IMG/VR virus record: IMGVR_UViG_2541047680_000004 | Source of the DNA: a virus | Lineage: Duplodnaviria; Heunggongvirae; Uroviricota; Caudoviricetes | Direction: 5' to 3' (one strand) | Length of the DNA: 64,000 bases | In this document: positions 1 through 64,000 of the stretch, in pieces | Layout: every line of letters starts with the position of its first letter | Position numbering within the stretch: position 1 is the first letter of the stretch | Made by a program: the position numbers and the translations under genes | Notes under the pieces: generated by a model | Told to the model about the DNA's origin: nothing | The model's database searches: none | The model's input: only the letters and a program-made list of their open reading frames with translations

Positions 1-175
1 GCGGGCGTTCATGCTCAGAAACAAGGTTGGGACAAGCACTTCCAGGCTAACACAGTCAGAAATCGAAACGTACTCTCAACAGTTCGCTTAGGCATGGAAG
101 TTTTGCGGCATTCTGGCTACACAATAACAAGGGAAGACTTACTCGTGGCTGCAACCCTACTAGCTCAAAATTTAT

Positions 176-487
176 TCACACATGGTTACGCTTTGGGGAA
201 ATTATGAGGGGATCTCTCAGCGCACTACATGCCCCCATATAAGCGCCAATTTCGCTGGCATGATTTGACAACAAAGGTTCAGCTGCGAGCTGTTCTAATG
301 AAATGCCATGAACGGCTTGAGCTTTCGGATCTATGTTTCTGCGAGGGTTAAAACGCATCTCCAGACTATCAATATGTCTCTGTGTCTCCAGTTCATAGCG
401 GGTAATTGCGATTTCAATAATTTTATGACCAGCAAGGAAATCCAGTCCCGTAGACTCGATATCGATGCCTGCAACAATCGTTGTCAT
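176..487 (-). CDS. DEDD-family 3'-5' exonuclease-like domain protein (short, possibly truncated)
   Basis: N-terminal GIDIESTGL matches the Exo I motif of DnaQ/RNase T-like exonucleases; ORF stops after 103 aa with no Exo II/III; no continuation seen in other frames toward the window start. Confidence 0.35.
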   Translation of the reverse strand: MTTIVAGIDIESTGLDFLAGHKIIEIAITRYELETQRHIDSLEMRFNPRRNIDPKAQAVHGISLEQLAAEPLLSNHASEIGAYMGACSALRDPLIISPKRNHV

Positions 488-496
488 CAGAACTCC

Positions 497-916
497 TTAC
501 AACTTCTTAGCGCCCTTAAGTAGTGCGCTACGTACAAATTGAGCCGCTTTTTTCAAAGTTTCTTCACTGGTTTCACAGACAATCGGATCTTTCCACTTAC
601 CTGACGCAGTGTTGAGAATATTGATTTGGTTGCTATCCAGACAAACAGAGATATAAAGCACCGTGCCACCAGCCAGCATCAAATGCATAGGAAACAGAGG
701 CTTTTTACTGTCTTCACTGAACTGAGACATGGCGATGTTAATGGCTTCACCTACTTGTGCGCCAACAAGCCCCTGCGCAGTTTCGAATATGGCACGAATA
801 GCCAGGCGAGCCTCTCGATCGCTCATAAGCGACCGGGAATGTTCGTCCGCTACACGAATCAAAGCCTCTGTTGTTTTCCGATCCAGTTCATCTTCAAGCA
901 ACATTTCACTAAACAT
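497..916 (-). CDS. hypothetical protein
   Basis: 139-aa ORF co-oriented and tightly spaced with neighbours; no recognisable motif. Confidence 0.4.
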   Translation of the reverse strand: MFSEMLLEDELDRKTTEALIRVADEHSRSLMSDREARLAIRAIFETAQGLVGAQVGEAINIAMSQFSEDSKKPLFPMHLMLAGGTVLYISVCLDSNQINILNTASGKWKDPIVCETSEETLKKAAQFVRSALLKGAKKL

Positions 917-977
917 TTTTTATCCTTAACCCATTTTGAGAGTTTTATTGTCGCAATGTCGAAGAGGCGAACAATTT

Positions 978-1622
978 CTAATGAACGGTCACTCGGCCAC
1001 AGAACCGGTTTTCTATCTTTTCTACAGCGTTATCTAGCATTCTCATCACTGATCTGGCTCTTGCTTCAACCGTGCGATATCGGTTGGAAACGACGAAGGT
1101 TTGCAGATCCCCCCTTTGCGGATGCAGGTGAATTTTTGTCAGTTCCCCGCACATCAACGCATCAATACGAGCGACATACAGACGGTCTAATGATGCTCGT
1201 TGTGACCGCAAGTAATCTCGCTCTGAGAGAGCGACCCCCGGGCGTAGGCCAGCAATGGCGTTAAAGTTTGAAATAGCAGTTTTGTGGCAAAACTTTTCGA
1301 TATCGAGGGCTAACTCAATACATCGATCTTCATTGGTATGGCCGACCAAATCCAACGTGTAGGCCATAACATCAGCAGGTGTGCGATCGATAACAAAGCC
1401 TTCAACACCACGCGTAAGTAGCTCTATATGCTTTGCTATTTCCATTTGAATCTGAAGCCGCTCATATAGAGGCATAGACTCACCTACTCGAACACCGAGT
1501 CGGCTCATCAAACTTCCGACACCAGCATCCACGTAAGGGATTCCGTAATGTTTGTCGATATATTTTGCCAGGGTTGTTTTCCCACTGCCCTGAGCACCAG
1601 TGATCCCAATCCGGTAATCCAT
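978..1622 (-). CDS. P-loop NTPase, putative (deoxy)nucleotide kinase
   Basis: Walker A GITGAQGSGKTT at N-terminus; stop/start coupled with DHFR gene at 1622; sits in nucleotide-metabolism operon. Confidence 0.55.
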   Translation of the reverse strand: MDYRIGITGAQGSGKTTLAKYIDKHYGIPYVDAGVGSLMSRLGVRVGESMPLYERLQIQMEIAKHIELLTRGVEGFVIDRTPADVMAYTLDLVGHTNEDRCIELALDIEKFCHKTAISNFNAIAGLRPGVALSERDYLRSQRASLDRLYVARIDALMCGELTKIHLHPQRGDLQTFVVSNRYRTVEARARSVMRMLDNAVEKIENRFCGRVTVH

Positions 1623-2098
1623 TACGACCTTCTGTATACGATCTGCGAAAAGCCAGGCTCTTCCTCGCTGGCTCGTTGGGTAAAAACTGTTTCAACAGGC
1701 ACAAAGCCTAAATTACGCATCATGCTTGCCGGGAAGAATGCATCGGCGTTTGGCACATCAACGCCGATGTGGGAGAGCCAAATCTCTTCAACATGCGGCA
1801 TGAATAGCGAGTAAATTTGTTCCCCGCCAATCACCCACACAGGCTCTGGTAATCGCAACACATCATCCACACCAGCAGGGTAGAATCCATTTGGTACAAA
1901 GCCATGAGAGCGCGTCAAAACGAGGTTATGACGCTCTGGAAGAGGGCGTTTGAGACTTTCCATCGTTTTACGCCCCATAACGACAGTGGCGTTTTTGGTG
2001 AGTCTCTTAAATAGCTTCAGATCGGTAGAACAACGCCAGGGCAGTTCGTTCGCTATGCCGATCTCATAGTTACGGCCAACAGCAGCTATCATCTTCAT
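1622..2098 (-). CDS. folA: dihydrofolate reductase
   Basis: MIAAVGRNYEIGIANELPW ... VVMGRKT pattern typical of DHFR; 158 aa; ATGA overlap with upstream ORF. Confidence 0.85.
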   Translation of the reverse strand: MKMIAAVGRNYEIGIANELPWRCSTDLKLFKRLTKNATVVMGRKTMESLKRPLPERHNLVLTRSHGFVPNGFYPAGVDDVLRLPEPVWVIGGEQIYSLFMPHVEEIWLSHIGVDVPNADAFFPASMMRNLGFVPVETVFTQRASEEEPGFSQIVYRRS

Positions 2099-2556
2099 TT
2101 GCTCACCTCATAGATGACCGGTCTATGATGAGAGTCAGCTAAAGCGGCACGGAGTCGAGGATCGTGCACCAGCGCAGCGATAAGCAGATCGCCTTTATGC
2201 TCCGCTAATGTGCGCTTAATATGCTTCTCATAACTGGTGCCATTCGGTACGAGATGAAGCCAGTCGTAATCAACGCCAAAATCTTTCAGCCATCGTTTAG
2301 TGGGCGCTTCAAGAGTTTCAGAGCGGCTACTGATAAGCACCACTTCAGCCCCTGAGCGAGCAAAACCACGCAACATACGGCTGGTGGGGAAAATGAGTTC
2401 ATCACCGGCAATGAGCTGGCCTGCATCCGCGTCAGATACAGATTTACGATGGCTGGTATTTGCCAGCACACCTTCAATTTCGCATAAGACATACATACCT
2501 CTTGCCATATCACACCGCCACTGGAACCTTGATCCACGGTAGAGGGTCATAGCCAA
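2095..2556 (-). CDS. hypothetical protein in thyA-folA operon (start uncertain, possibly 2508)
   Basis: ORF overlaps thymidylate synthase 3' end by 46 nt if first Met is used; an internal Met at about 2508 would give a coupled start; no motif recognised. Confidence 0.4.
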   Translation of the reverse strand: MAMTLYRGSRFQWRCDMARGMYVLCEIEGVLANTSHRKSVSDADAGQLIAGDELIFPTSRMLRGFARSGAEVVLISSRSETLEAPTKRWLKDFGVDYDWLHLVPNGTSYEKHIKRTLAEHKGDLLIAALVHDPRLRAALADSHHRPVIYEVSK

Positions 2557-3640
2557 GAATCAGAATATCGTCCCATTTGAAATCATCCAGCTCAGACCAT
2601 TCATGAGGGAAAATAACGACCGGATCTGAATGCTCTGGAGCCTGTCGTTTCATTAGCTCACACACACCTTCCATGTGGTTGTTGTACAAATGCACGTCAA
2701 AGCCAAAATGTACAAATGCACCGGCCATGTGACCCGTAATCTTCGCGAGAAAATGAGTGAGAATGCCATAGCCAGCAATATTGAATGGCATACCAACAAA
2801 AGTGTCTACGCTACGCTGTACGAGGCAGGAGTTGAGGATGCGTTTGGGGATTCCAAGTTCATCCAGTTCAGTTTCAGTAACACTGCCGTCCATCTCCAGA
2901 TCGTATAGCATCTTGGTGTAGATAGACTCATAACCGAGGCGACTGTGTTGAAGACCAATGTCAGTTGCCATCGTTAAACGGGTTTCAAAATCAAGCTCAC
3001 GACTCCACAAAGAGAAGACAAAGTGGCAAGGTGGCAGTTTCATATCCTCAAGCTCGCCTACGTTCCATGCGTTAAGCATGATACGACGATCGGTGGGGTT
3101 CGTGCGCAGTGTATCGACAATACGCTGTAGCTGATCGATTTCACGGGACAGCACTACGCGATCTTCACTGATACCCAGGTATCCCTCGACTTTGTACCCG
3201 CGTTCACGGAAAGTATCGATCTTGCTCAGATATTCACTATGGCTCACGATGCGGGTATCTTCCCATCGACGCCACTGCTTACCGTAAACCGGCCCCAAAT
3301 CGCCATTCTCATCGGCCCATGCATCCCAAATCTTAACGCCGTTATCCTTGAGAAATTGGATGTTGCCCGTGCCTTTCAGATACCACTCAAGTTCGACAAG
3401 CAGTGGCTTAAGATTTACCGCCTTTCCAGAAATAAGCGGCACAGTCCCACCAGTAAGCATGTAGTAAGAGGGAACGTAGCAGGTGCTTAAAGTACCAGTG
3501 CCTGTGCGATCATCAGCCTGCACGCCGCTTTTAAGCACCGTCTCAATAACTTTTGCATACGATGCGTTTGTTACCTGACCGTTCGTATGCTCACGATTCA
3601 AAAGGAGTGACACAAAAACCTCACAAAGATAAGTAACCAC
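2510..3640 (-). CDS. thyA: thymidylate synthase (long form with insertion)
   Basis: DRTGTGT, YGKQWRRW and LPPCH (catalytic Cys) motifs; GTG start; 376 aa is longer than the roughly 264-aa bacterial enzyme. Confidence 0.85.
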   Translation of the reverse strand: MVTYLCEVFVSLLLNREHTNGQVTNASYAKVIETVLKSGVQADDRTGTGTLSTCYVPSYYMLTGGTVPLISGKAVNLKPLLVELEWYLKGTGNIQFLKDNGVKIWDAWADENGDLGPVYGKQWRRWEDTRIVSHSEYLSKIDTFRERGYKVEGYLGISEDRVVLSREIDQLQRIVDTLRTNPTDRRIMLNAWNVGELEDMKLPPCHFVFSLWSRELDFETRLTMATDIGLQHSRLGYESIYTKMLYDLEMDGSVTETELDELGIPKRILNSCLVQRSVDTFVGMPFNIAGYGILTHFLAKITGHMAGAFVHFGFDVHLYNNHMEGVCELMKRQAPEHSDPVVIFPHEWSELDDFKWDDILILGYDPLPWIKVPVAV

Positions 3641-3690
3641 TTATTCCTTAAGTGAGTTTACATTTATTGAGGGAACAAGGCCAGATAGAT

Positions 3691-3720
3691 AAAAAAATGG
3701 TGGCCATAGGCCACCAAAAA
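3691..3720 (-). terminator. rho-independent terminator-like hairpin (bidirectional appearance)
   Basis: tggtggcc-ata-ggccacca stem-loop flanked by A7 and A5 runs; lies just downstream of the 3785..4654 gene on the minus strand. Confidence 0.55.
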
Positions 3721-3784
3721 CGAATAGTTGTTTCAGAAATTTAACGCGCCAACGCAATATACACAGATAGATAACTACCTACAA

Positions 3785-4654
3785 TTATTTTTTGATCATT
3801 CCGTACATTGCTGAGGCTTTAGCTTGCTCAACAAAGGAGGATAAATCGACATCACTATAGGTTGGAGACTTCAGAATCTTTCCATCGGAAATTCGAAAAC
3901 CGATCATCTTATCGGTGCCATCAGCATGGCGAAATCCCAGGTCAGAAGAGTCGTATTTGCAGTTGGCCACAGCATGGCGACGCTCTTCGGCATCTGCAGG
4001 CCATAATTTTGTCATGTTGGACCGATGAATTTCGCCAACCAGCTCGACGACATTGATACCGAGGAAATCAGCCAGTCGATAGGTCATCATGCACGCCACA
4101 TAGATTTTGTTCATTACACGGCGCAGTTCCTGAATCAGCTCAGAATCCTTAACAGTCTTGTTCTCAAGTTTATCTGCCAGCTCTTCGAGCATACATGACG
4201 CCTCACGAGCTTCCTGAAATGGCATTGCCATATCATCGAAAACAGTGTTACCAGGCACAAAAATTGTCTGCATAAAGCGATCAATGCTCTGTTCCTGCGT
4301 GTAATAGGTCATGCCGGTAGAAATACCACCTTTGATGGCGACCATCGTACCAACACCAACGTATAAAAAGTCGGCCATTGCATCCAGCAGTTGCTCAATA
4401 TCCCCATTCATTGCGGCTGGAATACCTTCCACTACAGCTTCTTCATGAATCAGGCTTGCACGGAGACGAAGCAGCTCTGGTGTCGGCATAACGCGTCTCG
4501 GATGCTGGAAGAGTTCATGAAACTGATCGACCATCTTGTAAATACTTTCAGTAGCTACACCATGACCTTCATGCAACTCATATGGTTCTGGCTTAAATCC
4601 AATGAGTCGATCGGTGGCAAGTTTCAGGTGGTCAGTCAGTTTGGTAAAGTTCAT
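3785..4654 (-). CDS. putative all-alpha NTP pyrophosphohydrolase (MazG / dimeric dUTPase-like)
   Basis: Acidic EE..E...D-type motif region (HEEAVVEGIPAA ... DIEQLLDAMADFLYV) reminiscent of the MazG/HisE superfamily; context next to nrdAB/thyA. Confidence 0.4.
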   Translation of the reverse strand: MNFTKLTDHLKLATDRLIGFKPEPYELHEGHGVATESIYKMVDQFHELFQHPRRVMPTPELLRLRASLIHEEAVVEGIPAAMNGDIEQLLDAMADFLYVGVGTMVAIKGGISTGMTYYTQEQSIDRFMQTIFVPGNTVFDDMAMPFQEAREASCMLEELADKLENKTVKDSELIQELRRVMNKIYVACMMTYRLADFLGINVVELVGEIHRSNMTKLWPADAEERRHAVANCKYDSSDLGFRHADGTDKMIGFRISDGKILKSPTYSDVDLSSFVEQAKASAMYGMIKK

Positions 4655-4731
4655 GCTAGTTTTGTTCCTTCTTAATTCTTGTGATCCATTGTGGCCCAGC
4701 GTTGCCAGGCCACATAATGCTTTGTATCGGT

Positions 4732-5874
4732 TTACAGGTCTGCAAACTGGCTTAGAGAAGCCTTATCCACGGTAGAATCGATCTGACCTACCAGATATGT
4801 GCTTTGCTCTGCCTCTTGTGGTGCAATTTGCAGTGTGTCGGTTAACAACCACTTGTTCATCCAGACCAGCGGATCTGTGGTAACTTCTGGAAATAAAGCC
4901 TTCAGGCCAAGACGATTCATAGCCAGATTGGTGCGGTATTTTACATAGGTCTTCAGAATATCCGCGTTTAAACCAATCATCGAACCGTCTTTGAAGAGAT
5001 AGTCTGCCCAGTTCATTTCTTGTTCGGCGACTGATTTCATGGTGTCGTAAATGACGTTTTCTTCATCAGCAGCAATCTCTTTCCACAATAAACCTTCGCG
5101 ACCGGTACGCATGAAGCGGATCATGCGTTCAGTTCCTTCGCAATGCAGAGCTTCATCACGGGCAATAAAGCGCATAATTTTGGTGTTGCCCTCAAGCAAC
5201 TTCCGTTCGCCAAAGGCAAACGTACATGCAAAACTTACATAGAAACGGATCGCCTCAAGCGCATTAATGGACACCAACGTGCGGAAAAGCTGACGGTGCA
5301 AAGGGTATGGCTCCCAGCCATATTCATTTACGTACAGACGTTCAAACTCTTTCTCACCTAACGACTGGCGCTCGCAGGTCATCCCATAAAGCCTGTCATA
5401 TTCAGCAGAGATACTGATCGCTCGGTTGATGATTTCTTCATCCGTAACAATACCGTTAAAAACAATGCTCGGATCGTCCACCATGCCACGAATAATGTGG
5501 GTGTAGCTGCGGCTATGGATAGTCTCAGAGAAAGACCATGTTTCAACCCACGTTTCCAGTTCAGGAATAGAGATAAGCGGCAGCAGCGTTGCATTTGGGC
5601 TACGTCCCTGAACTGAATCGAGTAACGTTTGATAACGGAGATTGCTCAGAAAAATGTGACGTTCGTGGTCCCGCAGCTTCGTGTTGAAGTCGATACGATC
5701 GCTCGAAATATCAACTTCTTCCGGCCGCCAGAAGAAAGACAATTGACGTTCAATCAACTTTTCAAAATCACGGTATTTTTGCTGATCGTAACGTGCCACG
5801 TTGACAGATTGTCCGAGGAACATAGGCTCTTTGGTTGCATCATTAGCACCCAAACGGAACGTTGAATATGACAT
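4732..5874 (-). CDS. nrdB: ribonucleotide reductase small (beta) subunit
   Basis: [14 protein letters not shown] and EALHCEG iron-ligand/tyrosyl-radical region motifs; 380 aa; adjacent to nrdA. Confidence 0.9.
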
Positions 5875-5978
5875 GTGTTTTCCTTTTGCTTATTGATGTG
5901 TTTAAACAAGTTGTTATCTTATTTGTTTAAACAAGGTTTACAAATCAAAGAGAAGGTGGGGATATCCCCCACCATATG

Positions 5979-8294
5979 TCAGATTTTGCAGGCTCCGTCG
6001 CACTCATCTTCTGGCTCGACGGCTACAGCTTGCGTCAGTGGATTCTGCGGTTCGTCGTCATCACGCTTTCCTGCCCCATCTCTGGTGTTGTGGTAGTAAA
6101 GCGTTTTAACTCCCATCTTGTAGGCGAGAAGCAAATCTGACAGTAGCGTCATCATTGGGACTTTATCGCCTTCAAAGCGAGAAGGGTCATAGTTGGTATT
6201 GGCTGAAATAGCCTGGTCAAAGAACTTCTGGATGATCGCCACCTTTGTCAGATAGCCGCGGTTGTCCGGCATATCCCACAGGTATTCATACTGTTCCTTC
6301 AGTTTTTCAAACTCAGGCACGACCATCTTAACGATGCCGTCCTTAGAAGATTTCACCGACACCGGGCCACGAGGCGGTTCGATGCCGTTGGTGGAATTAG
6401 TGATCTGGCTGGAAGTCTCGCATGGCATTTGTGCCGTCAGTGTGGAGTTGCGAAGGCCGTATTTTGCAATACGTTCACGCAGTTCTTCCCACGGCATCTT
6501 TAACTCAAAGTTGGTTTCGCCACTTTCGTCTAATGAAGAACGGTAATGGTCGATCGGCAACTGACCAATTGCGTACTTGGTCTGCTCAAACCAGTCACAC
6601 TCACCTTTTGCTTCAGCAAGTCGGCAGCTGGCATCAAGAAGGTAATACTGGATAGCTTCGAACGTTTCATGCACCAGTTTATTGCCAGCGGTATCAGAAT
6701 AACGAACGCCATTCTTTGCCAGGTAATAAGCAAAGTTGGTTACACCAATTCCCAAGCTACGACGAGCTTTGGCAGGCACTGCGGCTGCCTCCATCGGATA
6801 GTCTTGATAATCCAGTAACGAATCCAGTGCAGCAACGGCATAGAACGCCACCTCTTTAAGAGACTCCAGTGAACGGATGGCTCCGAGGTTAAAAGCGGAT
6901 AAAGTGCATAGCGCGATCTCACCGTTCGGTTCGTCGGTAAATGCCAGTGGACGAGTGGGTAGAGTGATCTCCATGCACAGGTTTGACTGGCGGACAGGTG
7001 CAAGAGCAGGAATGAAAGCGCCATGCTCATTAATATGATCGACGTTCGCAATATAAATTCGGCCCGTGGACGCTCGTTCCTGCATCAGAGATGAGAACAG
7101 CTCAATGGCAGACACTGACTTCTTGCGAATTGAATCATCGGCTTCGTATTTATGGTACAGCTTTTCAAACAGATCCTGGTCTGTGAAGAAGGCTTCGTAC
7201 ATATCAGGCACATCATGCGGGCTGAACAGAGTGATGTTCTCGCTTCTGACGAGTCGACGGTACATTAGACGGTTACTCATGACGCCGTAATCAAGATGGC
7301 GAACGCGGTTTTCATCAATACCACGGTTATTTTTCACCACCAGCAGACTTTCAACTTCAAGATGCCAGATCGGGTAAAACGCTGTTGCTGCGCCACCACG
7401 AACACCACCTTGCGAACAAGATTTAACAGCCGTCTGGAAATGCTTCAGGAATGGAATAACTCCGGTATGGGTGGCTTCACCATTGCGGATCTCGCTGCCC
7501 AGCGCACGGATACGGCCAAAACCAATACCAATTCCAGCACGACGTGAAACGTAGTCGATAATTGCGGCTGAAGCTGCACTAATCCCTTTCAGACTATCGC
7601 CAGACTCAATCAGCACACAACTGGAGAACTGACGGGTTGGAGTACGGACGCCGGCCATGATTGGTGTGGGCAGAGACAGTTTGAACGTACTTGTAACGTC
7701 ATAGAAACCTTTGACCATCTCCATACGTGTTTTGCCAGCGCAGTCGTCTTCCCAATTCTGGAACAGACACATGCCTACCAGCATATAGATATGTTGCGGC
7801 CCCTCATGAATCTCACCAGTAACACGGTTTTGAACGAGGTATTTGCTTTGCAACTGCACCGTAGCTGCATAGCCAAAAAGATCGTCACGTTTCGGCTTAA
7901 TGTAATTGCCGAGTTCTTCGATCTCTTCAAACGAATAATGTGTCAGCAAATCCTTGTCATAAACGCCCTTGTTAACGTTCTTGACAATGTGTTGGTAGAA
8001 GTTCGGATAGTCGTAACGACCGAAGGCATCTTTGCGGATTTTAAAAATGTTCAGGCGGGCAGCCACCTGTGAGTAATTTGGTGCTTCTGGTGAGATCAAA
8101 TCAGCGGCAGATTTAACCAAAGCCTCATGCAACTGGCTGGTGGTAATCCCATCAAAAATGCTGGCCGCAGCTCCCATTGCTACAGCGGATGCGCTTACAC
8201 CACGAATGCCTTCTACGCCATACATTACGACGCGGTTGTATTTTTCTTCGGATAACGGCTCTGTTTGGCCGTTACGTTTTACGATGCTTATCAT
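5979..8294 (-). CDS. nrdA: ribonucleotide reductase large (alpha) subunit
   Basis: N-terminal ATP-cone (VKRNGQTEPL), SNLCMEI active-site motif, 771 aa. Confidence 0.92.
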   Translation of the reverse strand: MISIVKRNGQTEPLSEEKYNRVVMYGVEGIRGVSASAVAMGAAASIFDGITTSQLHEALVKSAADLISPEAPNYSQVAARLNIFKIRKDAFGRYDYPNFYQHIVKNVNKGVYDKDLLTHYSFEEIEELGNYIKPKRDDLFGYAATVQLQSKYLVQNRVTGEIHEGPQHIYMLVGMCLFQNWEDDCAGKTRMEMVKGFYDVTSTFKLSLPTPIMAGVRTPTRQFSSCVLIESGDSLKGISAASAAIIDYVSRRAGIGIGFGRIRALGSEIRNGEATHTGVIPFLKHFQTAVKSCSQGGVRGGAATAFYPIWHLEVESLLVVKNNRGIDENRVRHLDYGVMSNRLMYRRLVRSENITLFSPHDVPDMYEAFFTDQDLFEKLYHKYEADDSIRKKSVSAIELFSSLMQERASTGRIYIANVDHINEHGAFIPALAPVRQSNLCMEITLPTRPLAFTDEPNGEIALCTLSAFNLGAIRSLESLKEVAFYAVAALDSLLDYQDYPMEAAAVPAKARRSLGIGVTNFAYYLAKNGVRYSDTAGNKLVHETFEAIQYYLLDASCRLAEAKGECDWFEQTKYAIGQLPIDHYRSSLDESGETNFELKMPWEELRERIAKYGLRNSTLTAQMPCETSSQITNSTNGIEPPRGPVSVKSSKDGIVKMVVPEFEKLKEQYEYLWDMPDNRGYLTKVAIIQKFFDQAISANTNYDPSRFEGDKVPMMTLLSDLLLAYKMGVKTLYYHNTRDGAGKRDDDEPQNPLTQAVAVEPEDECDGACKI

Positions 8295-8311
8295 GTATCA
8301 CCAAATAAAGA

Positions 8312-8333
8312 GGGCCACTAAATATAGTGGCCC
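8312..8333 (-). terminator. terminator-like hairpin between resolvase gene and nrdA
   Basis: gggccacta-aata-tagtggccc 9-bp stem; downstream of the 8368..8937 gene on the minus strand. Confidence 0.45.
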
Positions 8334-8367
8334 ATGTTAATAGATAAGCACTTACCTATCAACGAGA

Positions 8368-8937
8368 TCAAATGAGAGACTTGAGAACATCGCGCACCTG
8401 GCGAAACTGATCTGTTTGCATACCGGTATGGATGGCAGCCACCGCATCAGCCAAATGTTCGTTTTTGTTCACGAGAACATCCTGTCCAGATTGCTTACGA
8501 CGCAGCCACGGTGCTTTAGGGTATTTTTTCGTAGCCCACTGGATAATCTCTTCTTTCGATGTAGTAAGTTTATTGCCGACAAAATGCTTGATTTCGTTTG
8601 GAGTAACCTGGATCAATGGCTTATCCACACACGCAAGTACACCGATACAAATACCGTAAGACGTCTGCGAACGAGAGTTTTGGCTCCCAACCGGTAGCTC
8701 ACAAAAAACCATATTTGCCTTATCAATGATTGGCTTCGCAACACGCCATATTTCACTGGCTCGGCGCAGATCGTCACTGTTCACACGAACGGTCTTTTTG
8801 TTACTCCCCGCTTTAGTCTCAACAAGAGTAAGGCCGTGAATCTCAAGTTCGTCCGTCTCAAGGTCTAAAGTGCCCACAGCAAGCCCAAAGTTGCTCATTG
8901 AGGGATCAACACCAACTACGCTGATTTTTTTACTCAT
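8368..8937 (-). CDS. RuvC-like Holliday junction resolvase
   Basis: N-terminal VVGVDPSMSNFGLAV and C-terminal EHLADAVAAIHTG resemble the RuvC/YqgF catalytic fold; follows sbcCD-like genes. Confidence 0.6.
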   Translation of the reverse strand: MSKKISVVGVDPSMSNFGLAVGTLDLETDELEIHGLTLVETKAGSNKKTVRVNSDDLRRASEIWRVAKPIIDKANMVFCELPVGSQNSRSQTSYGICIGVLACVDKPLIQVTPNEIKHFVGNKLTTSKEEIIQWATKKYPKAPWLRRKQSGQDVLVNKNEHLADAVAAIHTGMQTDQFRQVRDVLKSLI

Positions 8938-8946
8938 ATAGTCTCC

Positions 8947-9690
8947 TTACCATGTTCCCCATATAGGGTTTTCCAATAATCTCGCCTCCAACGAATTGGC
9001 TACTATTGCCGTTTGCAACGTTGGTTGGGGATAGTTTGCAAAGTCTGAATACTCATTTTCCTGCGTGACACGTTTATCTGCGGCATGTTTAACACCACTT
9101 GCTATGAAATGACGCATGATGCCCAACAGCCTCCGACTGTCTGCACTATCGTTTGCTAAAACATGAGGGAGCTGAAGTTCGATTTCTACCATTTCTCCAT
9201 ACTTACCAACAAACTGTAGTTTGTCCGCACTGTACTTTTTATCCCTCCTTTGGATAAGGAAACCAGTAAAAGCATCACCTGGCGATGCCAAACTATCCGC
9301 CCGCTTATTGGCAAGTCGAATAAGGTTCGTGAAAGCCATACAGAGATGCGCATCCATTGCCCCAAAGAACCCTTCGCTATTAATGTTAAGATCTTCAGTT
9401 TCATGGGTTGCGATAAACCCAGGTCCGACGTTGGGAAGATATCCCCCCTCAACAAAAGGATTAATCAAGATCGGCGCAATACATCCAGACGGCAGTGATT
9501 CCAAACTTTGCATCAATGGTGTCTCGGATATTAGACCAAGCAACGGGGCGAATTGTGCTTTGTCAATATTATTGCTGCCCCACAGAATACGTGGAGCCGC
9601 ACTATTGGAAGTATGCCCATTGATCAGTTTTATCGACTGCATCACTGCAAACACCTGCAAAAACTGCGAGCGGCTTAATTTAAACGACAT
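8947..9690 (-). CDS. hypothetical protein
   Basis: 247-aa ORF, start overlaps SbcC-like stop by 11 nt; no motif recognised. Confidence 0.4.
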   Translation of the reverse strand: MSFKLSRSQFLQVFAVMQSIKLINGHTSNSAAPRILWGSNNIDKAQFAPLLGLISETPLMQSLESLPSGCIAPILINPFVEGGYLPNVGPGFIATHETEDLNINSEGFFGAMDAHLCMAFTNLIRLANKRADSLASPGDAFTGFLIQRRDKKYSADKLQFVGKYGEMVEIELQLPHVLANDSADSRRLLGIMRHFIASGVKHAADKRVTQENEYSDFANYPQPTLQTAIVANSLEARLLENPIWGTW

Positions 9691-11596
9691 AGCTGCGCCC
9701 CTCTTTAACTTCCAGCGTAATAGTTTCGCGGAACCATGACTTCATCTCTTTATGGGAGATAATCAGCACAGTGCCCCGTTCGCGAGCTTTGGACTCCAGA
9801 ATACCCATGAGGCGTTCAAGACCGGCTGTATCGAGTGCATCGTCAATTTCGTCGCCGATAAACAAATCGATGTTTTTACTCGCCCGGTTACTAACCAGAT
9901 CCTGCAATGCCAAAGAACACGCAATGCGAACCTTCCGCTTCTCACCACCAGAGAGGGTCTGGAACGACTTACTTGAACCTTTCTTCTGCACACTAATGTT
10001 GAATTTGTCGCGATACTCACCTTTTTTAGTGACATCCATCGTCGACCACTCAGCAGTAATATTCCCGTCAGACAACGTATTGAGATACTCGGCTGTGCGT
10101 GTATTCAGGAAAGGCGTAACAGACGTCAAAATATGAGAACGCACCCCGGCAGGAGAGTAGACCTGACGAGCTTTTTCCAATAGCAACGTTTGTTCCTGAA
10201 TAGCCTTCAACTCATCTTTTAAGGACTTGAAGGTAGACTTACTGGATACCAGGTTATCTTCGTGTCTGGCGATAAGAGCAATAAACGGATTAATCTCTTT
10301 TGATATACGATCGACCTCAGTACGAGCACGAGTAACAAGAGACTCAATAGCAACAACCTCCTTCTCACGATGACGCAAAGATGAGAGTTGTTTAGTAAGT
10401 TCTTCAATCCGGGCAATGATAGCCGTTACATCAGGTGTCGTTTTAACAAGGGCAGACTCAATGCTTAACGCCTTCTCAAGATTCGTTTTGTGTTTAGCCA
10501 TTGCCTCTGCAAGTGTCTTCGCCTGACCAATTTCCTGACGTGCTTGTTCAATGAAATTCTCCTTCACCGTTGATAGATCTTTTTCGCAGTAGGCTTTGCC
10601 ACAAGTAGGGCATGGTGATCCTACTTTAGTACCAACCTCTTCTGCTTTGGTCTTAAAATTGCGCGCGCGGCTCATTGCATCAGCCTGACTATTTTCTGTA
10701 GCTTTGATGCTTGCCCGAATATCAGTTATCGCTCCACGCACTTTGAGCAACTTGGCGTCATGTTCTTCTTTTGAGGCTAACTTTTTGCGCTCACTTTCGA
10801 TTGCCTTCTCGGTATCACAGATCTGTTCGGGAAGAGTGCGGATCTCAAGTTCAACTTCTGTTAACTCAACTTCGGCACTTGCCAGCCCAGCCAGGGCATC
10901 GTCATAACGTTTAGAACGCTCTTGTTCCCATGATTCAGAGGAGGCTTTCGCGGACTCAATTTCTGACTGTGTTGCCTCAATGGTCGAGATTGTCGACTCC
11001 AATTTGGTTTTAACCACGTCCATACGTGCGGCAGCTGCGTTAGCTCGTTCACGAGCAATAGCGTAGGCGCGTGTCAGTCTGTCAACGCCAGCGGCTTCTT
11101 CTACGATGGTTTTGAGGTTTTTGTCGGACATTCCAGGTAGATCTGGCATAGCTTCTTGGCTTGCATAGATGGAAGCCATGAAAACCTCTTTAGATGCACC
11201 GATCAGACGTTCGACGAACTCTTGCGTCAGCGCATCTTTGCCTTTCGTCATATCGCCGTCTTCACCACGAACGATAAGCCGATTTTTGAACTCTTTGTGT
11301 TTACGGTGACGAATGATCGCATATCTCTTGCCTTCATCCTCGATGGTTACTGCAACACGACAGTTCTTTTCATGGTCGGTAGACAACACATCGTCCCCCT
11401 TCACACCATGAGCTGTTTCACCATAAAGACACCACATCAGGCTATTCATTAGAGTTGACTTTCCAGAGCCATTACTTGATGCGGAACTATCATCACTATT
11501 AACGCCCTGAATTAACACTAAACCACGCTGATCTAACTCGACCTCCGCGCTGGCGATAGCCATAAAATTCTCAACCTGGAGTTTTAAAAACTTCAT
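9680..11596 (-). CDS. SbcC/Rad50-like recombination ATPase
   Basis: N-terminal FMAIASAEVELD ... GVNSDDSSASSNGSGKST (Walker A), long central coiled coil with CPTCG zinc hook, C-terminal LSGGEKRKV signature and DE Walker B. Confidence 0.8.
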   Translation of the reverse strand: MKFLKLQVENFMAIASAEVELDQRGLVLIQGVNSDDSSASSNGSGKSTLMNSLMWCLYGETAHGVKGDDVLSTDHEKNCRVAVTIEDEGKRYAIIRHRKHKEFKNRLIVRGEDGDMTKGKDALTQEFVERLIGASKEVFMASIYASQEAMPDLPGMSDKNLKTIVEEAAGVDRLTRAYAIARERANAAAARMDVVKTKLESTISTIEATQSEIESAKASSESWEQERSKRYDDALAGLASAEVELTEVELEIRTLPEQICDTEKAIESERKKLASKEEHDAKLLKVRGAITDIRASIKATENSQADAMSRARNFKTKAEEVGTKVGSPCPTCGKAYCEKDLSTVKENFIEQARQEIGQAKTLAEAMAKHKTNLEKALSIESALVKTTPDVTAIIARIEELTKQLSSLRHREKEVVAIESLVTRARTEVDRISKEINPFIALIARHEDNLVSSKSTFKSLKDELKAIQEQTLLLEKARQVYSPAGVRSHILTSVTPFLNTRTAEYLNTLSDGNITAEWSTMDVTKKGEYRDKFNISVQKKGSSKSFQTLSGGEKRKVRIACSLALQDLVSNRASKNIDLFIGDEIDDALDTAGLERLMGILESKARERGTVLIISHKEMKSWFRETITLEVKEGRSYVV

Positions 11597-11825
11597 ATAA
11601 CACCTTTGATACCGTGTGTTAGCTTTTGACCTTCTTTCAATCTGAACTCCGTATGCGCCGGGAAGGATCTGCGCCTCAATACGCCTTTTCTGGTTAACCT
11701 TCCAAGATAAAACGCTACGGGATTTCCTTGTGGCGGGTAGGGCTTGTGAAACATCACCGTCTGGCCTCGTTCAAGTCTTTTCATCGTGATGGCAAAGTCT
11801 CGAAAGCTCCCATAACGACTTTGCC

Positions 11826-12941
11826 TCACACAGCCTCCGAACTCTCCGCTTCGGTGAGGATTTCCTGACACAAAATATCCAACTTGCTCAGATCAAATCC
11901 GCCGTCAGTATCGTGGACAATCTTGCAATAAGCAGATACCGACTCTCCCAGGCTATCGATTTTGCTGGTTTCCGTTGTGCTTGCTGTCCCTTCCATCATT
12001 GATGACTTACGGATGAAGTTGCACACAACACCTTTTGCACCCATTGTTTTGAGGATGTTCTGGTACTTAATGCCTTCTTCGTCGTTCTCGATTACGGCGC
12101 GGAAACGCACGTAGTTGCCGCGAATTTGGTCATCAGCAACATAATCTTCCAGGTTAATGAATTTAGGCGCACTGGTTTCGTAGTGACTGAAACTGCCGTC
12201 CGGGTTTACGATCATGTAACCAGCCAGAGATCCAACATCTCCCCAATTTTGATGGGTCAGTGCACCGACACTGATAACTCCAGGAATGACCTCTTTGTGG
12301 TTGTGGTAATGCCCACTAAGCACGAGACGAAAGCCGATATCCTTTAACTCCTGCGCATCGATACCGACGTCAGGCATTGTTGGAATGGCTTTGTTAATGG
12401 ATGTATGGATAACAACATCATGATTATCACCTTCTACGCTCTTACGTAATGCTTTCAGATCGCTGATAAGCTCTGCATGATTGTTACGCCAGCTAATCAG
12501 GTGGACAGTCACATCACCAATTTTTATTGAGTGTGGGCGCTTGCCACATACGATTACCACGCCGATAGAACTCAGCGATGCTGCTGCGTTGGCGCTATAT
12601 ACTGAATCGTTGGTTTCAAGATCGTGATTACCGGCCAGCATTACTACTGTCAGATCAAGCTCGTTGATAATCCACTTGTACGTTTCAGTTACGTAATGCA
12701 AAACAGAAGGGGACACAGTTCCTCGGACGTGAAATGTATCACCGGCAACCAACATGTACTTACAACCGGCCTTCTTCATGGCGATGGCTGCTTCTTTCGT
12801 TGCTTCCAACTGTATTTCAAGTCTGGAGTTAAGCCCCTCAGCGTTCGTCGTGGAGAACGCATCCCATTTGTGGTAGTGGCAGTCAGAAATGACGCCGTAT
12901 GGCAAAGTCATGTGTTTTTCCTTTGTGGTTATTTGATACAA
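11826..12941 (-). CDS. SbcD/Mre11-like nuclease (calcineurin-like phosphoesterase)
   Basis: Metallophosphatase motifs ISDCHYH, AGDTFH, GNHD and GHYH; upstream partner of the SbcC-like gene. Confidence 0.8.
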   Translation of the reverse strand: MYQITTKEKHMTLPYGVISDCHYHKWDAFSTTNAEGLNSRLEIQLEATKEAAIAMKKAGCKYMLVAGDTFHVRGTVSPSVLHYVTETYKWIINELDLTVVMLAGNHDLETNDSVYSANAAASLSSIGVVIVCGKRPHSIKIGDVTVHLISWRNNHAELISDLKALRKSVEGDNHDVVIHTSINKAIPTMPDVGIDAQELKDIGFRLVLSGHYHNHKEVIPGVISVGALTHQNWGDVGSLAGYMIVNPDGSFSHYETSAPKFINLEDYVADDQIRGNYVRFRAVIENDEEGIKYQNILKTMGAKGVVCNFIRKSSMMEGTASTTETSKIDSLGESVSAYCKIVHDTDGGFDLSKLDILCQEILTEAESSEAV

Positions 12942-13232
12942 ATCTTAAGCTTGCTCGAGAGGTGAGCAACCAAGACAGCACGGCACAGAAGAACATCAAC
13001 AGGCATAGTATTACAAAATAAATAGGTAAGTGAATACCTACCAAAATTGTTGAATGGATTGCTTACAAGGCGGCTAGAGTTTCATTGAAGTGCTTAGATG
13101 TATATGGTAGGCAAAAGTCTCATCGTTACATATGAATGAACTATCTCATGGGTCATGTATCATTTGATATTTTTATTATCAACAATTACTGTATAAGAGG
13201 AATTTTCCAAATTGAAAAAGGATTGATTATCA

Positions 13233-13490
13233 ATGGCTATTGATGAAAGAAATATTGTTGTTGGTGGATTGTACAAGACCCATACGAATCAAGAACGGGT
13301 CGTTCTAGAAATAAAAGATGATGAAGTGAAATACGCTCCTCGAGGTGGAAATGTAGAAAATAAATTTGACCATATGCAAAAAGCCAAATTGATCACATTT
13401 GCAGGAGCATGTTCAGAAAAAATTAAAGATTTACCCTCCGATGAATTTAATAAAATTCGACAACTATTTGTGGATAGAAAACTTATTTAA
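13233..13490 (+). CDS. hypothetical small protein (plus-strand moron-like)
   Basis: 85-aa ORF in AT-rich region, opposite strand to neighbours, followed by a terminator. Confidence 0.35.
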   Translation: MAIDERNIVVGGLYKTHTNQERVVLEIKDDEVKYAPRGGNVENKFDHMQKAKLITFAGACSEKIKDLPSDEFNKIRQLFVDRKLI

Positions 13491-13581
13491 ATAGTTGTAT
13501 TAGTTTTGAGGGTTTGTCTCTTAAAGGATTACCATTACTTGGATGAGTAAATTTTAAACAGGAAAAGTTCTAAAAGCCAAT

Positions 13582-13611
13582 GAGCGCCTATGTAACGAGC
13601 GCTCTTTTTTT
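13582..13611 (+). terminator. rho-independent terminator
   Basis: gagcgc ... gcgctc stem followed by T8 run. Confidence 0.5.
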
Positions 13612-13637
13612 GTTTGTGGATGGGCCTACTAAACCAT

Positions 13638-14291
13638 TTAAATCGTGTCGGAGGGCTTTTTACGCGCGTTACGCGCTGCGTTTATGCTTATGACGCCAGC
13701 TTTTGGACGTGGGTCAACAAGGTTAAGCTCTTCTTCACTGTGGTATTCGAGGTCGAACTCACGTTTTACATGTCTGATGTAGATTGCGGTGAGCAGGCTA
13801 TCTTTGGTTAGGAAGTGTCCGTAGGATTTGCGGATCACTTCTTCTACCTTCTCGATTTTCTCACCCCCCATACAGAGATGATTAAACCGGCTGTGTTTTC
13901 GCAACATTTCGTCTACTGGACCTGAGTAAACCTTGTCTACTTTCCCAAAACGGATGATTTTCCCTGTGTCTGCGGATACAAGGCAAATCAGCTTGTCTGG
14001 TGATAAACGATCTCGCCACGTCACACCTGAACGGAGTGTGTTGAAGTAGGGGGCATCCAATCCGATGATCGGTTTACGAAATGCGAGCAATGGAACGTAC
14101 CTGATGCAACTGTTTAAATGAAAATTCACACCAGCCTTATCAAGTTTAATTCTGGTTTCGTAGATCGGGCACTTCGCCGCTATACCGCAGATGTCACAAA
14201 GCAACTTCTGCTTATTCAGGTTGGAATTTGATTCGATAGTGTAGGAGCCGTCTTCAAGACGACGAACCCAGCGCGTGCGTTTTAGATCCAT
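13638..14291 (-). CDS. hypothetical protein
   Basis: 217-aa ORF with several Cys/His residues; no confident family assignment. Confidence 0.4.
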   Translation of the reverse strand: MDLKRTRWVRRLEDGSYTIESNSNLNKQKLLCDICGIAAKCPIYETRIKLDKAGVNFHLNSCIRYVPLLAFRKPIIGLDAPYFNTLRSGVTWRDRLSPDKLICLVSADTGKIIRFGKVDKVYSGPVDEMLRKHSRFNHLCMGGEKIEKVEEVIRKSYGHFLTKDSLLTAIYIRHVKREFDLEYHSEEELNLVDPRPKAGVISINAARNARKKPSDTI

Positions 14292-14490
14292 ATGTCATTT
14301 TTCTGTGATTGTTAGCCGAGGCAACGATAACCCACCAGGTGCGCCGAAGGTAGTAAATGCCTGTTTTAATTATTCACATATCCACAGGATAGATCCTAAT
14401 AAAGAGATCCATAGATAGATCCTTGTATAGATCAAATAAGATCCCCGATCGCTGTAAGCCGCGCCACGACTGGTCTGAAGCCATGTTCAT

Positions 14491-14593
14491 GTATGCTACC
14501 AGCGGTAATTGATAGTCTGTCAACGGTTCGCCGTATGCTGCCAACTGTTTTTGGTATGCTGCCAGCGGCAAATCAAGTATGCTGTCAGCGGTT
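14491..14593 (+). repeat. iteron cluster I (4 direct copies of a 16-bp repeat, consensus RTATGCTRYCAGCGGT)
   Basis: Copies at about 14491, 14533 (degenerate), 14554 and 14578; core GCTGNCAGC is itself palindromic. Confidence 0.8.
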
Positions 14594-14612
14594 GAATGAC
14601 AAAGGTGTCCAC

Positions 14613-15707
14613 ATGTCCACAAAAAATAAAAAAGGTAAAAATAACAAAGAAGTAGAAGATAATCTCGACAACTTTGAAGAAGGTTCCCTTGAATTGTACA
14701 CAGGGGAACTTGTCCCTAATAGCAACAATACAGTCCAACCAATTGCGTTGATGCGGCTGGGGTTGTTCGTGCCCACGCTCAAGGGGACAAAATACAGCAA
14801 GCGTAACAAGCCAAATGAGATCGATGCTTCAAAGGAGCTTGTTCAGCTCGAAGTAGCCCGTTCTGAAGGTTATTCCGATATCAAGATAACCGGTCCTCGT
14901 CTCGACATGGATCATGATTTCAAAACGTGGGTGGGCGTTGTGCGTTCGCTGGCAGAATACGGCGAACCTAACGGTCGTGTCGAGTTAAGCATCACGAAAT
15001 TTGCGAAGTTTTGTGGCTATCCATCGTCACAGATCCGCAAAACACTCCGCGACCGGCTTACAAACAGTCTTTTGAAGATCATGCGTACAACTCTGTCTTT
15101 TCAGAGAACGTATGAAGAAAAGAACGTCGACGGCTCTAACAAGATCTCGCTTCTGATGGTGCACCTCATCAATAGCGTGGACTACAACGAGCAGAAAGAT
15201 ACGGTGGTGTTCTATGCAGAACCGAAGCTGGCCGAACTATATCGCTTTGACCATAAGGTTCTTTTGCAGTTAAAGGTTATCAATAAGCTACCACGCAAAG
15301 AAACAGCACAGGCTCTGTACACCTTCATCGAAAGTCTTCCAACCAAGCCTGCGCCGGTATCGCTTGCTCGATTACGTGCGCGACTCAATTTGAGTAGCAG
15401 GAATGTCAGCTCGCAGAATCAGACTATACGTAACGGCTTAAAAGCTCTCCAAGATTTGGGCTATCTCGAATACAGCGAGATTAAGCGAGGGCGGTCGATC
15501 TATATCCAGATTCACAGCCGCAATCCAAAACTCAAAGTCGCACCGCCAAAACCTGAAGACATCGAACCCAAAAAACCAGATGAGAAAGCTGGGGAAATTG
15601 ATGCCAAACAGAACATTATCAACAAGATAACCGAACTTTCGCAGAATTTGACGCCTGAAAATATCAAGATGATTGAGATCCTTTCCAATAGTCTCAAACT
15701 GCTTTGA
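14613..15707 (+). CDS. putative iteron-associated DNA-binding / replication-initiator-like protein
   Basis: Plus-strand ORF (ATG at 14613; the ORF-track start 14493 lies inside the iterons) flanked on both sides by the 16-bp direct repeats; basic N-terminus; family not confirmed. Confidence 0.4.
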   Translation: MSTKNKKGKNNKEVEDNLDNFEEGSLELYTGELVPNSNNTVQPIALMRLGLFVPTLKGTKYSKRNKPNEIDASKELVQLEVARSEGYSDIKITGPRLDMDHDFKTWVGVVRSLAEYGEPNGRVELSITKFAKFCGYPSSQIRKTLRDRLTNSLLKIMRTTLSFQRTYEEKNVDGSNKISLLMVHLINSVDYNEQKDTVVFYAEPKLAELYRFDHKVLLQLKVINKLPRKETAQALYTFIESLPTKPAPVSLARLRARLNLSSRNVSSQNQTIRNGLKALQDLGYLEYSEIKRGRSIYIQIHSRNPKLKVAPPKPEDIEPKKPDEKAGEIDAKQNIINKITELSQNLTPENIKMIEILSNSLKLL

Positions 15708-15824
15708 TATGCTGTCAGCGGTGAAATGTATGCTATCAGCGGCTATTTTTCTGAAAAGTATGCTGTGAACGGTTAAAGATATGCTACCAGCGGTATAGTG
15801 AGATAAACGTATGCTGTGAGCGGT
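15708..15824 (+). repeat. iteron cluster II (5 direct copies, 21/30-bp spacing)
   Basis: Copies at about 15708, 15728, 15758, 15779 and 15809, same orientation as cluster I. Confidence 0.8.
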
Positions 15825-15984
15825 AAATCATCTATCACCACTCAATGCTCTGGCATACCTCCCCAGTGGTTACTAACCTCGAAGAGTGCATTCCATATAG
15901 GTTTGCGCTCACTAACATTCTATTGCCGTTGCGCTGATTGCTTGTAGTGAAAGGCATTTATTGCCTGCTGCTCCCTGATAGAAC

Positions 15985-16239
15985 GTATGCTGTCAGCGGT
16001 GTTTTATTGAGGAATTTTTGTTTGGATATGCTATCAGCGGTAATTAATGGTATATGTCAGACCTTCGTATGCTGCCAGCGGTAATTTTGTTCTGGTTATA
16101 ACCATACCGGTACACATTATTCATGCAATGTCTTAAGTATGCTGTCAGCGGTAAAAAATCGAGTAAAGTATGCTGTGAGCGGTGAGATAAACTCTCGATA
16201 TGCTATCAGCGGTAATTGATTGTGTATGCTGTCAGCGGT
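15985..16239 (+). repeat. iteron cluster III (7 direct copies)
   Basis: Copies at about 15985, 16026, 16067, 16137, 16168, 16198 and 16224, spaced 26 to 70 bp. Confidence 0.8.
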
Positions 16240-16255
16240 GACGACTATGAAATAT

Positions 16256-16277
16256 GACTGCGGCACGTGCCGCAGTC
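16256..16277 (-). terminator. perfect 22-bp palindrome, terminator-like
   Basis: gactgcggcac/gtgccgcagtc; directly downstream of the minus-strand gene ending at 16287. Confidence 0.45.
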
Positions 16278-16286
16278 AGTTTGCAT

Positions 16287-16499
16287 TTAGTGTATTTTCT
16301 TTAACAGACCCCAAAGTGTTCCGGCTTTTGTAGTCAGTTTTCCTGTTTCTGGATCGTACATACGCCATTCACGCCGCTGGTGGACGATATACCCATCTTC
16401 ACGTTCCAGACGCTCAAGAATGCCAGGCTGCTTGAAACCCTTAGCACGCCAGTAGCCGCTTGTTTTCTCGATTTCCAGACCTGCCAGTGTTAATGCCAT
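16287..16499 (-). CDS. hypothetical protein
   Basis: 70-aa ORF, start coupled to the stop of the upstream gene. Confidence 0.35.
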   Translation of the reverse strand: MALTLAGLEIEKTSGYWRAKGFKQPGILERLEREDGYIVHQRREWRMYDPETGKLTTKAGTLWGLLKKIH

Positions 16500-16834
16500 T
16501 ATCCAACCTCCTTGCAGTCATCGAAAAGGTAGCTTTGCTGAGAAGCGTGAACGCCATAGAAGCCCTTGTATTTGTTGTATACGAAGTGGTCTTCTCCGAC
16601 GCCGGTTAATTTGCCATTACGGTTTGTGAGATATGGGGATGACAATACTCGATCGTCACGCACTACATAGAACTGGTCGCCGCTGTCTACGACCATCGCG
16701 CCATATGGTGCTTTTATGACGTCGGTAAAAGCGCCATTCTTAATGTCGGCTACAGACATTTCACACTGATAAACAGTGGTGTCGGCCACAACGATCGAAG
16801 AAAGGAACAACAAAGCGAATGGGATGGCCTTCAT
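16499..16834 (-). CDS. secreted hypothetical protein (signal peptide)
   Basis: N-terminal MKAIPFALLFLSSIVVA looks like a Sec signal peptide. Confidence 0.45.
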   Translation of the reverse strand: MKAIPFALLFLSSIVVADTTVYQCEMSVADIKNGAFTDVIKAPYGAMVVDSGDQFYVVRDDRVLSSPYLTNRNGKLTGVGEDHFVYNKYKGFYGVHASQQSYLFDDCKEVG

Positions 16835-17010
16835 GCTGCCACCTCTTTGATTACATCAAATGCTGAATTAAATACGAGCACGATAGCCAAAGCGTTTATG
16901 ACTACTTCGTTCACCGGGGAAAATACTTTACGAATGACACCAGTGAAAATGCAGTCGATGACAAAAGCTATTGACACGATGAGTAACAAGTATTCAATAA
17001 AAATCTTCAT
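16831..17010 (-). CDS. small hydrophobic membrane protein (below ORF-track size cutoff)
   Basis: Manual translation gives a 57-aa hydrophobic peptide (MKIFIEYLLLIVSIAFVIDCIF ...); its TGA overlaps the ATG of the 16499..16834 gene. Confidence 0.3.
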   Translation of the reverse strand: MKIFIEYLLLIVSIAFVIDCIFTGVIRKVFSPVNEVVINALAIVLVFNSAFDVIKEVAA

Positions 17011-17049
17011 GATAGGTAGATACTAACTTATATAAATTTTACTGTAAAC

Positions 17050-17325
17050 TCACTCAAAAGTGCTGATGCTTAAAATACGCTCAAGATGTGCGGCATCTTC
17101 ATCACTGATTTGTTGAGTCTCTTCTACGTACCAACAGTTGCCGTTATGCCAACAAACACCATCATCATCAACCATCACTGAATCAGCGTCATGACCTGTA
17201 TATTCAACGAGAATGTGCTGGATCAGCGCGTCAGTTTCTTCGTCGTTAAGGCCATCGGCTTTGACCATAAAAAGCGGAAACACGTCATAGACAGTGCTGG
17301 TAACGATTCGAACTAAAACTCTCAT
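17050..17325 (-). CDS. hypothetical acidic protein
   Basis: 91-aa ORF preceded by the conserved translation-initiation sequence (finding at 12942-12975). Confidence 0.4.
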   Translation of the reverse strand: MRVLVRIVTSTVYDVFPLFMVKADGLNDEETDALIQHILVEYTGHDADSVMVDDDGVCWHNGNCWYVEETQQISDEDAAHLERILSISTFE

Positions 17326-17380
17326 GTGTTTTTCCTTTTGTGGTTAGTGTTTACTTATTTTGTTAGTTATGAATAGGCGA

Positions 17381-17806
17381 TCAATCTTCTTGTTTAGGGA
17401 AAAACTGTTCAATAACTCTGTCAACGGCTGTGTCTATATGGAGTAGATGCCACACAACCATATCTTTGCTTCCCATGCCTTGTGTGAATATCACGTCATA
17501 CTTACGCCATGCGCAGTGGAACCAATATGCTGAGTCATCAATTGGTAAATCCTCTCCCGCCTCTTTGAAGTATTTCAGCAGCATTGCCTGCTCTGCCGTT
17601 GGCGTTGGACCTATTTCCTGAGCGTACATACGGATGAATCGCTGCCAGTCTGTCTCGTCGGGGGTTGGATCTGGTGGGGTCATTTCTGCGATAGCGTTTC
17701 GTAGCTGATGCGCCCAATCAGGTTCAGGAAAGCCTTTTGCTACTTCATCATCAATAACATCCAGAGCCACGTTTGCGGCATCGTAGAGTTTCTTAATAGC
17801 TGCCAT
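17381..17806 (-). CDS. hypothetical protein
   Basis: 141-aa ORF; palindromic motif B immediately upstream. Confidence 0.4.
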   Translation of the reverse strand: MAAIKKLYDAANVALDVIDDEVAKGFPEPDWAHQLRNAIAEMTPPDPTPDETDWQRFIRMYAQEIGPTPTAEQAMLLKYFKEAGEDLPIDDSAYWFHCAWRKYDVIFTQGMGSKDMVVWHLLHIDTAVDRVIEQFFPKQED

Positions 17807-17856
17807 GTTTTCTTATCCTTTTAAACAAATTGTTTTCTTAATAAGATAATTGCGAT

Positions 17857-17890
17857 AAAAAAGGCGTCCAACTGGACGCCTGAACTTTTT
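17857..17890 (-). terminator. rho-independent terminator (bidirectional hairpin)
   Basis: ggcgtcc-aact-ggacgcc stem-loop with A6 upstream and T5 downstream on the plus strand. Confidence 0.6.
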
Positions 17891-17897
17891 AGGGGAG

Positions 17898-18728
17898 TTA
17901 TTTCACTGTAATGAAAGGAGTGTTAGCCCCTTGAGTCATGTACTGCGGTAACTGGCCATTCCATTTATTGATGGCTTCCAGTTCCATAACGTTCGGGTTT
18001 TGACGCAGAGCTTCACCGCGCAGACGAATGGCGTCTGCTTCTGCTTGCGCACGAGCACGGATAGCATCAGCTTCACCATTAGCCTGTTCACGTAGCATAT
18101 TCGCCTCAGCTTTACGTTGTTCAACTTCCTGCTGACGTTGCAGAGTACGCTGGTTAGCCGTTACTTTGGCGTTAATAGATTCAATGACAGTTTTTGGGTA
18201 ATCAGGCTTTCCAACCCATGACAGGCTCAGTACCTCAATACCAACCGGAGACATCTCTTTCTGAATATCTTTCAGTGCGTTGTCCAGCAATTGTGCCTTA
18301 CCACCGTCGATAAATGAGTCAGTGGTCATACGGCTGGCCAAACGGTTTAGAGAGTCGGCAATTTTCTGACGCAGATCTGATTCGGTGATATCGTCTACGC
18401 CTTTGCGATAGGTCTGGAACACCGTCGTTACCTTGTCACGATTAACCAGATACGCAACGCCAATTTTGTGACCAATAGCAGTACCGTCACTCATCTGGAA
18501 TGTGAACGGCTCGTCGTAGGTCTTCATTTGTTTGAAGGTCGGGAATACGTAAAGTTCGGTGTTAAGACCTGTCCATTGGCGACCAACGCCAACCACTTCA
18601 CCAATCCCTTTGTCTTCACCTAATTTGTTTACTTTGATGCCAACGTATCCAGGCTCCACGCGATCGCAGCCAGTAAGACCCATTGTGCAAATAGCCGCCA
18701 GAGCAACTGCAAGTAAACCTTTCTTCAT
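17898..18728 (-). CDS. SPFH/band-7 (stomatin/prohibitin-like) lipoprotein
   Basis: Lipobox LTGC after signal peptide; central band-7-like region; C-terminal Ala/Glu/Arg/Gln-rich coiled coil typical of HflK/C-like proteins. Confidence 0.65.
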   Translation of the reverse strand: MKKGLLAVALAAICTMGLTGCDRVEPGYVGIKVNKLGEDKGIGEVVGVGRQWTGLNTELYVFPTFKQMKTYDEPFTFQMSDGTAIGHKIGVAYLVNRDKVTTVFQTYRKGVDDITESDLRQKIADSLNRLASRMTTDSFIDGGKAQLLDNALKDIQKEMSPVGIEVLSLSWVGKPDYPKTVIESINAKVTANQRTLQRQQEVEQRKAEANMLREQANGEADAIRARAQAEADAIRLRGEALRQNPNVMELEAINKWNGQLPQYMTQGANTPFITVK

Positions 18729-18731
18729 TAC

Positions 18732-18932
18732 TTATTTCCCCTTTGCTTTGATTAATGAGTTGATAAACTTACGACCAGCAATAAGACCGATTACAGGAGC
18801 ACCAAAACCAACGATAACTCCAAACATGACGGCTAAATCACTCTTGGTAGAAATCAGCGACGGAACCAGTAAACCGTAGATGAGAGCCACTGAAAGGCCT
18901 GTGGCTACTGCCAATAGATAGATTTTGAGCAT
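18732..18932 (-). CDS. small membrane protein (possible NfeD-like partner of the SPFH protein)
   Basis: 66-aa ORF with two hydrophobic helices, ends 4 nt before the SPFH gene start. Confidence 0.45.
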   Translation of the reverse strand: MLKIYLLAVATGLSVALIYGLLVPSLISTKSDLAVMFGVIVGFGAPVIGLIAGRKFINSLIKAKGK

Positions 18933-18994
18933 GTGTTTTCCTATGTGGTTGTTATGCGAAAATAATAAGTAAGCACTTATATATTTTCAAGAGA

Positions 18995-19020
18995 TAAAAA
19001 AGGCGTCCTGTGGACGCCTT
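18995..19020 (-). terminator. rho-independent terminator
   Basis: ggcgtcc-tgt-ggacgcc hairpin followed on the minus strand by a T-run; downstream of the recA-like gene. Confidence 0.6.
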
Positions 19021-19024
19021 GTGT

Positions 19025-20098
19025 TTACTCTTCTACTGACTCGGTGGGGTTGTCTTTTGCTCTTCGGTCGTCGATTGCCTGCAAAGCCGCAATGATTTCA
19101 GCCAGTGGCTTCTCCCGATACATCTCGACGATCTGCGATTTGGTGTATTTCTTGTCACCAATTTCAACTCGCCCGCTGGCGTTCTTTGGCAGGTATCCTT
19201 CTTCCAGCATGTACTCGACGAGCGATTCGATAACGTCGAGGCCACGAGTAGGATCGAAGTAGAATTTCCAGGTGCATTTGCCATACGGTGGTGCAACTTT
19301 GTTTTTGATGCATTCTGCGCCTACGTCCTGGCCGATCTTCTCTTTACCATCCTTCATCACCGATGCACCAAGACGGATACGTACAGAAGCGTAGAACTTC
19401 GGTGAATCTCCACCTGGCGACGTAGTAGGGTCGCCAAACATTACACCGATTTTTGTGCGAACCTGATTCAAGAAGATGATGCAGGCGTTGTATTTGCGTG
19501 CCCACAAAGCCAGAGTAGGGAAGTTCGCACTTGTCGCACGAGCCAGTGCCGTATTGTCGTTCATGTTTAGCTGATCTTTGTCTTTGGCAGTGCCTTCAGC
19601 CATCTTTTCGAACTTCTCGGCTTTGGTGTTCGGAACCATAGACGCAAGTGAGTCAGCCACGATACAGATAGGTGCTGATTCAGGGATAAGCTCTTCATCA
19701 CGTACCAATTTAAGTATTGTGCCGATCAACTCTACAGAGTCTTCGAAGGTGTCAGGCTGCTTGTATACCCACTGACCGTCATCCTCATCTGCGTTCAGGC
19801 CATTGGCTACAGCCAGGCCAACGTCAAAACTGTTTTCATGATCGAGGAATACCGCCAGACCATCTTGTTTTTGAGCGGAGATCATCGCTGCTGTCGCAAG
19901 GAACGTTTTCCCTGCACTTGGAGGACCGAATACTTCGACGATACGACCACATGGGAAGCCGCCATCGTAACGACCGGAAATAGCTTTGTTTAACGGTGGA
20001 AAGCCTGTATCAATCCAATGAGTTACTTTCTGAATTTCGTCGTTGCTACCGATTTTCTTTTTCAGAGCAAGTGCCAGTGCGGATTTTCCTTTTGCCAT
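19025..20098 (-). CDS. RecA-like recombinase
   Basis: GRIVEVFGPPSAGKTFLA (Walker A), ICIVADSLASM (Walker B region) and FLNQVRTKIGVMFGDPTTSPGG match the RecA core closely; 357 aa. Confidence 0.8.
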   Translation of the reverse strand: MAKGKSALALALKKKIGSNDEIQKVTHWIDTGFPPLNKAISGRYDGGFPCGRIVEVFGPPSAGKTFLATAAMISAQKQDGLAVFLDHENSFDVGLAVANGLNADEDDGQWVYKQPDTFEDSVELIGTILKLVRDEELIPESAPICIVADSLASMVPNTKAEKFEKMAEGTAKDKDQLNMNDNTALARATSANFPTLALWARKYNACIIFLNQVRTKIGVMFGDPTTSPGGDSPKFYASVRIRLGASVMKDGKEKIGQDVGAECIKNKVAPPYGKCTWKFYFDPTRGLDVIESLVEYMLEEGYLPKNASGRVEIGDKKYTKSQIVEMYREKPLAEIIAALQAIDDRRAKDNPTESVEE

Positions 20099-20100
20099 GA

Positions 20101-20373
20101 TCAGGCTCCTTTTGTTTCGTTGATTCGTTTTAAAGCGGCGGATTCGTCGAATACAATCGCATCGTGATTAAGGAGTCTGGATACACGAGCGAGGATTTTT
20201 ACGACCTGCTCGCTGACTAATCCAAACTCGCGATCTGTCGCTTTCATTCCGGCAGCGCCCAGAATTGACGGCAGTGCGATGACAGCGTACTCACCGTGAT
20301 AAAAGACAATCTCTTTTGCCAGTTGGGTGGGGGTGGTTGTAGCGCCATTAATAATCGATTTAAGCATTAGCAA
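20101..20373 (-). CDS. hypothetical protein
   Basis: 90-aa ORF between recombinase and flap endonuclease genes. Confidence 0.35.
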   Translation of the reverse strand: MLMLKSIINGATTTPTQLAKEIVFYHGEYAVIALPSILGAAGMKATDREFGLVSEQVVKILARVSRLLNHDAIVFDESAALKRINETKGA

Positions 20374-21362
20374 TACCTTTCGAATGGAAGAACAAACACT
20401 TCAAGGTCTTCAAGGAACGAACGGAAATTCAGCTCGTAGCACAGTTGCTCGAATGCTTTCACGTCACGATTGCCTTTGATTGTTTCGATTTCGGTAGGCG
20501 GAAACTTCGTCTCAATCAGGTTCATTAGCGTGATGTTTCTCTTGAACGCTTCGAGCATTCGACAGCCTGTTTTCTCGTTGAAGGCATTCTTCGCTAGTTT
20601 GTTGAAGGCGGTCTTATGGCGTCCTTTGTCAACCACGATTGAGCCGTCGTTGATGCCGCGTACCATCGTTGCGACACTTCCCCATTCATGCAGCAGCTCT
20701 TTCGCACCGCCAGCACCAATGCCACCAACACCGCTAATGTTGTCCGATTTATCGCCTTGTAATGCTTTTGCTTCCAAAAATGCGCGAGGAGTAGCGAATC
20801 CTGTCAGCTCCGCAAATTGCTCAAAATTAACCTGCTTGTTTTTGGCGTCTTCGCGCAGGCTTACCCAGCTTACGTTTTCGCGAACTAACTGAAGCCAGTC
20901 GCTATCGCCTGTTAACAGATAGATGTGTTCAACGGTTGGCTGCGCTGCCATGCGGGATACCAGCAGCCCGGCCAGATCATCCGCTTCTGCATCTTTTGCA
21001 ATGAGTTGGGTAACTCCAAGCGCGGTCATCATTTTGAGGATGTATGGCTTCTGGATAGCAAAGCCTTCCTTCATCTTTTTCATATCAGGATCGTCGTCGC
21101 GATTTGCTTTGTAGTCCGGGTAAAAGTCGCGACGCTTGTCACTAAATCCATCCCAAAGAATCATAGGTCGGGCATGGAGGATGGAGGCATAACGACGGAC
21201 GTTCTTAACAAAGCCGAAAGCAGCCTGTACTTCCATTTCGCCGTTGTGCAATTTGTCAGATTGTTGGTGGTAATAACCCAGGCTATTGCCATCTACGAAG
21301 AGATAATTCACCGGTACATTCCTTCCAAAAAGTAAGGCGTCCGTAGACGCCTTACTGGTCAC
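20367..21362 (-). CDS. flap endonuclease / 5'-3' exonuclease
   Basis: VDGNSLGYY N-terminus, GDKSDNISGVGGIGAGGA helix-hairpin-helix region; 331 aa. Confidence 0.85.
   Translation of the reverse strand: MTSKASTDALLFGRNVPVNYLFVDGNSLGYYHQQSDKLHNGEMEVQAAFGFVKNVRRYASILHARPMILWDGFSDKRRDFYPDYKANRDDDPDMKKMKEGFAIQKPYILKMMTALGVTQLIAKDAEADDLAGLLVSRMAAQPTVEHIYLLTGDSDWLQLVRENVSWVSLREDAKNKQVNFEQFAELTGFATPRAFLEAKALQGDKSDNISGVGGIGAGGAKELLHEWGSVATMVRGINDGSIVVDKGRHKTAFNKLAKNAFNEKTGCRMLEAFKRNITLMNLIETKFPPTEIETIKGNRDVKAFEQLCYELNFRSFLEDLEVFVLPFERYC
21331..21356 (-). terminator. terminator-like hairpin
   Basis: 11-bp stem agtaaggcgtc/gacgccttact with cgta loop, T-run on the minus strand; overlaps the annotated 5' end of the flap endonuclease ORF. 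Confidence 0.45.
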
Positions 21363-21371
21363 GTAATGGGA

Positions 21372-22400
21372 TTACAGAGAGTCCAGCTCTCTCAGTAGGT
21401 CATCCAGACCTTCATCTTCCGTCGCAGATGCGGTTGCTACAGATGTCGCTGCGACTGCTTCAGACTCTTTGACTGATACGGCAACGGCAGCGGAACTTGC
21501 CTCTGGTTTAAATTCAGTTTCAACGGCACGGAGGATTTCTTCATCAACCAGACTGGTTGGTTCAGAAGCCGGTGTGTGCGCGGTTGCTACAGCCGTCGCT
21601 CCTTCTGTATGACCAGTGACAGAGCCAAATCCAGGTAGTGCCGCAGCCGATGTTTTCGCGGTTGAGGAAATTGCTGGTGCAGATGCTGCGGCAGTTGGTG
21701 CAGCGATGCCAATCAGACGACCCATAGTGCGAACTGTCGACAGAAGACGAGTTTCATCAGCCTGATTTGCGTATGCGATCAGATCATGCTGGGTGTTCCA
21801 GAATTTATCTTCGATATCGCCTTTGTAGACTTTACGCTTAGGCGAGACGTCATATTTGGTATCGCGACCAGAGCCAGTACGTTTAATCAGGAATGCGTAG
21901 CCTTCCTCTTTGCTCAGTGGATTGCCGATATCATCAGCGATGTCTTCGGTGATTGCTTTGCAGATATCATCGAATACAGTAGACGGCAGCTCGATTAACT
22001 GGCATTTCTCAGCATCTGCGAAATCCTCACGAGCAGAAAGAATGCCGTTGACCAGGTAGCGAGGAGTGGCACGCATTTGACCGATGCGTTCTTCCATTGC
22101 TTTGTTACCCTTGTGACGAGCGCGACCTTCCATCACCATTTCGCATAGCTGACAAGCGCGACCGTGAGTATGTTGCTCACAAATATAAGCGTTGGTTGCT
22201 TCTTTACCTTCCTCGTTCTGATACTTAACGTAGTGCATACCGAAAGTCTGGAAGAACTTACCGTTTGGGTCGTCTTTATTCGGGAAGATGCGGATATAGT
22301 TGACGCCGTCTTTTAAGCGAGTCAGATCAACGTTGTTACCACGTTTGGCGGCAATGTCTTCACGAGTTTTGTTAAGCAAATCAAGTAATGTCTTAGACAT
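21372..22400 (-). CDS. single-stranded DNA-binding protein (T4 gp32-like)
   Basis: IRIFPNKDDPNGKFF ... CEQHTHGRACQLC resembles the gp32 Zn-binding OB-fold region; Ala/Ser-rich linker and acidic C-terminal tail DEGLDDLLRELDSL. Confidence 0.55.
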   Translation of the reverse strand: MSKTLLDLLNKTREDIAAKRGNNVDLTRLKDGVNYIRIFPNKDDPNGKFFQTFGMHYVKYQNEEGKEATNAYICEQHTHGRACQLCEMVMEGRARHKGNKAMEERIGQMRATPRYLVNGILSAREDFADAEKCQLIELPSTVFDDICKAITEDIADDIGNPLSKEEGYAFLIKRTGSGRDTKYDVSPKRKVYKGDIEDKFWNTQHDLIAYANQADETRLLSTVRTMGRLIGIAAPTAAASAPAISSTAKTSAAALPGFGSVTGHTEGATAVATAHTPASEPTSLVDEEILRAVETEFKPEASSAAVAVSVKESEAVAATSVATASATEDEGLDDLLRELDSL

Positions 22401-22517
22401 GTGTTTCTCCTTGTTGTGATTTGGCCGATGGCGCTATGCGCGTTGGGCTTTCGTTCATTCGTGGCTCTTTCGAGCTGTTAAATGATAGATCAGTACTTAC
22501 TTATTATCTATCAAAAA

Positions 22518-22973
22518 TCAACGGGGAGTAATAAAGCGTTCAGAGCCTAATCGCTCTAATTCAACGATGGCCATCTTTGACGCCTGAACGATCATGTCTC
22601 GGCGATGCGAAAAGGCGGCGACAGCATGTTTGTATATGTCTGCGATGTGCCGTGCTTCATCCAACTTCTGCCGTTTAGACAGATACTGTGGGTTTGTTTT
22701 AACCTTAGCGTCCAGTACAGATTCGTTGAACTTAATGCCGTTCATACTCAAGTTCTTACGCTCTGTGTCGTATAGCTTTGCTTCAACAGCTTCAAGGTTA
22801 AGTTTTGCTTCTGCGACACTTCTTTCTGCATGGGCGAGTTTTGAGCCATATTCCATCAACAGGCGGGGTTGTCTACGCCAGACTTCTTCCAGATTGTCTC
22901 GGTCAAACTCGAGATCAGACATTATTTTCTCGTAAATATCGGCGATCATGCACATTTCCTTATCACTTATCAT
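22518..22973 (-). CDS. hypothetical protein
   Basis: 151-aa ORF, predicted helical; no motif recognised. Confidence 0.4.
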   Translation of the reverse strand: MISDKEMCMIADIYEKIMSDLEFDRDNLEEVWRRQPRLLMEYGSKLAHAERSVAEAKLNLEAVEAKLYDTERKNLSMNGIKFNESVLDAKVKTNPQYLSKRQKLDEARHIADIYKHAVAAFSHRRDMIVQASKMAIVELERLGSERFITPR

Positions 22974-23044
22974 TTTGTATTGATTATATCATTGTAATGA
23001 TGAGGCAATGAGCTTGAAGATAGGGGGGGGTGAGGGGATAAGGG

Positions 23045-23069
23045 AAAACATGGCCTTTATGGCCATGTT
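23045..23069 (-). terminator. rho-independent terminator
   Basis: aaacatggcc-ttta-tggccatgttt hairpin immediately downstream of the polymerase gene. Confidence 0.55.
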
Positions 23070-23076
23070 TATTGGA

Positions 23077-26000
23077 TCACGTCTTAATAGTTTCTGCTAC
23101 GTCGGCTAATATCGCTTCTAGTCGTTCTCCCTCTTCAGGTCTGAAGTAAAGAATGTTGGGGTTAAACCCGTAAAAGACAGTAACGTCAAGGTCTGGAAGA
23201 TACTCCTTCCTGCCGACCAAATCGGATGGCTTGTTTTTGTTGTTAAACAATGCCGTTGCCCGGCTGCCACACGTCAGCACATAGGTCGGACGCACCAGAT
23301 TGATCTCTTCACGTATAAAGTCGGTGAACTGGCCGATCTCGTCTTTGGTGTAGTCTTTTTCTTTGTCTTTAACCTTCTTGCAAACGCCTGTGACATAGAG
23401 ATCGCCCATGCGTAAATCTCCAGCCGTCAATAGCTTGGCCTTAAAGTCGTCGTATCCGTTCTCCATAAAGTAACCGGTTCGAGCATCATTGCCGTTCGCA
23501 TTGTCCAGAATGATCATGATTTTCGGCTTAATACCAATGCTGGGGCGGATTAGTTCATCACCTAAGCCCATTTCAGCCGCCATCCGCGTCATGAGTACGT
23601 TAATTTCAGCCGAACGTTTGGGGTTCATCTCAAACGGACGTGAGGCTTTAACTGCGTCTATGACAAGATTTCCCATCAATTCAGCCTGGTCGCGTAGGCG
23701 CTCTGGAGCAGTTGCTGGCAGACTACCTGGCTCGATGGATGCAAACGCCCCTACTTTTTGCAGCGATTCGCGCACTCGACTATTACAGGCACGTTTCTCG
23801 ACAGCTTCTTCGAATTGCGCCAGTGACTCGAATTTGCCGCCAACTTTTTCTCGCGCTCTCATGATGGCTTGGCAGCCATTCTCAGAACACCCCTTCACAG
23901 CAGAGAATGGCGCATACAGCACCTGGCTGCCATCTTCAAGCGTGCGGATCTCGATTCGGTTAGATGACACGTTAACGTCTGGTGGCAATACGCGAATGCC
24001 ATAGGTCAGCGCATCTTTAACCAGCCCCTGGTGTTTATCTTCGCCAAGAATAGTGAGAGCAGCAGCGAAAAACTCTGCGGGATAATGAGTTTTCAACCAC
24101 ATAGATTGATAACTGATTAAGGAGTAAGCAACAGAGTGTGATTTGTTGAACTGGTAGGCACCATTTTTTTCGAATGCGGTCCAGATCTCCTTCGCTTTCA
24201 TCTCTGATAGCCCTGGATGTGACGCTGTAACGCGTACTGCGTTTATAGGTAGTTTTGCGCCGTGCTCAAGTGCCTCTTCGACAGTTTTCAGAGTTCCGTC
24301 TTCGCATTTAAAATGTTCCGCACGGTGAATGCGCTGTGTAGTGCCATCTTCCAGCTCAACGTCTATCCAGCCAGCTTGAGCCTGAACGATGAACTTCTCG
24401 CCCATGCTCTTCATTTTTTCCATGTTCTTCTTACCGATTGCGGAACGCACAGCGTCAGCTTCAGCCATTGTGAAGCCGGCAAGCAATCGAGTCGCGTTCA
24501 TCGTCTGTTCCTGATAGAGAATCACGCCATTTGTTTCCGCGGTAAGTTCATCAAGAACGGGGTGTAATGATTCCGGCGTCATAAAGCCTTTGGCGACAGA
24601 AACATAGTCATCCAACATGCCTGATTGAATTGGCCCTGGCCGGAAGAGCGCAGTCGTAGCGACGACCGTTTTAAAGCTCATTGGCTCAATTCCACCACCT
24701 AAATCTTTAAGCAGCTTGCGCATTGGGCCTGATTCAAGCTGGAAAACACCTTGAGTATACCCAGCAGCAAAACCATCCAGCACCTTGCGATCTTCAAGAG
24801 AAATGGCATCAAGATTGATATCTTCACCTGTGTTCTCTTTTATGTAGCGTTTTGCACTATCGAGCAAATCGAGAGTTGCCAGGCCAAGCACGTCCAGCTT
24901 AATTAGGCCCATAGCCTCGCAGTAACGCTTGTCAAATGCGATACAACGCGCGTCACCACGGCGCTCAACCGGTGTACGTTCTGTCAGAGGAACACCTGCT
25001 ACGATCATCCCTGCCGCATGTCTACCAAAGCCACGCATAAGGCTTTGTAACTTGCAGGCTGCATTGAATGCATCAGGATATTTTGTTGCGTATTTGTCGA
25101 GACTTGCCAGTTGTTCGCGCAGCTCTTCCAATGGAAGGCTATCATCCTCGACGTTCTTCAGTTCTTTTGATACCGCCATATCTGCGGACTCCACACCATA
25201 AATACGAGCGGTATCACGTAGTGCAGAGGCTGCGCCCAGGTAGGTGAAGTTCGGAATGCCTGCAACGTAATCTTCGCCGTAGCGTTCATTCAGATACTCG
25301 ATCACTTCATGGCGACGTGCCTGGCTGAAGTCCAAATCCGCATCCGGCAAGTCGAGACGCTCAGGGTTGATGAAACGTTCAAACAGAAGACCGTGACGGA
25401 TTGGGTCGACGTTGGTTATGCCTATGCACCATGCCACCAGAGATCCAGCGGAGGAACCACGACCAGGCCCGACAGGAATGCCAGTTTCACGGCTGTGATT
25501 CATCAGATCGCGTACCATCAGGAAGTAACCACAAAATCCCAGGCGAGTCAGCGTGTCCATTTCGTACTTTAGCCGCTCAACATAAACCCTGTTCTCAGAA
25601 GCAGGTGGTGTGTAGCCAAACTCTTTTGTGGTAAGACGTTTACGCAGCCCTGCAACAGCCAGTTTCATAAGCGTTGCAGGCTCGTCGTCTGCCATCTTTG
25701 GCAGTGCTGGCGGCAATTCATGCCAGCGCCATGTGCAGGCATCGATAATGGTATCCTGCGTTGTTGAGGCCATTGCAGCTGTTACCGGCACATCCATGCG
25801 AACGGAGAAGGCTTTAAGCGCCTCAAGGAGATGGCGGCGACCATTGACGGCGTTATCTCGCTGGTGGGGGATACGCAGACGATGCGGCTGGTCGATTTTG
25901 ATGTTGTTCGTAACCATGTGCGCAATGTCTTTAATGTCTGCATCGTCGATCGATTCGTAATAAGCGGGATAGAACGCCACTGGCTCTATTTTCAATGCGC

Positions 26001-26595
26001 TGGCGACTTTCATCGCCCGGACGTTAATCTGGTCGTAGAATGGGGTAGGGTGCGGATAAACCACACTATAGAAGTTGTCTTTTCCACCCGCTGTAATCAG
26101 TGTGCTTATGATTTTTGCAAAATCGTTGCGTTGGAACACGCTACCGATGTCGGAAGTAAGCAGGATGATGTTGCCTTTGGCATATGTAGAAACCAACTGT
26201 TCGAGCGAGAGACGCGGTACAAAGTAGAACTGTTCTCGTGTGTTGGCCGCCGTCATTAGTTCGCAGATGTCGCGATATCCTTTCTCATTTTTAATTAGAG
26301 CGGTAAACGAGTAGTTACGTCCTCGCTCTAATGATTCCATACATCCCTTAGATTCTTTAGCAAGTTTAGCCCGGTGCTCGTATGTGGGATCATCAACGAT
26401 ATTTAGTTTCACACCACAAATAACCGCCATGTCGTCACCAGCGGCACGTTGTAGTGGAATAACACTCGCAATATTCATGCTATCTGCTGAAATTACAGCG
26501 GTGTAGCCAGCTTCTCTGGCAATCTTCACCGCGTTTTCTGCTTTTAAAGCCGACTCCCCAAGTGAGAAGTCAGTTCGAACCATCAGTGCCTTCAT
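23077..26595 (-). CDS. dnaE: DNA polymerase III alpha-like replicative polymerase (DnaE family)
   Basis: N-terminal PHP-like region and the GPGRGSSAGSLVAWCIGITNVDP ... LLFERFINPER signature of DnaE-family polymerases; 1172 aa. Confidence 0.85.
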   Translation of the reverse strand: MKALMVRTDFSLGESALKAENAVKIAREAGYTAVISADSMNIASVIPLQRAAGDDMAVICGVKLNIVDDPTYEHRAKLAKESKGCMESLERGRNYSFTALIKNEKGYRDICELMTAANTREQFYFVPRLSLEQLVSTYAKGNIILLTSDIGSVFQRNDFAKIISTLITAGGKDNFYSVVYPHPTPFYDQINVRAMKVASALKIEPVAFYPAYYESIDDADIKDIAHMVTNNIKIDQPHRLRIPHQRDNAVNGRRHLLEALKAFSVRMDVPVTAAMASTTQDTIIDACTWRWHELPPALPKMADDEPATLMKLAVAGLRKRLTTKEFGYTPPASENRVYVERLKYEMDTLTRLGFCGYFLMVRDLMNHSRETGIPVGPGRGSSAGSLVAWCIGITNVDPIRHGLLFERFINPERLDLPDADLDFSQARRHEVIEYLNERYGEDYVAGIPNFTYLGAASALRDTARIYGVESADMAVSKELKNVEDDSLPLEELREQLASLDKYATKYPDAFNAACKLQSLMRGFGRHAAGMIVAGVPLTERTPVERRGDARCIAFDKRYCEAMGLIKLDVLGLATLDLLDSAKRYIKENTGEDINLDAISLEDRKVLDGFAAGYTQGVFQLESGPMRKLLKDLGGGIEPMSFKTVVATTALFRPGPIQSGMLDDYVSVAKGFMTPESLHPVLDELTAETNGVILYQEQTMNATRLLAGFTMAEADAVRSAIGKKNMEKMKSMGEKFIVQAQAGWIDVELEDGTTQRIHRAEHFKCEDGTLKTVEEALEHGAKLPINAVRVTASHPGLSEMKAKEIWTAFEKNGAYQFNKSHSVAYSLISYQSMWLKTHYPAEFFAAALTILGEDKHQGLVKDALTYGIRVLPPDVNVSSNRIEIRTLEDGSQVLYAPFSAVKGCSENGCQAIMRAREKVGGKFESLAQFEEAVEKRACNSRVRESLQKVGAFASIEPGSLPATAPERLRDQAELMGNLVIDAVKASRPFEMNPKRSAEINVLMTRMAAEMGLGDELIRPSIGIKPKIMIILDNANGNDARTGYFMENGYDDFKAKLLTAGDLRMGDLYVTGVCKKVKDKEKDYTKDEIGQFTDFIREEINLVRPTYVLTCGSRATALFNNKNKPSDLVGRKEYLPDLDVTVFYGFNPNILYFRPEEGERLEAILADVAETIKT

Positions 26596-26776
26596 GTGTT
26601 TTTACCTTTCTGGTTTTTTTTGATTTTGTCATTTGGGAAGCCTACGAACTTCCCATGCATCGAAATCGCAACTTCTTTTGCTGATTGGTGACAATCAGGC
26701 TTGTCTGGACACACCAGACAAGCCTGACCAGTTTCAGAAGCAGCGATAAGAGAGCCGAAACATCCTTTACGCACGA

Positions 26777-28012
26777 TCAACCAAATATTTTTTGAACAAC
26801 TTCACGAGCCGCTTGTGCAGAAGCTGAAGGGAGTTTGTTAATGAAAGAACGCTCAATACCTGTCACAAAGTCGCCTCGCATCATTCCAATCTTGGCCGAC
26901 AACAAAAGTTCACGAGGGCCAATTGGCTGACTGATAAGGTGTTCTTCGTATCCATCGCGAACGATACCGGCAAACTTAACCATCTTTTCTGCGTATTCAT
27001 CCACGATACCGGCATTTATCAACATGTTGATCTCTGCCTCTTTGCTCATGTATTTCACATTCGAAACGATGCCAAAACGCGAAAAGTTCGCGGCGTTCTG
27101 GATGTTTGTACCCTGGTACAAGCCGGTTTCATCACCAGATCCGTTCGTGTTGCCAGTGCCAATGAAAGCAAACCGTTCATGCGGAGTAATGCGACGCCAT
27201 TCTGGAGTTGCCTCTTTGATGACCAACGCTTCACCTTCCAGCACTGGCTGATACACGCCAAGAATTTGTGGAAACGCAAAGTCGTATTCATCCGCGAGGT
27301 AAACCCAGCCATGCTTCATTGCGAGCGCAAGCAAGCCAGGTTCGAAATACGTAGAGCCATCACGCGCCAGAATTTGCCCCGTAACATGTGCCTCTTCCAT
27401 TGATGCTGTATGTTGGGCACGGATCAACGGACGATTGAGCAAAGCACATAGCTGTGTAGGCAATGACGATTTGCCTGTTCCTGCATGACCCCACAAATAG
27501 CCAGGTATGCCAAGTTCAAGCATCATGAAAATATCTTTGATCAGTTCGAAGTCGCCATATACGTAGCCTTTCTTCACTTCGGGAACGAACTCTGGATACG
27601 GCGTATTGACGTTGACGCTAACCATGAGCGGCGTCCCACGTTTTGTTCCGAGTTCTTCCACCGTTACGTTTAGCAGTTCGTGAGCTGCGACCAGATCTGT
27701 CTTGTACTCAACTGTGCCTGTGTAGCCAGGGCTACTGGTCAAGCCAGAAGATTTGGCCATTTCGCTTTTTTGCTCGGCACGTTTAGCTTGAATTGCATCA
27801 AGTGCCTTTTTCGATAGCGTTGGTTCATCTGGAAACTGCGTTGTGTACATTTTCAGTACGGTGTCAGGATCGGCATCTTTTACTGACTCAGGAATGCCCT
27901 CGCAATTACCATTGGCTACATGGGACTTAAAATAGTGAAATGATTTGCCGCACCACTTGCAAACAAGGTAATCAGAAGGATTTTTTTCATTTTGCAGTGC
28001 AGTAGTCGTCAT
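26777..28012 (-). CDS. CobS/MoxR-like AAA+ ATPase
   Basis: Walker A GHAGTGKSS, Walker B VYLADEYD; N-terminal Cys/His cluster; followed upstream by a vWA-domain partner. Confidence 0.65.
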   Translation of the reverse strand: MTTTALQNEKNPSDYLVCKWCGKSFHYFKSHVANGNCEGIPESVKDADPDTVLKMYTTQFPDEPTLSKKALDAIQAKRAEQKSEMAKSSGLTSSPGYTGTVEYKTDLVAAHELLNVTVEELGTKRGTPLMVSVNVNTPYPEFVPEVKKGYVYGDFELIKDIFMMLELGIPGYLWGHAGTGKSSLPTQLCALLNRPLIRAQHTASMEEAHVTGQILARDGSTYFEPGLLALAMKHGWVYLADEYDFAFPQILGVYQPVLEGEALVIKEATPEWRRITPHERFAFIGTGNTNGSGDETGLYQGTNIQNAANFSRFGIVSNVKYMSKEAEINMLINAGIVDEYAEKMVKFAGIVRDGYEEHLISQPIGPRELLLSAKIGMMRGDFVTGIERSFINKLPSASAQAAREVVQKIFG

Positions 28013-28107
28013 GCGTTTTTCCTTTGTTCTCTAATGAGCGTTCAACTTCTTATATAAATATATCATTATCTATCGTAAGTGGTTACTTATCGTTGAGGCT
28101 GTTTTGT

Positions 28108-30216
28108 TCACTTTAAAATGATACGAGATAGTTCAGTAACTACAGATGAACCAAGACTATCAACGCTCGTTACCAGGGCATGATTTGAGTAAAATCTTTC
28201 CGGTGCGTCAGTCATGATGCCAATTGCCATCAAATCAATATCAGTCTGCGTTTCAATTTGCTTCGCAACTGAACGCAAATGAGCGTCAAAACCTCTCCCA
28301 ACAGCCCACGGCGCGCCATCACTCAGAACAAGCATGATCTTCCTGTCCTCCAAGCGACCGGAAAATAACGATGCAAGGCTGGCTATGCTTTCACCATCCA
28401 CGTTATTAAGAAGTGGGAATGTGTAGCCTACGCACCCCATACGTGAGCGAACTTCGCGAGAATTTACCTTTTCATTCCAATTTTTGATGATAGGTAGCAT
28501 TAAAGATTCAAAGCGAGAGAACTCATACTTGACAGCCTTAAGTTCTCCTGCCGCCATATGACTACCAAATGTAGTGAAGCCGGTGATAATGTTGGGAACA
28601 TTTATTCGATCAAGGGCATCTGCGATGGTATATGCACTTGCAAGAGCCAATTGTATCGTTATACCACTCATTGAACCTGATAAATCAATCACTTGTTGAA
28701 CACAGGCGTTAACGGCTTTAGATTCTTCTTTTTTACGAAACACGCGATCATCATTCATTGCTAATCTGTAGATACTAGAACCATGAATGCGCCCCCGACG
28801 CTGGCCCGGTATAAACTGAACTCTGTTTCTGCTTGCTATTGCTCGCTCCAGGTCTTTTGCCAGCGTCGACGAAACACCTGACGAAAGATGCTTTTCAATA
28901 TATTTGTCGAAGAGCTGGTTGCCTTCAGGAACGATGCGATAGCGGCTGATTGGATATCCTCCTAAATCAATATCGGAGAATGTTTTAATAAGCCGTTTGA
29001 TATGGGCTTCTGCCTGATCAATCGAGCCGATGAAGTCGTATGAGCGATTGTATGGCCTGTATTCGCTTTTCGAGCTTTCTGTTAACTCGCTTTTAATCGT
29101 TTCGGATAGAGCATCTTCTGTCATGCCTCCGACTTCATCTTCTATGCTATCCAGCTCCTCTAAAGCCTCTTCCAGACTCATTTTTGACGGAGTTGGAATA
29201 TCTGAAGAGCCGTCTTCTGTCGTTTTTCTTTTTTCGTGGTCAGCGATAAATGATTCTGACACCGCGTTATCAGAAGCATCAGAATCTGATACCTCTTTAT
29301 CATTTTCTGTATCATCGAATATTGTTTCTGATGATTCAGAATTATCTGAATCATCACTGTCGTTATTATCATGTTTGTGCTTACTGTGTGATTCTGATTT
29401 GATAGATTTGTGATTATCTAACGCTGAGGGTGTCTCATGATCTTCGTTGTCTTCATTGTTTTCTCCAGAGGCATCCGTCTGGTCAGCGTCTGAAGGATCG
29501 GAAGTTTTTCCCGGAGCTGACTCCTTACCTTTGCTTTCACTTTCAGTGTCTTTGAGGATCTTAGCTATGGTCGCAGCCACCTTTACACAATCCTCGGTGC
29601 AAGACATGTTACGCACGGCCACATCGATACCATGTTCTTTTAATAATGAAATTGGTTTCTCAATGACAGGCCAATATTCATCCATGAAATCTACGAACGG
29701 TGCTTGGCCATCCCAGGCTCTTACAACCGGACAGAGAAAGAAGTTTAGAAAAAGCGCGCGCTGATCTTTGCCACAATAAGCAATAGCCTCTGAAGCCTTT
29801 GGTTTAAAGACTTTTTCGATTATAAGGCGCTGAGTTGCCATCAGATTACGTCTTGTTCCGTTAAAGACCTGACCCATTTTTCGCTCGATGAACACGTCTT
29901 CTAAGGCATTCCATAGCGACCAGGAAGGAACGCGTCCTTTTTCTCTCATTTTGTTGGACACACGAATATCGGTAAACAAAATGTGAGCAACCTCATGATC
30001 GAGAAATCCGCGCACAGCATTCATCAATGCCGGTGTTGCGTTATCCGGGATTGATGGGATGTTTACGAGAATTGGCTCTCCATCATCGTTATAGCGTACA
30101 TAAGCGTCGTCCCCTCGTTCTGCAACAGGGATGTTTTTACCTGAAAGGAGAGCGACTACTCGTTTTACACTGTCACGGAAGTCCTGAACCTCTTTGATAG
30201 AACGTTTTTTAGACAT
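28108..30216 (-). CDS. CobT-like von Willebrand factor A domain protein
   Basis: Central highly acidic Ser/Asp/Glu-rich low-complexity region and C-terminal vWA domain with MIDAS motif DLSGSMSG. Confidence 0.65.
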   Translation of the reverse strand: MSKKRSIKEVQDFRDSVKRVVALLSGKNIPVAERGDDAYVRYNDDGEPILVNIPSIPDNATPALMNAVRGFLDHEVAHILFTDIRVSNKMREKGRVPSWSLWNALEDVFIERKMGQVFNGTRRNLMATQRLIIEKVFKPKASEAIAYCGKDQRALFLNFFLCPVVRAWDGQAPFVDFMDEYWPVIEKPISLLKEHGIDVAVRNMSCTEDCVKVAATIAKILKDTESESKGKESAPGKTSDPSDADQTDASGENNEDNEDHETPSALDNHKSIKSESHSKHKHDNNDSDDSDNSESSETIFDDTENDKEVSDSDASDNAVSESFIADHEKRKTTEDGSSDIPTPSKMSLEEALEELDSIEDEVGGMTEDALSETIKSELTESSKSEYRPYNRSYDFIGSIDQAEAHIKRLIKTFSDIDLGGYPISRYRIVPEGNQLFDKYIEKHLSSGVSSTLAKDLERAIASRNRVQFIPGQRRGRIHGSSIYRLAMNDDRVFRKKEESKAVNACVQQVIDLSGSMSGITIQLALASAYTIADALDRINVPNIITGFTTFGSHMAAGELKAVKYEFSRFESLMLPIIKNWNEKVNSREVRSRMGCVGYTFPLLNNVDGESIASLASLFSGRLEDRKIMLVLSDGAPWAVGRGFDAHLRSVAKQIETQTDIDLMAIGIMTDAPERFYSNHALVTSVDSLGSSVVTELSRIILK

Positions 30217-30314
30217 GGCTAATCCTTTGTTATGAAAACAAATTATTTACTAGTGTGTTTAATGTAGCACTGCGCGAACAGGGAACTAAGCCATTCGCGC
30301 AGGGAGAAGAGGGG

Positions 30315-30527
30315 TTAACAGATTCTGACGGCTAAAGACCCGGAGCCGGTATTGAGAAGCGTGAAGCGTTTGTTGTTAAGTTCGAATATAAAGCCAGTTG
30401 TGTCATTCACACCAACCTGAATCTGCTCATTCGGTAGATCGGTGAGGATGTCAGCTACACACTCATCAGCTAATTTCTGTACGTGTCCGATCTCAAGAGC
30501 GATTAGGCTGGAAATAGTGGTGTTCAT
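30315..30527 (-). CDS. hypothetical protein
   Basis: 70-aa ORF upstream of the CobT-like gene. Confidence 0.3.
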   Translation of the reverse strand: MNTTISSLIALEIGHVQKLADECVADILTDLPNEQIQVGVNDTTGFIFELNNKRFTLLNTGSGSLAVRIC

Positions 30528-30778
30528 TCAATCAATCCATTCTAACTTATACTATGGTAAGGAATACTACTAAAATTTGTATCAATACTGAATACATTCA
30601 TATCATATGCAAGTTAATTTTCTTACCTATTTTGGGCTAGTTTTTCTCCGTGCAATGGCCTTTAACCGGTCTTTTAAGTGCCTATCGAAAAAAATGATAA
30701 TAGCTTTACAACCCTAACCTTTGATGTAATATCGGTAAGCACTTACCAGAGAGAATTGAACGCGCAAAGGTTGTAACC

Positions 30779-31165
30779 ATGTCTGATAACAAGATTGAAT
30801 TTATAGAAAGTCGCTACGCTGCTTTTATCGCAGGGTTGATTGAATCCTCACCTATGAGCCAGTCCCAGATAGCCAAAACAATTGGGTATAAAAACGCCAA
30901 CAACCTTTCTTTAATTAAAAGCGGCAAAATTCCTTTGCCTATCGATAAGGTTCGTCCGCTGGCGCTGGCACTGGGTATTGAGCCAAGTCGTCTTATGATG
31001 ATGGTGCTGGAAGAACGCCAACCCGAACTCGCAGCATTTTTATACAAAGAAGGCACTGCTCCTCTTAACGAGGACGAAAAACAGGTTCTTGCTGCATATA
31101 ACGAGCGATTCGGTAAAGAGAAAGGCGCATCACAAAAGGTTGTTGAGGCCATAAAGTCTCTATGA
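30779..31165 (+). CDS. helix-turn-helix transcriptional regulator (XRE/Cro-CI-like)
   Basis: SQSQIAKTIGYKNANNLSLIKSGK HTH motif; plus-strand gene with palindromic motif A (ggtaagcacttacc) about 40 nt upstream. Confidence 0.6.
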   Translation: MSDNKIEFIESRYAAFIAGLIESSPMSQSQIAKTIGYKNANNLSLIKSGKIPLPIDKVRPLALALGIEPSRLMMMVLEERQPELAAFLYKEGTAPLNEDEKQVLAAYNERFGKEKGASQKVVEAIKSL

Positions 31166-32263
31166 AAAATTTACACGAATAAGCTCTGTTGATAGACGAT
31201 CTCCCTTAAATTTGTGGTCAATTTCGTCTAAATCCGGTTGCTCTACGATTGATGCGATGTACGTCGAGAAACTTTCTAAGGCGTCTCGCATCTCGTCCAT
31301 ATAATCGTGCCGGTCGTAGACCCGATCTATCCCCTCAAGACTGTGGTTCATGATTTTACGTGATACCTCCTGGCTTATGCCTAATGCTGGGAAGTAACTA
31401 CGCGCAGTACGGCGCAAATCTCGGGGTGTAAATGGCTCAAGCTCCATCAGTTCTGGTCGTTCCAGAATACGACGTAATGCCTGGGCTATTGCCACTTTAG
31501 ACATAGGAAGGTCTTTCCCGATTTTTTTATTCGAAGGCACGAGCCACTGGCTGTCTTTACCGTATTCGAACAACTCTTCAATGCATGTGCGCATTAATGT
31601 GCTTAAAGGCAGCGAATGCTCACGTGCTGACTTGTTTCTCTTGCCTTGATTCCAAACCCCACGCTTAAGATTGAACTCACTTTTTTTAGCCCGCAGTACT
31701 TCGTCAGGTCGTCTTGCTGATACAAGACACAGTCTGGCCGCCCATTTTGTACCAGCGCACACATTGAAGTAGTCCCATATATTCCAGAACACCCATACCT
31801 CTGCGTCAGTCAGCTTCCGCTCGCGGGGCGTGGGCTTTGCGCCACCGGCAACTTTGTTAAGTGACATATCGTTTAACGGTGACACGTCTATCATCCCCTG
31901 GAAGGCGCACCAGCTAAGGAACTGCTTCATCAGAGAGAAAACGCGGCGGCCCATAACAATTTTGCCATCCAGTATTAGTGGGTTGACCAGTTGGTTCACC
32001 ATGAACCTATTAATGTCACTTACTTTTACATCGGCAATGTGCGGCAAAACATGTATCAAAATACAATGAACAGCGATCTCTGGCCGACGTCTGGTTATCA
32101 GCAGAGATAAGCGAGTGAATAACAGGAATGCGTCCGAGAATCTCATGTCATTGCTGACCTGGGAGATCATAACGGCCTGCATTTGAGATGCTCTTTCGAG
32201 ATACTCTATCGCCTCTTTTGAGGTGTTCTCCGCAGCGCGTGCTCTGTCAAAGCTATTTTTCAT
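31160..32263 (-). CDS. tyrosine site-specific recombinase (integrase/Cre/Xer family)
   Basis: C-terminal catalytic signature: R..PDEVLR, HSLP, PRDLRRTARSY (box II), IMNHS, VYDRHDY (nucleophile Tyr). Confidence 0.75.
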   Translation of the reverse strand: MKNSFDRARAAENTSKEAIEYLERASQMQAVMISQVSNDMRFSDAFLLFTRLSLLITRRRPEIAVHCILIHVLPHIADVKVSDINRFMVNQLVNPLILDGKIVMGRRVFSLMKQFLSWCAFQGMIDVSPLNDMSLNKVAGGAKPTPRERKLTDAEVWVFWNIWDYFNVCAGTKWAARLCLVSARRPDEVLRAKKSEFNLKRGVWNQGKRNKSAREHSLPLSTLMRTCIEELFEYGKDSQWLVPSNKKIGKDLPMSKVAIAQALRRILERPELMELEPFTPRDLRRTARSYFPALGISQEVSRKIMNHSLEGIDRVYDRHDYMDEMRDALESFSTYIASIVEQPDLDEIDHKFKGDRLSTELIRVNFS

Positions 32264-32361
32264 ATGACAATCACCGAGTTACGCCGATGCACTGTATAAG
32301 TAAACAGTATATTAGGCATAGATTCTTATAGGATCAAGAGTAAAAGTAACTCATTTTCAGC

Positions 32362-32396
32362 AATGATTCCATACATAGTAGGTATGGAATCATTTT
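32362..32396. promoter_or_regulatory. lox/dif-like candidate recombination site: 13-bp inverted arms with 7-bp spacer
   Basis: aatgattccatac-atagtag-gtatggaatcatt, perfect inverted repeat about 100 bp upstream of the tyrosine recombinase gene. Confidence 0.5.
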
Positions 32397-32473
32397 GACG
32401 TTGTTTTTTGAATTTTAAGGGAAATGGGAGTGAGTTTGGTGGGAATAAAAACGGCTCCTGTGAGCCGTTAAAA

Positions 32474-32719
32474 TCAGAGGGTGCTGACGTATGCAGCCAG
32501 TTCTGTGTATCCGCCAATCGGCTGGCCTTCGATCAGCACCTGGGGGATAGTCTCTACCGGTTTACCAACAATTTCACTTAGTTTTTCCTTGTCGATACCG
32601 GCAGTGGTGATGTCGATGTACTCATAATCACCGTAGCCATGTCCCTTTAGTTGCTTCGCTAGCTCGACCGCACGTTTGCAGTATGAGCAGTTATCTCGTC
32701 CGTAGATAGTGATCGTCAT
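32474..32719 (-). CDS. glutaredoxin / NrdH-like redoxin
   Basis: MTITIYGRDNCSYCKRA with CxxC active site near the N-terminus and thioredoxin-fold length; start taken at the internal Met with GAGG RBS. Confidence 0.7.
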   Translation of the reverse strand: MTITIYGRDNCSYCKRAVELAKQLKGHGYGDYEYIDITTAGIDKEKLSEIVGKPVETIPQVLIEGQPIGGYTELAAYVSTL

Positions 32720-32893
32720 TGTTACCTCATAGAATTGATATGCAACTTTACTCACAAAGAAGATAGGTATGTGCATACTTATCTTTGCAGTCTGCATTAT
32801 AAAGCTATTAAAGCCTCGATCAATCTATTAATTAAGGCATTGTTTGGTTAACATTACCCTAATATTTTATAGTTAGTAGAGTGAAATACATAC

Positions 32894-34156
32894 ATGCCTT
32901 TTTTAATTTTCATTATTATACTACTGCTCACCGTGATTTTTTGGGATTGGGTTGTTTTAAATGGTCAAATTGTTGGAACATTGGCTACAGCATTTGCTTT
33001 TATAGCAACAGCATGGAATGCCTACGAAGCGAGAAAAAGTGCAAAAGCAGCTTTTTCAGCCCTTCAATTAACAACAGAATCATTGTTCGAAATGCGAAAG
33101 AGTGCATTTAAACAATGGTTTGATTCCTTATTAAATCAACATGATGAGCTATGTCTTCTTGCAAAACAAATTATCGATAAACGCAAAATTAATTTAAACA
33201 GCGATGAGTTACATAGACTATATTACCCATTGGTAAAACAGCATGAGGTAATACAGTATGTGAAGCATATTATTAATATTTTTGAGTATGTGGATAGTTC
33301 ATTTTATATTGATGGGGAATGTCTAAAGGAAAAAAGAGCGTATGTGTCACAATTAATTTTCAAAATCCCACCTCAGATGAAGTTGATCATTGCTATCTTT
33401 GGATTAAAGATCGATTATTGTGAACATATTAATTCGGGAAAACTGTGTTGTTTATTAAATAAATATGATTTTTTCAATGATGAAATATTTTTTGATGATG
33501 CTTATTCAGATATGCCTTATCTGGATGCATTCATAAACCTTAGATTCAACAAAATATTCAAATCTCGAATGATAAATTATTTTGATAATATCATTAAAAG
33601 TTATTATGTTCCATCGGACGTTAAAAGGGACTGGATGTTTCGAGACCCAAAGCTCGTACCGTCGGTTCTTATGAATTATAAAACTCCTTGTTCTCCTATA
33701 ATTAATGATTACTTTGAGAAGTTGCCTTTACATGTAAGAAACTACTTTGAGGAACTACTTAAAACCGCGAATGATAGAGTTACTCATTTTGACGTTTACA
33801 TCCCACGCCTTATTGGTTGTTCAATCGTGCAACATTACGAAGATGTGCCTTCCGAAAAAAACAGGTTAAATGACAGGAATGATGTAATAGCTATGGCTGA
33901 AGATTACATCGAGAAAAGAAAATCTAATCAACTAGATTACATACTTGAAGATATATACTTCAAGAGTGACGAAGATATAATCCCAGGCCACCATTTGATT
34001 GTGGCATTTGATGACTATGAATTTAAATTATCACTCATTAAGATAAATGAGAATAAAGATAGCGATAATCTTTTAAATCGAATTTATACTGAATCCAGTA
34101 GCATGGTTAAAGAATATAAGCGCGAAATATTAAAACTGGGCGACTATGTAAAGTAA
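32894..34156 (+). CDS. AT-rich membrane-anchored hypothetical protein (candidate accessory/defence-type gene)
   Basis: 420-aa ORF on the opposite strand to its neighbours; two N-terminal hydrophobic helices; sequence visibly more AT-rich than flanking genes; own terminator downstream. Confidence 0.5.
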   Translation: MPFLIFIIILLLTVIFWDWVVLNGQIVGTLATAFAFIATAWNAYEARKSAKAAFSALQLTTESLFEMRKSAFKQWFDSLLNQHDELCLLAKQIIDKRKINLNSDELHRLYYPLVKQHEVIQYVKHIINIFEYVDSSFYIDGECLKEKRAYVSQLIFKIPPQMKLIIAIFGLKIDYCEHINSGKLCCLLNKYDFFNDEIFFDDAYSDMPYLDAFINLRFNKIFKSRMINYFDNIIKSYYVPSDVKRDWMFRDPKLVPSVLMNYKTPCSPIINDYFEKLPLHVRNYFEELLKTANDRVTHFDVYIPRLIGCSIVQHYEDVPSEKNRLNDRNDVIAMAEDYIEKRKSNQLDYILEDIYFKSDEDIIPGHHLIVAFDDYEFKLSLIKINENKDSDNLLNRIYTESSSMVKEYKREILKLGDYVK

Positions 34157-34174
34157 ATTGCACTGTTCAACAAA

Positions 34175-34200
34175 AAAGGGGCCGAAGCCCCTTTGAATTT
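34175..34200 (+). terminator. rho-independent terminator
   Basis: aaggggc-cgaa-gcccctt hairpin followed by tgaatttt. Confidence 0.55.
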
Positions 34201-34348
34201 TGCGCTGAAAAAAGTGTTGCTAGGATGTTAGCAAGCTATGGTTAAGAACGTCTGCCGTAATTATCTATCACAGCGTTGAGCGGTCTGGTTTATGTTAGCG
34301 GAGTCTTAATCGAGTTGATTAAAAGGCCAAACCGCTCAACGCTGTGTC

Positions 34349-34435
34349 TGGCGGAGAGTAATGGAATCGAACCATCATCGTTTGCACAATGGGACGGTTT
34401 TCAAGACCGCTTGAGCACCATGCTCCCTACTCTCC
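34349..34435 (-). tRNA. tRNA-Ser (anticodon UGA), long variable arm
   Basis: Manual fold of the reverse complement: acceptor ggagagt/actctcc, anticodon loop cuUGAaa, T-arm ggttcgattcc, encoded CCA; about 87 nt. Confidence 0.6.
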
Positions 34436-34755
34436 AGCTATTGTGATGGTCGGTGCTGAACTCCGACACAGGGTTGTAGCAAGCCCCGCAAAGCGCGCAC
34501 TACTGTAGTTGCGGCACATCAGCCTGTGCATTCATCACAATGGTAAGATCACTACCTTTCGACCAGTCATTGTGCACATGAACGACGATTAACCGTAATG
34601 ATATTATCGTTGTGTTGTGAAGCCAGATGCTTATCTTCTGGTTGCTTCAAAGAGCTGCACTTCCTCACAACGGTAAGAGCACTGGTCTGACTCTATCGAT
34701 TTACGGCCTTGTGGGTCAGTATCGCCGATTCGCCCAATGCTCTTACCTGTTGTGT

Positions 34756-34831
34756 TGGTGCCGGTTAACGGACTTGAACCGCTGGCCATTCGCTTACAAA
34801 ACGACTGCTCTACCAACTGAGCTAAACCGGC
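34756..34831 (-). tRNA. tRNA-Thr (anticodon UGU)
   Basis: Reverse complement gccggtttagctcagttggtagagc ... ttUGUaa ... ggttcaagtcc ... aaccggcacca; one mismatch at the top of the anticodon stem. Confidence 0.55.
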
Positions 34832-34835
34832 AATT

Positions 34836-34922
34836 TGGTGGGGAGTGATGGAGTCGAACCACCCGAGTCGCCATGACAGTAGATTTACAGTCTACACCGC
34901 TACCTCTACGGACTAACTCCCC
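34836..34922 (-). tRNA. tRNA-Tyr (anticodon GUA), long variable arm
   Basis: Reverse complement ggggagt ... actGUAaatc ... ggttcgactcc ... actccccacca. Confidence 0.6.
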
Positions 34923-34927
34923 TAAAT

Positions 34928-35002
34928 TGGCGATGGTGGGTGGATTCGAACCACCGACCAGTTGGTTAACAGCCAACTGCTCTACCGCTGAGCTACACCA
35001 TC
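34928..35002 (-). tRNA. tRNA-Asn (anticodon GUU)
   Basis: Reverse complement gatggtgtagctcagcggtagagc ... ctGUUaa ... ggttcgaatcc ... caccatcgcca. Confidence 0.65.
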
Positions 35003-35780
35003 AATTCAGCACTGCCAGTATTTATTACTCAACAGTGCCAATCGCGACGGTTTAGTTTCTGCCAGGAAACGCACCGCTACTTGCACTTTTCGTTAGTGCC
35101 AGACGCTTTCGACTTCGCTCAATAGTAGAAGGCAAAATCTTTAAGTAGATGATGTTTCTGAGGACAGCACCTACTTTGTAATTTATACAATGTGATGTAT
35201 GGAATCATTTGTTGTGAAAACAGGCACCAATGGCAACAGTGGTTAAACCTACACAACAATCCCGTCTTCACAACGTTGAGGCCACTACTCCGATTGAATG
35301 TTTGCCCAACATGTTACATATCAACGCTCGCCGGTATCTCTGTGAATAGAACCTTAGAATTGATAAAAATGTAATGGCCTCAACGTTGTGTGCTGGCTAA
35401 CCATACCAGCCGGGCTACGTCGCCGCTTTTTAACCCAGTATAAACGACATAATTGAACAAAATGACGTAACAGGATGGGCGGTCAGTGGCTAAGAATCCG
35501 GGAGTCATATGGAGTTGAAAATATACCAACCGCCCATTCTGTTACTTCATCGGAGGGAACATGAATGTTCCCTCCTGCGTTCTGCAATCACACTCGCTCA
35601 GTGTGTCCCATTTCGGTAACGAGGCTGGAAACTGACCTCGCTGGTGTTTGGCTTATTAGGCTACTGCCAGATAGACTTCTTCGTTTGCACTTGTATTTAA
35701 GTTCAAACAGTCGCGTCTCAACGAAAACAAAGTCATCTTATACACAAAAGATAAGTAAGTAAATACTTATCATTGTATTT

Positions 35781-36071
35781 TTATTCGGTTGTGACTTTTT
35801 TGATCAAGGCCACTCTACGACTAGGTGTTCTTGTGATGGTGGCAGTGAATCGTTTCGCCTGGATAGTAATGGTTTCGTTCTCCTTAAGTTGCCCGTAGCG
35901 AGTTTCCACCAGGGTGCCAAGACGCCACAGACCATCATCGATACGTTTATGACTAGCAAATTTAATCAGCAACAGTTTTACGACTAACTGACCTACGTAA
36001 AAGGCGAATGCGACTCCGGCCGCTAAGAAATAGGTGGCCAACCACCAGTCCCAAGAAGTTAAATTGCTCAT
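35781..36071 (-). CDS. small membrane-anchored hypothetical protein
   Basis: 96-aa ORF with N-terminal hydrophobic helix. Confidence 0.35.
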   Translation of the reverse strand: MSNLTSWDWWLATYFLAAGVAFAFYVGQLVVKLLLIKFASHKRIDDGLWRLGTLVETRYGQLKENETITIQAKRFTATITRTPSRRVALIKKVTTE

Positions 36072-36591
36072 TTTCTAACCTTTGTTTCATGAACTACCCG
36101 ATACACACGCTTTCCGATACACAGTGTTTTGGTTTTAAGTTCCTGCTTAATTAAATCACGACAGATGCCGAAGCCGATAAGGAAGCCACCCATAAAAGCT
36201 AATGAGATGTATGGAATCATTTTAACACTCCTGATTCTACTAATTGCTGTAGCAATACTTTCCCTTTATCAGTTAACTGGTAGTTGGCCGAACACTTCGT
36301 TTCAGAAACGTTTGCAACCAACCCTAACCGCTCTAACTTAGCTCGCGTTTTAGGCTTCCAGTACTCAGGGAACTCCGGCCACTTACTGATTTCATGAAGC
36401 GTTTCCTTCTCCCGTTTACTTAATACGATCATCCTTAATCTCCTTCACGGTGTTGGTTATTTCTACAATGCGATAAATGCGACCTCGTCTTTCTATAACA
36501 CCGTTTTTAATGTAGTCATTAATGCAACTGGACATCACCACAATACCGATGAAAAAACCAACTGCTAAAAATGCAATCATCCAGCCGAGCA

Positions 36592-37914
36592 TCATTCTTT
36601 ATCTCCGATTCGATCTTCTGTATCGCGTAAGCAACGCGGCCATTTCAGTCGTGGGTGGCGTAAGCTGCCATCCGGCGTTTTCTCGTGACAATGAACCTCG
36701 ACAATACGACCACGGTACTTCTCTTTGTTGTTCCAGATCTCGTCCAGATATTTATGCTTAATGCCGCTCGCACGAACAATCACACCGTTTTCAAGGCGAA
36801 TAACAATTTTTCCAAGCGTGTTGGCAAAACCAGAGTCCGGGTCGCCCGGCTCAAAGTCGATAATTTCACCATCTTCTGAATCTTCGTCTTTTAACTTCCA
36901 CCAGCTGCGGGTACGTTTAAACTCGTAAACAGAGTTCGGATCTTTGCCCATCTCCCCTTCTTCGTTATCGTCCAGGCGTTTCATGAAGCGTTCGATGAAA
37001 TCTTCGTGGCTATGGATGATATAGAACGGATGCAGGTGAATGTCTTGTGCGTAGCCTTCACTGCGATCGTTTTTAAACAACGCCACCAGCATAGCCAGGC
37101 GCTCTTTCAGCTTCATACCTGTCTTTGCATACTCTTTGGATTTAGCCTGTGCCCGCCATTCCGGTAGGAAGAAGTCGAAAACATGATAAATAGCGCCAAT
37201 TGCCTGCACGTTCTTTTTGCGCAATGCAGATACGGACTGGTTAAATGAACCGGCTGTTCCTTCACCATCGAAGAAGATGTGTTTGTGGCCTGAAAGTTTG
37301 CCTAATTCGAGCATTGCTGGCTTTAGGTGATCGAGAGACGTGATTGGATTACCAGTACGAGAAAGGAAGTTAACCTCTTCCTCGTCAACAATAACCTCGC
37401 AAATTACTCGCAAACCATCGAGCTTAAGACTGCCAATCATCGGCCATTTTGCTTTAGGATTTGGCTTGAAGGGGTATTTGTCGCCTTTTTCTTTATACGG
37501 TGACGCCAGCTGCACCTCGAATTTCGGAATGGGATTTTCAAAAACCTTGTTGCATAGGCTAATCCCAACACCTGCTTTCGGGTCTTTTAAGAGGAAACGA
37601 CGGAACACGTCCTGCCCATCGGCGCACATTGACGCCACGATAGACTCAACAGCTGCTATTGCTGCGTTCCCCGTTAGCTCGCGAGAGGCCAGCTTATTCA
37701 GTATATCAATGGCTTTTTCGTCACTTGGGACGGACTCACTAAGCGGCTCTGCCACTTTGTATTTCTTTACCCCAAAACGGATGAAAGGGTTGAGCATCAA
37801 TGAAACCATGCTTTGTTCAAAGTCATCCATGTTGGCCAATGCCTCTTTTTTTGCATTGGTTCCCATAGCTTTCATTTCGTCCAGCTTATGCTTAAGTGCG
37901 ATCAACTTTTTCAT
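36592..37914 (-). CDS. ATP-dependent DNA ligase
   Basis: Adenylation motif I KLDGLR, motif III FFDGEG, motif V WWKLK; 440 aa. Confidence 0.8.
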   Translation of the reverse strand: MKKLIALKHKLDEMKAMGTNAKKEALANMDDFEQSMVSLMLNPFIRFGVKKYKVAEPLSESVPSDEKAIDILNKLASRELTGNAAIAAVESIVASMCADGQDVFRRFLLKDPKAGVGISLCNKVFENPIPKFEVQLASPYKEKGDKYPFKPNPKAKWPMIGSLKLDGLRVICEVIVDEEEVNFLSRTGNPITSLDHLKPAMLELGKLSGHKHIFFDGEGTAGSFNQSVSALRKKNVQAIGAIYHVFDFFLPEWRAQAKSKEYAKTGMKLKERLAMLVALFKNDRSEGYAQDIHLHPFYIIHSHEDFIERFMKRLDDNEEGEMGKDPNSVYEFKRTRSWWKLKDEDSEDGEIIDFEPGDPDSGFANTLGKIVIRLENGVIVRASGIKHKYLDEIWNNKEKYRGRIVEVHCHEKTPDGSLRHPRLKWPRCLRDTEDRIGDKE

Positions 37915-38381
37915 TGTTGTTTTGCCTCCATATGTTGATCGATTTGCTCATGTGTTTCTTTTGTTGTTTCTTCAAGCAACGCCGCATACACGTCAGTGAT
38001 CGCTGTTTGTGATGTGGCGCTCTTCTTAACCATGCTATTAATCGTTACACTGTCACGTTTTCGTTTTATAGTTCTGGCTTGTTTATTCCGTTCTTCAACC
38101 TCCTTAATGAGTGCGGTCATATCTTCAAAATACAGAGATTCTCCTTTACGAATCTCTTCAACCATCATTTTTAACGCCTTGCATTTGCCTGCTTTAATAG
38201 CGGTTGCGCACGACTGGAAAGAAGTTCGAGGAAGACGGTTTTCTTTGAAGGCAAGAATGGTGTGCTGGCAAACGGAATAGCTGCAATATGCCGACTCACC
38301 GTTTATCTTTACTTCCTCACAACGAAGTGAATAACTGTTATTTCCTGAAATAGAAGGGATTTTTGACAAATCAGCTTTCAC
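37911..38381 (-). CDS. hypothetical protein
   Basis: 156-aa ORF with GTG start; palindromic motif A about 20 nt upstream. Confidence 0.4.
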   Translation of the reverse strand: MKADLSKIPSISGNNSYSLRCEEVKINGESAYCSYSVCQHTILAFKENRLPRTSFQSCATAIKAGKCKALKMMVEEIRKGESLYFEDMTALIKEVEERNKQARTIKRKRDSVTINSMVKKSATSQTAITDVYAALLEETTKETHEQIDQHMEAKQQ

Positions 38382-38448
38382 AATTACCGCCAGAAATAAT
38401 CTTGTGCTTACCTATCATTATTTGCGTAAAAAACGACACACAGAGAGC

Positions 38449-39225
38449 TTACCAACTTCCCCAGCTAATCATCTTGCGCTGATCGCTTTCTAAGCGATAA
38501 GGGGCAAGAAGCTCTGTGACATGATTGGTGGCGTATGATTTAGCCTCTTGCTTAATCATCGGTAATTCGTTAGCAATCCTGACCATCTTCCCAGCAAATT
38601 CCGCCATTACGCCATCACAAGCCTTCCCCGCATCAACAACGATATGCACAAGATCCAACTGGCTTTTGCACATATCCCAAAGAGACGCGTATTCACTCTC
38701 TCTGATTACATTTACGGCACTATTAGCCCCTTTATTAATCAAAACTTCCAACAGATTTTTCGGGGTAACGAAATCTGCTTTCAGAGATAATGTCTTTTCA
38801 CCACTTATCGAACGCAAGTACTCTTCGTAGTTATTCTTCATCAAACCGCTGCTGCGCATTGCTAGAACTGCTTCTTGAATGGCCGCTTCAATAGTTTCGT
38901 CGTTTGAAAGACAAAAAACGGTATTTGTGTAGATCACTCTGCCATCAAGCCATGCTCCAACCTGCACTTTAAGACTGAGCGGGTTTTCTTTGCTAATAAA
39001 AACAACTAATGCAGAACGCCGTGCACAAGAAGGTTCGCCCCATACGTGTAACTCAACTTTCAGATAAGGCAACCCTGGTAGCGGGATCTCGTCCATACGA
39101 GCAGCGATATGATTCATTGCTGTATTGACGACCTTTCCAATGATGTCTAGTCGACTGCCCTCGCTGATTTCTAAACCTGTTTTATCAATGATGTCACAGG
39201 CCAATTTCTGAATTTCGTCTTTCAT
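38449..39225 (-). CDS. hypothetical protein
   Basis: 258-aa ORF; no motif recognised. Confidence 0.4.
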   Translation of the reverse strand: MKDEIQKLACDIIDKTGLEISEGSRLDIIGKVVNTAMNHIAARMDEIPLPGLPYLKVELHVWGEPSCARRSALVVFISKENPLSLKVQVGAWLDGRVIYTNTVFCLSNDETIEAAIQEAVLAMRSSGLMKNNYEEYLRSISGEKTLSLKADFVTPKNLLEVLINKGANSAVNVIRESEYASLWDMCKSQLDLVHIVVDAGKACDGVMAEFAGKMVRIANELPMIKQEAKSYATNHVTELLAPYRLESDQRKMISWGSW

Positions 39226-39350
39226 ACCAACTCCTAGCTAACAGATGAAAGTATTCTTACAAAAAACTAAGTATGTATCTACTTATCATTTTAGGCGCAA
39301 TAGTTCCCTATACGAAGATGCCGGGCTTATAGTCTGCCCGGCATTCACCA

Positions 39351-39764
39351 TTAATGAGCTACAGCCTCACTGTTGCACATCTTTCTGTAGACCTGCTTAT
39401 AACGCTGTAAGTCATGAGGATCATTAGGTGCCAACGACTTCGATAGGATTTTGTATACCACCCCTTTCGAAAACATGCCCTTTGGCTTCATTTCGAGTTC
39501 AACAACATATGAGTGATAGCCCACGTATGCACCAAAGCCATTTTTGGCGTTCAATTCTCCGCACACAAAGCCTGTCACACTCCCATCGTCATGATCAGTC
39601 CTGACAAACTTATCTTTCCTAAACATCACCGACGTGGGATCTTTCATATCATCCGCAATTGCTTGTTGGCCCAGAGCAATAGCCTTCTCGTCTGTAGGCT
39701 TACACCCCACTAAAGCAAACAAAGACAATAAAGCTCCTGTTAAAATCAGCTTATTTTTGCTCAT
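39351..39764 (-). CDS. putative lipoprotein
   Basis: Signal peptide with lipobox LVGC (MSKNKLILTGALLSLFALVGC). Confidence 0.5.
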   Translation of the reverse strand: MSKNKLILTGALLSLFALVGCKPTDEKAIALGQQAIADDMKDPTSVMFRKDKFVRTDHDDGSVTGFVCGELNAKNGFGAYVGYHSYVVELEMKPKGMFSKGVVYKILSKSLAPNDPHDLQRYKQVYRKMCNSEAVAH

Positions 39765-39996
39765 GTTGGCTTCCCTTTATTTATATTTATCGCAGGTATT
39801 AGTTAATCAAAACACGAGCAGTGCCACAATAATTAAATGGCGTACTATTTCTTATGGTTATTAGTTTCCCAGTAACTTTACCGACCATAAACTAAATCAA
39901 CAAAGCTGACATATTAACTAAATTTAAGTACCCTTTTTCGCACACTTGACGCTTGCCGCGTCTAAACTGTTCATCCTATATCAACAGAAAAAAAAC

Positions 39997-41142
39997 ATGA
40001 AATACATAAAATCTTCATCGTTGCTGGCATTAACTTTGCTTTTTAACTCTGGATTCGTTAACGCAGACAATAAACAAACGCTGATAGAAGCCGCTACCGC
40101 AGGGGATACCGCAGCACAAAGTGAGTTAGGTACAAATTATTTTGATGGTGTCAATGGTTTTGATAAGGATGTAGTTGAGGCCAAGAAGTGGATTGATCTA
40201 GCTGCAGAAAAGGGAGATAAAGTAGCATATTATGCACTTGGAGTTATGTACACATTTGGCGAGGGTGTAGATAAAGACCTAAATAAAGCTGTTGAGTACT
40301 ACAAACTTGCGGGGGATGCTCGTGAAGGTAGAGCCTACAACAATCTTGGTGCTATTTATCAAAAGGGGATGCTTGGTAAAGTAGATCATGCACTCGCCAT
40401 TAAATACTTCAAACTAGCCTCTGATGCCGGGTATGTTAAAGCAACTTCAGTTCTTGGGGCGTATTACCAATATGGTAAAGGCGTTAAAAAGAATTATAAA
40501 AAGGCTTTTACTTATTACAAAAAGGCGGCAGACCAAGGCAGTTCAGAAGCTATGATAGGATTAGGAATACTATACGATGATGGGTTAGGCGTTAAACGCA
40601 ATGATGCAGAAGCAGTTAAGTGGTATAAAAAGGCAGCGGAACTTGGAAACGCCGACGCCATAACCAATCTTGGCATTATGTATGAGAATGGGGAAGGTGT
40701 AAAAAAGGACTATAAAAAAGCAGCCGACCTTTATCAGACTGCTTGCGATAAAGGAGAAAAAAGAGGCTGCGATTACATTGCAGAACTGAAAGAAAGCGGC
40801 AAATATCGAGCGCCGGCTTCCAAAGCCAAAACAAAATCCGCCACCCAGCGACTTATTGCTAAATCCATTGATAAGGGCGTTAACGCTACATTTACCTGGC
40901 AGGGTGATGATGCTACCTTCACCGCTAATGATGGCAAAGTTGACTGCACCTTCCTGAAGGATTTTTCAGAGAAAGGAGGCAATCTGGCTACCTCGTTTGT
41001 TTGCACCGATAACGTTCAAATCATCCTGAAGCAATTCAGAGATACCAAGAATGCCTACCTCGCGGTAATGACTGACAACTTCAATACAGAAGTTAAATCA
41101 TTTTCGGTCAATGTGTATGTGACTAATACTGGTTCAAACTAG
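39997..41142 (+). CDS. secreted Sel1-like repeat (TPR-like) protein
   Basis: Signal peptide MKYIKSSSLLALTLLFNSGFVNA followed by at least 7 Sel1-type repeats (A..YY.LG.MY..G.GV.KD...A..WY.KAA pattern); plus strand, opposite to neighbours. Confidence 0.7.
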   Translation: MKYIKSSSLLALTLLFNSGFVNADNKQTLIEAATAGDTAAQSELGTNYFDGVNGFDKDVVEAKKWIDLAAEKGDKVAYYALGVMYTFGEGVDKDLNKAVEYYKLAGDAREGRAYNNLGAIYQKGMLGKVDHALAIKYFKLASDAGYVKATSVLGAYYQYGKGVKKNYKKAFTYYKKAADQGSSEAMIGLGILYDDGLGVKRNDAEAVKWYKKAAELGNADAITNLGIMYENGEGVKKDYKKAADLYQTACDKGEKRGCDYIAELKESGKYRAPASKAKTKSATQRLIAKSIDKGVNATFTWQGDDATFTANDGKVDCTFLKDFSEKGGNLATSFVCTDNVQIILKQFRDTKNAYLAVMTDNFNTEVKSFSVNVYVTNTGSN

Positions 41143-42315
41143 TGCTGCAATGCCTTTCACCTTGCTTAAGAGTTCAAGCTGTCGTGAATAAGGTTTTGCG
41201 CAATAGTAGGCTTTGATAATCTGCCCCGGTGTCGCATCGCCGGGGTCGAGTCCTTCCTCGCCCAAACACGCAACTTTGACATTAAGACCAATACTTGTGA
41301 GTCGCCTGGCTGCGGCCATAGTGTTGCGTATAGCTTGCTTTTCACTATCCCACATCATGATCACATTACGTAATCCACGCGCCTTGAGCGTCAGGAACGC
41401 GCCCAGCTGATCTTCTGCATCCTGAGTGGTGTTGCCAGATAGATGCATCCCGAACGTTCCTATTGGTTCCACGTAATCACGTAATGTTTCTTCGTCAAAA
41501 ATAGCTCGTTTAACTCCCATAACATCGAACGCCCCCTCACAGACAACTACAGTCTGTTTGCCAACTGCATTATGGCCGTTGTAGAGAAACTTACCTGAAG
41601 CTGGAAGCTGCATAGGAAAGAGGTAGCGGCGGTCTGCTGTACCGGTAATGTCTCGTCCCTGAAATGTCTTCATTACCCCATCCAGATCGTAAACCGGTAT
41701 CAGTACTCGCATATCGAATATCTGTCCTTTTACCTGATCTGTATACGGATCTACATAAGCGTGCTTGCCTTCGACGCAGTATCGTAGGTCAAAATACTTT
41801 GCCATTTCAGGCGATATGTTTCGTTCAACCAGATAGTCTGGAAGACGGCCATCTATAGGAAGTTCGTAATGACGAGGGAGTGCAAGTGGTCCCTCTAACT
41901 CGACTGTGCTTGTAAGCACTATCTCTTCTTTCTTTGGTGCCCACCCCTGGGAAAGAAGAGCGTTCTGCACATATTCCTCGAACTGTCGTCGTGATTTACC
42001 GCTGTAGTACTTGAGGAAGACCAGCTTATTGAACTGAATCTCTTCGGGATGATCACCAGCGAAGCATTTGCCGACGCCACTGGTCAGATTGAAATATACC
42101 TTCCAGTTGGAGCTGCCGCATACCGGACACTCCTTGATATTCACTTCACGACCGCGAGCACTCACGCCTCCACGTCGATAAACGATACCTTCAGTGTCCA
42201 ACCATTGTTCAAAATCTAATTCGGTAATTAGCTCTTTCAGCTCGCTCACGATAATTCCACTTTTAACAGGCAATATTGTGACCAACCTAAATGTTGATAT
42301 AACATAAAGGCTCAT
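41134..42315 (-). CDS. DNA primase (zinc-ribbon + TOPRIM)
   Basis: CPVCGSSNW ... C zinc ribbon and TOPRIM VVVCEGAFDVMG; start placed at the Met preceded by the conserved RBS (ORF track extends to 42387). Confidence 0.7.
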   Translation of the reverse strand: MSLYVISTFRLVTILPVKSGIIVSELKELITELDFEQWLDTEGIVYRRGGVSARGREVNIKECPVCGSSNWKVYFNLTSGVGKCFAGDHPEEIQFNKLVFLKYYSGKSRRQFEEYVQNALLSQGWAPKKEEIVLTSTVELEGPLALPRHYELPIDGRLPDYLVERNISPEMAKYFDLRYCVEGKHAYVDPYTDQVKGQIFDMRVLIPVYDLDGVMKTFQGRDITGTADRRYLFPMQLPASGKFLYNGHNAVGKQTVVVCEGAFDVMGVKRAIFDEETLRDYVEPIGTFGMHLSGNTTQDAEDQLGAFLTLKARGLRNVIMMWDSEKQAIRNTMAAARRLTSIGLNVKVACLGEEGLDPGDATPGQIIKAYYCAKPYSRQLELLSKVKGIAALV

Positions 42316-42396
42316 GTGTTTTTCTTTTGTGGTTTGGCAAAAGAAAAGTTGTTTCACCAATGAATCAAGCGTGGAGGTGTTCTCCACGCTTATTTT

Positions 42397-43737
42397 TTAG
42401 GTAACGTCTAAGATCCGCTCAATGAAGCGCATTTGTTCGAGGTTTTGTTTAACACGAATGCTGATCCCTCCCTGCTGGTTACGTGAACCAGCAAAGTAGA
42501 GACGAGCCTCTCCTTTCGCTTCTTCTTCTTCGGTTTTGTTGATCGTTATTACCAGGTCAGCAATACGTACTTTTTCGATGTTGTCGGCGGCGTGCATCAT
42601 TGTGGCAACTTCTGACGCGCCACCTTCACGGTTTGTCTGCGATGCCGTGATTCCAGCAACGTTATGTTTGTCATAAAGAGCACGTAAATCGGTGTAGATA
42701 CTACGAATGTTGGCGCGATCATCACGAAGGTCATAACTGGCACGCATCAAATCTGCGTAGTCGACAACAAGCATGTCAGGCACCATGCCATTGGCTTTCA
42801 TACTGTTAAGCATACGGTCCAGATCTGCCGGTGACATACTTCCTGACGGACGCTCAACCACCCACAAACTACCAATCCCCTTCGTGGCTCCCAACTCTGC
42901 CAACTTACGATGAACCTCATCGCGCCGTTCCACCAGCTTGGACATTTCTGTCTCCGACAATCTTGCATCAAAACGGTCGGATAAAATGGTGGTGTGAACC
43001 TCCAGCGAAAGATACAGAACATTGTAGCCAGCAAGCGTTGCATTTATGGAAAATTCACCCATTGCGGTCGATTTACCGGATTTAGCGAACCCCATGAAGA
43101 GCACCATTTCACGCTTCGCCCAGCCTTTTTGGTACAGCAACCTATCGAGCAGAGGGAGTCCAGTTGTAATGCTGTTTGGCACATACTCCTCTGAAGCCTC
43201 ATATTCACGCGCTTTCAATCGCTCACTTGCGGAGGTGTAGTAGTCATAGATTCCGGTCGCTTCGTTCGATCCAATCTGCTGAACCTTGGCCATGATTGCC
43301 ATCGCCCCCTGAAAGTCGCCTTTCTCTTTCAGTTCAGCAGCCTTAATCAGAGCATCATCAAACGCTACACTTTTTGCGAAGGTTGATACCTGGTCAACCA
43401 TGTACGAGGTATCGGACAATTTTTCTGCAAGAATGCGCTTAAACGCAGCAACAACATCGGCGAATAGTTCCTCACGGATAGTCTTATCGCGTTTCGCACG
43501 CTTAAGCATATCCAGAATTGCAGATGAAGAGGGCGCGCTCTTGTACATACGGTAATAGCCCGAAACCATATTAACCAATATGGCATTGGCCGCATTGGCA
43601 AATTGGCTAGGCACAACCAGATCTCCCGCACGAGTAAGAAACTCGTGATCACGACAAAAATATGCCGTCAGTCTGTTCTGGAAATCTTCATCAAACTCTT
43701 CGGACAGCCCGCGTCCTGTATGGCAAAGTTCTGTCAT
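42397..43737 (-). CDS. DnaB-like replicative helicase
   Basis: RecA-like C-terminal domain with Walker A LFMGFAKSGKST and Walker B MLVVDYADLM; 446 aa. Confidence 0.8.
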   Translation of the reverse strand: MTELCHTGRGLSEEFDEDFQNRLTAYFCRDHEFLTRAGDLVVPSQFANAANAILVNMVSGYYRMYKSAPSSSAILDMLKRAKRDKTIREELFADVVAAFKRILAEKLSDTSYMVDQVSTFAKSVAFDDALIKAAELKEKGDFQGAMAIMAKVQQIGSNEATGIYDYYTSASERLKAREYEASEEYVPNSITTGLPLLDRLLYQKGWAKREMVLFMGFAKSGKSTAMGEFSINATLAGYNVLYLSLEVHTTILSDRFDARLSETEMSKLVERRDEVHRKLAELGATKGIGSLWVVERPSGSMSPADLDRMLNSMKANGMVPDMLVVDYADLMRASYDLRDDRANIRSIYTDLRALYDKHNVAGITASQTNREGGASEVATMMHAADNIEKVRIADLVITINKTEEEEAKGEARLYFAGSRNQQGGISIRVKQNLEQMRFIERILDVT

Positions 43738-43780
43738 GTGCTTTCCTTTGTTTTTTAAACAAATTGTTTTCTAGTATTAG

Positions 43781-44530
43781 TTAATTAGATAGGGGATCAA
43801 TAAACCGCCGTGCTTCTTCCAGTTCTTCTGGAAAGTGGGCGGAAATAAGGCGCTCTGGAACGATTTCCATTAGCCAGATAGCGGAGAAAATTGCGCGTAT
43901 GCGCTTGCTGCGAGGGATGGTGCGCAAACGCTCCAGAATCCACTCAAAATAGCTTTCCTGAATCGGGTTGAACTGCATGTCTCCCATATGCTTAAAGCTA
44001 ACAAGAGAGTCATCCAGACGGGTTGTTGCGCGTCTGGCTAATTTCTCTTCGAATATCTCAACCAGCTCTGGCTGCCACAAATGCTGTGGGCGCGGCAGCT
44101 TGTCCCACAGCCGTCGTGCAGCTGCGGAAAGAACGGTGGAGATAAAGTAGTCGTATGAGCAGCAATAGCGGTCAGCAAACTGGCGTGCTTTCCATAGAGA
44201 CGTTTTATTGGCAGTCGACAACTCCTGATAAGGCAGGCGTTTTAACCCGGTGGTGAACGGAGCTGTTTCAAAGTGTTCGCGACCGTGCGTCAGCATGATA
44301 TTTGAGTACTGACGTTTGTATGCCTCCGTAAACAGACAGGTGGCCATAAGAGGATGCATGTCTCGGTAATCAAACCACTTCGTCTCGAAGAGTTCAGCCT
44401 CGTCTTTACAGCGCGACAAACCAATGTTTTCAGCGACCCACTTGTCCATAACAGCGGTATTCCACTCTGTCATGAAGTCGTACTGGTCGTTGTCGATGGT
44501 ATCGAAAAAGATTTGGCTCATGTGGCTCAC
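43781..44530 (-). CDS. hypothetical protein
   Basis: 249-aa ORF; motif A immediately upstream. Confidence 0.4.
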   Translation of the reverse strand: MSHMSQIFFDTIDNDQYDFMTEWNTAVMDKWVAENIGLSRCKDEAELFETKWFDYRDMHPLMATCLFTEAYKRQYSNIMLTHGREHFETAPFTTGLKRLPYQELSTANKTSLWKARQFADRYCCSYDYFISTVLSAAARRLWDKLPRPQHLWQPELVEIFEEKLARRATTRLDDSLVSFKHMGDMQFNPIQESYFEWILERLRTIPRSKRIRAIFSAIWLMEIVPERLISAHFPEELEEARRFIDPLSN

Positions 44531-44795
44531 CTGGTAGGTAGTTACTTACTTATCACGATGGACGGATGATAGCGACTGGTGTCAGTTTTTGGAAGTGAAA
44601 ACGGAAGGGAGTTGTTCTGGTGGTGTCTTTTAAAAGACCTGCTTCCGTATATATTTAATAAGTTACTTATTATTTATATACAGAAACAGGCTCCTAATGG
44701 ATACCAAGAACAACATAATTTGACTCCAACTCCAGATGCTATGTCATTGACAGATTTATCAAGGGAGATCATGTTAGAATTAGTGTTTTAGCCTC

Positions 44796-45869
44796 GTGGA
44801 TATTGTCACCATGCGCATGAATAGACTTCCAGGATATGGCCTTCCCGAACTGGCTTTTTGGCCTCAGCCTAAATATGAACGGAATAAATGGTCGATGTTC
44901 TGTCTGAAACTCCGTAATGATGGAACCCTTGCTTGGTATCGGCGATATGTTGATCGTGGTATGCCAAACCACGCTGTTGATGACGACTACGATAACTATC
45001 CTGAAGCAAGAAAAGCGGCATTAGAGCTGAATAAAAACGTGAGCTTTGACATTGAAAAACTTCCTCTATCTATGTTTCAAAAGAAGTCATTGCGTTTGAA
45101 AGTTGACAAAGCACTCAAAGCCAAATCACGTCTCATGGATGAAGAGTATATAATGCTCAACGAAGCAATTAAGGCACACGCCAACGATCCGCGAGTGACA
45201 TTAAATGAGTTAATAATTAACCCAGATTACGAAACTTTGCGTCAACCCCTTTTTGACGTGCTAAGCGAGATGCCTTACTTACATTTTGTTTTTCTTCCCA
45301 AATTCCAAGTTTCACTTCAACTCGTTGCTCCTAACACTTGGGAATGTTCATATAACAACAAAGCTAAGACAGCGAAGATCTGCTACCAAGAACGCATAGC
45401 CAGAGGTTTTGGTTTATCAGGTGCTGCACATTGGGGAAAAACAAAAGCGACTATTCGCTCAATGCTTCTGCCGCGTGCTAACCGGTTACTGCAACTCGCC
45501 AGCGTAAAAAGAATGCTGGATGAAGCTCTCAGGAATGGGCAAAAGGTACTGGTTGTTGGCAACTTTGTTTTCTGGTTTGAGGACAAAAATCAGGTAGGTT
45601 GGAGTGTTAAAGTTGCTAGCGAAAGCGAAACCACCTCAAGAGGCAATACGCTCTGGAAAGAAGGAACTATCATTTCAAAAAATCACGGTCGAATTGTCGT
45701 GCTGCCGTATACAAAAGAAAACGGTAAACATGTAAAAGGTTATACCAAGAATGCCCCTAACGACGGCAATGCAATTCCTAGACATAAGGATGAGTATGTT
45801 GAGTTGCCCTTTGAAATTTTGGATGGTGACTTGATGTTCAGTCTGTTCGGTGAGCTTAACTACGAATAG
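44796..45869 (+). CDS. hypothetical protein (plus-strand insert)
   Basis: 357-aa ORF on the opposite strand to the surrounding replication and partition genes. Confidence 0.45.
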   Translation: MDIVTMRMNRLPGYGLPELAFWPQPKYERNKWSMFCLKLRNDGTLAWYRRYVDRGMPNHAVDDDYDNYPEARKAALELNKNVSFDIEKLPLSMFQKKSLRLKVDKALKAKSRLMDEEYIMLNEAIKAHANDPRVTLNELIINPDYETLRQPLFDVLSEMPYLHFVFLPKFQVSLQLVAPNTWECSYNNKAKTAKICYQERIARGFGLSGAAHWGKTKATIRSMLLPRANRLLQLASVKRMLDEALRNGQKVLVVGNFVFWFEDKNQVGWSVKVASESETTSRGNTLWKEGTIISKNHGRIVVLPYTKENGKHVKGYTKNAPNDGNAIPRHKDEYVELPFEILDGDLMFSLFGELNYE

Positions 45870-45929
45870 CTTTCATAGAACGAAATATTTCTAAGGCTGT
45901 CCAATGCAGACCAGCCTTAGAGATTTATA

Positions 45930-46289
45930 TCAACCTTTCTTCATTAACTCGCGTTTAATTTCATCGGTACGCATCGTGACATCGGCAGCAGTGATCGCCT
46001 CGTTCAGCTTCACGATGTCCTCGATTTCCTGCGGTGTCTTCTCCGCAAGATGGAAAATAGCAGCACGAATCACATCAGAGCGGGTGAATTTCTCGAAGCG
46101 AGGGATGAACTTCATCATCTCCAGCAGTTCGAAGTATTCGTCTTCCAGTGACATTGTGCGGCTTTTAATTTTCTCTTTGCCACGAGTCGGGCGTCCCTGT
46201 GGTCTGACTGGTTGGCGCAAAGGAGTTGTGTTCTTAGCCGGTGCATCAGGCTCTTTGCGCTTTGCTAGGTCACCCATTTTCATGGACAT
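45930..46289 (-). CDS. small partition-associated DNA-binding protein (ParB/ParG-like candidate)
   Basis: 119-aa basic protein translationally coupled (ATGA-type overlap at 46289) to the ParA-like gene; arrangement typical of type Ib partition loci. Confidence 0.45.
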   Translation of the reverse strand: MSMKMGDLAKRKEPDAPAKNTTPLRQPVRPQGRPTRGKEKIKSRTMSLEDEYFELLEMMKFIPRFEKFTRSDVIRAAIFHLAEKTPQEIEDIVKLNEAITAADVTMRTDEIKRELMKKG

Positions 46290-46957
46290 TATTCTTCTTC
46301 CTCCAGACTCAACAGATAATCTACAAATTCTTCAAACTCGGCTTCCGCCTTTTTGTCGCGCTCGCTACCGGTCATTTCAAAGATAGAACGACCAGACTCT
46401 TCCGCATCATCATAGACGTTGCGGTTATATAGATTGACTGGCGCAGACTCGATGCCAAACGTCTCAACAATCTCTTTAGCCGCCAGAATGCGAGACACTT
46501 GTGATGGCAAAGCCGGGCACTGGTTCATGACCGCGCGGACCTTCACTTTATCGTTTACATTACGAACATTGTCGATAATAGGATCGATGTCACGCAGAGA
46601 TTTCAAATCACGACGCTTAGGACGAAGCGGGATAATGATAACGTCGGCCATCAGCATCGCTTGTCGCTGAATTTCGGAGTCAAAGCCACCAGCATCTACC
46701 ACTACATACTCAGCTCTACCCTGAAGCGATTTTAGGTGCTTAATGATGTCATCCTGAACGTATGCAAAAGGAATCAGCTCAAGGTCTTCGTTCTGTCGAC
46801 GGTCTTCACACCAGCTCGTTGTCGTGCGCTGAATATCTATATCGGTGATATAAACCTTCTTCTTCTTTTTGACTTTCAGGCAAACGGCAATTTGCTGGGC
46901 TACGGTGGATTTGCCTGGCCCGCCCTTTGTGCCGCCAACCACAAAGATCTTGGTCAT
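46289..46957 (-). CDS. parA: ParA/Soj-family partition ATPase
   Basis: Deviant Walker A KIFVVGGTKGGPGKST at N-terminus; 222 aa (small ParA class). Confidence 0.8.
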   Translation of the reverse strand: MTKIFVVGGTKGGPGKSTVAQQIAVCLKVKKKKKVYITDIDIQRTTTSWCEDRRQNEDLELIPFAYVQDDIIKHLKSLQGRAEYVVVDAGGFDSEIQRQAMLMADVIIIPLRPKRRDLKSLRDIDPIIDNVRNVNDKVKVRAVMNQCPALPSQVSRILAAKEIVETFGIESAPVNLYNRNVYDDAEESGRSIFEMTGSERDKKAEAEFEEFVDYLLSLEEEE

Positions 46958-47087
46958 TGGAGAGTTCCCTTTGCGTATATAATTATCGTCTGAAACAACT
47001 TGTTTTCTTATATGTGATATAGCCTAAATGCCTACGGCTGTGGTGTAAAGGTTTAATGATAGGTACATAGGTGGGCTTAATAACAAA

Positions 47088-47107
47088 AAACCCGCCGTAG
47101 CGGGTTT
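47088..47107 (-). terminator. rho-independent terminator (bidirectional hairpin)
   Basis: aaacccgc-cgta-gcgggttt with A6 upstream and T-rich downstream. Confidence 0.6.
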
Positions 47108-47879
47108 ATTGATTCATAGATCGTTTACTCAGAATGTTCACTATATGAGTACAAGCACCTGGGGTGAGATTGATTTTATTAGTCCCCCACTCTTCACGTC
47201 TTCGCATCTGGCCTCCGTCAGACTTACCGATATCCCACGGAATAAAACCACTTACGCCACAGGCATCCTCACCCAATTCCTCTATAAAATTTTCGTTCTT
47301 CGTATCGTAAATTTCGACCAGTCCATGTTTGCGCATACTCACAGCCCAAAGAGTTGCGCCTTTTATCGTCTGTAACGTATCGCAAACCAAGTACTGATAC
47401 TTATCTACGAGATAAAGGTAAGCAAAACTTGCGATGCCTAATCCCATATAATCAGCATGAGTAAAAACCCCTCTAATCTGCTTGGCGCTGACTTTTACTC
47501 CAGATTTATCCTTGATTGGAAACTCGCAGTAGGCCACGCGGAAGACTGTTTGGACTGGCTGCCCCACATGCAACTTGTAGGATTCAATTTCTGCTCCTAT
47601 CTCAAGAGGTGTGTAACCAGCACGTTTGAGTCGCTTAACTTCCTGCTCTTGGTAATCAGGATCACATGACTCAAGACACTCGCCAACAATACAGCGTTCA
47701 TAGGCCGAATCAACAAGCTCGTATTCGGTAAATCGAATTAGATCGAAACCTCGGGAGATAAAATAGAACTCACCGAGAGCGATAATTCTCGTCGCTCTCG
47801 GCATTTCAGACAAGACCTTGCTGTAGTCTTCTATTTCAGGGATTAATCTGTTCGCCTGACCAATTAGAGATGGTGCCAT
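47106..47879 (-). CDS. hypothetical protein
   Basis: 257-aa ORF; no motif recognised. Confidence 0.4.
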   Translation of the reverse strand: MAPSLIGQANRLIPEIEDYSKVLSEMPRATRIIALGEFYFISRGFDLIRFTEYELVDSAYERCIVGECLESCDPDYQEQEVKRLKRAGYTPLEIGAEIESYKLHVGQPVQTVFRVAYCEFPIKDKSGVKVSAKQIRGVFTHADYMGLGIASFAYLYLVDKYQYLVCDTLQTIKGATLWAVSMRKHGLVEIYDTKNENFIEELGEDACGVSGFIPWDIGKSDGGQMRRREEWGTNKINLTPGACTHIVNILSKRSMNQ

Positions 47880-48283
47880 GAAGTATTCTGTGCCGTTGAT
47901 GGTTCCATATCATCGATTTTACAGAATTTCTTCATAAAAGACTCTACAACTTGTTTGATTCGTGAAGAAATATCACGATCTAAACACTTCAAGTCAGGAT
48001 ATTGTTCAGCAACATCTAAAACAAAAGAGGTTCGTTTACCGTTAGCGACAACCTCGGCCAACGGTTTAACCAGTGACGTAGAATTAGAGACCTTTTCGGC
48101 ACGCGCCACATCGCTCTTAAAAGTGACGATGAAGTGCTGGCGGTTAGCTGATTCACGGCACAACATACGTCGCACTTCTACTGCGTCTTCACTGTTGTGA
48201 ATACGCATAGGAAAGCTGTCGATAACCGCAGTATTGGTGCGGATCGTCTGCATAGAACGCGTATTGTCATGATAATTTAGCAT
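47864..48283 (-). CDS. hypothetical protein
   Basis: 139-aa ORF overlapping the downstream gene start. Confidence 0.35.
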   Translation of the reverse strand: MLNYHDNTRSMQTIRTNTAVIDSFPMRIHNSEDAVEVRRMLCRESANRQHFIVTFKSDVARAEKVSNSTSLVKPLAEVVANGKRTSFVLDVAEQYPDLKCLDRDISSRIKQVVESFMKKFCKIDDMEPSTAQNTSWHHL

Positions 48284-48492
48284 ATATCCACCTTAGCCGT
48301 TAACACAAGTGTCATTGCGGCACCCCTCTCGGGGTTGAAGGCTACGAGAATGCGTAGCCTGTATGTGCCCACTTACGTGGATGCCTAATAAATCTACATC
48401 AAATTACTAAATGATTCAACATGAGCTTGAGTGAACAGGCGTGTATATGAGTGAAGATGCCATCTTTAGGATAAAAGGTAAACTGAGATCAA

Positions 48493-48729
48493 TCATCGAC
48501 TCAGTTCAGGTGCCCCCCACTCACACAGCCTTTCACCTATCGTATTGTGGATAAGCAACTGTCGCTCCGTTTCCTCAGTCATAAAATCCTCTCTACTCAC
48601 ATAGATAGGATTTGCAGCATCGCAGAATAGCACGCCTGGAGCCTGCGTCTTAATCACGCACCCATTTATCAAACAGCTCGCGATGAACACCAGAGGCATC
48701 TTTTTGCCGCACTTCATTAACCGTTTCAT
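48493..48729 (-). CDS. o-spanin-like outer-membrane lipoprotein (Rz1-like), overlapping the i-spanin gene
   Basis: Internal start gives MKRLMKCGKKMPLVFIASCLINGC with lipobox; begins inside the 3' end of the upstream Rz-like ORF in another frame. Confidence 0.45.
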   Translation of the reverse strand: MKRLMKCGKKMPLVFIASCLINGCVIKTQAPGVLFCDAANPIYVSREDFMTEETERQLLIHNTIGERLCEWGAPELSR

Positions 48730-48901
48730 TTTTGACATCCACTGTGCTTTGAAGTCGTTTTCTGTCTTCCTGTTTTGCCTTCTCTTCCATTGCTCGTCGC
48801 GCCGCATTCCCGCCCATCGTGTAAGCGCCGACCAGAACGAAAAGAACGGCAGCCAGCGTAATCAAAGCAACTTTTAGCTTTGTCATCAGGCTGCCTAGCA
48901 T
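48650..48901 (-). CDS. i-spanin-like protein (Rz-like)
   Basis: N-terminal TM helix then charged helical periplasmic region; directly downstream of the putative endolysin. Confidence 0.4.
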   Translation of the reverse strand: MLGSLMTKLKVALITLAAVLFVLVGAYTMGGNAARRAMEEKAKQEDRKRLQSTVDVKNETVNEVRQKDASGVHRELFDKWVRD

Positions 48902-48902
48902 A

Positions 48903-49622
48903 TTAGACCATCCCTTTCTGGTGTTTTCTTACCTGCGACCAGGCAATGAATCCTGCCACAACAATAGTGGCAATACCGAAGATGATGCGTACTGTATCCC
49001 CGCTAGAGATATGACCTTGTGCTTTATCCATAGCAGCGGAAACCTGTGGCATAACATCGGCCAGCTGTGCCAGACCAATACCTGCTGTAACAGTTGCGCC
49101 TGCGGTTTCTTTAGTTACAGGAACAGCCTTCACGGTTTTCACCGGCTTAACGACGCCAGCTCGACGCAGACCTTCCTCAATAACTTCTGCCGCATACCAG
49201 GTGTTCAGCGTTTTTAGCGGACCTCGCCCATTCTCATGGCGAATGATTGCCTCAACCAAAGGTCGAAGGATGTCGTAATCATGCAGATCGATGATCATGT
49301 CTGCGGTTACACCAACGGCTTTAGACACCTCATTAATGTAGGCGTCAGTGTTGTTTTCATTCGGCGGTGCCCAACGTTCAATAACTTCACGAATGGTATC
49401 GATACTTGAGCCGTCTTTTGCGCGACGTTTGTCGTGGTAGGTAATTAGAGTCACCGCCAGCGCACGAATCCCCCAAACAGGGTCTTTAAACGTGCAAAAG
49501 CGCGGTTCGTCTGGATTCGCAACCAGACCTTGCCACGGTGATCCTTTATCAAGATTACCGGGGTTATTATTACGAATGCCTCTCGGAGTCTTCATCCTTG
49601 ATCTCCTGTTATTGCAGTCCAT
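48903..49622 (-). CDS. putative lysis protein / peptidoglycan hydrolase with C-terminal membrane anchor
   Basis: Position between holin-like and spanin-like genes; conserved N-terminal GIRNNNPGNL motif; C-terminal hydrophobic helix; catalytic class not established. Confidence 0.3.
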   Translation of the reverse strand: MDCNNRRSRMKTPRGIRNNNPGNLDKGSPWQGLVANPDEPRFCTFKDPVWGIRALAVTLITYHDKRRAKDGSSIDTIREVIERWAPPNENNTDAYINEVSKAVGVTADMIIDLHDYDILRPLVEAIIRHENGRGPLKTLNTWYAAEVIEEGLRRAGVVKPVKTVKAVPVTKETAGATVTAGIGLAQLADVMPQVSAAMDKAQGHISSGDTVRIIFGIATIVVAGFIAWSQVRKHQKGMV

Positions 49623-49944
49623 TTTTTACGCCATACGCGGCTAACCCCAAAAGCAGTGCAGTAATAATGAACGACGTTATTTTAGAAACAATGCCGCCAA
49701 AGAACCCACTGGAGATGGAATCTAACCGGTTAAGGAGTTTGTCCAGATTGGAGTGTTGAATACTATGTTGCGCCGGGGTCATATCACCAAAGTAGGTTTT
49801 CAGCTGATCATTGACCTCTTGGCCAATTTCTTCACGTAGCTCTTTACCTAATTTACCAACAACCTCCCGAGCAACGATCGCGGCAATACGCTCAACTTGC
49901 TCTGTTGTAACGCCCGCCATCTCGTTCGACATATTTTCCTCCAT
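49609..49944 (-). CDS. holin-like small membrane protein
   Basis: 111-aa protein with C-terminal TM segment, first gene of the putative lysis cassette. Confidence 0.35.
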   Translation of the reverse strand: MEENMSNEMAGVTTEQVERIAAIVAREVVGKLGKELREEIGQEVNDQLKTYFGDMTPAQHSIQHSNLDKLLNRLDSISSGFFGGIVSKITSFIITALLLGLAAYGVKNGLQ

Positions 49945-50013
49945 GAAAAGTCAAATCGGGATGGCGGATTTATATCACATTTCACCCTTTTGTTGTAGGT
50001 GTGTGCTTACCTA

Positions 50014-50244
50014 TCATTCAGCATTGCAACGGACTGATGAGAAAGCACCTACTCCAACCCATCGCCAGTTATAGATGCTACCCGCTTTGTATAAGGTATA
50101 GTCGTTCACTTTTTTAACAGCATATATGGGTATGACTGTCTCCTGTCCACCAATGATAGCCTCACCATAACATATAGGTGTCGGCAATTTCTGGCAGCCA
50201 GTAAGAGAGAGAACAACAGCTATTGTTAGAAATAATCTTTTCAT
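50014..50244 (-). CDS. small lipoprotein (Llp-like superinfection-exclusion candidate)
   Basis: 76-aa precursor with lipobox LTGC; sits immediately downstream of the tail-fibre genes, as phage T5 llp sits beside its receptor-binding gene. Confidence 0.45.
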   Translation of the reverse strand: MKRLFLTIAVVLSLTGCQKLPTPICYGEAIIGGQETVIPIYAVKKVNDYTLYKAGSIYNWRWVGVGAFSSVRCNAE

Positions 50245-50254
50245 CGTTTACTCA

Positions 50255-50863
50255 TCAGTTATACAGATTTCTATTTATTACCGGTACTCTGCCATTTACA
50301 CTAAAACTATGGCCGCCATTAAGTTGGTTTACGAATATAGAGCTAACAGTATTTCCATATGCCGCATATCCATAAACCATTGTCATGGCCCCGCCCGGTA
50401 CTGGAACCGCGAACACATTTGCATATGTTGGGATTATCGCTGGCGGGTAATCAAAAACATGCCCTCCAGAACTGTTCCACTCCGTATTATTAAGAAAGGT
50501 AAATGAAAGTGGGATATTTGCCGTATTATAGATCTCCTCTCCTCGCGCATTGAAAAAACTCATGCCCCAAGTTTCTTTTTTGGCTATACCTTTCGAAAAT
50601 ACGTATATCGTGGCACTAGAGTCGCTACCCTGACCTCCGAAACTGTAAATCACCTGGTTGTTACGCACTATTCTGTTGGCTATTAATGAAACAGCTTTCG
50701 AATAGGCAACAAAAATCATCGGTGAACGATCTGGAGATATTTGGGTGTTAAACTCTGTCCCGCCGGACAAAGAAACAACCTGCTTTCTCTGAAAAACGAT
50801 AGGAGACAAAGAAGGAGACATCCAGACCTTCCCGTCAGATCGATATATCTTGCTTCCGTACAT
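50255..50863 (-). CDS. tail-fibre-associated hypothetical protein
   Basis: 202-aa Gly/Ser/Asn-rich ORF coupled (TAATG) to the upstream 84-aa ORF, downstream of the L-shaped fibre gene. Confidence 0.4.
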   Translation of the reverse strand: MYGSKIYRSDGKVWMSPSLSPIVFQRKQVVSLSGGTEFNTQISPDRSPMIFVAYSKAVSLIANRIVRNNQVIYSFGGQGSDSSATIYVFSKGIAKKETWGMSFFNARGEEIYNTANIPLSFTFLNNTEWNSSGGHVFDYPPAIIPTYANVFAVPVPGGAMTMVYGYAAYGNTVSSIFVNQLNGGHSFSVNGRVPVINRNLYN

Positions 50864-51117
50864 TATTTTTGAAAAACCAATATGTTTAAATTACCACTAG
50901 CTCCAGACCACGAAATGGTATTTCCAGAAACCGTAAGACTTGTGTATTTTCCATTGGTTACGTCCATTATGTAATAGTCGATTCCCAATCCCGCCTCAAC
51001 CTCATATGTTCTACTTCCTGAACCAGAGGGAGTAAAATAATCGAGGTAATAAACAGGGGCCAACGCATCGACCATCTCCTGTCTTGATGGCGACCAAACC
51101 TGTGCACCATAGCTCAT
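50863..51117 (-). CDS. hypothetical protein
   Basis: 84-aa ORF between the fibre gene and the 50255..50863 gene. Confidence 0.35.
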   Translation of the reverse strand: MSYGAQVWSPSRQEMVDALAPVYYLDYFTPSGSGSRTYEVEAGLGIDYYIMDVTNGKYTSLTVSGNTISWSGASGNLNILVFQK

Positions 51118-51177
51118 AAATATATCCTTATACTTTTAAGCAGGGGCTGGTTTAGTTCCAGCCCCGATTGAAGTTGT

Positions 51178-54100
51178 TTATTCTTTAGGTGAATTTAACT
51201 TCGTTTCAAGCTCCTCAACCCTTTTGGTCAATTGCTGAATATGATGAATGAGTGGTACAACCAAACGCTCATACATCACTCCTTCAGCGACCATACCATT
51301 TGAGGAAATATCTCCTGGAGAATCATTATTTGTTGGTTCACGCCAATGGACATATTGCGGGGCAATCTCACCAACCTCTTCAGCAATAAGGCCGTAATAC
51401 CCCCAATCCTTTCGGTCACCTCGACAAATTGAACGATACCAAACAGGTCTTAATGACAAAAGTTCATCAGCATATCGATCTTGTAATGTTTCAATATCCT
51501 TTTTATAGCGCCTTGAAGATGTTGAACGCCAAACTGTATTGATACCTGGGTTTGGATCAATGTACATATTGGCACCGCTAGTAGTTGTGCCAATATCCCA
51601 TATAGCAAACCCTCCACTACCGCCTGATTTGACAACCAGTGTTTCAGCAATAATATCCAGGTTGCCACTATAGCCTGTCAGTGATGATCTGCTTGCATAG
51701 GAACTTAGAAGGTTTGTTACCTCTGTTTTCGTATAAGCATTAAGGTTAGCCGCAGTCAAAGTAATATCGGCAGAGCCATCAAACGCCACACCAGCAATTT
51801 TCCTTGCTGTCTGCAATTTTGTGGCTGTTGCGGCATTACCAGTAGTATTCTGATTACCGGTTGTATTCACACCAGGGATTGAATCCTTAGCGGTATATAC
51901 CTGCGCCCACGCTGACCATGCCGCATCAGTGGTATCTCTTCTGGAGCGAATGAAAACCGGCGCATGTGCACCGCTCGTACCACTCCAGCCAATAAGCAAC
52001 TCGCCCTCACCAGCAGCACTCGCACCTTTCATGTGCAATACGTTGCCATACGTGGTCGGGTAGCTATTGTTGTACGCCTCGTACATTTGAATGCCAGCAG
52101 TACCTTGAGTAGAACCGCTTAAAGCCGTAACTCGACCACGAGAAACCAATGTATTAATATTGATATCACCTGAACCATCAAACTTAACACCATTGATGTT
52201 TCTCGCTGTTTGCAACTTCGTAGCTGTTGAAGCATTGCCATTCAAGCTACCATTTACGCCACCAGTAACATTTAGTCCATTACCAATAGACACAACACCG
52301 CTGCTATTATTAATTATAATCGGTCGCAAACTGTTCCATGAACCTAACGTATCTCCTGATGCTGTTAGCATGAAATATGTGCTGCCGCCGTCATTACGGA
52401 TAAAGAACCCGTAGTTACCGTAAGCAATGCGGAAACCATTTGCATATTTTGAAACGATCTCACCAGAAGACGTCAACCCTCCAGATAATGTGCCACCTGA
52501 AAGCGGTAATGCTCCTACATCAGAAGCTGTTGGTTTGTTTCTAGTGTTATAAGAACGACGCCAGCCTGGCGCATAATCACTCCCATTGTACACATAAATA
52601 AATTCCGCATTATTAACACCACCATGACCTGATGTTGTTGCCGTTGTAACACGAATAGTGTAGTGGCTTGTTGCCTTATTACTAAACACCTCAATCACGG
52701 AACCAGATAGATCGATCCTACCGCAACCAGTGTCGTCTATATAATTATTGTTGGCGTAAGTCCATGAGCACCGTGCGATCCAATGTTTGTTTGTAAATGC
52801 CCCCTGATTGTTTAGCCAAGTTATAAATTGAGCAGTCGTAAATGCCGTTCCGTTACCACTATTTAACCATCCAGCGGCAGCGGTTGGTGCGTTTATATCA
52901 GCCGGCTGAGGCATAAATCCAGTCGTGTAAACCTGCTCCCAACCACTTTCAAAACCATAGCCATCTCTTGAGGAACGGTAGAACAGACCACCATTTTTAT
53001 AGTGAGCTTTAATTTGAAGCGTACGGCAACTACCTACACCGGTATAAAAGTTGGCAAGAATATAACTGGCGCCTGTTCTAGTTACATTGTAAGCACCAGA
53101 TTCAGCATTCCACGGCACGCCACCATCAGCATCCGCATATGACCCTGTTGCCCTTCTTGCGAAAGCGGCAACATGCGCAGCGGTTAAAGTGATATCAGTA
53201 GAACCATCAAATGGAACACCGGATATTTTTCTTGCAGTCTGAAGTTTTGTAGCAGTTGCAGCATTACCAGTGGTGTTCTGATTACCCGTAGTGTTTACAC
53301 CTGGAAGGTTGATATTTGCAGAACCGTCGAAACCAACTCCACCGATAGATCTTGCCGTCTGCAATTTCGTTGCTGTACTTGCATTACCATTTAATGTTCC
53401 GGTGATCCCACCAGTAACAGACAACGGACCTGAAACTGTTCCTCCGGTTGTTGGCAGTGCTCCAATATCTAACGGCGTCGGTTTCTGATGTGTGCTATAC
53501 ATCGTATAAACAACACCATCGGTAACGCTGGAAGGCTTACTCGCTGAATATGTTGGCGATGTATAAACAGAAACTGACGCATTTGCAGTACAATCCCAAT
53601 GGATATTTACACTCGTCGCATAATTGCCAATTTCAACGTAAATATCATATGTATCGCCGGATGTGTTGATCCAGGCGAAATTCGTTAATCCGACAGCTGT
53701 ACGCTTCCACAAAGCACCTGTAATCCCTTTGGGGTTTCCATTGCCTGCTCGTAGAACCAGTTCTGAAATGCCTGCCTGATGTGGGGAGCCGACGTTGTAA
53801 CCAGCGCCACCAATCAATGCGATGTAAACGATGGAACTCGCTTGTGGCATTGTAACAGTAGCCAGTTTGAACCACCCGGCCCCGCCAGAGAAAGACATCG
53901 TTATTGAATTTAAAGTACCAATATCTTTCGGCGTTAATGTGATATCCGCAGTCAGTGCTTTCCCGTTAATTTTTCGGTTAGATGGCACCCTGCTGTTCGC
54001 ATTGTCATTGACTACTTTAACTGCTTTTGGCGTTGCGGCCAGCGATTCACTGGTGCTGTCGACAGCACTGCTAAGTTTCACAACACCTTTAGTTGTAAGG

Positions 54101-55476
54101 CTTGCGTCTTCCATCGCAACTGCACCGGCAATCTCTTCAGCACGATCAGCAGCAGCTTCCGCACGGGTCGCAGCGGATTCAGCAGCAGTTTTGCTCTGAG
54201 ATGCTGCCGTCGCACTGCCTGCCGCCTCTGTTGCTTTCGTGGATGCCGTCGTGGCGCTGCCCTTCGCTGCTGACGCCTGTCTGGTCGCCTCATCTTTTGA
54301 AGCAGACGCAGATGATGCCGATGACGCTGCCGAACTGGCGGACGATGCGGCTGCCGTTTTTGAGGATTCTGCACGGGTTTCCGACGCTTTCGCGTTCGTT
54401 TCGGATGTCTTCGCTGCGGAAGCAGACCTCGCTGCTGCGCTGGCCTGTTCAGTGGCTTCGCCAGCCTTCGTTGTGGCTGTTGAAGCAGATGATGCGGCAC
54501 TTTCTGCCGATTTTCCGGCGGCGGTGGCACTGGCTGAGGCCTGCCCGGCACTTGTTGACGCGGCACTGGCAGACGACGCAGCCGCTGTTTTTGAGCCTGC
54601 CGCAGCCGAGGCGCTCTGTCCCGCTGCCGTTTCAGAAGACCTGGCGTTCGTCTCGGACGTTTTTGCCGCCTTCGCGGAATTTCCTGCCGCCGTTGCCGAG
54701 GAAGCGGCATTACTGGCGCTCGAGGCTGCGCTCGTTTCTGATGATTTCGCTGCCTCTTTTGAGGCCGCCGCATCCCGGGCTGAGGTGGCAGCTTCTGACG
54801 CCTTCGTGGTCGCGGTGGATGCAGAAGTGGCTGCAGATTTTTGTGACGCTGCAGCATTCGTTTCAGACGTTTTCGCGGCACCGGCACTGGTGGCCGCCGC
54901 GCTTTTTGAGGACTCTGCAGCGGATGCACTTTGAGACGCTTGAGAGGCTTTTTCTCCAGCGGTATTGGCGCTTTCTGCTGCTGCGGCAGCACTGGCCGCC
55001 GCCTCACGAGCTTTGTCGCCAGCAGCATCAATCGCGTCAGTGTTATTTTTATACCACTCAACGTTTTCGTTGTGCTCGTTGACGATCTGCATTAGCGGCT
55101 TAACGGTCACTTCTGTACCGTCTTCACGCTCGATTGTCACCTCATCCAGAGCAGTCAACCAACTGCGCATGGACTTGGAATCAGCCGACATACGCGACAT
55201 TAGTGCTGTAAAGCGCGCGCTAAACTGTGTTAAGTCGCCTTCATAGGTCGTAATGATTCGGCACGGAACTTCAGACTGAGTTTCGCCGGTATAGGGTTCT
55301 GAGAGAACAATGTTCGTATCACTGGTTACGCGCTTGATCTCATACAGCTTATTGTCGGGGCCAATGACGATCATCCCCGGCAACACACCATTAGCTGTTA
55401 CGTTCCAGGCTGTCCCTGCCCCAACCAGAGTATTGCTGCCCTGTGTAAATGTGATAGTACCTTCCCTGTACCACAT
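51178..55476 (-). CDS. long tail fibre with C-terminal intramolecular-chaperone (peptidase S74-like) domain
   Basis: 1432 aa; Ala/Ser/Thr-rich stalk; triplicated GNASTATKLQTAR ... FDGS modules; C-terminal SRRYKKDIETL ... chaperone/autoproteolysis-like domain as in T5 pb1-type fibres. Confidence 0.75.
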   Translation of the reverse strand: MWYREGTITFTQGSNTLVGAGTAWNVTANGVLPGMIVIGPDNKLYEIKRVTSDTNIVLSEPYTGETQSEVPCRIITTYEGDLTQFSARFTALMSRMSADSKSMRSWLTALDEVTIEREDGTEVTVKPLMQIVNEHNENVEWYKNNTDAIDAAGDKAREAAASAAAAAESANTAGEKASQASQSASAAESSKSAAATSAGAAKTSETNAAASQKSAATSASTATTKASEAATSARDAAASKEAAKSSETSAASSASNAASSATAAGNSAKAAKTSETNARSSETAAGQSASAAAGSKTAAASSASAASTSAGQASASATAAGKSAESAASSASTATTKAGEATEQASAAARSASAAKTSETNAKASETRAESSKTAAASSASSAASSASSASASKDEATRQASAAKGSATTASTKATEAAGSATAASQSKTAAESAATRAEAAADRAEEIAGAVAMEDASLTTKGVVKLSSAVDSTSESLAATPKAVKVVNDNANSRVPSNRKINGKALTADITLTPKDIGTLNSITMSFSGGAGWFKLATVTMPQASSIVYIALIGGAGYNVGSPHQAGISELVLRAGNGNPKGITGALWKRTAVGLTNFAWINTSGDTYDIYVEIGNYATSVNIHWDCTANASVSVYTSPTYSASKPSSVTDGVVYTMYSTHQKPTPLDIGALPTTGGTVSGPLSVTGGITGTLNGNASTATKLQTARSIGGVGFDGSANINLPGVNTTGNQNTTGNAATATKLQTARKISGVPFDGSTDITLTAAHVAAFARRATGSYADADGGVPWNAESGAYNVTRTGASYILANFYTGVGSCRTLQIKAHYKNGGLFYRSSRDGYGFESGWEQVYTTGFMPQPADINAPTAAAGWLNSGNGTAFTTAQFITWLNNQGAFTNKHWIARCSWTYANNNYIDDTGCGRIDLSGSVIEVFSNKATSHYTIRVTTATTSGHGGVNNAEFIYVYNGSDYAPGWRRSYNTRNKPTASDVGALPLSGGTLSGGLTSSGEIVSKYANGFRIAYGNYGFFIRNDGGSTYFMLTASGDTLGSWNSLRPIIINNSSGVVSIGNGLNVTGGVNGSLNGNASTATKLQTARNINGVKFDGSGDININTLVSRGRVTALSGSTQGTAGIQMYEAYNNSYPTTYGNVLHMKGASAAGEGELLIGWSGTSGAHAPVFIRSRRDTTDAAWSAWAQVYTAKDSIPGVNTTGNQNTTGNAATATKLQTARKIAGVAFDGSADITLTAANLNAYTKTEVTNLLSSYASRSSLTGYSGNLDIIAETLVVKSGGSGGFAIWDIGTTTSGANMYIDPNPGINTVWRSTSSRRYKKDIETLQDRYADELLSLRPVWYRSICRGDRKDWGYYGLIAEEVGEIAPQYVHWREPTNNDSPGDISSNGMVAEGVMYERLVVPLIHHIQQLTKRVEELETKLNSPKE

Positions 55477-55567
55477 GTTGAATATGCTCCTTGATTTGGT
55501 GGGCTATCCTTGCCCCCATTAAGTGTGTACCTACTTATTTTTACCGATATAAATATTTTTTTCTACA

Positions 55568-58500
55568 TTACAGAAGGCCAATTCTTACTCGTAGGACGTT
55601 GTTATCGTCATAAACGTCAATCCGCTGACCATTTATGACCAGTCGCCCATTACCCCCGCTATTACCGTTGATCTCAAGCGTTCCATTTTTGCCGAACCGC
55701 CATCCAGATCTACCGCTAACAAAATTGGTAGATTGCAGATCGCCTACTTTTGCATTGGTGATTGTGCCATCCTTGATATACGCACCATTCATATAGGCGA
55801 TACTGTTTTCGATAACAAATGGCGTGGTGATCTTCCCGTTAACAGAGTTGACCAAACCAAACCTGTCAGCCTGCACCAAAAACTGAGAAAGGCCAGTGGT
55901 GTCGATACCAAGCGCAATACCAGCAACATACTTCTGCCCTCCGCTCGTTGAAGTTTCCATTTTCAACGTCCACGCGGTTGACACTTTTTTGTTGGTATCA
56001 GCAATAGCTGTTGCCTGCTGTTGAATTGTCGCGGTATTTCCATCCACCTCTGCTTTCAGAGTATCGATTCGCCCACTCAGAGCATTATCTGCCTGCGTTC
56101 TCGCTGTCGTTTCAGTTGTTACCGCCGCGGAAATGTTGGCTGCCGTTTGAGACTCTAAGTTTGTGATTTGAGTCGCCAATGCAGCATCTTGCTCTGTACG
56201 CGTTTTCGTTTCGGTTGCTACAGCCGCTTTAATATCCTCTTTGTATTGAGAGGTCAGCTTGGTGATCTGAGACGACAACGCCGAGTCAGCATCAGTTCGA
56301 GCCTGCGTTTCAACTGCAACGGCCGCACTAATATCTTTCGCTGTCTGTGCTTTTAAACTTGAAACCTCTTTTGTTAAAGCGGTATCACCATCAGCACGAG
56401 CCGTTGTTTCTCTGGCAAGAGATGCCTCGAGATCATTAGCTTTTGCTGTAAGAGACGAAATCTGAGTGGACAATGCACTATCGGCATCAGTCCTTGCCTT
56501 TGTCTCTACAGCAACCGCTGCGGCAATATCAGTTCCGGTTTGTGCTCGCAGGCTGTTAATTTCTCGTGAGAGCGCCTGGTCAGCACTTGCTCTGGCCTCC
56601 TGCTCCTGAGTGATGGCAGCGGATATATCACCGTCAACCTTTGACTGAAGCTGGTTTATTAGTTTGGCTAACGCAGAGTCCCCGCTTGCTCGGGCCTCCT
56701 GCTCACTACGTATTGCAGCAGAAATATCATCATCAACCTTTGCCTGAAGTTGGGTGATCTGGCTTGCCAGAGCCGAATCTTCCGTTGCTCGGGCTTCTTG
56801 CTCTTCCTTAATAGCTGCGACGATATCGTTGCTTACTTTCGACTCAAGCTGAGTGATCTGTGTCGTCAGAGCTTCATCGGCAGATGTGCGAGCCTCCTGC
56901 TCTGTACTAATCGCCGCGCTGATATCTCCTTCAAACTTAGATTGCAGCTGAGTGACACGCTTTGCCAACGCTTCATCGCCATCGGCACGAGCGGTGGACT
57001 CTTCCAGAATACTGGCCTTAATGTCTTCGCCAATTTCTACGCGAATTTCCTCAACCTTCGTGGCCATTGCAGACATATCATCAGCAAAGGTTTTCTGTGT
57101 TGTTGCGATCTTCGCGTTATTGACCATCTGCTTGTGCTGGTCTTCATCTTGACGAAGAGCCAGGTCAATATTTGTTTTGGCTAACGCCTCAATGTTCGTA
57201 GTCAGTTCTGCACTGGCACGATCGACCTCTGCAACCGTCTTTTTCATTTCTTCAACGGCAGCGGAGCTTTCCTCTACCGTTGACTGCAACACTTCCAGTT
57301 GTTTAGCGTTTGCAGCATCGCCTTCAACACGAGCCTCGCTTTCCTTAGCAATAAGAGCCGCCGCTTCATCTCTTGCAGCCTTTATTGCCTCGACTGTATT
57401 AGCGAGAGCTTTATCGTGTTCAGATACGGTGTTTTCGATTTCAACAATTGCAGCATCAGTGGCATCAATTTTTTCAAACGCTTCATTGACCTTGTCGATC
57501 GTTGCCGAAACCTCACCTTTAAGCTCGGTTTGTGCGTTCTCCAAAGCATCGCTACGCTCGTTGAATTTTATTTCAAAACCCGCGAGGTTATCGCTGAACT
57601 GCTTATCTAATTCAGCTATATCTTCCTTAACGTCGTTTACCGACCCCTCCAAAGATTCGACGCTCTGGTTGATATGCTCATTTAACTCGTCAACTGCTTC
57701 TTGAGAGGCTTTGCTGTTGATGTCCTCAAGCAGAGCCTGACCAAGCTCGGAAGATGTAATTTTGCCAGCCAGGAACGACAGTACATCGCGAGTTGTCGCC
57801 TCTGTACCCAAGTTTGAGTTCGGAGGGCTTAACATACCTCGCTTGTTCGATGCTCGAACCCAGTAATACCACGTTTCGCTATCCCCAAGACCAGCATGTG
57901 TAAAGGTGGTGCTTGCAGACTCTGCGATCAGTTTCGCCGTATCCAGATTGTTGGTCTGGGATGCGTAAACATTAATGTGATCAAGGTCTACCGAATCTGG
58001 ATTAACCCAATTCAGTATCACATTACGATAGTCTCCAACGGCCGTTAATGACGTTGGGGCATCCGGCGGTGTCATTGTGCCCAACACCTGATAAACGGTA
58101 CTGATAATCTCTGTTTTTTTACCGTTGAATGAAACCGCATACAGTTGGAAGTCGTAGCGTCCATTCTCCGCGACATTAACGATTTCGTATTGCTCTTCGG
58201 TTACACGCGCCGATTGCCAGTTCGATACATTGTTTTCATCAGAACGTCGCCAACTGATCCAATACTCTGGAGATTTTCCTTCCCATGTTGCAGTCAGTTT
58301 TACTGACAGGTTGCCCGGGCTTGAGAGATAAGTCCCTTCAGTGATTTGCAGATTAGATGGCTTGGAGTAAGTTGGGTCCAATACCGTCGTATTCTGCGGG
58401 ATCAGCGTTGCACCATTGTCGATTGCCTCATATTTAGACGGATTGTTCTCAACAGCGGTGATGTCAAAGCTACCCGGCGTTTCCCCCTGCGCGATGTTAA

Positions 58501-60298
58501 CGATGCGAACGCGCATAGGTTCGAGATCTGGTTCTGTAATTGTCCAGACACCGTTCAAAACAGGCGTTTCCGCTGACGACAGGGCTTTTGAAAACGTAAC
58601 CTTTGTTATGTTTTCGCCAGTTTCAAGAACATCGCGTTCAACGATTTTGCCTTCCTGATTCAATATCCGAATAAAGCTGCCGCTTTTAGCTAACGACACA
58701 GGCGCATCGAGAGTGATGCTGTTTTTGGTAAACTCCACAATTCGACCGGAGTTACGTTTACCTGCACGATATTTGTTCTGAATCAGAACGGTTTCACCGG
58801 GCATCAGAAATGAGGCGTCTAAGCCGGCAGTAAATGTAATTACATCCGACTCCATTCTGGCGGTATACAAAAGCCACAAACCAACTCGGTGAGCCTGGCC
58901 TCGGCTTGTACATCCAAATGCTACGACTTCTGTTTTACGCTCACCATAACGGCGCATTGCGTCCTGATCTTCAACGTACTCGATGTTTTGCTTATAACCG
59001 TCCTCCTTGTTGTTGTAGGTTACGAGCGCAACGGATGGGCGATCTTTACGCGCAGAACCTTTATAGGTAAACAGTCCATCTTTGACGTTGGAGTTGGTAA
59101 ACATCATTACCGGATCTGATGGGCTATCCTGCATGATGTTAACCATGCCACCAGCCCAAAACACCATGCCGCGGAATGCACCGGCAATATCCTGAATTAA
59201 TCGGTATGCGTCTTGTCGACTGGTGATCTGCGTATTGATTGCAAAGCGTTTCTCTTTACCCCCAAAGCCATCATCGACCTCTTCGTCACAATATCGACCA
59301 ATCTGGTAGAGCTGGCCGAGGTCAATCATGGATTCCGACACAAATTGCCCAAGACCATACCGAGTATTGGTAAGCAAATCGTAGAGAATCCACGCAGGGT
59401 TTGAAGAAGACAACAGCTTAAAAGTACCGTCCCATACGCCGACATAAGTATTGGTGTATTCGTTGTAGTTTGACGGTACTCGGATTTTGATACCGCGCAC
59501 CAAATACGAACGGGAAGGCATTGTGCTACCAAACTGCTCTGAATTGACCTTCAAGCCAACAAGAGCAGAGTTAGGGTAGTTCATTGGCGTGTCGACAATC
59601 TCACCGATGGAATCAACCCATGTGTCGTTGTAGAGGTACTGGCTACTATTATCATCTGTAAGACGAATCACCCTAACCTTGTATGCACGACCAGGCTTAG
59701 GCAGTTTCAGCTCATAGCTACGGTAATACACGCCGGTTTTCTTTGCCGTTAGCGTGATATCAACGCTTTTCTCACCTTCTGCCACTACATCAGAAAATGT
59801 TGCGTCTGCGTTGGCGATCTGGAATTTGTACTTCACCGTAGTGCCATTTGTATCGCCAGAGCTTTTATCAACGCTACGTAAAGAGGGGAATTTCATGATG
59901 ACACGAACGCGATCAGCTTCATCGTTATCGATTGAAACCGTAACGTCGTGTGTTTTTTTAAGCTGAATATTTACGGACTTAGGCGTTTCGACAAAATCAA
60001 AACCAGCCATTGGCGTCTGATCTTGTGAGCCGTCACGAAAATCCCATGTAATACCGCTGAAGTTGGAAGAGCCATCTTCATTCAAGATCGGTAAATCGTC
60101 GATGAAGATCGACTTTGCGCCATTTACCAGGCCACCGATAACCCCCTCGCCAAGAAGGTCGAGGATGGCTGCCATAGCACGAGAATTGACAGTATCATCA
60201 GCTTCAACCGGGGTACGGCTGGAGCTTTTACTTTTCTTGCCACCAGCACCGGCAATAAGAAGCGGTAATTTTTTCTTCTTGAACTGTTCCATGTCCAA
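55568..60298 (-). CDS. lambda J-like central tail fibre / tail tip protein with C-terminal coiled-coil repeat array
   Basis: N-terminal and central regions align in motif order with lambda gpJ (SRSYLVRGIKIRVPSNYN, WDGTF, FGCTSRGQAHRVGLWLL, fibronectin-like segment); about 12 tandem 29-aa repeats in the C-terminal third. Confidence 0.8.
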   Translation of the reverse strand: MDMEQFKKKKLPLLIAGAGGKKSKSSSRTPVEADDTVNSRAMAAILDLLGEGVIGGLVNGAKSIFIDDLPILNEDGSSNFSGITWDFRDGSQDQTPMAGFDFVETPKSVNIQLKKTHDVTVSIDNDEADRVRVIMKFPSLRSVDKSSGDTNGTTVKYKFQIANADATFSDVVAEGEKSVDITLTAKKTGVYYRSYELKLPKPGRAYKVRVIRLTDDNSSQYLYNDTWVDSIGEIVDTPMNYPNSALVGLKVNSEQFGSTMPSRSYLVRGIKIRVPSNYNEYTNTYVGVWDGTFKLLSSSNPAWILYDLLTNTRYGLGQFVSESMIDLGQLYQIGRYCDEEVDDGFGGKEKRFAINTQITSRQDAYRLIQDIAGAFRGMVFWAGGMVNIMQDSPSDPVMMFTNSNVKDGLFTYKGSARKDRPSVALVTYNNKEDGYKQNIEYVEDQDAMRRYGERKTEVVAFGCTSRGQAHRVGLWLLYTARMESDVITFTAGLDASFLMPGETVLIQNKYRAGKRNSGRIVEFTKNSITLDAPVSLAKSGSFIRILNQEGKIVERDVLETGENITKVTFSKALSSAETPVLNGVWTITEPDLEPMRVRIVNIAQGETPGSFDITAVENNPSKYEAIDNGATLIPQNTTVLDPTYSKPSNLQITEGTYLSSPGNLSVKLTATWEGKSPEYWISWRRSDENNVSNWQSARVTEEQYEIVNVAENGRYDFQLYAVSFNGKKTEIISTVYQVLGTMTPPDAPTSLTAVGDYRNVILNWVNPDSVDLDHINVYASQTNNLDTAKLIAESASTTFTHAGLGDSETWYYWVRASNKRGMLSPPNSNLGTEATTRDVLSFLAGKITSSELGQALLEDINSKASQEAVDELNEHINQSVESLEGSVNDVKEDIAELDKQFSDNLAGFEIKFNERSDALENAQTELKGEVSATIDKVNEAFEKIDATDAAIVEIENTVSEHDKALANTVEAIKAARDEAAALIAKESEARVEGDAANAKQLEVLQSTVEESSAAVEEMKKTVAEVDRASAELTTNIEALAKTNIDLALRQDEDQHKQMVNNAKIATTQKTFADDMSAMATKVEEIRVEIGEDIKASILEESTARADGDEALAKRVTQLQSKFEGDISAAISTEQEARTSADEALTTQITQLESKVSNDIVAAIKEEQEARATEDSALASQITQLQAKVDDDISAAIRSEQEARASGDSALAKLINQLQSKVDGDISAAITQEQEARASADQALSREINSLRAQTGTDIAAAVAVETKARTDADSALSTQISSLTAKANDLEASLARETTARADGDTALTKEVSSLKAQTAKDISAAVAVETQARTDADSALSSQITKLTSQYKEDIKAAVATETKTRTEQDAALATQITNLESQTAANISAAVTTETTARTQADNALSGRIDTLKAEVDGNTATIQQQATAIADTNKKVSTAWTLKMETSTSGGQKYVAGIALGIDTTGLSQFLVQADRFGLVNSVNGKITTPFVIENSIAYMNGAYIKDGTITNAKVGDLQSTNFVSGRSGWRFGKNGTLEINGNSGGNGRLVINGQRIDVYDDNNVLRVRIGLL
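56000..57300 (-). repeat. tandem repeat array of roughly 87 bp inside the J-like gene
   Basis: Repeating DNA units encoding ...DISAAI.(E/T)EQEARA(S/T)(A/G)D.AL...I..L..K... ; boundaries approximate. Confidence 0.6.
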
Positions 60299-60309
60299 AA
60301 AATCCTTGA

Positions 60310-60900
60310 TTACATAAGCTGGTCGATGGTGATAGAAGAACTCACGACCTGTGAGCCAACTAAAATTTCCTCGCCATAGATAAGCTGTACAGGGTTCCCC
60401 TGGTTTGTTGTGTTTTGAGGTCCATCAAAGTAATAAGAGTTCGAGTTATCCGCCTGCCTCACACTTTCGTTAGTGGCTTGCGGAGATATGATTTGCGCTA
60501 TACCGCCCATCATCAGTGACAAACCGAGAGGCGCAAGAGCGGGCACCCATATCGAGGCAACCATTAATACTGCTCCAACAACCGTCTGAAACCATCCAAA
60601 AGCAGATCCACCACTTCCTCGCGGAACAGGGGTAATGCGGATTTTTGCAATATTGTCAGACTGCCCCATCATCTGATATTCACTCTCGTCCACAGACCAC
60701 TTGTGGCCCTGTTTATTGGTGATCTGGATGTGGTATCTGTCATAGGTTTTGATATTGCGCTTCATCCATGCTTTAAACCCAGGCTTGTTGGCCTCAATTA
60801 AATCCAGAGCCTGTTTTGTATTACGCACCTTTAGATGCCAGTGGCGGCCAAAATGTTTGGCCATAGGGCCGCCAAGCTGCACATGAACTAACTCAGACAC
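60310..60900 (-). CDS. tail assembly protein (lambda gpI-like)
   Basis: 196-aa protein with hydrophobic stretch, positioned between K-like and J-like genes as in lambda. Confidence 0.55.
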   Translation of the reverse strand: MSELVHVQLGGPMAKHFGRHWHLKVRNTKQALDLIEANKPGFKAWMKRNIKTYDRYHIQITNKQGHKWSVDESEYQMMGQSDNIAKIRITPVPRGSGGSAFGWFQTVVGAVLMVASIWVPALAPLGLSLMMGGIAQIISPQATNESVRQADNSNSYYFDGPQNTTNQGNPVQLIYGEEILVGSQVVSSSITIDQLM

Positions 60901-61712
60901 GTCTCATCTCCCTTGAGCAAGTCTCTGTGACGCAAGTGATGCGTCGTATGTTTCTGATACATCCCGCCGTAATAAGCACGACAACTAAGGCGGTCGATCT
61001 GGTGATGAAGAATCATTCCATCGCCGATATAAACCGCACAGTGGTCAGGCATTTTTCCGTATTGGATAAAGAAGACGTCCCCACGTTGAGGTTCTGTTCC
61101 GGGCGCAAGCCGTACCAATCCTTCGTTTCGGTAGTTCTGATCGAGAATGTCGTTATCGCCGGTGTACCACGATGGAATATGCAGGTGTGCGTTCGGGTTT
61201 AGTTCGACGTTAAACTCACGCTTCAAATAGTCCCGACACAACATCCAGCAATCAAATACGCCAAATACATACGGTCTGCCCAGGTATGGCATTTCGAAAC
61301 CATCAGGTGTGATCACATTCATCTCGCTAAAATGGAAAGGGGCATCTCCCTCAACATTCTTGCGAATAGCCAGAATCATCCACGGAACTTCCGTCGCTTC
61401 GCAGCCTGCACGATCGGCATAAGATGCTTCTGCTGATTCATCAGTATGTGAATGCCAGATTGCGATAACATCACCCGCATCCTCTGCCGCCATAATGTCG
61501 TCAACGTGCATTACAAAAGTGTTCTGCGGGTTCTCCGAAACATTCCGCGCTTCCATAAAGCGATATTTGTCGCCATTAGTTCTAACCAGAAAGCCACACG
61601 CTTCATTAGGGTAGCGATTTATGGCGCAGAGATAGATTTGCTGCATAACGTCAGAGCCAAGCTCAGGGATTGCTTTATTACCCATACCGCGTAGCTCCAA
61701 TAAATCCGCCAA
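60888..61712 (-). CDS. tail assembly protein (lambda gpK-like; MPN/JAMM + NlpC/P60)
   Basis: JAMM-like HSHTD motif and C-terminal NlpC/P60-like Cys/His region; 274 aa. Confidence 0.7.
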   Translation of the reverse strand: MADLLELRGMGNKAIPELGSDVMQQIYLCAINRYPNEACGFLVRTNGDKYRFMEARNVSENPQNTFVMHVDDIMAAEDAGDVIAIWHSHTDESAEASYADRAGCEATEVPWMILAIRKNVEGDAPFHFSEMNVITPDGFEMPYLGRPYVFGVFDCWMLCRDYLKREFNVELNPNAHLHIPSWYTGDNDILDQNYRNEGLVRLAPGTEPQRGDVFFIQYGKMPDHCAVYIGDGMILHHQIDRLSCRAYYGGMYQKHTTHHLRHRDLLKGDETCLS

Positions 61713-62409
61713 AATGGATCACACCGTCGGCAAAATAATTCCGACGCGCATTACAGGCGTCATAACGTTTTGTGCAGTAATCCGCACCAGACATAGACGT
61801 CTGCTGGTTATTTTTGTCGAAATATGGACCGGTATAGCCGCATTCTGGCCCTCGGTATTTCCACGGGCAGGTGTTTTTAATGATCTGACGATACGGCAGT
61901 TGCACCCCCATCAAATCGAACACACTGGACAATTCAAACTCGACAACCTGATGAGTTTCGAGAGTTTTCTGTTCGATAAACCACATTTCATCCGGGAAAT
62001 GTTGGTTTGGATCTGCTGTTGGGTTGCCGTCTTTAAAATTAACGGCATCGAGGAAGCGAGCCAGCGTCATCTTGCGAATAATGCGGCAGCCAACAAGATC
62101 GTCGTTCGCCTGAACTTCCGCAGAGACGGTTCCGGCAAAGTTCGATACCTGAATTTTTGGACGTGGCAACGTTCCCTGGCCAGTTTTGTCAAAGCCTGAT
62201 GCTTTGATTGGCCACGGCTCGTATGTCACTCCTTGCCAGACGACCGGTTGCATCAGTTCGTTTGTTCCGGCGTGGAAGAATAGCTTCCCCCCTGAAGTTG
62301 TGTTCGACATATCCAGTACGAACAACTCAATGAGTGCAGAGGGAGATAAGCTCTGAATATCAGCTTTAATTCCCATTGTTTCATCCTTGAAATAAGTAGG
62401 CGCTAACAT
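61678..62409 (-). CDS. minor tail protein (lambda gpL-like)
   Basis: 243 aa with C-terminal Cys cluster (CPWKYRGPECGY ... C ... C) like the gpL iron-sulfur region; synteny M-L-K-I-J. Confidence 0.65.
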   Translation of the reverse strand: MLAPTYFKDETMGIKADIQSLSPSALIELFVLDMSNTTSGGKLFFHAGTNELMQPVVWQGVTYEPWPIKASGFDKTGQGTLPRPKIQVSNFAGTVSAEVQANDDLVGCRIIRKMTLARFLDAVNFKDGNPTADPNQHFPDEMWFIEQKTLETHQVVEFELSSVFDLMGVQLPYRQIIKNTCPWKYRGPECGYTGPYFDKNNQQTSMSGADYCTKRYDACNARRNYFADGVIHFGGFIGATRYG

Positions 62410-62458
62410 CCTGTCAGCGCCACAATGATAGTAAATTAGTACTTACTTATCCAGATAC

Positions 62459-62794
62459 TTAAGCCTCAAATACTTGTCTGAATGTAGCAGTTAAGACACA
62501 GTACCCCTGATATCGCTTGACCGTATGACTGTCACATACAACTACAATCTGCTTGCCTCTTGGATTAACCCAATAGAACGATTCAACACCTGATCGCTCA
62601 GTCAGGAAGTCATCGATTGCATTAATTTCGTTGTATGATCTGGTAAAGGTTAACGACCATTCTTCTTTAATACGATTAAGACCTTGAGCCTGTCGCTGCT
62701 CGTAGTCATCACCAAAATTAAGTACCGTTACATTCGGTTTTACGCTCTTTTCAGATTCGTAATCTGGATACCAATTAAACGTTTGTCTTTCCAT
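62459..62794 (-). CDS. minor tail protein (lambda gpM-like)
   Basis: 111 aa; FGDDYEQR and SFYW segments parallel lambda gpM (FGDGYSQR ... SFLW); immediately downstream of tape-measure gene. Confidence 0.65.
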   Translation of the reverse strand: MERQTFNWYPDYESEKSVKPNVTVLNFGDDYEQRQAQGLNRIKEEWSLTFTRSYNEINAIDDFLTERSGVESFYWVNPRGKQIVVVCDSHTVKRYQGYCVLTATFRQVFEA

Positions 62795-62836
62795 CTCACA
62801 TCCTTGTGAGACTGCCCCGGTCGGGGCAGTCGATAG

Positions 62837-64000
62837 TTAGTTACGTTGAGTGTTTGGGTTGAGTGATCCGCCAGGGCGTTTCTCTTGAGCGATAGTCTCA
62901 AGCGCGATTGCTTTCATCCGTTGAGCGGCATTGTTCCATATGCTTTCTGTATCGCCGGATTCTGTCGTGCTACCGTCACTATGGACGTTGATCTCAATTG
63001 ATACAGGAGAAAGAACATTTCCGCCTCCACTCATACCATCGGTACTGAGCGTTACAGGGATTGTTCGGCCATCAGGCAATGGAACATACGCCTCATTCAT
63101 AGAACCTTCCCCAAACAACGCTAATTGAGGCGAGTTAGCAATACCGCCTTTCTGGTATGCCCCGAGCGGGATCACGCCGTCTTTTCCGAATATTCCTCCA
63201 TTTGCAAACTTCGGGATTGCAGGAATGCCTTTAGTTCCGTCAGCCACACTGCTGGTTGCGGTTTTAGCAGAGCTTGATGTCACGCTGTCGAAACCACCGC
63301 CAGCCCAAGCTGAAACAAGACCAGATGCAACCGTTGCTCCAAAACTCAACCACTTATTACCAGAGCCGGAAGCATTAGCTCCAAGCATTGCAAACGCGGC
63401 AGACAGCGCGCCGGTAACAGAGCTGAGGTTCTGCATCGAGAAGATGGAGTCCTTCACGGCTTTTGTCTCGGCATCTTTGGCTTCAGTGCTATCAAATAGC
63501 CCTGATACCCAGCTACCAATCGCATTTGTTGCAGTGCCAATTGCGCTGGTGGTCTGCTGTGTTGTTTGCCCCAATCCAGTTACCGAACTGGACGTCTCCT
63601 TCGTGGCTTCTCCTACCGACTTGTCGCCGTTAACAGTGTTGCCCATTCGTACCCCTTGATTGGCAACGGCGGAAGCAACCCCGGTCAGCAAATTACCACT
63701 CTGTGAACTACCAGCTGCGGTGGTTCCCATCCCCAACATGTTCATTAGAGGCAGCGTGATTTGCGACTTCACGACCATATTGGTGATATCTTTCAAAATG
63801 GACTGAGATAGGCTGGAGAAGCTCATCTTCCCGTTAATAACGAAATCAGTCAGGACATCAGTTAAGCCACTAAACAAATCAGTCCAGGTGCTTTCGATCT
63901 GCTCTGCCAAGTTTTCGTATTCCAGTGCCAACTTCTGCGTCGCAGTCCCCGTCTCTTTAATAAGCGCGGTATTGCCAGCAGCAATCAGTTGATTGATTTT
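62837..64000 (-). CDS. tail tape-measure protein, C-terminal part (gene continues beyond window end)
   Basis: Open frame runs to the window edge; Gly/Ser/Ala/Thr-rich sequence typical of tape-measure C-terminal regions; upstream of M/L/K/I/J-like genes. Confidence 0.6.
   Translation of the reverse strand, partial: KINQLIAAGNTALIKETGTATQKLALEYENLAEQIESTWTDLFSGLTDVLTDFVINGKMSFSSLSQSILKDITNMVVKSQITLPLMNMLGMGTTAAGSSQSGNLLTGVASAVANQGVRMGNTVNGDKSVGEATKETSSSVTGLGQTTQQTTSAIGTATNAIGSWVSGLFDSTEAKDAETKAVKDSIFSMQNLSSVTGALSAAFAMLGANASGSGNKWLSFGATVASGLVSAWAGGGFDSVTSSSAKTATSSVADGTKGIPAIPKFANGGIFGKDGVIPLGAYQKGGIANSPQLALFGEGSMNEAYVPLPDGRTIPVTLSTDGMSGGGNVLSPVSIEINVHSDGSTTESGDTESIWNNAAQRMKAIALETIAQEKRPGGSLNPNTQRN

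Follow-up and report, generated by a model that had tools for sequence, protein, structure and literature searches.

A candidate RNase III processing hairpin behind a phage tRNA-Ser(UGA) gene and the family of stems to which it belongs

A long RNA hairpin, which we designate H-A, begins 2 nt past the CCA of tRNA-Ser(UGA), on the strand that carries all four tRNAs of the cluster, in the 64,000-nucleotide stretch of viral DNA analysed here (the window). By alignment of its arms, H-A is a member of a lambda-type late-leader and tRNA-operon family of hairpins that we define here, and the distribution of related stems indicates that this family is widespread and not peculiar to this tRNA cluster. 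We put the chances at about even that H-A serves as a host RNase III processing hairpin, which would free tRNA-Ser from a trailer that bears the terminator.

Structure, strand and setting of hairpin H-A

Inverted-repeat search identified the two arms of H-A as 20 nt each, 95% complementary and 38 nt apart. The outer 16 bp are all perfect Watson-Crick pairs, which confirms the long hairpin with 16-bp perfect arms that an earlier, sequence-only reading had placed against the 3′ end of tRNA-Ser, a position that the ARAGORN call also bears out. The sole mismatch lies at stem position 17, where the plus strand has C.A and the minus (tRNA) strand U.G. All 20 stem positions are thus paired on the minus strand, from CACAGC to GCUGUG; the extension to about 22 bp proposed in that reading is obtained only with T.G pairs of the plus strand, and on the tRNA strand the stem stops at 20 bp. 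The minus-strand RNA folds with -41.2 kcal/mol (z = -9.6; none of 200 shuffles was as stable). Since the plus strand is equally stable (-43.1 kcal/mol), the folding energy of the single sequence leaves the strand undecided. Apart from H-A and H-0, a second hairpin upstream of the tRNA cluster, the 64 kb hold no perfect inverted repeat that reaches 16 bp with a loop of at most 130 nt, and 200 first-order Markov resamples contained none.

In orthologues of H-A from E. coli and Klebsiella the stem is invariant or near-identical and the interior diverges, which suggests an extra sequence constraint or frequent recombination. Two parts of the interior are kept: a small inner hairpin, retained with other sequence (UUUUC..GAAAA in Klebsiella), and the motif GACUCCGC, which overlaps the 3′ side of this inner hairpin and then extends past it.

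Features of the tRNA region of the window (all on the minus strand)
Feature	Position	Strand	Sequence or structure	Basis
Hairpin H-0	35269..35390	-	CACAACGUUGAGGCCAUUAC ... GUAGUGGCCUCAACGUUGUG	
tRNA-Asn	35002-34928	-		ARAGORN
tRNA-Tyr	34922-34836	-		ARAGORN
tRNA-Thr	34831-34756	-		ARAGORN
Hairpin H-B	34666..34754	-	CACAAC-A-GGUAAGAGCAUUGG ... CCAGUGCUCUUACCGUUGUG	Repeat search, family scan
Hairpin H-C	34536..34614	-	CACAACGAUAAUAUCAUUAC ... GUAGUGAUCUUACCAUUGUG; 3 mismatches	
tRNA-like module	34436..34535	-	Between H-C and tRNA-Ser	
tRNA-Ser(UGA)	34349-34435	-		ARAGORN
Hairpin H-A	34269..34346	-		Repeat search, fold, family scan
H-A 5′ arm	34346-34327	-	CACAGCGUUGAGCGGUUUGG	
H-A interior	34326-34289	-	38 nt between arms	
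H-A inner A/U-rich hairpin	34304..34324	-	UUUUAAUC-AACUC-GAUUAAGA	Fold
H-A conserved single-stranded motif	34305-34298	-	GACUCCGC	Kept in orthologues
H-A 3′ arm	34288-34269	-	CCAGACCGCUCAACGCUGUG	
Weak terminator-like hairpin	34208..34234	-	UUGCUA-ACAUCC-UAGCAA, then CAC and U6	
Intrinsic terminator	34169..34194 (hairpin 34194-34175)	-	AAAGGGGCUUCGGCCCCUUU, then U-run	Scan, fold

Directly 3′ of H-A the tRNA strand reads AUAGAUAAUUACGG, with no U-run. The only terminator-like site that a consensus scan detected in 33900-35900 is an 8-bp G+C-rich hairpin 75 nt downstream of H-A, which also faces a converging plus-strand ORF (32894-34156). H-A was rejected as a terminator because the terminator is this separate element, in keeping with the doubt already voiced in the sequence-only reading, which had noted the want of a clean U-run. 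A weak terminator-like hairpin, present in the fold and missed by the consensus scan, sits between H-A and the main terminator. No promoter-like site was found by scanning 33900-35900, and the whole region is therefore probably a single transcript, from which we infer that H-A is transcribed within the minus-strand tRNA transcript. The best Rfam match of tRNA-Ser(UGA) is tRNA-Sec, at 44.8 bits, below the gathering score of 47 for that family. A Pfam scan of five ORFs near the cluster returned recombinase, glutaredoxin and ligase matches or none. The window itself is a phage-plasmid of the pLF82/Cyrano/SSU5-like type.

H-A has three paralogues in the window (H-0, H-B and H-C), all on the tRNA strand. 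H-B starts 1 nt past the CCA of tRNA-Thr and is a canonical lambda-type member; its 20-bp stem has as its core the inverted repeat at 34671-34747 that had been noticed before, and this repeat is thus real. H-C is a degenerate member with a better-paired counterpart at the matching place in CMS-2020a. H-0 carries U.G at position 17 and an 82-nt interior, is present in about 30 related loci and, together with H-A, brackets the tRNA region. The arms of the four paralogues differ in sequence, yet each copy pairs with itself and the mismatches are G.U on one strand only, which argues against the protein-binding palindrome that had been offered as one explanation of H-A. The gap between tRNA-Thr and tRNA-Ser, said earlier to hold further repeats that do not fold as tRNAs, does contain two more copies of the element (H-B and H-C) and tRNA-like modules. 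The module upstream of tRNA-Ser is closed by AUUGUGAUG, which overlaps the base of H-C and pairs with CAUCACAAU at 34449-34441, and it contains a small hairpin, GCACA-GGCUGA-UGUGC (34529-34514). ARAGORN called no tRNA within it; a downstream complement of the same kind recurs family-wide.

Several known identities were examined for the hairpins and set aside. ARAGORN and Rfam made no tRNA or tmRNA call at 34269-34346 or in the gap at 34436-34755, introns allowed too, which agrees with the previous statement that the hairpin does not fold as a tRNA. Rfam assigned the hairpins to no family, either at gathering thresholds over the window and 19 loci or at E values up to 10 over the window region, lambda and seven prophage loci. 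YrlA or Y RNA was rejected, as H-A has neither the GNCGAA(N)G motif nor a T-arm and no rsr gene lies nearby; the Rfam YrlA model matched none of the hairpins and only a true tRNA, at 15 bits. A self-cleaving ribozyme was likewise dismissed (no conserved core, unrelated interiors, no Rfam match). Judged from sequence alone, H-A is an unlikely RNase P substrate: it has no T-arm, its 3′ arm is not followed by NCCA, and the helix continues below any plausible cut. GTTGAGC...GCTCAAC fits the R′/R″ letters of an integron attC site, but in the wrong order, and other members lack it. A MITE was excluded, the flanks having no target-site duplication and the orientation and genomic slot being constant.

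A family of stems in Enterobacterales phages

The family design is CACARC followed by about 14 bp, a variable interior and then GYUGUG. Members occur in phage lambda, P1, P7, D6 and more than 100 prophage contigs from several Enterobacterales genera, and the family spans lambda-, P22-, P1- and SSU5-like phages across the order. The lambda member lies at 44787-44862, just beyond tR′, where neither the GenBank nor the RefSeq record of lambda annotates a feature, and a literature search by arm sequences gave no relevant result. The K-12 prophages DLP12 and Qin do not carry the element, and published K-12 RNase III maps are therefore unusable for this family. Members behind tRNAs begin 1-2 nt past the CCA, those of lambdoid phages begin 6 nt past the T-run of tR′, and every member sits in the sense orientation of a transcript.

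Across 68 distinct stems, 93% of cells are paired, a value inflated by the arms-only alignment, in which 3′ arms were chosen by complementarity; 9 of the 20 pairs vary on both sides, and such double changes are not inflated in the same way. The combination of family pairing and double changes was reached by none of 500 shuffles, and slid controls were 33-61% paired. On the sense strand, G.U pairs outnumber A.C mismatches across the family (119 vs 17). The position 17 wobble of H-A, H-0 and H-B is in each case U.G on the tRNA strand, and this position reads U.G in 51 of the 68 stems, U-A in 9 and C-G in 8. Position 18 is U-A in 67 of 68 stems, H-A carrying U.G at 17 followed by U-A at 18, and an A-U pair at position 11 is invariant. 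The wobble asymmetry and the covariation support the view that H-A is an RNA element acting on the tRNA strand.

The lambda subtype consists of 6 bp (CACAAC), a bulged A and then 13-14 bp, with U.U or U-A at position 9. H-B has the bulge; H-A, H-0 and D6-type members are without it and have another inner sequence (GUUGAG). From this distribution the bulged A and the position 9 pair are marks of the lambda subtype and not of the whole family. H-A is the most divergent type in the family; it aligns in register with the 67 other stems, and intermediates connect the types. When scored with a PSSM derived solely from the 56 lambda-type stems, H-A obtained 1.9 bits, and pair-order shuffles, with a mean of -83 bits, reached this score once in 20000.

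Processing by host RNase III and the rival readings

Stems of this family may punctuate the lytic-cycle transcripts of enterobacterial temperate phages. In the reading that we prefer, the arms of H-A would pair during transcription to give two turns of double-stranded RNA, which host RNase III would bind and cut, parting tRNA-Ser from a 175-nt trailer that holds the terminator hairpins. The short 3′ tail left on tRNA-Ser would then be trimmed to the CCA by host exonucleases. H-0, H-B and H-C would perform the same task at the remaining joints of the transcript, and the lambda homologue would sever the 6S/tR′ leader from the late message. We infer that RNase III is the enzyme and that cleavage occurs, and we guess at a cut near the junction after CACARC, at stem positions 6-9, about 34341-34338 and 34274-34277.

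Lambda-, P22-, P1- and SSU5-like phages have few genes in common. A host factor seems likelier than a phage factor because the family spans phage types that share so little gene content. Daniels, Subbarao, Blattner and Lozeron reportedly described in 1988, to go by the title of their paper, RNase III processing sites in the lambda late (pR′) transcript (Virology 167:568), and the hairpin at 44787-44862 is the one long stem that we noted in the lambda late-leader sequence examined. RNase III accommodates about 22 bp (PMC6212723), and its minimal substrate has 6 nt below the cut and an 11-bp helix, a proximal box with A-U at the second position and a distal box with a U-A and a U.G pair adjoining the loop (PMC1540722). 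The stem of H-A, 20 bp with one wobble, is as long as the two turns or so (20-22 bp) of largely uninterrupted double-stranded RNA in an RNase III substrate. The U.G 17/U-A 18 pairs near the top of the stem and the invariant A-U 11 recall the two boxes in an ambiguous register, with the order of U.G and U-A opposite to that in the reconstructed minimal substrate; in one possible register an invariant G-C falls at the position where G-C suppresses catalysis. The family would on this comparison fit the published RNase III substrate geometry only loosely. Of the RNA-processing or stability element that the sequence-only reading had suggested, the RNA part stands, through the wobble and the covariation, and processing is the better-placed half, to judge from family membership with the lambda late-leader hairpin, the title cited above and the loose fit to RNase III.

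Two further observations count against this reading. RNase III needs less specific sequence than the conservation of the H-A stem shows, and RNase III processing leaves the long, structured, variable and often T-arm-bearing interiors unaccounted for.

These interiors are the starting point of another explanation, which we regard as unlikely, in which the stem is a scaffold, with a role like that of a primary microRNA stem, and the interior is the functional part, a variable small RNA with structure, directed at host or defence factors, for instance by mimicking the tRNA elbow or serving as a decoy. It is favoured by the presence of about 49 crude interior classes, of 29-150 nt, within a single stem design, and by a canonical T-arm motif in 13 of 79 distinct members, where chance predicts 0.05. 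It also gains from tRNA-like interiors that have D- and T-arms and no anticodon arm (P1/D6, and one that is tRNA-Glu-like, L276), and from one interior class that follows a tRNA in P1-like phages and tR′ in lambdoid ones. The H-A interior, too, preserves its small hairpin and GACUCCGC across genera amid other change, but it lacks a T-arm; no interior matched an Rfam family, and the interiors could be decaying tRNA remnants, retained solely because their deletion would break the stem. A scaffold would be compatible with RNase III cleavage, which would perhaps release the interior. Extending this, we consider it quite doubtful that the stem is an RNase III-cut expression platform that releases hypervariable small RNAs during lytic growth of Enterobacterales phages. 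Many of these would be tRNA-elbow mimics without an anticodon, serving as decoys or modulators of host tRNA-directed enzymes or defence nucleases and diversified by an arms race, and the cargo of H-A (the small hairpin and GACUCCGC) would be one such effector.

The stem might instead remain uncut, blocking 3′ exonucleases or keeping tRNA folds apart without any endonuclease. Hairpins at 3′ ends often protect RNA, and a very stable stem (-41 kcal/mol) lies here directly against the 3′ end of a tRNA. A G-C pair at the catalytic antideterminant position can, moreover, give RNase III binding without cutting (PMC1540722). We nevertheless find such insulation rather improbable: an uncut stem 2 nt past the CCA would obstruct the exonucleolytic trimming needed to expose it, two terminator hairpins would already protect the end of the transcript, and in lambda, where the element is found on the 5′ side of the late message, a 3′ barrier would serve no obvious purpose. 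Action of the element as DNA, either as a cruciform or palindrome at which phages recombine to exchange modules or as the site of a dimeric protein, is very unlikely. The region is strongly mosaic among relatives, with tRNAs and hairpins that come and go like cassettes, a variable gene island starts about 100 nt past H-A, a tyrosine recombinase gene (31160-32263) lies about 2 kb away, and the H-A arm sequence is invariant among orthologues. Against this, the break in homology with Cyrano is at the terminator and not at the hairpin, and the arms are 38-150 nt apart, unlike recombinase core sites. On the transcribed strand, moreover, mismatches take the form G.T and seldom A.C, a distinction that matters for RNA and not for duplex DNA, and all members are sense-oriented in transcripts. 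The differing arms of the four paralogues, whose pairing is kept by compensatory change, offer no site that a single sequence-specific protein would bind in all of them.

A part in antitermination was considered in view of the lambda-type 3′ arm UGCUCUU(U/A), which resembles the boxA of rrn and lambda nut sites (presumably UGCUCUUUAACAA for rrn and CGCUCUUA for lambda nutR). The 3′-arm core GCUCUUU or GCUCUUA fits both, and the U.U mismatch often seen at position 9 matches the rrn-type U. A small hairpin often follows, as boxB follows boxA, with GUGAAU and a covarying hairpin of loop GGCUGA behind 41 of 131 occurrences, and an untranslated tRNA transcript would gain from protection against Rho. 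However, the arm that resembles boxA is held within a 20-bp duplex, and H-A, H-0 and the D6 and P1 members keep their pairing without the boxA core. The 3′ arm of H-A itself reads CGCUCAAC, base-paired, and H-A was rejected as a boxA or nut site for want of a single-stranded GCUCUU(U)A core. BoxA-like strings in the window are at chance frequency (GCTCTTTRA, 1 vs 1.6 expected; near-matches to rrn boxA, 28 vs 25.8 expected), and we attach only the slightest probability to this role.

Significance and comparison with known systems

If processing by RNase III is correct, the phage-borne tRNAs of P1-like and SSU5-like phage-plasmids need a host RNase III step to mature, and the same element would sever the leader from the late messages of lambda and related phages, among them Shiga-toxin phages, whose toxin genes lie within that late transcript. 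Rfam has no entry for the element, and with a covariance model the annotation of hundreds of phage and plasmid records could be cleaned up. The P1 element is overlain by the antisense ORF calls plp and upl, which may be spurious. Within the family, one invariant stem encloses dozens of interiors that are unrelated to one another and in many cases tRNA-like.

The layout of H-A can be set beside several known systems. An intrinsic terminator likewise forms a hairpin where a tRNA operon ends; H-A differs from it in its 20-bp stem, its 38-nt interior and the lack of a U-run. In phage T4, whose tRNA cluster also yields the stable RNAs C and D, maturation involves RNase P and 3′ exonucleases and, upstream of tRNA-Gln, reportedly a step by RNase III. 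There, likewise, the cluster is made as one precursor with interspersed non-tRNA structured RNAs, but these are not long perfect stems and have no known sequence relation to the family. Murine gammaherpesvirus 68 encodes tRNA-linked pre-microRNA hairpins that are processed by RNase Z and Dicer; a tRNA or tRNA-like unit is followed immediately, in one transcript, by a long hairpin that is freed by processing at the 3′ end of the tRNA. The virus is eukaryotic, and the likeness is one of layout alone.

YrlA and Y RNAs are characterised by GNCGAA(N)G close to the 5′ end, by T and D stem-loops that are conserved and by a neighbouring rsr gene (RF02553; PMC4201824). YrlA and the family have in common a long end-to-end stem that encloses a tRNA-like domain with a T-arm, and some members (L018, L026 and similar) share the YrlA order of T-arm, closed stem-loop and third element. 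The family differs in having no GNCGAA, no conserved D stem-loop and no rsr, and H-A has no T-arm. The RNase III stems of rRNA operons and of phage T7 (R1.1 and others) are also stems of about 20 bp between the RNA units of a polycistronic transcript and are cut by the host enzyme, and the helix length, the U.G beside U-A and the fixed A-U of the family recall the published determinants, in a register that is ambiguous. These sites share no sequence with the family and do not combine an invariant stem with a hypervariable interior. The lambda late hairpin shares sequence with the stems of the window: H-B matches most of its stem, and H-A, which lacks the bulged A and the U.U mismatch and follows a tRNA instead of a terminator, matches significantly, as judged by the 20000 reorderings, of which one scored as high.

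The tRNA cluster and the hairpin H-A

The hairpin under study, H-A, begins 2 nt past the CCA of tRNA-Ser, and its 20-nt arms, which contain one mismatch, are separated by 38 nt. Re-computation of the inverted repeat and the fold confirmed the coordinates and description in the sequence-only reading; its figure of 22 bp is obtained when T.G pairs of the plus strand are counted, whereas RNA from the minus (tRNA) strand forms a 20-bp stem, including one U.G pair, that encloses a small A/U-rich hairpin and 15 unpaired nt. The folding energy is -41.2 kcal/mol (z = -9.6). H-A and its paralogue H-0 are the only inverted repeats in the 64 kb with at least 16 perfect base pairs and a loop of at most 130 nt, and no such repeat occurred across 200 resampled sequences. 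The inverted repeat earlier noted at 34671-34747 is also real, being the core of a further paralogue, H-B, and the view that neither the hairpin nor the gap repeats are canonical tRNAs was borne out, as ARAGORN and Rfam detected no tRNA, tmRNA or other family at H-A or in the gap between tRNA-Thr and tRNA-Ser.

Features of the tRNA region, ordered along the minus strand
Feature	Position (nt)	Strand	Source or remark
H-0	35390-35269	minus	rule-based scan
tRNA-Asn	35002-34928	minus	ARAGORN
tRNA-Tyr	34922-34836	minus	ARAGORN
tRNA-Thr	34831-34756	minus	ARAGORN
Gap, tRNA-Thr to tRNA-Ser			320 nt
H-B	34754-34666	minus	rule-based scan
Gap modules	34436-34665	minus	chain; each short closing helix re-uses the GUUGUG base of the preceding hairpin
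H-C (degenerate)	34614-34536	minus	rule-based scan
tRNA-Ser(UGA)	34435-34349	minus	ARAGORN
H-A (arms)	34346-34327 and 34288-34269	minus	inverted repeat
Weaker hairpin with U6	34234-34208	minus	between H-A and consensus terminator
Consensus terminator	34194-34175	minus	75 nt past H-A; scan of 33900-35900

We rejected H-A as a terminator, since the sole consensus terminator of the scanned region lies elsewhere. The same 2-kb scan found no sigma-70-like promoter, against 4.2 expected, so that transcription probably enters the tRNA region from a point further upstream, following the DNA ligase gene and small ORFs. The tRNA-Ser itself is unusual: the Rfam tRNA model does not detect it at the gathering threshold, its top Rfam match is tRNA-Sec (44.8 bits; cut-off 47), and in the D6 record tRNAscan-SE assigns no amino acid to its counterpart. 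Directly upstream of tRNA-Asn lies a 12-bp hairpin (UUGGCACUGUUG ... UGGCAGUGCUGA; 35006-35041, minus strand), which is kept in Cyrano and CMS-2020a.

The region matches Escherichia phage Cyrano (= pLF82) and CMS-2020a and, more distantly, D6, P7 and P1; the replicon is of the SSU5/pLF82 phage-plasmid type. H-A was found in 431 plasmid records, mostly non-mobilizable and of ~110 kb, from E. coli (95-100% identity), Klebsiella (~78%) and a few Salmonella and Cronobacter. Downstream of H-A and the terminator is a variable island, occupied by AbiH in one Klebsiella plasmid, by differing hypothetical genes elsewhere and, across the Klebsiella and Salmonella relatives, by AbiH or other unrelated genes. 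In the window, the island gene is an A+T-rich ORF of 420 aa (32894-34156, plus strand) that is convergent with the tRNA terminator; Pfam gives no match, PADLOC just a weak one to PtuB (E = 9e-4), and the slot is possibly a defence-gene hotspot.

The H-A stem hardly varies among 13 distinct versions from plasmids of E. coli, Klebsiella and Salmonella: in the whole set, a G-C pair is replaced once by A-U (a compensatory change) and once by G.U, and a U.G pair once by U-A; the two Salmonella copies, which lack the upstream tRNA-Ser, have two mismatches. The interior is almost wholly different between genera, except for an A/U hairpin (5-8 bp, loop of 5 nt) and the GACUCCGC that follows it. This 7-8-nt strand after the small hairpin resembles the 3' acceptor strand of the adjacent tRNA-Ser, CUCUCCGCCA, and the layout of the interior may be what remains of the 3' half of a tRNA.

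A family of conserved stems with variable interiors

The tRNA regions of the relatives contain several long stems per phage with related arms, of type CACAGCGUUGAGCGGUUUGG in H-A, CACAACGUUGAGAACACUGG in D6, P7 and P1, CACAACGUUGAGGCCAUUAC in H-0 and CACAAC-A-GGUAAGRGYAUU.. in H-B and many others. Applied to the whole window, a rule-based scan identified exactly four members, all within 34.2-35.4 kb. H-0, which has a 20-bp stem and an 82-nt interior and occurs in ~30 related loci, lies ~270 nt upstream of tRNA-Asn, and H-0 and H-A bracket the whole tRNA region. The pattern ACAACRGGTAAGRGYAYT matches at least 120 viral contigs, mostly ~40-kb prophages, in 107 distinct versions; in one E. coli prophage the element sits between the Q antiterminator and holin genes. 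The lambda member (44787-44862) lies 6 nt past the T-run of tR', the terminator of lambda 6S RNA, and ~320 nt upstream of S. Among species-representative genomes, matches whose 3' arm is correctly paired belong to Serratia, Yersinia, Rahnella, Pantoea, Klebsiella, Pectobacterium, Kluyvera and Superficieibacter. Copies identical to the lambda late leader are also present in assemblies of unrelated organisms (L198, L203, L220, L225, L230, L248, L249, L259, L263 and others) labelled Pseudomonas, Psychrobacter, Algoriphagus, Tardiphaga, Oceanobacillus, Segatella and others, and are likeliest to be contaminating lambda DNA.

Eighty-four distinct members of the lambda type, the subtype of H-B with a bulged A after CACAAC, have stems of 19-20 bp. 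Position 9 is a U.U mismatch in 57 and U-A in 25 of them, position 17 is U.G in 69, U-A in 11 and C-G in 4, and they contain 119 G.U pairs versus 17 A.C mismatches. We aligned 68 distinct stems of all types, with interiors swapped for GAAA. With 3' arms picked by best complementarity, a choice that favours pairing but is not a comparable source of compensatory changes, 93.3% of cells are paired, versus 85.8% in shuffled alignments and 33-61% with the partner slid; changes on both sides occur in 9 of 20 pairs (97 cells), and none of 500 shuffles reached any of five measures. Position 17 is U.G on the tRNA strand in H-A, H-0 and H-B and would be C.A on the opposite strand, H-C being too degenerate for this asymmetry to be read. 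Because the mismatches are asymmetric and the sense orientation is constant, the data point to a family that works as RNA rather than DNA. On a position matrix made from lambda-type stems alone, H-A scores 1.9 bits, against a mean of -83 bits when its own base pairs are re-ordered (1 of 20000 re-orderings reaches the observed score), and intermediate stem types outscore it; thus, as judged from stem sequence, H-A is a member of the family and the most divergent one.

The interiors of 79 distinct members of up to 200 nt fall into ~49 crude classes of 29-150 nt. A canonical T-arm (G-UUCRANN-C, stem of 4 bp or more) is present in 13 of the 79, representing 7 classes, where shuffles predict 0.05. 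Some interiors are clearly tRNA-derived, as in P1/D6 and the tRNA-Glu-like L276, with D- and T-arms, no anticodon arm and the family stem where the acceptor stem would be; no real tRNA was found inside any family stem. One interior class is common to the tRNA-Thr sites of P1-like phages and the tR' sites of lambdoid phages. No model tested accounts for the combination of invariant stem and variable interiors, which likewise seems undescribed.

The family itself appears to be undescribed, as does its reach across lambda-, P22-, P1- and SSU5-like phages. It has no Rfam model, the lambda, P1 and D6 records do not annotate it, neither lambda record has a hairpin feature, and no paper was found by sequence or keyword in a search that extended to few subscription journals. 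In P1 (L002, NC_005856; 2876-3445), upl and plp (‘putative lipoprotein’) run antisense to tRNA-Thr and two family hairpins, in a region that belongs to the ban operon transcript, and may be spurious ORF calls over structured RNA. The lambda orf-64 (L135, 44621-44815) overlaps 6S RNA, tR' and the 5' arm of the family hairpin.

Flanks and downstream modules

In P1-like phages and at H-B in the window, the stem starts 1 nt past the tRNA-Thr CCA, and most lambdoid copies follow a terminator T-run with no tRNA nearby. The 3' flank usually starts with GUGAAU, AUGAAG or CUGAAU. The next element, in 41 of 131 occurrences, is a small hairpin whose loop is GGCUGA and whose 5-bp stem covaries; as GCRCA-GGCUGA-UGYGC it comes after GUGAAU (window copy 34529-34514, minus strand), and its likeness to boxB is superficial.

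The base of the 3' arm has a downstream reverse complement, 43-203 nt away, in 44 of 75 distinct contexts, with ~3 expected (query, the last six arm bases and three flank bases; at least 8 of 9 bases matching). This complement covaries, for example GUUGUGCUG with CAGCACAAC and GUUGUGGUG with CACCACAAC, so the helix that closes the next module competes with the hairpin base. Such modules often end in a T-arm and a CCACCA-like 3' end, and ARAGORN calls none of them. The gap in the window accordingly runs from H-B through a module closed by GUUGUGAGG and CUUCACAAC to H-C, and through a tRNA-like module closed by AUUGUGAUG and CAUCACAAU to tRNA-Ser.

At 34623-34655 (minus strand), GCUCUUUGA, which resembles the rrn boxA, precedes a hairpin CCAGA-AGAUAAGCA-UCUGG; together they form the commonest flank after the first hairpin of P1-like phages, and the single boxA-like match of GCUCUUUGA in the window is no more than chance would give. 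The post-hairpin module of some P22-like and lambdoid late leaders (L016 2936-2994, L026 2092-2260, L134 5100-5240) weakly matches tmRNA families (16-23 bits) and comprises a 7-bp acceptor-like helix, a D-arm-like hairpin, a ~75-nt insert, a T-arm and an ACC-like tail; ARAGORN calls neither tRNA nor tmRNA there.

Possible RNase III cleavage and alternative roles of the stem

The family is spread over four unlike kinds of phage (lambda-, P22-, P1- and SSU5-like) whose common feature is the host order, which argues for a host factor common to them all. What the members conserve is a double-stranded RNA of two turns, placed where one RNA unit adjoins the next, and stems of this kind are cut by RNase III in rRNA operons as well as in transcripts of T7 and lambda. 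Host RNase III may well be the enzyme acting on the family stems, H-A included, although we judge the case for it as only evenly balanced. The title of a 1988 paper (cited in PMC7547250) reports RNase III processing sites in the lambda late transcript; the family hairpin is the one long stem noted in the late-leader sequence, and from the title we infer that it may hold the 1988 sites. According to PMC1540722, a minimal substrate consists of 6 nt below the cut and, above it, a helix of 11 bp, the distal box is a U-A and a U.G pair adjoining the loop, and position 2 of the proximal box prefers A-U, a G-C there blocking binding. Family stems have 6 bp (CACAAC), a bulge and then 13-14 bp, with U.G and U-A adjacent at positions 17-18 and A-U at position 11 in all 68 stems. 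The fit is suggestive, not exact; the distal-box pairs are in reversed order relative to the minimal substrate as reconstructed here, and one register sets an invariant G-C beside the scissile bond, where it would suppress catalysis.

On the RNase III reading, transcription would pass tRNA-Ser and H-A and reach the terminators, and RNase III would cleave the H-A stem. The tRNA-Ser would keep a tail of ~8-12 nt, which exonucleases would trim back to CCA, the trailer with the terminators would be discarded, and the upper stem with its interior, ~55-60 nt, would be set free.

Were the stem instead a scaffold for functional small RNAs, the interiors would be accounted for and cleavage would be compatible with this role, but the proposal comes without any target and we consider it unlikely. 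The need of the tRNA for a free CCA and the position of the lambda member both conflict with an uncut protective hairpin, making this role for H-A distinctly improbable. A palindrome acting at the DNA level has very little probability in view of the mismatch asymmetry and the four different self-pairing arms in one genome. A boxA-like antitermination element is attractive for the lambda-type arms UGCUCUUU or UGCUCUUA, which resemble boxA, yet it fails for H-A and boxA-like strings in the window are not above chance; we give it almost no credence.

Although H-A itself is probably an ordinary processing signal, it leads to an RNA family that is unannotated, easy to test and present in the best-studied phages. 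The closest known system is RNase III processing of the lambda late leader, with the RNase III stems of rRNA operons and T7 as a wider comparison.

What the first reader, a model, noticed from the sequence alone, without database searches (positions are those of the whole stretch)
48493..49944. Candidate lysis cassette with overlapped spanin genes and an atypical C-terminally anchored lysis protein
Gene order (holin-like TM protein, 239-aa protein with GIRNNNPGNL N-terminus and C-terminal TM helix, Rz-like i-spanin, Rz1-like lipoprotein starting inside the Rz gene in another frame) matches a Gram-negative lysis cassette. However the central protein has no catalytic motif I can assign and a C-terminal rather than N-terminal membrane anchor, which is unusual for endolysins, so the muralytic enzyme may be novel or encoded elsewhere.
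Basis: partly seen in the sequence, partly recalled or inferred. Interest (0 to 1): 0.4.

Follow-up and report, generated by a model that had tools for sequence, protein, structure and literature searches.

The report
Known Enc34-type phage lysis cassette
This is the ordinary four-gene lysis module of an SSU5-like phage-plasmid, and its odd C-terminally anchored protein belongs to an already studied endolysin family (Enc34/M4Lys type) whose catalytic domain has a crystal structure.

Summary
Window 48493..49944, minus strand, carries four tightly packed genes. They encode a 107-aa single-TMD protein, a 230-aa protein with a C-terminal TMD, an 83-aa i-spanin, and a 74-aa lipoprotein o-spanin that starts inside the i-spanin gene in another frame. 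The DNA is 100% identical to phage-plasmid pECOH89 and 83-95% identical to phages SSU5 and Cyrano, where these genes are annotated holin, endolysin, Rz and Rz1.

The central protein matches the crystallised catalytic domain of the Hafnia phage Enc34 endolysin (PDB 7Q47) at E=1.5e-54 and 64% identity. The proposed catalytic Glu and the Tyr and Trp of that enzyme are invariant here (E121, Y86, W75). The C-terminal two-helix membrane module is the published hallmark of this family (Enc34, M4Lys, Siskin). The spanins belong to the catalogued Chi/SSU5/Enc34 family, and overlapped is the commonest spanin architecture. No other lysis genes are annotated in the 100 kb of SSU5 read (of 103.3 kb).

Two points stay open. 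How the enzyme crosses the inner membrane is unknown in the literature. The 107-aa "holin" belongs to an uncharacterised family (phrog_5093) that heads lysis cassettes with three different endolysin types.

Verdict: already known, low interest.

The parts
49609..49932 (-). First gene of the cassette. 107-aa putative holin or lysis regulator (phrog_5093). It has a long acidic N-terminal helix, an invariant FGD..P..H...H motif, and a single TMD ending 6 residues from the C-terminus. The longest ORF extends to 49944.
   Evidence: ORF and SD. phrog_5093 8e-69, unknown function. No Pfam or NCBIfam hit. Annotated 'Holin' or 'putative holin' in Cyrano and SSU5. Unrelated to the Chi-like holin (E=16). 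Relatives head lysis cassettes with three endolysin kinds. AF2 predicts two helices, 10-48 and 53-103.
48903..49595 (-). Enc34/M4Lys-type endolysin, 230 aa. Longest ORF 239 aa, extending to 49622.
   Evidence: phmmer to PDB 7Q47 E=1.5e-54. phrog_873 'endolysin' 6.4e-89. 59% identical over the full length to Chi-like SPN19 endolysin and 94% to SSU5 endolysin. Foldseek of the AF2 model gives 7Q47 as top hit, TM 0.81 normalised to target.
49146..49595 (-). Enzymatically active domain (residues 1-~150), all-helical and lysozyme alpha-lobe-like. The proposed catalytic Glu121 codon is at 49233..49235. Tyr86 and Trp75 are also present.
   Evidence: Alignment with the 7Q47 sequence: W75, Y86 and E121 correspond to Enc34 Trp79, Tyr95 and Glu131 (residues named in PMC8943055). 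They are invariant in 33 homologues of 56-90% identity. pLDDT is 87-97 over residues 41-150.
48906..49145 (-). C-terminal membrane module (residues 151-230). It consists of a conserved VPVTKET linker, an Ala/Gly/Thr-rich amphipathic helix (~166-191), an SSG turn, a hydrophobic TMD (204-220; nt 48936..48986) and a basic tail QVRKHQKGMV (+3).
   Evidence: Hydropathy, charge and hydrophobic moment. AF2 helices 162-170, 176-191 and 199-226 at low to moderate confidence. Invariant P159, T161, E163, A167, G174, Q177, P183, A188, S198, A218, Q221. Same module in Chi-like SPN19 and described for Enc34 and M4Lys.
48650..48901 (-). i-spanin (Rz-like), 83 aa. N-terminal TMD (residues ~8-28) and a short charged periplasmic domain.
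   Evidence: phrog_1026 'Rz-like spanin' 5.7e-25. Hydropathy. 82% identical to SSU5_028 and 25% to the Chi-like i-spanin, with a conserved C-terminal KW.R..D.
48493..48717 (-). o-spanin (Rz1-like outer-membrane lipoprotein), 74 aa precursor. Alternative starts at 48729 and 48699. Lipobox LING|C, with mature Cys at precursor residue 20. Two further invariant Cys. Overlaps the i-spanin gene by 68 nt (48650..48717) in the +1 frame.
   Evidence: phrog_1275 'Rz-like spanin' 1.4e-25. Alignment with SSU5 and SPN19 o-spanins shows invariant G19-C20, C32 and C65. SSU5 is listed in the 'Chi' o-spanin family with Enc34 (PMC6139136). Not annotated in pECOH89.

Best explanation
This is the single late-lysis module of an SSU5-like temperate phage-plasmid. 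The window is identical here to E. coli plasmid pECOH89. The genes lie directly downstream of the tail-fibre and Cor genes.

Proposed sequence of events:
1. The 107-aa membrane protein accumulates in the inner membrane and controls or executes membrane permeabilisation. This step is inferred.
2. The 230-aa endolysin is held at the inner membrane by its C-terminal module. Its N-terminal PHA02564-type domain uses Glu121, positioned by Tyr86 and Trp75, to cleave the glycan strands of peptidoglycan. Activity is shown for the homologues Enc34 ORF39 and M4Lys. M4Lys behaves as an N-acetylglucosaminidase.
3. The C-terminal TMD is needed for the enzyme to reach the wall. In M4Lys and Enc34 only the full-length protein is lytic or toxic, and M4Lys lyses E. 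coli without holin or Sec. The topological route is not known.
4. My preferred reading is that the enzyme waits on the cytoplasmic face as a tail-anchored protein. It gains access when the membrane is breached, partly through its own TMD.
5. The i-spanin (inner-membrane anchored) and the lipoprotein o-spanin bridge the periplasm. They destroy the outer membrane by fusion once the wall is gone. This follows the established spanin model and is inferred here from homology and signals.
For: Identity of the element:
- 100% identical to pECOH89 over 2 kb; 391 plasmid records match.
- 95% identical to phage Cyrano and 83% to SSU5, with holin, endolysin, Rz and Rz1 annotations.

Endolysin:
- PDB 7Q47 E=1.5e-54.
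- Proposed catalytic residues invariant.
- AF2 model against 7Q47, TM 0.81.
- Experimental muralytic activity and TMD-dependent toxicity or lysis in homologues (PMC8943055; PMC7143992).

Spanins:
- PHROG hits at 1e-25.
- Lipobox Cys aligned with homologues.
- N-terminal TMD.
- SSU5 is catalogued in SpaninDB family 'Chi'.

Only cassette:
- The 100 kb of SSU5 annotation read (of 103.3 kb) has no other endolysin, holin or spanin.

First gene is lysis-associated:
- Its distant relatives precede Enc34-type, Peptidase_M15_3 and phrog_669 endolysins in 8 of 10 contexts examined, counting this one.
Against: - Nothing was tested experimentally for this exact cassette.
- The 107-aa protein matches no characterised holin family and lacks the usual charged C-terminal tail. 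It has 6 residues after the TMD, net +1.
- The positive-inside rule favours an N-out topology for the endolysin, because the tail carries +3. The M4Lys authors also predicted N-out. This conflicts with my preferred cytoplasmic tail-anchored waiting state.
- No promoter or terminator consensus delimits the cassette.
- The rest of pECOH89 outside the window was judged only through its relative SSU5, and the last 3.3 kb of SSU5 was not read.
Confidence: 0.9

Rival explanations
1. The endolysin is a self-sufficient holin-endolysin fusion. Its C-terminal two-helix module makes the membrane lesion. The 107-aa phrog_5093 protein is then not the hole-former but a timing regulator (antiholin-like or holin partner).
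For: - M4Lys alone lyses E. coli. Its TMD is essential and the TMD alone is bacteriostatic.
- The Chi-type upstream gene product did not lyse cells and slightly delayed lysis (PMC7143992).
- In every non-Enc34 cassette that carries a phrog_5093 relative and extends far enough, a second multi-TMD holin-like gene is also present. These are phrog_8226 'holin' in L014 and L015, and 72-91-aa two-TMD proteins after the M15_3 endolysins in L007, L016 and L018.
- In Enc34-type cassettes the only extra TMD-bearing candidate is the endolysin itself.
- The C-terminal module is conserved as strongly as the enzyme core.
- The conserved residues of phrog_5093 lie in the soluble part (F48, G49, H56, H60), not in the TMD.
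Against: - Holin-independent lysis was seen only with strong over-expression, and the Enc34 authors warn it may be an artefact.
- The SSU5-type first gene is unrelated to the Chi-type one, so the M4Lys co-expression result does not transfer.
- Guilt by association cannot tell holin from antiholin.
Confidence: 0.3
2. The 230-aa protein is a virion-associated, cell-wall-penetrating lysin used at infection. PHA02564 is labelled 'virion protein'. The real endolysin would then be elsewhere.
For: The same catalytic domain occurs at the N-terminus or inside tape-measure proteins, internal virion proteins and 'tail injection transglycosylase' proteins. Examples are phrog_7182, phrog_2276 and phrog_992, PDB 9VVP core protein Gp29, and Kayfunavirus internal virion protein D.
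Against: - Here the domain is a free-standing 230-aa protein with a membrane anchor.
- It sits between the holin-like gene and the spanins, with gaps of 13 nt and 1 nt.
- The full-length architecture is shared with the experimentally lytic M4Lys and Enc34 proteins.
- No other endolysin is annotated in the 100 kb of SSU5 read.
Confidence: 0.04
3. The cassette is a decaying relic in a plasmid that no longer makes phage, so it has no present function.
For: pECOH89-like elements are usually catalogued as non-mobilizable plasmids, and the genes are labelled 'hypothetical protein'.
Against: - All four ORFs are intact with good ribosome-binding sites for the first two.
- The endolysin is 100% identical to that of the isolated phage PhiR41_1.
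- The holin-like protein is 100% identical to that of phage Cyrano.
- Functional residues are conserved across hundreds of plasmids.
Confidence: 0.05

Closest known systems
Hafnia phage Enc34 ORF39 endolysin (PDB 7Q47; PHA02564 family; Cernooka et al. 2022, PMC8943055)
   Same: - 64% identity over the crystallised catalytic domain.
- Same Glu, Tyr and Trp active-site residues.
- Same all-helical fold and C-terminal two-helix membrane domain.
- Same position between a holin-like gene and overlapped spanins.
   Different: - Host replicon is a ~110-kb SSU5-like phage-plasmid rather than a 60-kb Chi-like siphovirus.
- Two short insertions of Enc34 (after 'WAPP' and after 'HENG') are absent here.
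- The upstream holin-like gene is unrelated.
Salmonella phage BSPM4 M4Lys (Bai et al. 2020, PMC7143992) and other Chivirus 'lysis protein A' proteins such as SPN19 gp36
   Same: - Same two-part architecture; 59% identity to SPN19 over the full length, including the TMD module.
- Basic C-terminal tail.
- M4Lys supplies the functional data: N-acetylglucosaminidase activity, TMD-dependent lysis, and lysis independent of holin and Sec.
   Different: - Chi-like cassettes pair it with a 112-aa protein whose TMD is near the N-terminus. Here the partner is a 107-aa protein with a C-terminal TMD (no similarity).
- No experiments exist for the SSU5-type protein.
SSU5 lysis cassette (SSU5_026-030) and phage Cyrano CYRAN_22-25
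   Same: Orthologous genes in the same order. They are 83-95% identical in DNA and are annotated holin, endolysin, Rz and Rz1.
   Different: - Start of the o-spanin is annotated inconsistently: 39, 48 and 76 aa versions.
- In pECOH89 itself the genes are 'hypothetical protein' and the o-spanin is missing from the annotation.
SAR endolysins (P1 Lyz, phage 21 R21) with pinholins
   Same: The enzyme is membrane-tethered before lysis. It can lyse without a large-hole holin when over-expressed.
   Different: - The SAR domain is N-terminal, weakly hydrophobic and Sec-dependent.
- Here the anchor is C-terminal and clearly hydrophobic (KD 2.07).
- There is no N-terminal signal, and the M4Lys homologue is azide-insensitive.
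Two-component spanins of overlapped architecture (P2 LysB/LysC type; SpaninDB, Kongari et al. 2018, PMC6139136)
   Same: - An inner-membrane i-spanin plus a lipoprotein o-spanin.
- The o-spanin gene starts inside the i-spanin gene in the +1 frame and extends beyond it.
- Overlapped is the commonest class, 228 of 528 systems.
   Different: - Very short i-spanin (83 aa, ~55 periplasmic residues) with no Cys.
- The o-spanin has Asn at lipobox position -2.

Membership tests
Enc34/M4Lys-type endolysin (PHA02564 catalytic domain + C-terminal TMD) | Significant sequence similarity to the Enc34 ORF39 catalytic domain | tested here: met
   phmmer against PDB 7Q47: E=1.5e-54, query residues 10-160 of the 239-aa ORF. 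64% identity in the MAFFT alignment.
Enc34/M4Lys-type endolysin (PHA02564 catalytic domain + C-terminal TMD) | Proposed catalytic Glu (Enc34 Glu131) plus conserved Tyr95 and Trp79 | tested here: met
   E121, Y86 and W75 (230-aa numbering) align with these residues. They are invariant in 4-sequence and 33-sequence alignments.
Enc34/M4Lys-type endolysin (PHA02564 catalytic domain + C-terminal TMD) | All-helical fold resembling the alpha-lobe of lysozyme | tested here: met
   AF2 model has pLDDT 87-97 over residues 41-150 and is helical. Foldseek top hit is 7Q47_B, E=8e-16, TM 0.81 normalised to target.
Enc34/M4Lys-type endolysin (PHA02564 catalytic domain + C-terminal TMD) | C-terminal two-helix membrane domain with a basic tail and no N-terminal signal | tested here: met
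   Hydrophobic segment 204-220 (KD 2.07), amphipathic Ala/Gly-rich helix ~166-191, tail +3. Aligns with the SPN19 C-terminus. No N-terminal hydrophobic segment.
Enc34/M4Lys-type endolysin (PHA02564 catalytic domain + C-terminal TMD) | Peptidoglycan-degrading activity, and TMD-dependent lysis when expressed | not testable with these tools
   Shown for Enc34 ORF39deltaC and M4Lys only (PMC8943055, PMC7143992). Needs a turbidity assay and induction experiments.
Two-component spanin, overlapped architecture | i-spanin: N-terminal TMD followed by a charged, helical periplasmic domain | tested here: met
   TMD ~8-28 (KD up to 2.38). phrog_1026 'Rz-like spanin' 5.7e-25.
Two-component spanin, overlapped architecture | o-spanin: lipoprotein signal with lipobox Cys and a short mature periplasmic domain | tested here: met
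   MKCGKK-MPLVFIASCLING|C. The Cys aligns with VSGC of the SSU5 and SPN19 o-spanins. phrog_1275 1.4e-25. No dedicated lipoprotein predictor was available.
Two-component spanin, overlapped architecture | o-spanin gene starts within the i-spanin gene in another frame and ends beyond it | tested here: met
   Start at 48717 against i-spanin stop at 48650 gives a 68-nt overlap in the +1 frame. The o-spanin ends at 48493.
Two-component spanin, overlapped architecture | Outer-membrane disruption required for lysis | not testable with these tools
   Needs spanin-null phenotypes or complementation of lambda Rz/Rz1 amber mutants.
Holin (any characterised class) | Small membrane protein with at least one TMD, encoded next to the endolysin | tested here: met
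   107 aa, one TMD at ~80-101, ending 13 nt upstream of the endolysin start. Relatives lie upstream of endolysins in 8 of 10 contexts, counting this one.
Holin (any characterised class) | Membership of a described holin family | tested here: not met
   No Pfam or NCBIfam hit. phrog_5093 is 'unknown function'. No similarity to the Chi-like holin.
Holin (any characterised class) | Highly charged hydrophilic C-terminal tail after the last TMD | tested here: not met
   Only VKNGLQ follows the TMD, net +1. The charged part is N-terminal instead, net -4.
Holin (any characterised class) | Lethal, triggerable hole formation in the inner membrane | not testable with these tools
   Needs an induction and energy-poison triggering experiment.
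SAR endolysin | N-terminal weakly hydrophobic signal-anchor-release domain | tested here: not met
   No hydrophobic stretch exists in the first 150 residues. The only TMD is C-terminal.

The most novel reading that the evidence does not exclude
Under this reading the 107-aa first gene is not a conventional holin. It belongs to phrog_5093, which has an invariant FGD..P..H...H motif, a tail-anchor-like C-terminal TMD and no characterised member. It would represent a new class of lysis-timing protein that works with whatever membrane-lesion maker the cassette carries. In SSU5-type and Chi-type cassettes that lesion maker would be the endolysin's own conserved C-terminal module, making the endolysin a natural holin-endolysin fusion.
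Probability: 0.25. Interest if true: 0.55.

Novelty: already known. Interest (0 to 1): 0.2.

Why it matters
For the finding as stated it matters little. The cassette, the endolysin family, its structure and the spanin family are all published. Orthologues in SSU5 and Cyrano are already annotated.

The practical value is in annotation:
- In pECOH89 and about 390 related plasmids, many carrying resistance genes such as CTX-M-15, the genes are 'hypothetical protein' and the o-spanin is not called.
- Neither Pfam nor NCBIfam has a model for this widespread catalytic domain. More than 2000 clusters at 90% identity match it.

The scientific residue is a known open question: how does a C-terminally anchored, signal-less endolysin reach the periplasm? 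The phrog_5093 partner family identified here could be a handle on that question.

Tried and rejected
- Pfam-A and NCBIfam scans of all four proteins gave no meaningful hits. The DUF6187, DUF3851, SLATT_1 and TraQ hits are sub-threshold TMD noise.
- The SSU5-type holin was compared with the Chi-type holin and showed no similarity. The M4Lys co-expression data therefore cannot be transferred to it.
- The search for related loci with the phrog_5093 alignment failed because no stretch was conserved enough. The look-up of encoding contigs was used instead.
- The promoter/terminator scan found nothing above the shuffled expectation around the cassette.
- Rfam found only three tRNAs, far from the cassette.
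- The hairpin-rich spacer downstream of the o-spanin folds no better than shuffles (z=-1.85).
- A lambda-like dual-start motif for the holin was considered (M1, M5, M9) and rejected. The SD lies inside codons 2-3, so M5 is the start, and the extension carries no basic residue.
- Cys45 (FIAS|C) was considered as the lipobox and rejected in favour of Cys50 (LING|C), which aligns with the lipobox of homologues.
- SAR-endolysin membership was rejected because there is no N-terminal TMD.
- The AF2 model of the C-terminal module has low confidence (pLDDT 41-75). It does not settle the topology.
Full report
**What is there**

Window 48493..49944 holds four closely packed minus-strand genes.

- Ribosome-binding sites and the annotation of orthologues show that the first two genes start later than the longest ORFs suggest. 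The holin-like gene runs 49932..49609 (107 aa, GGAGG 5 nt upstream). The central gene runs 49595..48903 (230 aa, AGGAG 7 nt upstream).
- The i-spanin gene (48901..48650, 83 aa) starts 1 nt after the endolysin stop.
- The o-spanin gene starts inside the i-spanin gene, most likely at 48717. It is in the +1 frame, overlaps by 68 nt, and ends at 48493.

**Where it comes from**

- The 2-kb region is 100% identical to E. coli plasmid pECOH89 (NC_023916.1) and four other plasmids. It matches 391 plasmid records overall, almost all non-mobilizable.
- It is 95% identical to Escherichia phages Cyrano and PhiR41_1, and 83% identical to Salmonella phage SSU5.
- The window is thus an SSU5-like phage-plasmid.
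- In Cyrano and SSU5 the four genes are annotated holin, endolysin, Rz spanin and Rz1 spanin. In pECOH89 three are 'hypothetical protein' and the o-spanin is not annotated.
- The cassette follows the tail-fibre genes and a Cor exclusion lipoprotein gene (50014..50244; NCBIfam NF047972, 5.7e-23). The arrangement is the same in SSU5.

**The central protein**

- Pfam-A and NCBIfam have no model for it. This explains why no motif could be assigned by eye.
- PHROGs places it in phrog_873 'endolysin' at 6.4e-89.
- phmmer against the PDB hits 7Q47 at E=1.5e-54. 7Q47 is the catalytic domain of the Hafnia phage Enc34 endolysin.
[quoted passage not shown] It reports muralytic activity on outer-membrane-permeabilised E. 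coli, P. aeruginosa and H. alvei. The fold is all-helical and distantly related to the alpha-lobe of lysozyme (GH73/GH23). Glu131 is identified as the equivalent of the catalytic glutamate of its GH73/GH23 structural homologues, and Tyr95 and Trp79 are conserved.
- In the window protein these residues are E121, Y86 and W75. They are invariant against Enc34, SPN19 and SSU5 and in 33 homologues of 56-90% identity.
- An AF2 model has pLDDT 87-97 across residues 41-150. Its best PDB match is 7Q47, TM 0.81 normalised to target.
- The homologue M4Lys of phage BSPM4 (PMC7143992) has N-acetylglucosaminidase activity. It lyses E. coli on its own, is not blocked by azide, and loses lysis when the C-terminal TMD is truncated.

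**The C-terminal anchor**

- The module consists of an Ala/Gly/Thr-rich amphipathic helix (~166-191), an SSG turn, a hydrophobic helix (204-220, KD 2.07) and a +3 tail.
- It aligns with the Chi-like SPN19 protein over its whole length.
- It is strongly conserved, with invariant P159, T161, E163, G174, Q177, P183, S198 and Q221. The module is therefore functional, not a mere tether.

**Distribution**

- More than 2000 clusters at 90% identity match the protein. Those listed with full-length architecture include SSU5-like and pHCM2-like plasmids, Xenorhabdus, Photorhabdus, Pasteurella and Alcaligenaceae.
- In phage genomes, 182 records carry the full-length form, in Chi-like and SSU5-like phages. 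About 600 more carry only the catalytic domain, either as a free endolysin or inside internal virion or tape-measure proteins.

**Is there another lysis cassette?**

The annotation of the 100 kb of SSU5 read (of 103.3 kb) lists no other endolysin, holin or spanin. This was judged on the relative SSU5, not on the part of pECOH89 outside the window.

**Spanins**

- The i-spanin hits phrog_1026 at 5.7e-25 and the o-spanin hits phrog_1275 at 1.4e-25.
- Both are homologous to the Chi-like pair.
- The lipobox Cys (LING|C) aligns with VSGC of SSU5 and SPN19. Two further Cys are invariant.
- The spanin census of Kongari et al. already lists SSU5 in the 'Chi' o-spanin family with Enc34. It reports overlapped as the commonest architecture, 228 of 528 systems (PMC6139136).
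- Nothing here is unusual except the shortness of the i-spanin.

**The first gene**

This is the least understood part.

- It has no Pfam or NCBIfam match and belongs to phrog_5093, 'unknown function'.
- It is unrelated to the Chi-type holin, whose TMD is N-terminal. Among cultured phages it occurs only in SSU5-like genomes.
- An exhaustive HMMER search found 56 representatives at E<1e-3.
- Their alignment shows an invariant F-G...H...H motif (F48, G49, H56, H60) just before a C-terminal TMD.
- AF2 predicts two long helices, 10-48 and 53-103, hinged at the motif.
- Nine relatives were looked up, which with this window makes ten contexts. Endolysins follow in eight of them:

| Endolysin type downstream | Contexts |
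|---|---|
| Enc34-type | this window; L012 (40% identical, followed by a phrog_1026 i-spanin) |
| Peptidase_M15_3 | L007-9, L013, L016/17, L018/19 |
| phrog_669 | L014, L015 |

- This is good guilt-by-association evidence that the family is a lysis protein.
- In the non-Enc34 cassettes that extend far enough, a second multi-TMD holin-like gene is also present. These are phrog_8226 in L014 and L015, and two-TMD 72-91-aa proteins in L007, L016 and L018.
- The family could therefore be a regulator or partner rather than the hole-former. This is the only element of possible novelty, and it is an inference.

**Mechanism**

- Shown by homologues: glycosidase activity of the N-terminal domain, and dependence of in vivo lysis on the C-terminal TMD.
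- Inferred here: cassette expression late in the cycle; membrane tethering of the enzyme; permeabilisation by the 107-aa protein and/or the endolysin's own module; outer-membrane fusion by the spanin pair.
- Topology is unresolved. The TMDs of both proteins end 6-10 residues from the C-terminus, which looks tail-anchored and suggests an N-terminal domain in the cytoplasm. The +3 tail of the endolysin favours N-out, as the M4Lys authors predicted. I lean slightly to a cytoplasmic waiting state, but without strong evidence.

**Verdict**

The 'atypical' enzyme is a member of a published, structurally solved family, and the cassette is the known SSU5-type lysis module. Novelty: already known. Interest: low, about 0.2. 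The uncharacterised phrog_5093 family and the unsolved export route are the only threads worth pulling.

Noticed in passing
window 49609..49932 (-); loci L007-L019: The 107-aa 'holin' belongs to phrog_5093, an uncharacterised family. It has an invariant F-G...H...H motif before a C-terminal TMD. Its metagenomic relatives head lysis cassettes with three unrelated endolysin types, often alongside a second holin-like gene.
   Followed up: partly
window 48906..49145 (-), endolysin residues 151-230: The C-terminal membrane module of the endolysin is conserved about as strongly as the catalytic core. Invariant positions include the VPVTKET linker, P183 in the amphipathic helix, S198-G199 and Q221. 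This suggests a specific function beyond anchoring.
   Followed up: partly
window 50014..50244 (-): A 76-aa lipoprotein matches the phage exclusion lipoprotein Cor (NCBIfam NF047972, 5.7e-23). It lies directly upstream of the lysis cassette and is not in the pECOH89 gene table.
   Followed up: partly
window 48493..48717 (-) and plasmid records: The o-spanin is unannotated, and the other three lysis genes are 'hypothetical protein' in pECOH89 and in most of about 390 related plasmids. Phage records disagree on the o-spanin start (39, 48 or 76 aa).
   Followed up: partly
window 48903..49595 (-): Neither Pfam-A (2025 copy) nor NCBIfam r20 has a model for the Enc34-type catalytic domain. More than 2000 clusters at 90% identity match it, and a crystal structure exists.
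   Followed up: yes
window 34759..35002 (-): Three adjacent tRNA genes were detected by Rfam. SSU5 is annotated with a single tRNA-Asn in the 100 kb that was read.
   Followed up: no
window 48300..48372: A cluster of short GC-rich hairpins (GGCTACG...CGTAGCC, CCCC...GGGG) lies between the o-spanin stop and the next gene, with no T-run. The fold energy is not distinguishable from shuffles (z=-1.85).
   Followed up: partly
window 47106..48283 (-): Two ORFs downstream of the cassette (139 and 257 aa) had no meaningful NCBIfam match, the only library they were scanned against. The corresponding positions in SSU5 (SSU5_031, SSU5_032) are annotated hypothetical. Phage Cyrano instead carries a KacT-type toxin-antitoxin pair here, so this is a variable slot.
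   Followed up: no
L006 36898..37596 (SSU5_101): SSU5 encodes a protein annotated 'lysozyme inhibitor LprI family protein'. Whether it relates to control of the endolysin was not examined.
   Followed up: no

Follow-up and report, generated by a model that had tools for sequence, protein, structure and literature searches.

A Cor-family exclusion lipoprotein encoded by an E. coli SSU5-like phage-plasmid, with FhuA as its probable target

A small lipoprotein gene that stands between the tail-fibre genes and the lysis genes of a tailed phage raises two connected questions: does its product close the cell to further infection, and which outer-membrane receptor would it block? We considered both for a gene on a 64,000-nucleotide stretch of viral DNA (the window), which is an SSU5-like phage-plasmid of E. 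coli. Its interval 49900..51200 is 99.7% identical to pECOH89 (NC_023916) and to pAVS0225-A, and the E. coli matches to this interval were on plasmids in 208 of 208 cases. A ParA-type partition ATPase is encoded about 1.5 kb past the lysis cassette (46289..46957, minus strand) and is consistent with maintenance of the phage as a plasmid. The gene is already known, named and annotated, because the identical protein is annotated as cor in public E. coli plasmid records; RefSeq names the locus ‘cor: phage exclusion lipoprotein Cor’ (WP_001308877.1), with a translation identical to the window protein, and the gene alone adds nothing new. Among 5,426 complete E. coli genomes, 68 carry this allele at 97% nucleotide identity or more; in each of them it sits on a plasmid, with a size of about 95-156 kb and most often near 110 kb, and no chromosomal copy occurs. 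The best overall explanation, which we consider probable, is that the gene encodes a Cor-family exclusion lipoprotein of the phage-plasmid that blocks FhuA.

The coding sequence begins with an ATG at 50244 and ends with a TGA at 50016..50014, as taken from the list of open reading frames and from the sequence. It is on the minus strand, which the sequence-only reading had left unstated. The 76-residue product is MKRLFLTIAVVLSLTGC directly followed by QKLPTPICYGEAIIGGQETVIPIYAVKKVNDYTLYKAGSIYNWRWVGVGAFSSVRCNAE. Its N-terminus consists of a basic n-region (MKR) and then a hydrophobic h-region, with a Kyte-Doolittle 11-residue maximum of 2.84 at residue 4, and the Pfam model LPAM_1 scores 17.3 bits against residues 1-18, slightly below its cut-off of 20. 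The mature protein would have 60 residues, a mass of about 6.6 kDa and a pI of 8.5, with Cys25 and Cys73 as its two additional cysteines. Under the Lol sorting rule, a lipoprotein whose +2 residue is not Asp goes to the outer membrane; since this residue is Gln in Cor, outer-membrane sorting is expected from the sequence. The ATG of cor is 10 nt past the TGA of the preceding 202-aa gene (…TGATGAGTAAACGATG) and is served by a weak Shine-Dalgarno sequence, GAG only, which fits co-translation of cor with that gene. A promoter scan found none in front of cor and fewer promoter-like sites than in shuffled sequence, and scanning for promoters and terminators gave no convincing candidate between cor and either the upstream tail genes or the downstream lysis genes. 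The features of the locus are collected in the table.

Table. Coordinates of cor, its signals and the neighbouring genes in the window
Feature	Position	Strand	Evidence or remark
J-like tip protein, 1576 aa	55568..60298	-	
Side fibre, 1432 aa	51178..55476	-	T4 gp34 trimerisation domain; C-terminal S74 intramolecular chaperone domain
84-aa companion gene, first in cassette (N15 gp22 / T1 ST32 family)	50863..51117	-	phrog_557, E 1.3e-24
202-aa companion gene, second in cassette (N15 gp23 / T1 ST31 family)	50255..50863	-	phrog_425, E 5.5e-49
cor coding sequence	50014..50244	-	76-aa lipoprotein precursor; list of open reading frames and family matches
Cor signal peptide, residues 1-16 (MKRLFLTIAVVLSLTG)	50197..50244	-	LPAM_1 match, hydrophobic core; presumed removal by signal peptidase II
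Cor lipobox L14-T15-G16-C17	50194..50205	-	read codon by codon
Cor Cys17, predicted acylated first residue of the mature protein	50194..50196	-	
Mature Cor, 60 aa, small beta-rich domain	50017..50196	-	
Cor Cys25	50170..50172	-	probable disulfide partner of Cys73
Cor Cys73	50026..50028	-	probable disulfide partner of Cys25
Rz/Rz1 frames	48650..48901 and within 48493..48807		phrog_1026 and phrog_1275; lipobox IASC in Rz1 frame

The product almost certainly belongs to the Cor superinfection-exclusion family. Over residues 1-75 it matches phrog_1119, ‘Cor superinfection exclusion protein’, with an E-value of 2.2e-30, and it scores 80.7 bits (E 5.7e-23) against the NCBIfam equivalog NF047972, ‘phage exclusion lipoprotein Cor’, thereby passing the curated cut-off of 31 bits. 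Members of this family are precursors of about 75-80 residues with a type II signal peptide and a lipobox cysteine, they carry two cysteines in the mature part as well as GG and AG motifs, and their genes lie past those of the tail tip, accompanied by gp22-like and gp23-like genes; the window protein and its locus have every one of these properties. A tblastn search found cor homologues in 193 phage records, nearly all of them labelled Cor or superinfection exclusion. By the same method the window protein is 59% identical to SSU5_025, 58% to the Cor of an Stx phage, about 47% to Cor of the HK-series lambdoid phages, 42% to N15 gene 24, and 27-34% to proteins of Drexlerviridae and Dhillonvirus. 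When the window protein is aligned with Cor of SSU5, phi367, N15 and T1, C17, C25, C73, GG32-33 and AG54-55 are invariant. A single-sequence search of a large protein collection returned three fragments only, and a search with the alignment as query yielded 78 Cor sequences; among these 78, G55 is invariant and C17, C25, C73, G32, G33 and A54 are conserved at 90% or more. The sequence-only reading had described a 76-residue lipoprotein precursor with an LTGC lipobox and two cysteines in its mature part, a candidate for Llp-like exclusion. The precursor and its signals can be read in the sequence and agree with both family matches, the two cysteines are those conserved across the homologues, and the matches to phrog_1119 and NF047972 support the candidacy, exclusion itself being a role that family membership suggests.

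Compared with the characterised Cor proteins of phi80, N15, HK022, mEp167 and T1, the window protein shares the family by profile score, a length of 75-78 residues, the lipobox and the two conserved cysteines, and it is likewise the product of the last gene of a gp22-like, gp23-like and cor cassette located past the tail tip and fibre genes. The differences lie in identity, which is only 28-47%, and in context. Unlike the phages of those proteins, the carrier is an SSU5-like phage-plasmid of roughly 110 kb; J and the cassette are separated by a 1432-aa side-fibre gene, and directly past the cassette come the lysis genes. In T1, cor (ST30) is on the strand opposite to its cassette, whereas the window gene is co-directional with its neighbours. 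The equivalent locus is found in Salmonella phage SSU5, where SSU5_025, ‘putative superinfection exclusion protein Cor-like’, is preceded by SSU5_023 and SSU5_024 and followed by a holin gene. SSU5_025 is the closest relative of the window protein in a phage record, yet at 57-59% identity it is clearly a different allele, and SSU5 has an additional fibre adhesin gene, SSU5_022, that was not seen in the window.

The same sequence-only reading had likened the gene to T5 llp, in product as well as in genomic setting. The likeness holds for the predicted fold and probably for ancestry, but not for gene organisation. T5 Llp (lytic conversion lipoprotein; PDB 8A60, 7QJF) is about 15-29% identical to the window Cor, with no significant direct sequence match: phmmer with the window protein against PDB sequences gave nothing relevant and no Llp, and a profile of five Cor sequences found Llp (8a60_B) at an E-value of 0.15 only, mainly through the signal peptide. 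More sensitive comparison of the Cor alignment with Llp by hhalign gave 80% probability and an E-value of 1.3e-5 over 73 columns, with both mature cysteines aligned, and Llp itself falls in the Cor PHROG phrog_1119 (E 1.1e-19), so that Cor and Llp probably share a common ancestor. In structural searches, Foldseek against the PDB did not retrieve Llp; against BFVD it returned a Dhillonvirus Cor first (E 2e-5) and then lipoproteins of T5-like phages. The predicted Cor fold is Llp-like, with a small beta domain, an intramolecular disulfide and FhuA-bound Llp as its best match. Previous studies have found that Llp is about 20% identical to Cor proteins, disulfide included (PMC9586334), that a modelled T1-like Cor can be superposed on Llp at a TM-score of 0.69 (PMC13164509), and have proposed Llp and Cor as one family (bioRxiv 10.64898/2026.03.26.714494). 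What separates the two is the organisation of their genes. T5 llp, an early gene, has an annotated promoter to itself and diverges from the gene of the receptor-binding protein pb5 (oad), whereas cor is read in the direction of the late tail and lysis genes, right behind the 202-aa gene, and has no pb5 homologue for company. Strictly, the protein should be called Cor, not Llp.

In the order of transcription on the minus strand, the locus reads J-like tip, side fibre, 84-aa gene, 202-aa gene, cor, holin-like gene, endolysin and Rz/Rz1. The placement of the lipoprotein gene right after the fibre genes, as noticed at the outset, is accurate once it is added that two small genes intervene. The stop codon of the 84-aa gene overlaps the start of the 202-aa gene (TAATG). 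BLASTP similarity to N15 is weak yet significant for both (84-aa protein and gp22, E 3e-5; 202-aa protein and gp23, E 4e-5), and phrog_557, phrog_425 and phrog_1119 also occur in this order in N15 (gp22, gp23 and gene 24) and in T1 (ST32, ST31 and ST30). RefSeq and the SSU5 record give the 202-aa gene as 188 aa (the difference being 50821..50863, minus strand). With the longer start at 50863, the alignment with N15 gp23 begins at residue 2 and that with phrog_425 at position 3; together with the TAATG overlap, this makes it probable that the annotated start lies 14 codons too far downstream. PHROG names the two companion families ‘outer membrane protein’ (phrog_557) and ‘membrane associated protein’ (phrog_425). 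Neither companion protein has a signal peptide or a transmembrane-grade segment (Kyte-Doolittle 19-residue maxima of 0.54 and 1.24), so the inherited ‘membrane’ names look wrong. A receptor-binding role in the virion is at least as plausible, and by analogy with other phages the two proteins may be receptor-binding parts of the tail tip; the 202-aa protein in particular is a possible receptor-binding component. Just past the stop codon of the side fibre, ahead of the 84-aa gene, there is a G+C-rich hairpin, GGGGCTGG-AACTAAA-CCAGCCCC (51143..51165, minus strand), which lacks a T run and for that reason was not reported by the terminator scan. At this edge of the cassette the hairpin could act as an attenuator or affect RNA stability.

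An extended cor cassette past the tail-fibre cluster has been described in T1, HK022, N15, ES18 and phi80, all of them FhuA-dependent, and in the BASEL collection the full cassette is present in ten phages, all FhuA users (PMC13164509). Cor-like genes without both partners accompany other phages, and one that lacks the phrog_557 partner only reportedly uses BtuB (PMC13164509). In small siphophages, the genes past gpJ have been treated as receptor-binding loci that are encoded with their cognate exclusion proteins (PMC8594841), and one pair of this kind, in which receptor-binding protein and exclusion lipoprotein share LptD as target, has a solved structure (PMC12685063). These Rtp45-type exclusion lipoproteins of LptD-targeting small siphophages follow a like logic, being encoded with the receptor-binding locus past gpJ (PMC12685063, PMC8594841); they differ in their receptor, LptDE, and in a mechanism of steric loop displacement, and no similarity between them and the window Cor was detected. 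Outside SSU5-like elements, the closest Cor (58%) is that of the Stx podophage phi367 (Oslovirus; L004 5986..6213). There, cor comes after a tail-fibre adhesin gene, and the phrog_557/phrog_425 pair is located about 3 kb further, beside lom (L004 9454..10355). The three cassette genes are separable, since this pair stands at such a distance from cor.

The cor cassette is accessory in the SSU5-like lineage. It is present in the window and in SSU5 (SSU5_023 to SSU5_025). In Cyrano, which is without it, the fibre gene is followed directly by the holin gene, and in PhiR41_1 two unrelated small ORFs occupy its position. The intervals compared were 50014..51177 of the window, 7934..8135 of L007 and 10111..10683 of L008. 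Homology between the window and Cyrano restarts immediately past the cor stop codon, the cassette genes have a G+C content of 41.6-42.4% against 45.7-49.3% in their neighbours, and the cor allele occurs in about one third (66-68 of 206) of the E. coli genomes that have the flanking sequence. The J tip does not co-vary with the cassette. Over its last 200 residues, the J protein of the window is 99.5% identical to that of Cyrano, 89.5% to that of SSU5, 86% to that of PhiR41_1 and 31-36% to those of N15 and T1. The receptor could not be deduced from the C-terminal 170 residues of J, which are not diagnostic because they match more than 2,000 phage records from many different hosts at about 35-50% identity. 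Two readings fit this lack of co-variation: the companion proteins, not J, could provide FhuA recognition, or cor could be retained to exclude other phages, whatever the own receptor of the SSU5-like phage. At 1576 aa, the J-like tip is unusually long in comparison with the 1061 aa of N15, an excess due to a long coiled-coil repeat run of the pattern ‘DISAAI..EQEARA..ALA.QI.QLQ.KV’ at roughly residues 1080-1400. Roughly residues 150-450 of the side fibre form a long low-complexity stretch rich in Ala and Ser; the distal part of this protein is unlike the Cyrano fibre, and the counterpart of its gene in pAVS0225-A is flagged as an incomplete pseudogene.

Exclusion of FhuA-dependent phages together with impaired FhuA functions is known for the Cor proteins of HK022, N15, phi80 and mEp167; those of HK022, N15 and phi80 inactivate FhuA, and lambdoid Cor is active in lysogens (PMC3594210). 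The earlier suggestion that the sequence of the lipoprotein might hint at the receptor is borne out to the extent that the characterised Cor proteins act on FhuA and that the full cassette is reported to track FhuA use (PMC13164509). We judge FhuA to be the likely target of the window Cor. Several observations count against it: the identity to FhuA-validated Cor proteins is only 42-47%, the closest relative outside SSU5-like elements (58%) belongs to an Stx podophage for which FhuA dependence is not established, and the C-terminal 200 residues of J are nearly the same in the cassette-free Cyrano and highly similar in PhiR41_1, likewise without the cassette. Family membership alone does not fix the target, since some phages that use BtuB have Cor and Llp-like relatives too (PMC13164509).

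We propose that the Cor precursor is exported by Sec, lipidated at Cys17 by Lgt, LspA and Lnt with cleavage by signal peptidase II, and sorted by the Lol pathway to the periplasmic leaflet of the outer membrane. The Cys25-Cys73 disulfide would staple the 60-residue beta-rich domain. Export, lipidation, sorting and disulfide formation are suggested by features of the sequence together with established lipoprotein biology. The domain would then bind the periplasmic face of the TonB-dependent transporter FhuA, and this binding would force the extracellular loops of FhuA into a state that phage receptor-binding proteins cannot use, as solved for T5 Llp (PMC9586334). By analogy with Llp we lean towards such a periplasmic allosteric mechanism; an AlphaFold3 model docks a T1-like Cor on the periplasmic face of FhuA with an ipTM of 0.84 (PMC13164509), and the molecular mechanism of Cor itself has been described as unresolved (bioRxiv 10.64898/2026.03.26.714494). 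Cells that carry the element, and the debris of lysed cells, would stop adsorbing the own phage as well as other FhuA-dependent phages, whereby the progeny would be protected, at the cost of less ferrichrome uptake (PMC3594210). The mobile cassette of the 84-aa gene, the 202-aa gene and cor would in this scheme probably supply both FhuA recognition and the cognate receptor block.

An exclusion lipoprotein of the Cor/Llp family might instead act on a different outer-membrane protein; BtuB, some other TonB-dependent transporter and the binding partner of the SSU5-type J tip are candidates. Cor-like proteins do turn up alongside BtuB use (PMC13164509), identity between the SSU5-type Cor clade and FhuA-validated Cor proteins reaches only 42-47%, the J tip is alike with and without the cassette, and the only receptor reported for SSU5 is the LPS core, which it is described as binding through the fibre protein gp22 (PMC12312913). 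We nevertheless regard a target other than FhuA as rather unlikely, given that the full cassette with phrog_557 and phrog_425 is reported only in FhuA users and that in the BtuB-linked cases either the phrog_557 partner or the whole pair is missing (PMC13164509); in addition, the window Cor is nearer to the FhuA-validated lambdoid Cor proteins (42-47%) than to the Cor-like proteins of Drexlerviridae and Dhillonvirus (27-34%). It is also conceivable that Cor works through several outer-membrane proteins and not as a one-to-one plug of FhuA, as proposed for mEp167 Cor (Arguijo-Hernandez et al.), in which case exclusion would depend on further outer-membrane proteins; the published view of the Cor mechanism (bioRxiv 10.64898/2026.03.26.714494) leaves room for this idea. 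The best match of the predicted fold to FhuA-bound Llp and the placement of T1-like Cor on FhuA in the published model speak for a specific interaction, and we consider the broader action improbable.

The position of the gene invites yet another explanation, in which the lipoprotein serves lysis, as an outer-membrane spanin subunit or as a regulator of lysis, given that the gene comes just ahead of those for holin, endolysin and Rz. Indeed, cor lies on the shared strand 81 nt upstream of the likely holin start, and no terminator was found between them. This lysis role is highly improbable: the window has a separate Rz/Rz1 pair, the cor product has strong Cor matches and no spanin-family match, and Cyrano keeps an equivalent lysis cassette without cor. 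The spanin reading was rejected on account of the separate pair and of the Cyrano cassette. As to the lysis cassette itself (48493..49932, minus strand), it comprises a holin gene, an endolysin gene with a C-terminal hydrophobic segment, Rz and an embedded Rz1. The holin-like gene starts at 49944 in the list of open reading frames (111 aa), and a perfect GGAGG is placed 6 nt before a second ATG at 49932 (49932..49944, minus strand); the shorter form agrees with the 107-aa call of RefSeq and with the match to phrog_5093 (residues 5-111). That the frame is a chance ORF or a decaying remnant without function, as its shortness (76 aa) and its weak GAG Shine-Dalgarno might suggest, is scarcely credible, considering family E-values of 1e-23 to 1e-30, its intactness in the 68 complete E. 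coli genomes that carry it at 97% nucleotide identity or more, and the conservation of all key residues; a non-functional ORF was rejected on the grounds of this conservation. The reading that we prefer remains a Cor-family exclusion lipoprotein directed at FhuA.

SSU5-like phage-plasmids of E. coli are frequent in clinical isolates. It is possible, though we hold the idea only tentatively and consider it doubtful, that the 84-aa gene, the 202-aa gene and cor form a self-contained, horizontally mobile module that combines a receptor adaptor with a receptor block. If this were true, the J tip would stay as it is and the soluble companion proteins, docked on it, would redirect the SSU5-like phage-plasmid to FhuA, while Cor would shut FhuA in the carriers; relatives that lack the cassette but have a virtually identical J tip, Cyrano for instance, would enter the cell by a different route. 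A plasmid-borne inhibitor of FhuA would then be present in about 1% of complete E. coli genomes and would alter ferrichrome uptake as well as susceptibility to colicin M, albomycin and phage.

Since the gene itself has been named before, the residual value of our analysis lies in the prediction of FhuA as the receptor and in the pair of elements with and without the cassette. The window and Cyrano constitute a natural cassette-plus and cassette-minus pair on a near-identical J tip and offer a clean genetic system for the role of the companion genes in receptor binding. The prediction that can be tested is that the E. coli SSU5-like phage-plasmid probably uses FhuA as its terminal receptor. Carriers of the element are probably resistant to FhuA-dependent phages, including T1, T5 and phi80, and to colicin M, which bears on the choice of therapeutic phages.
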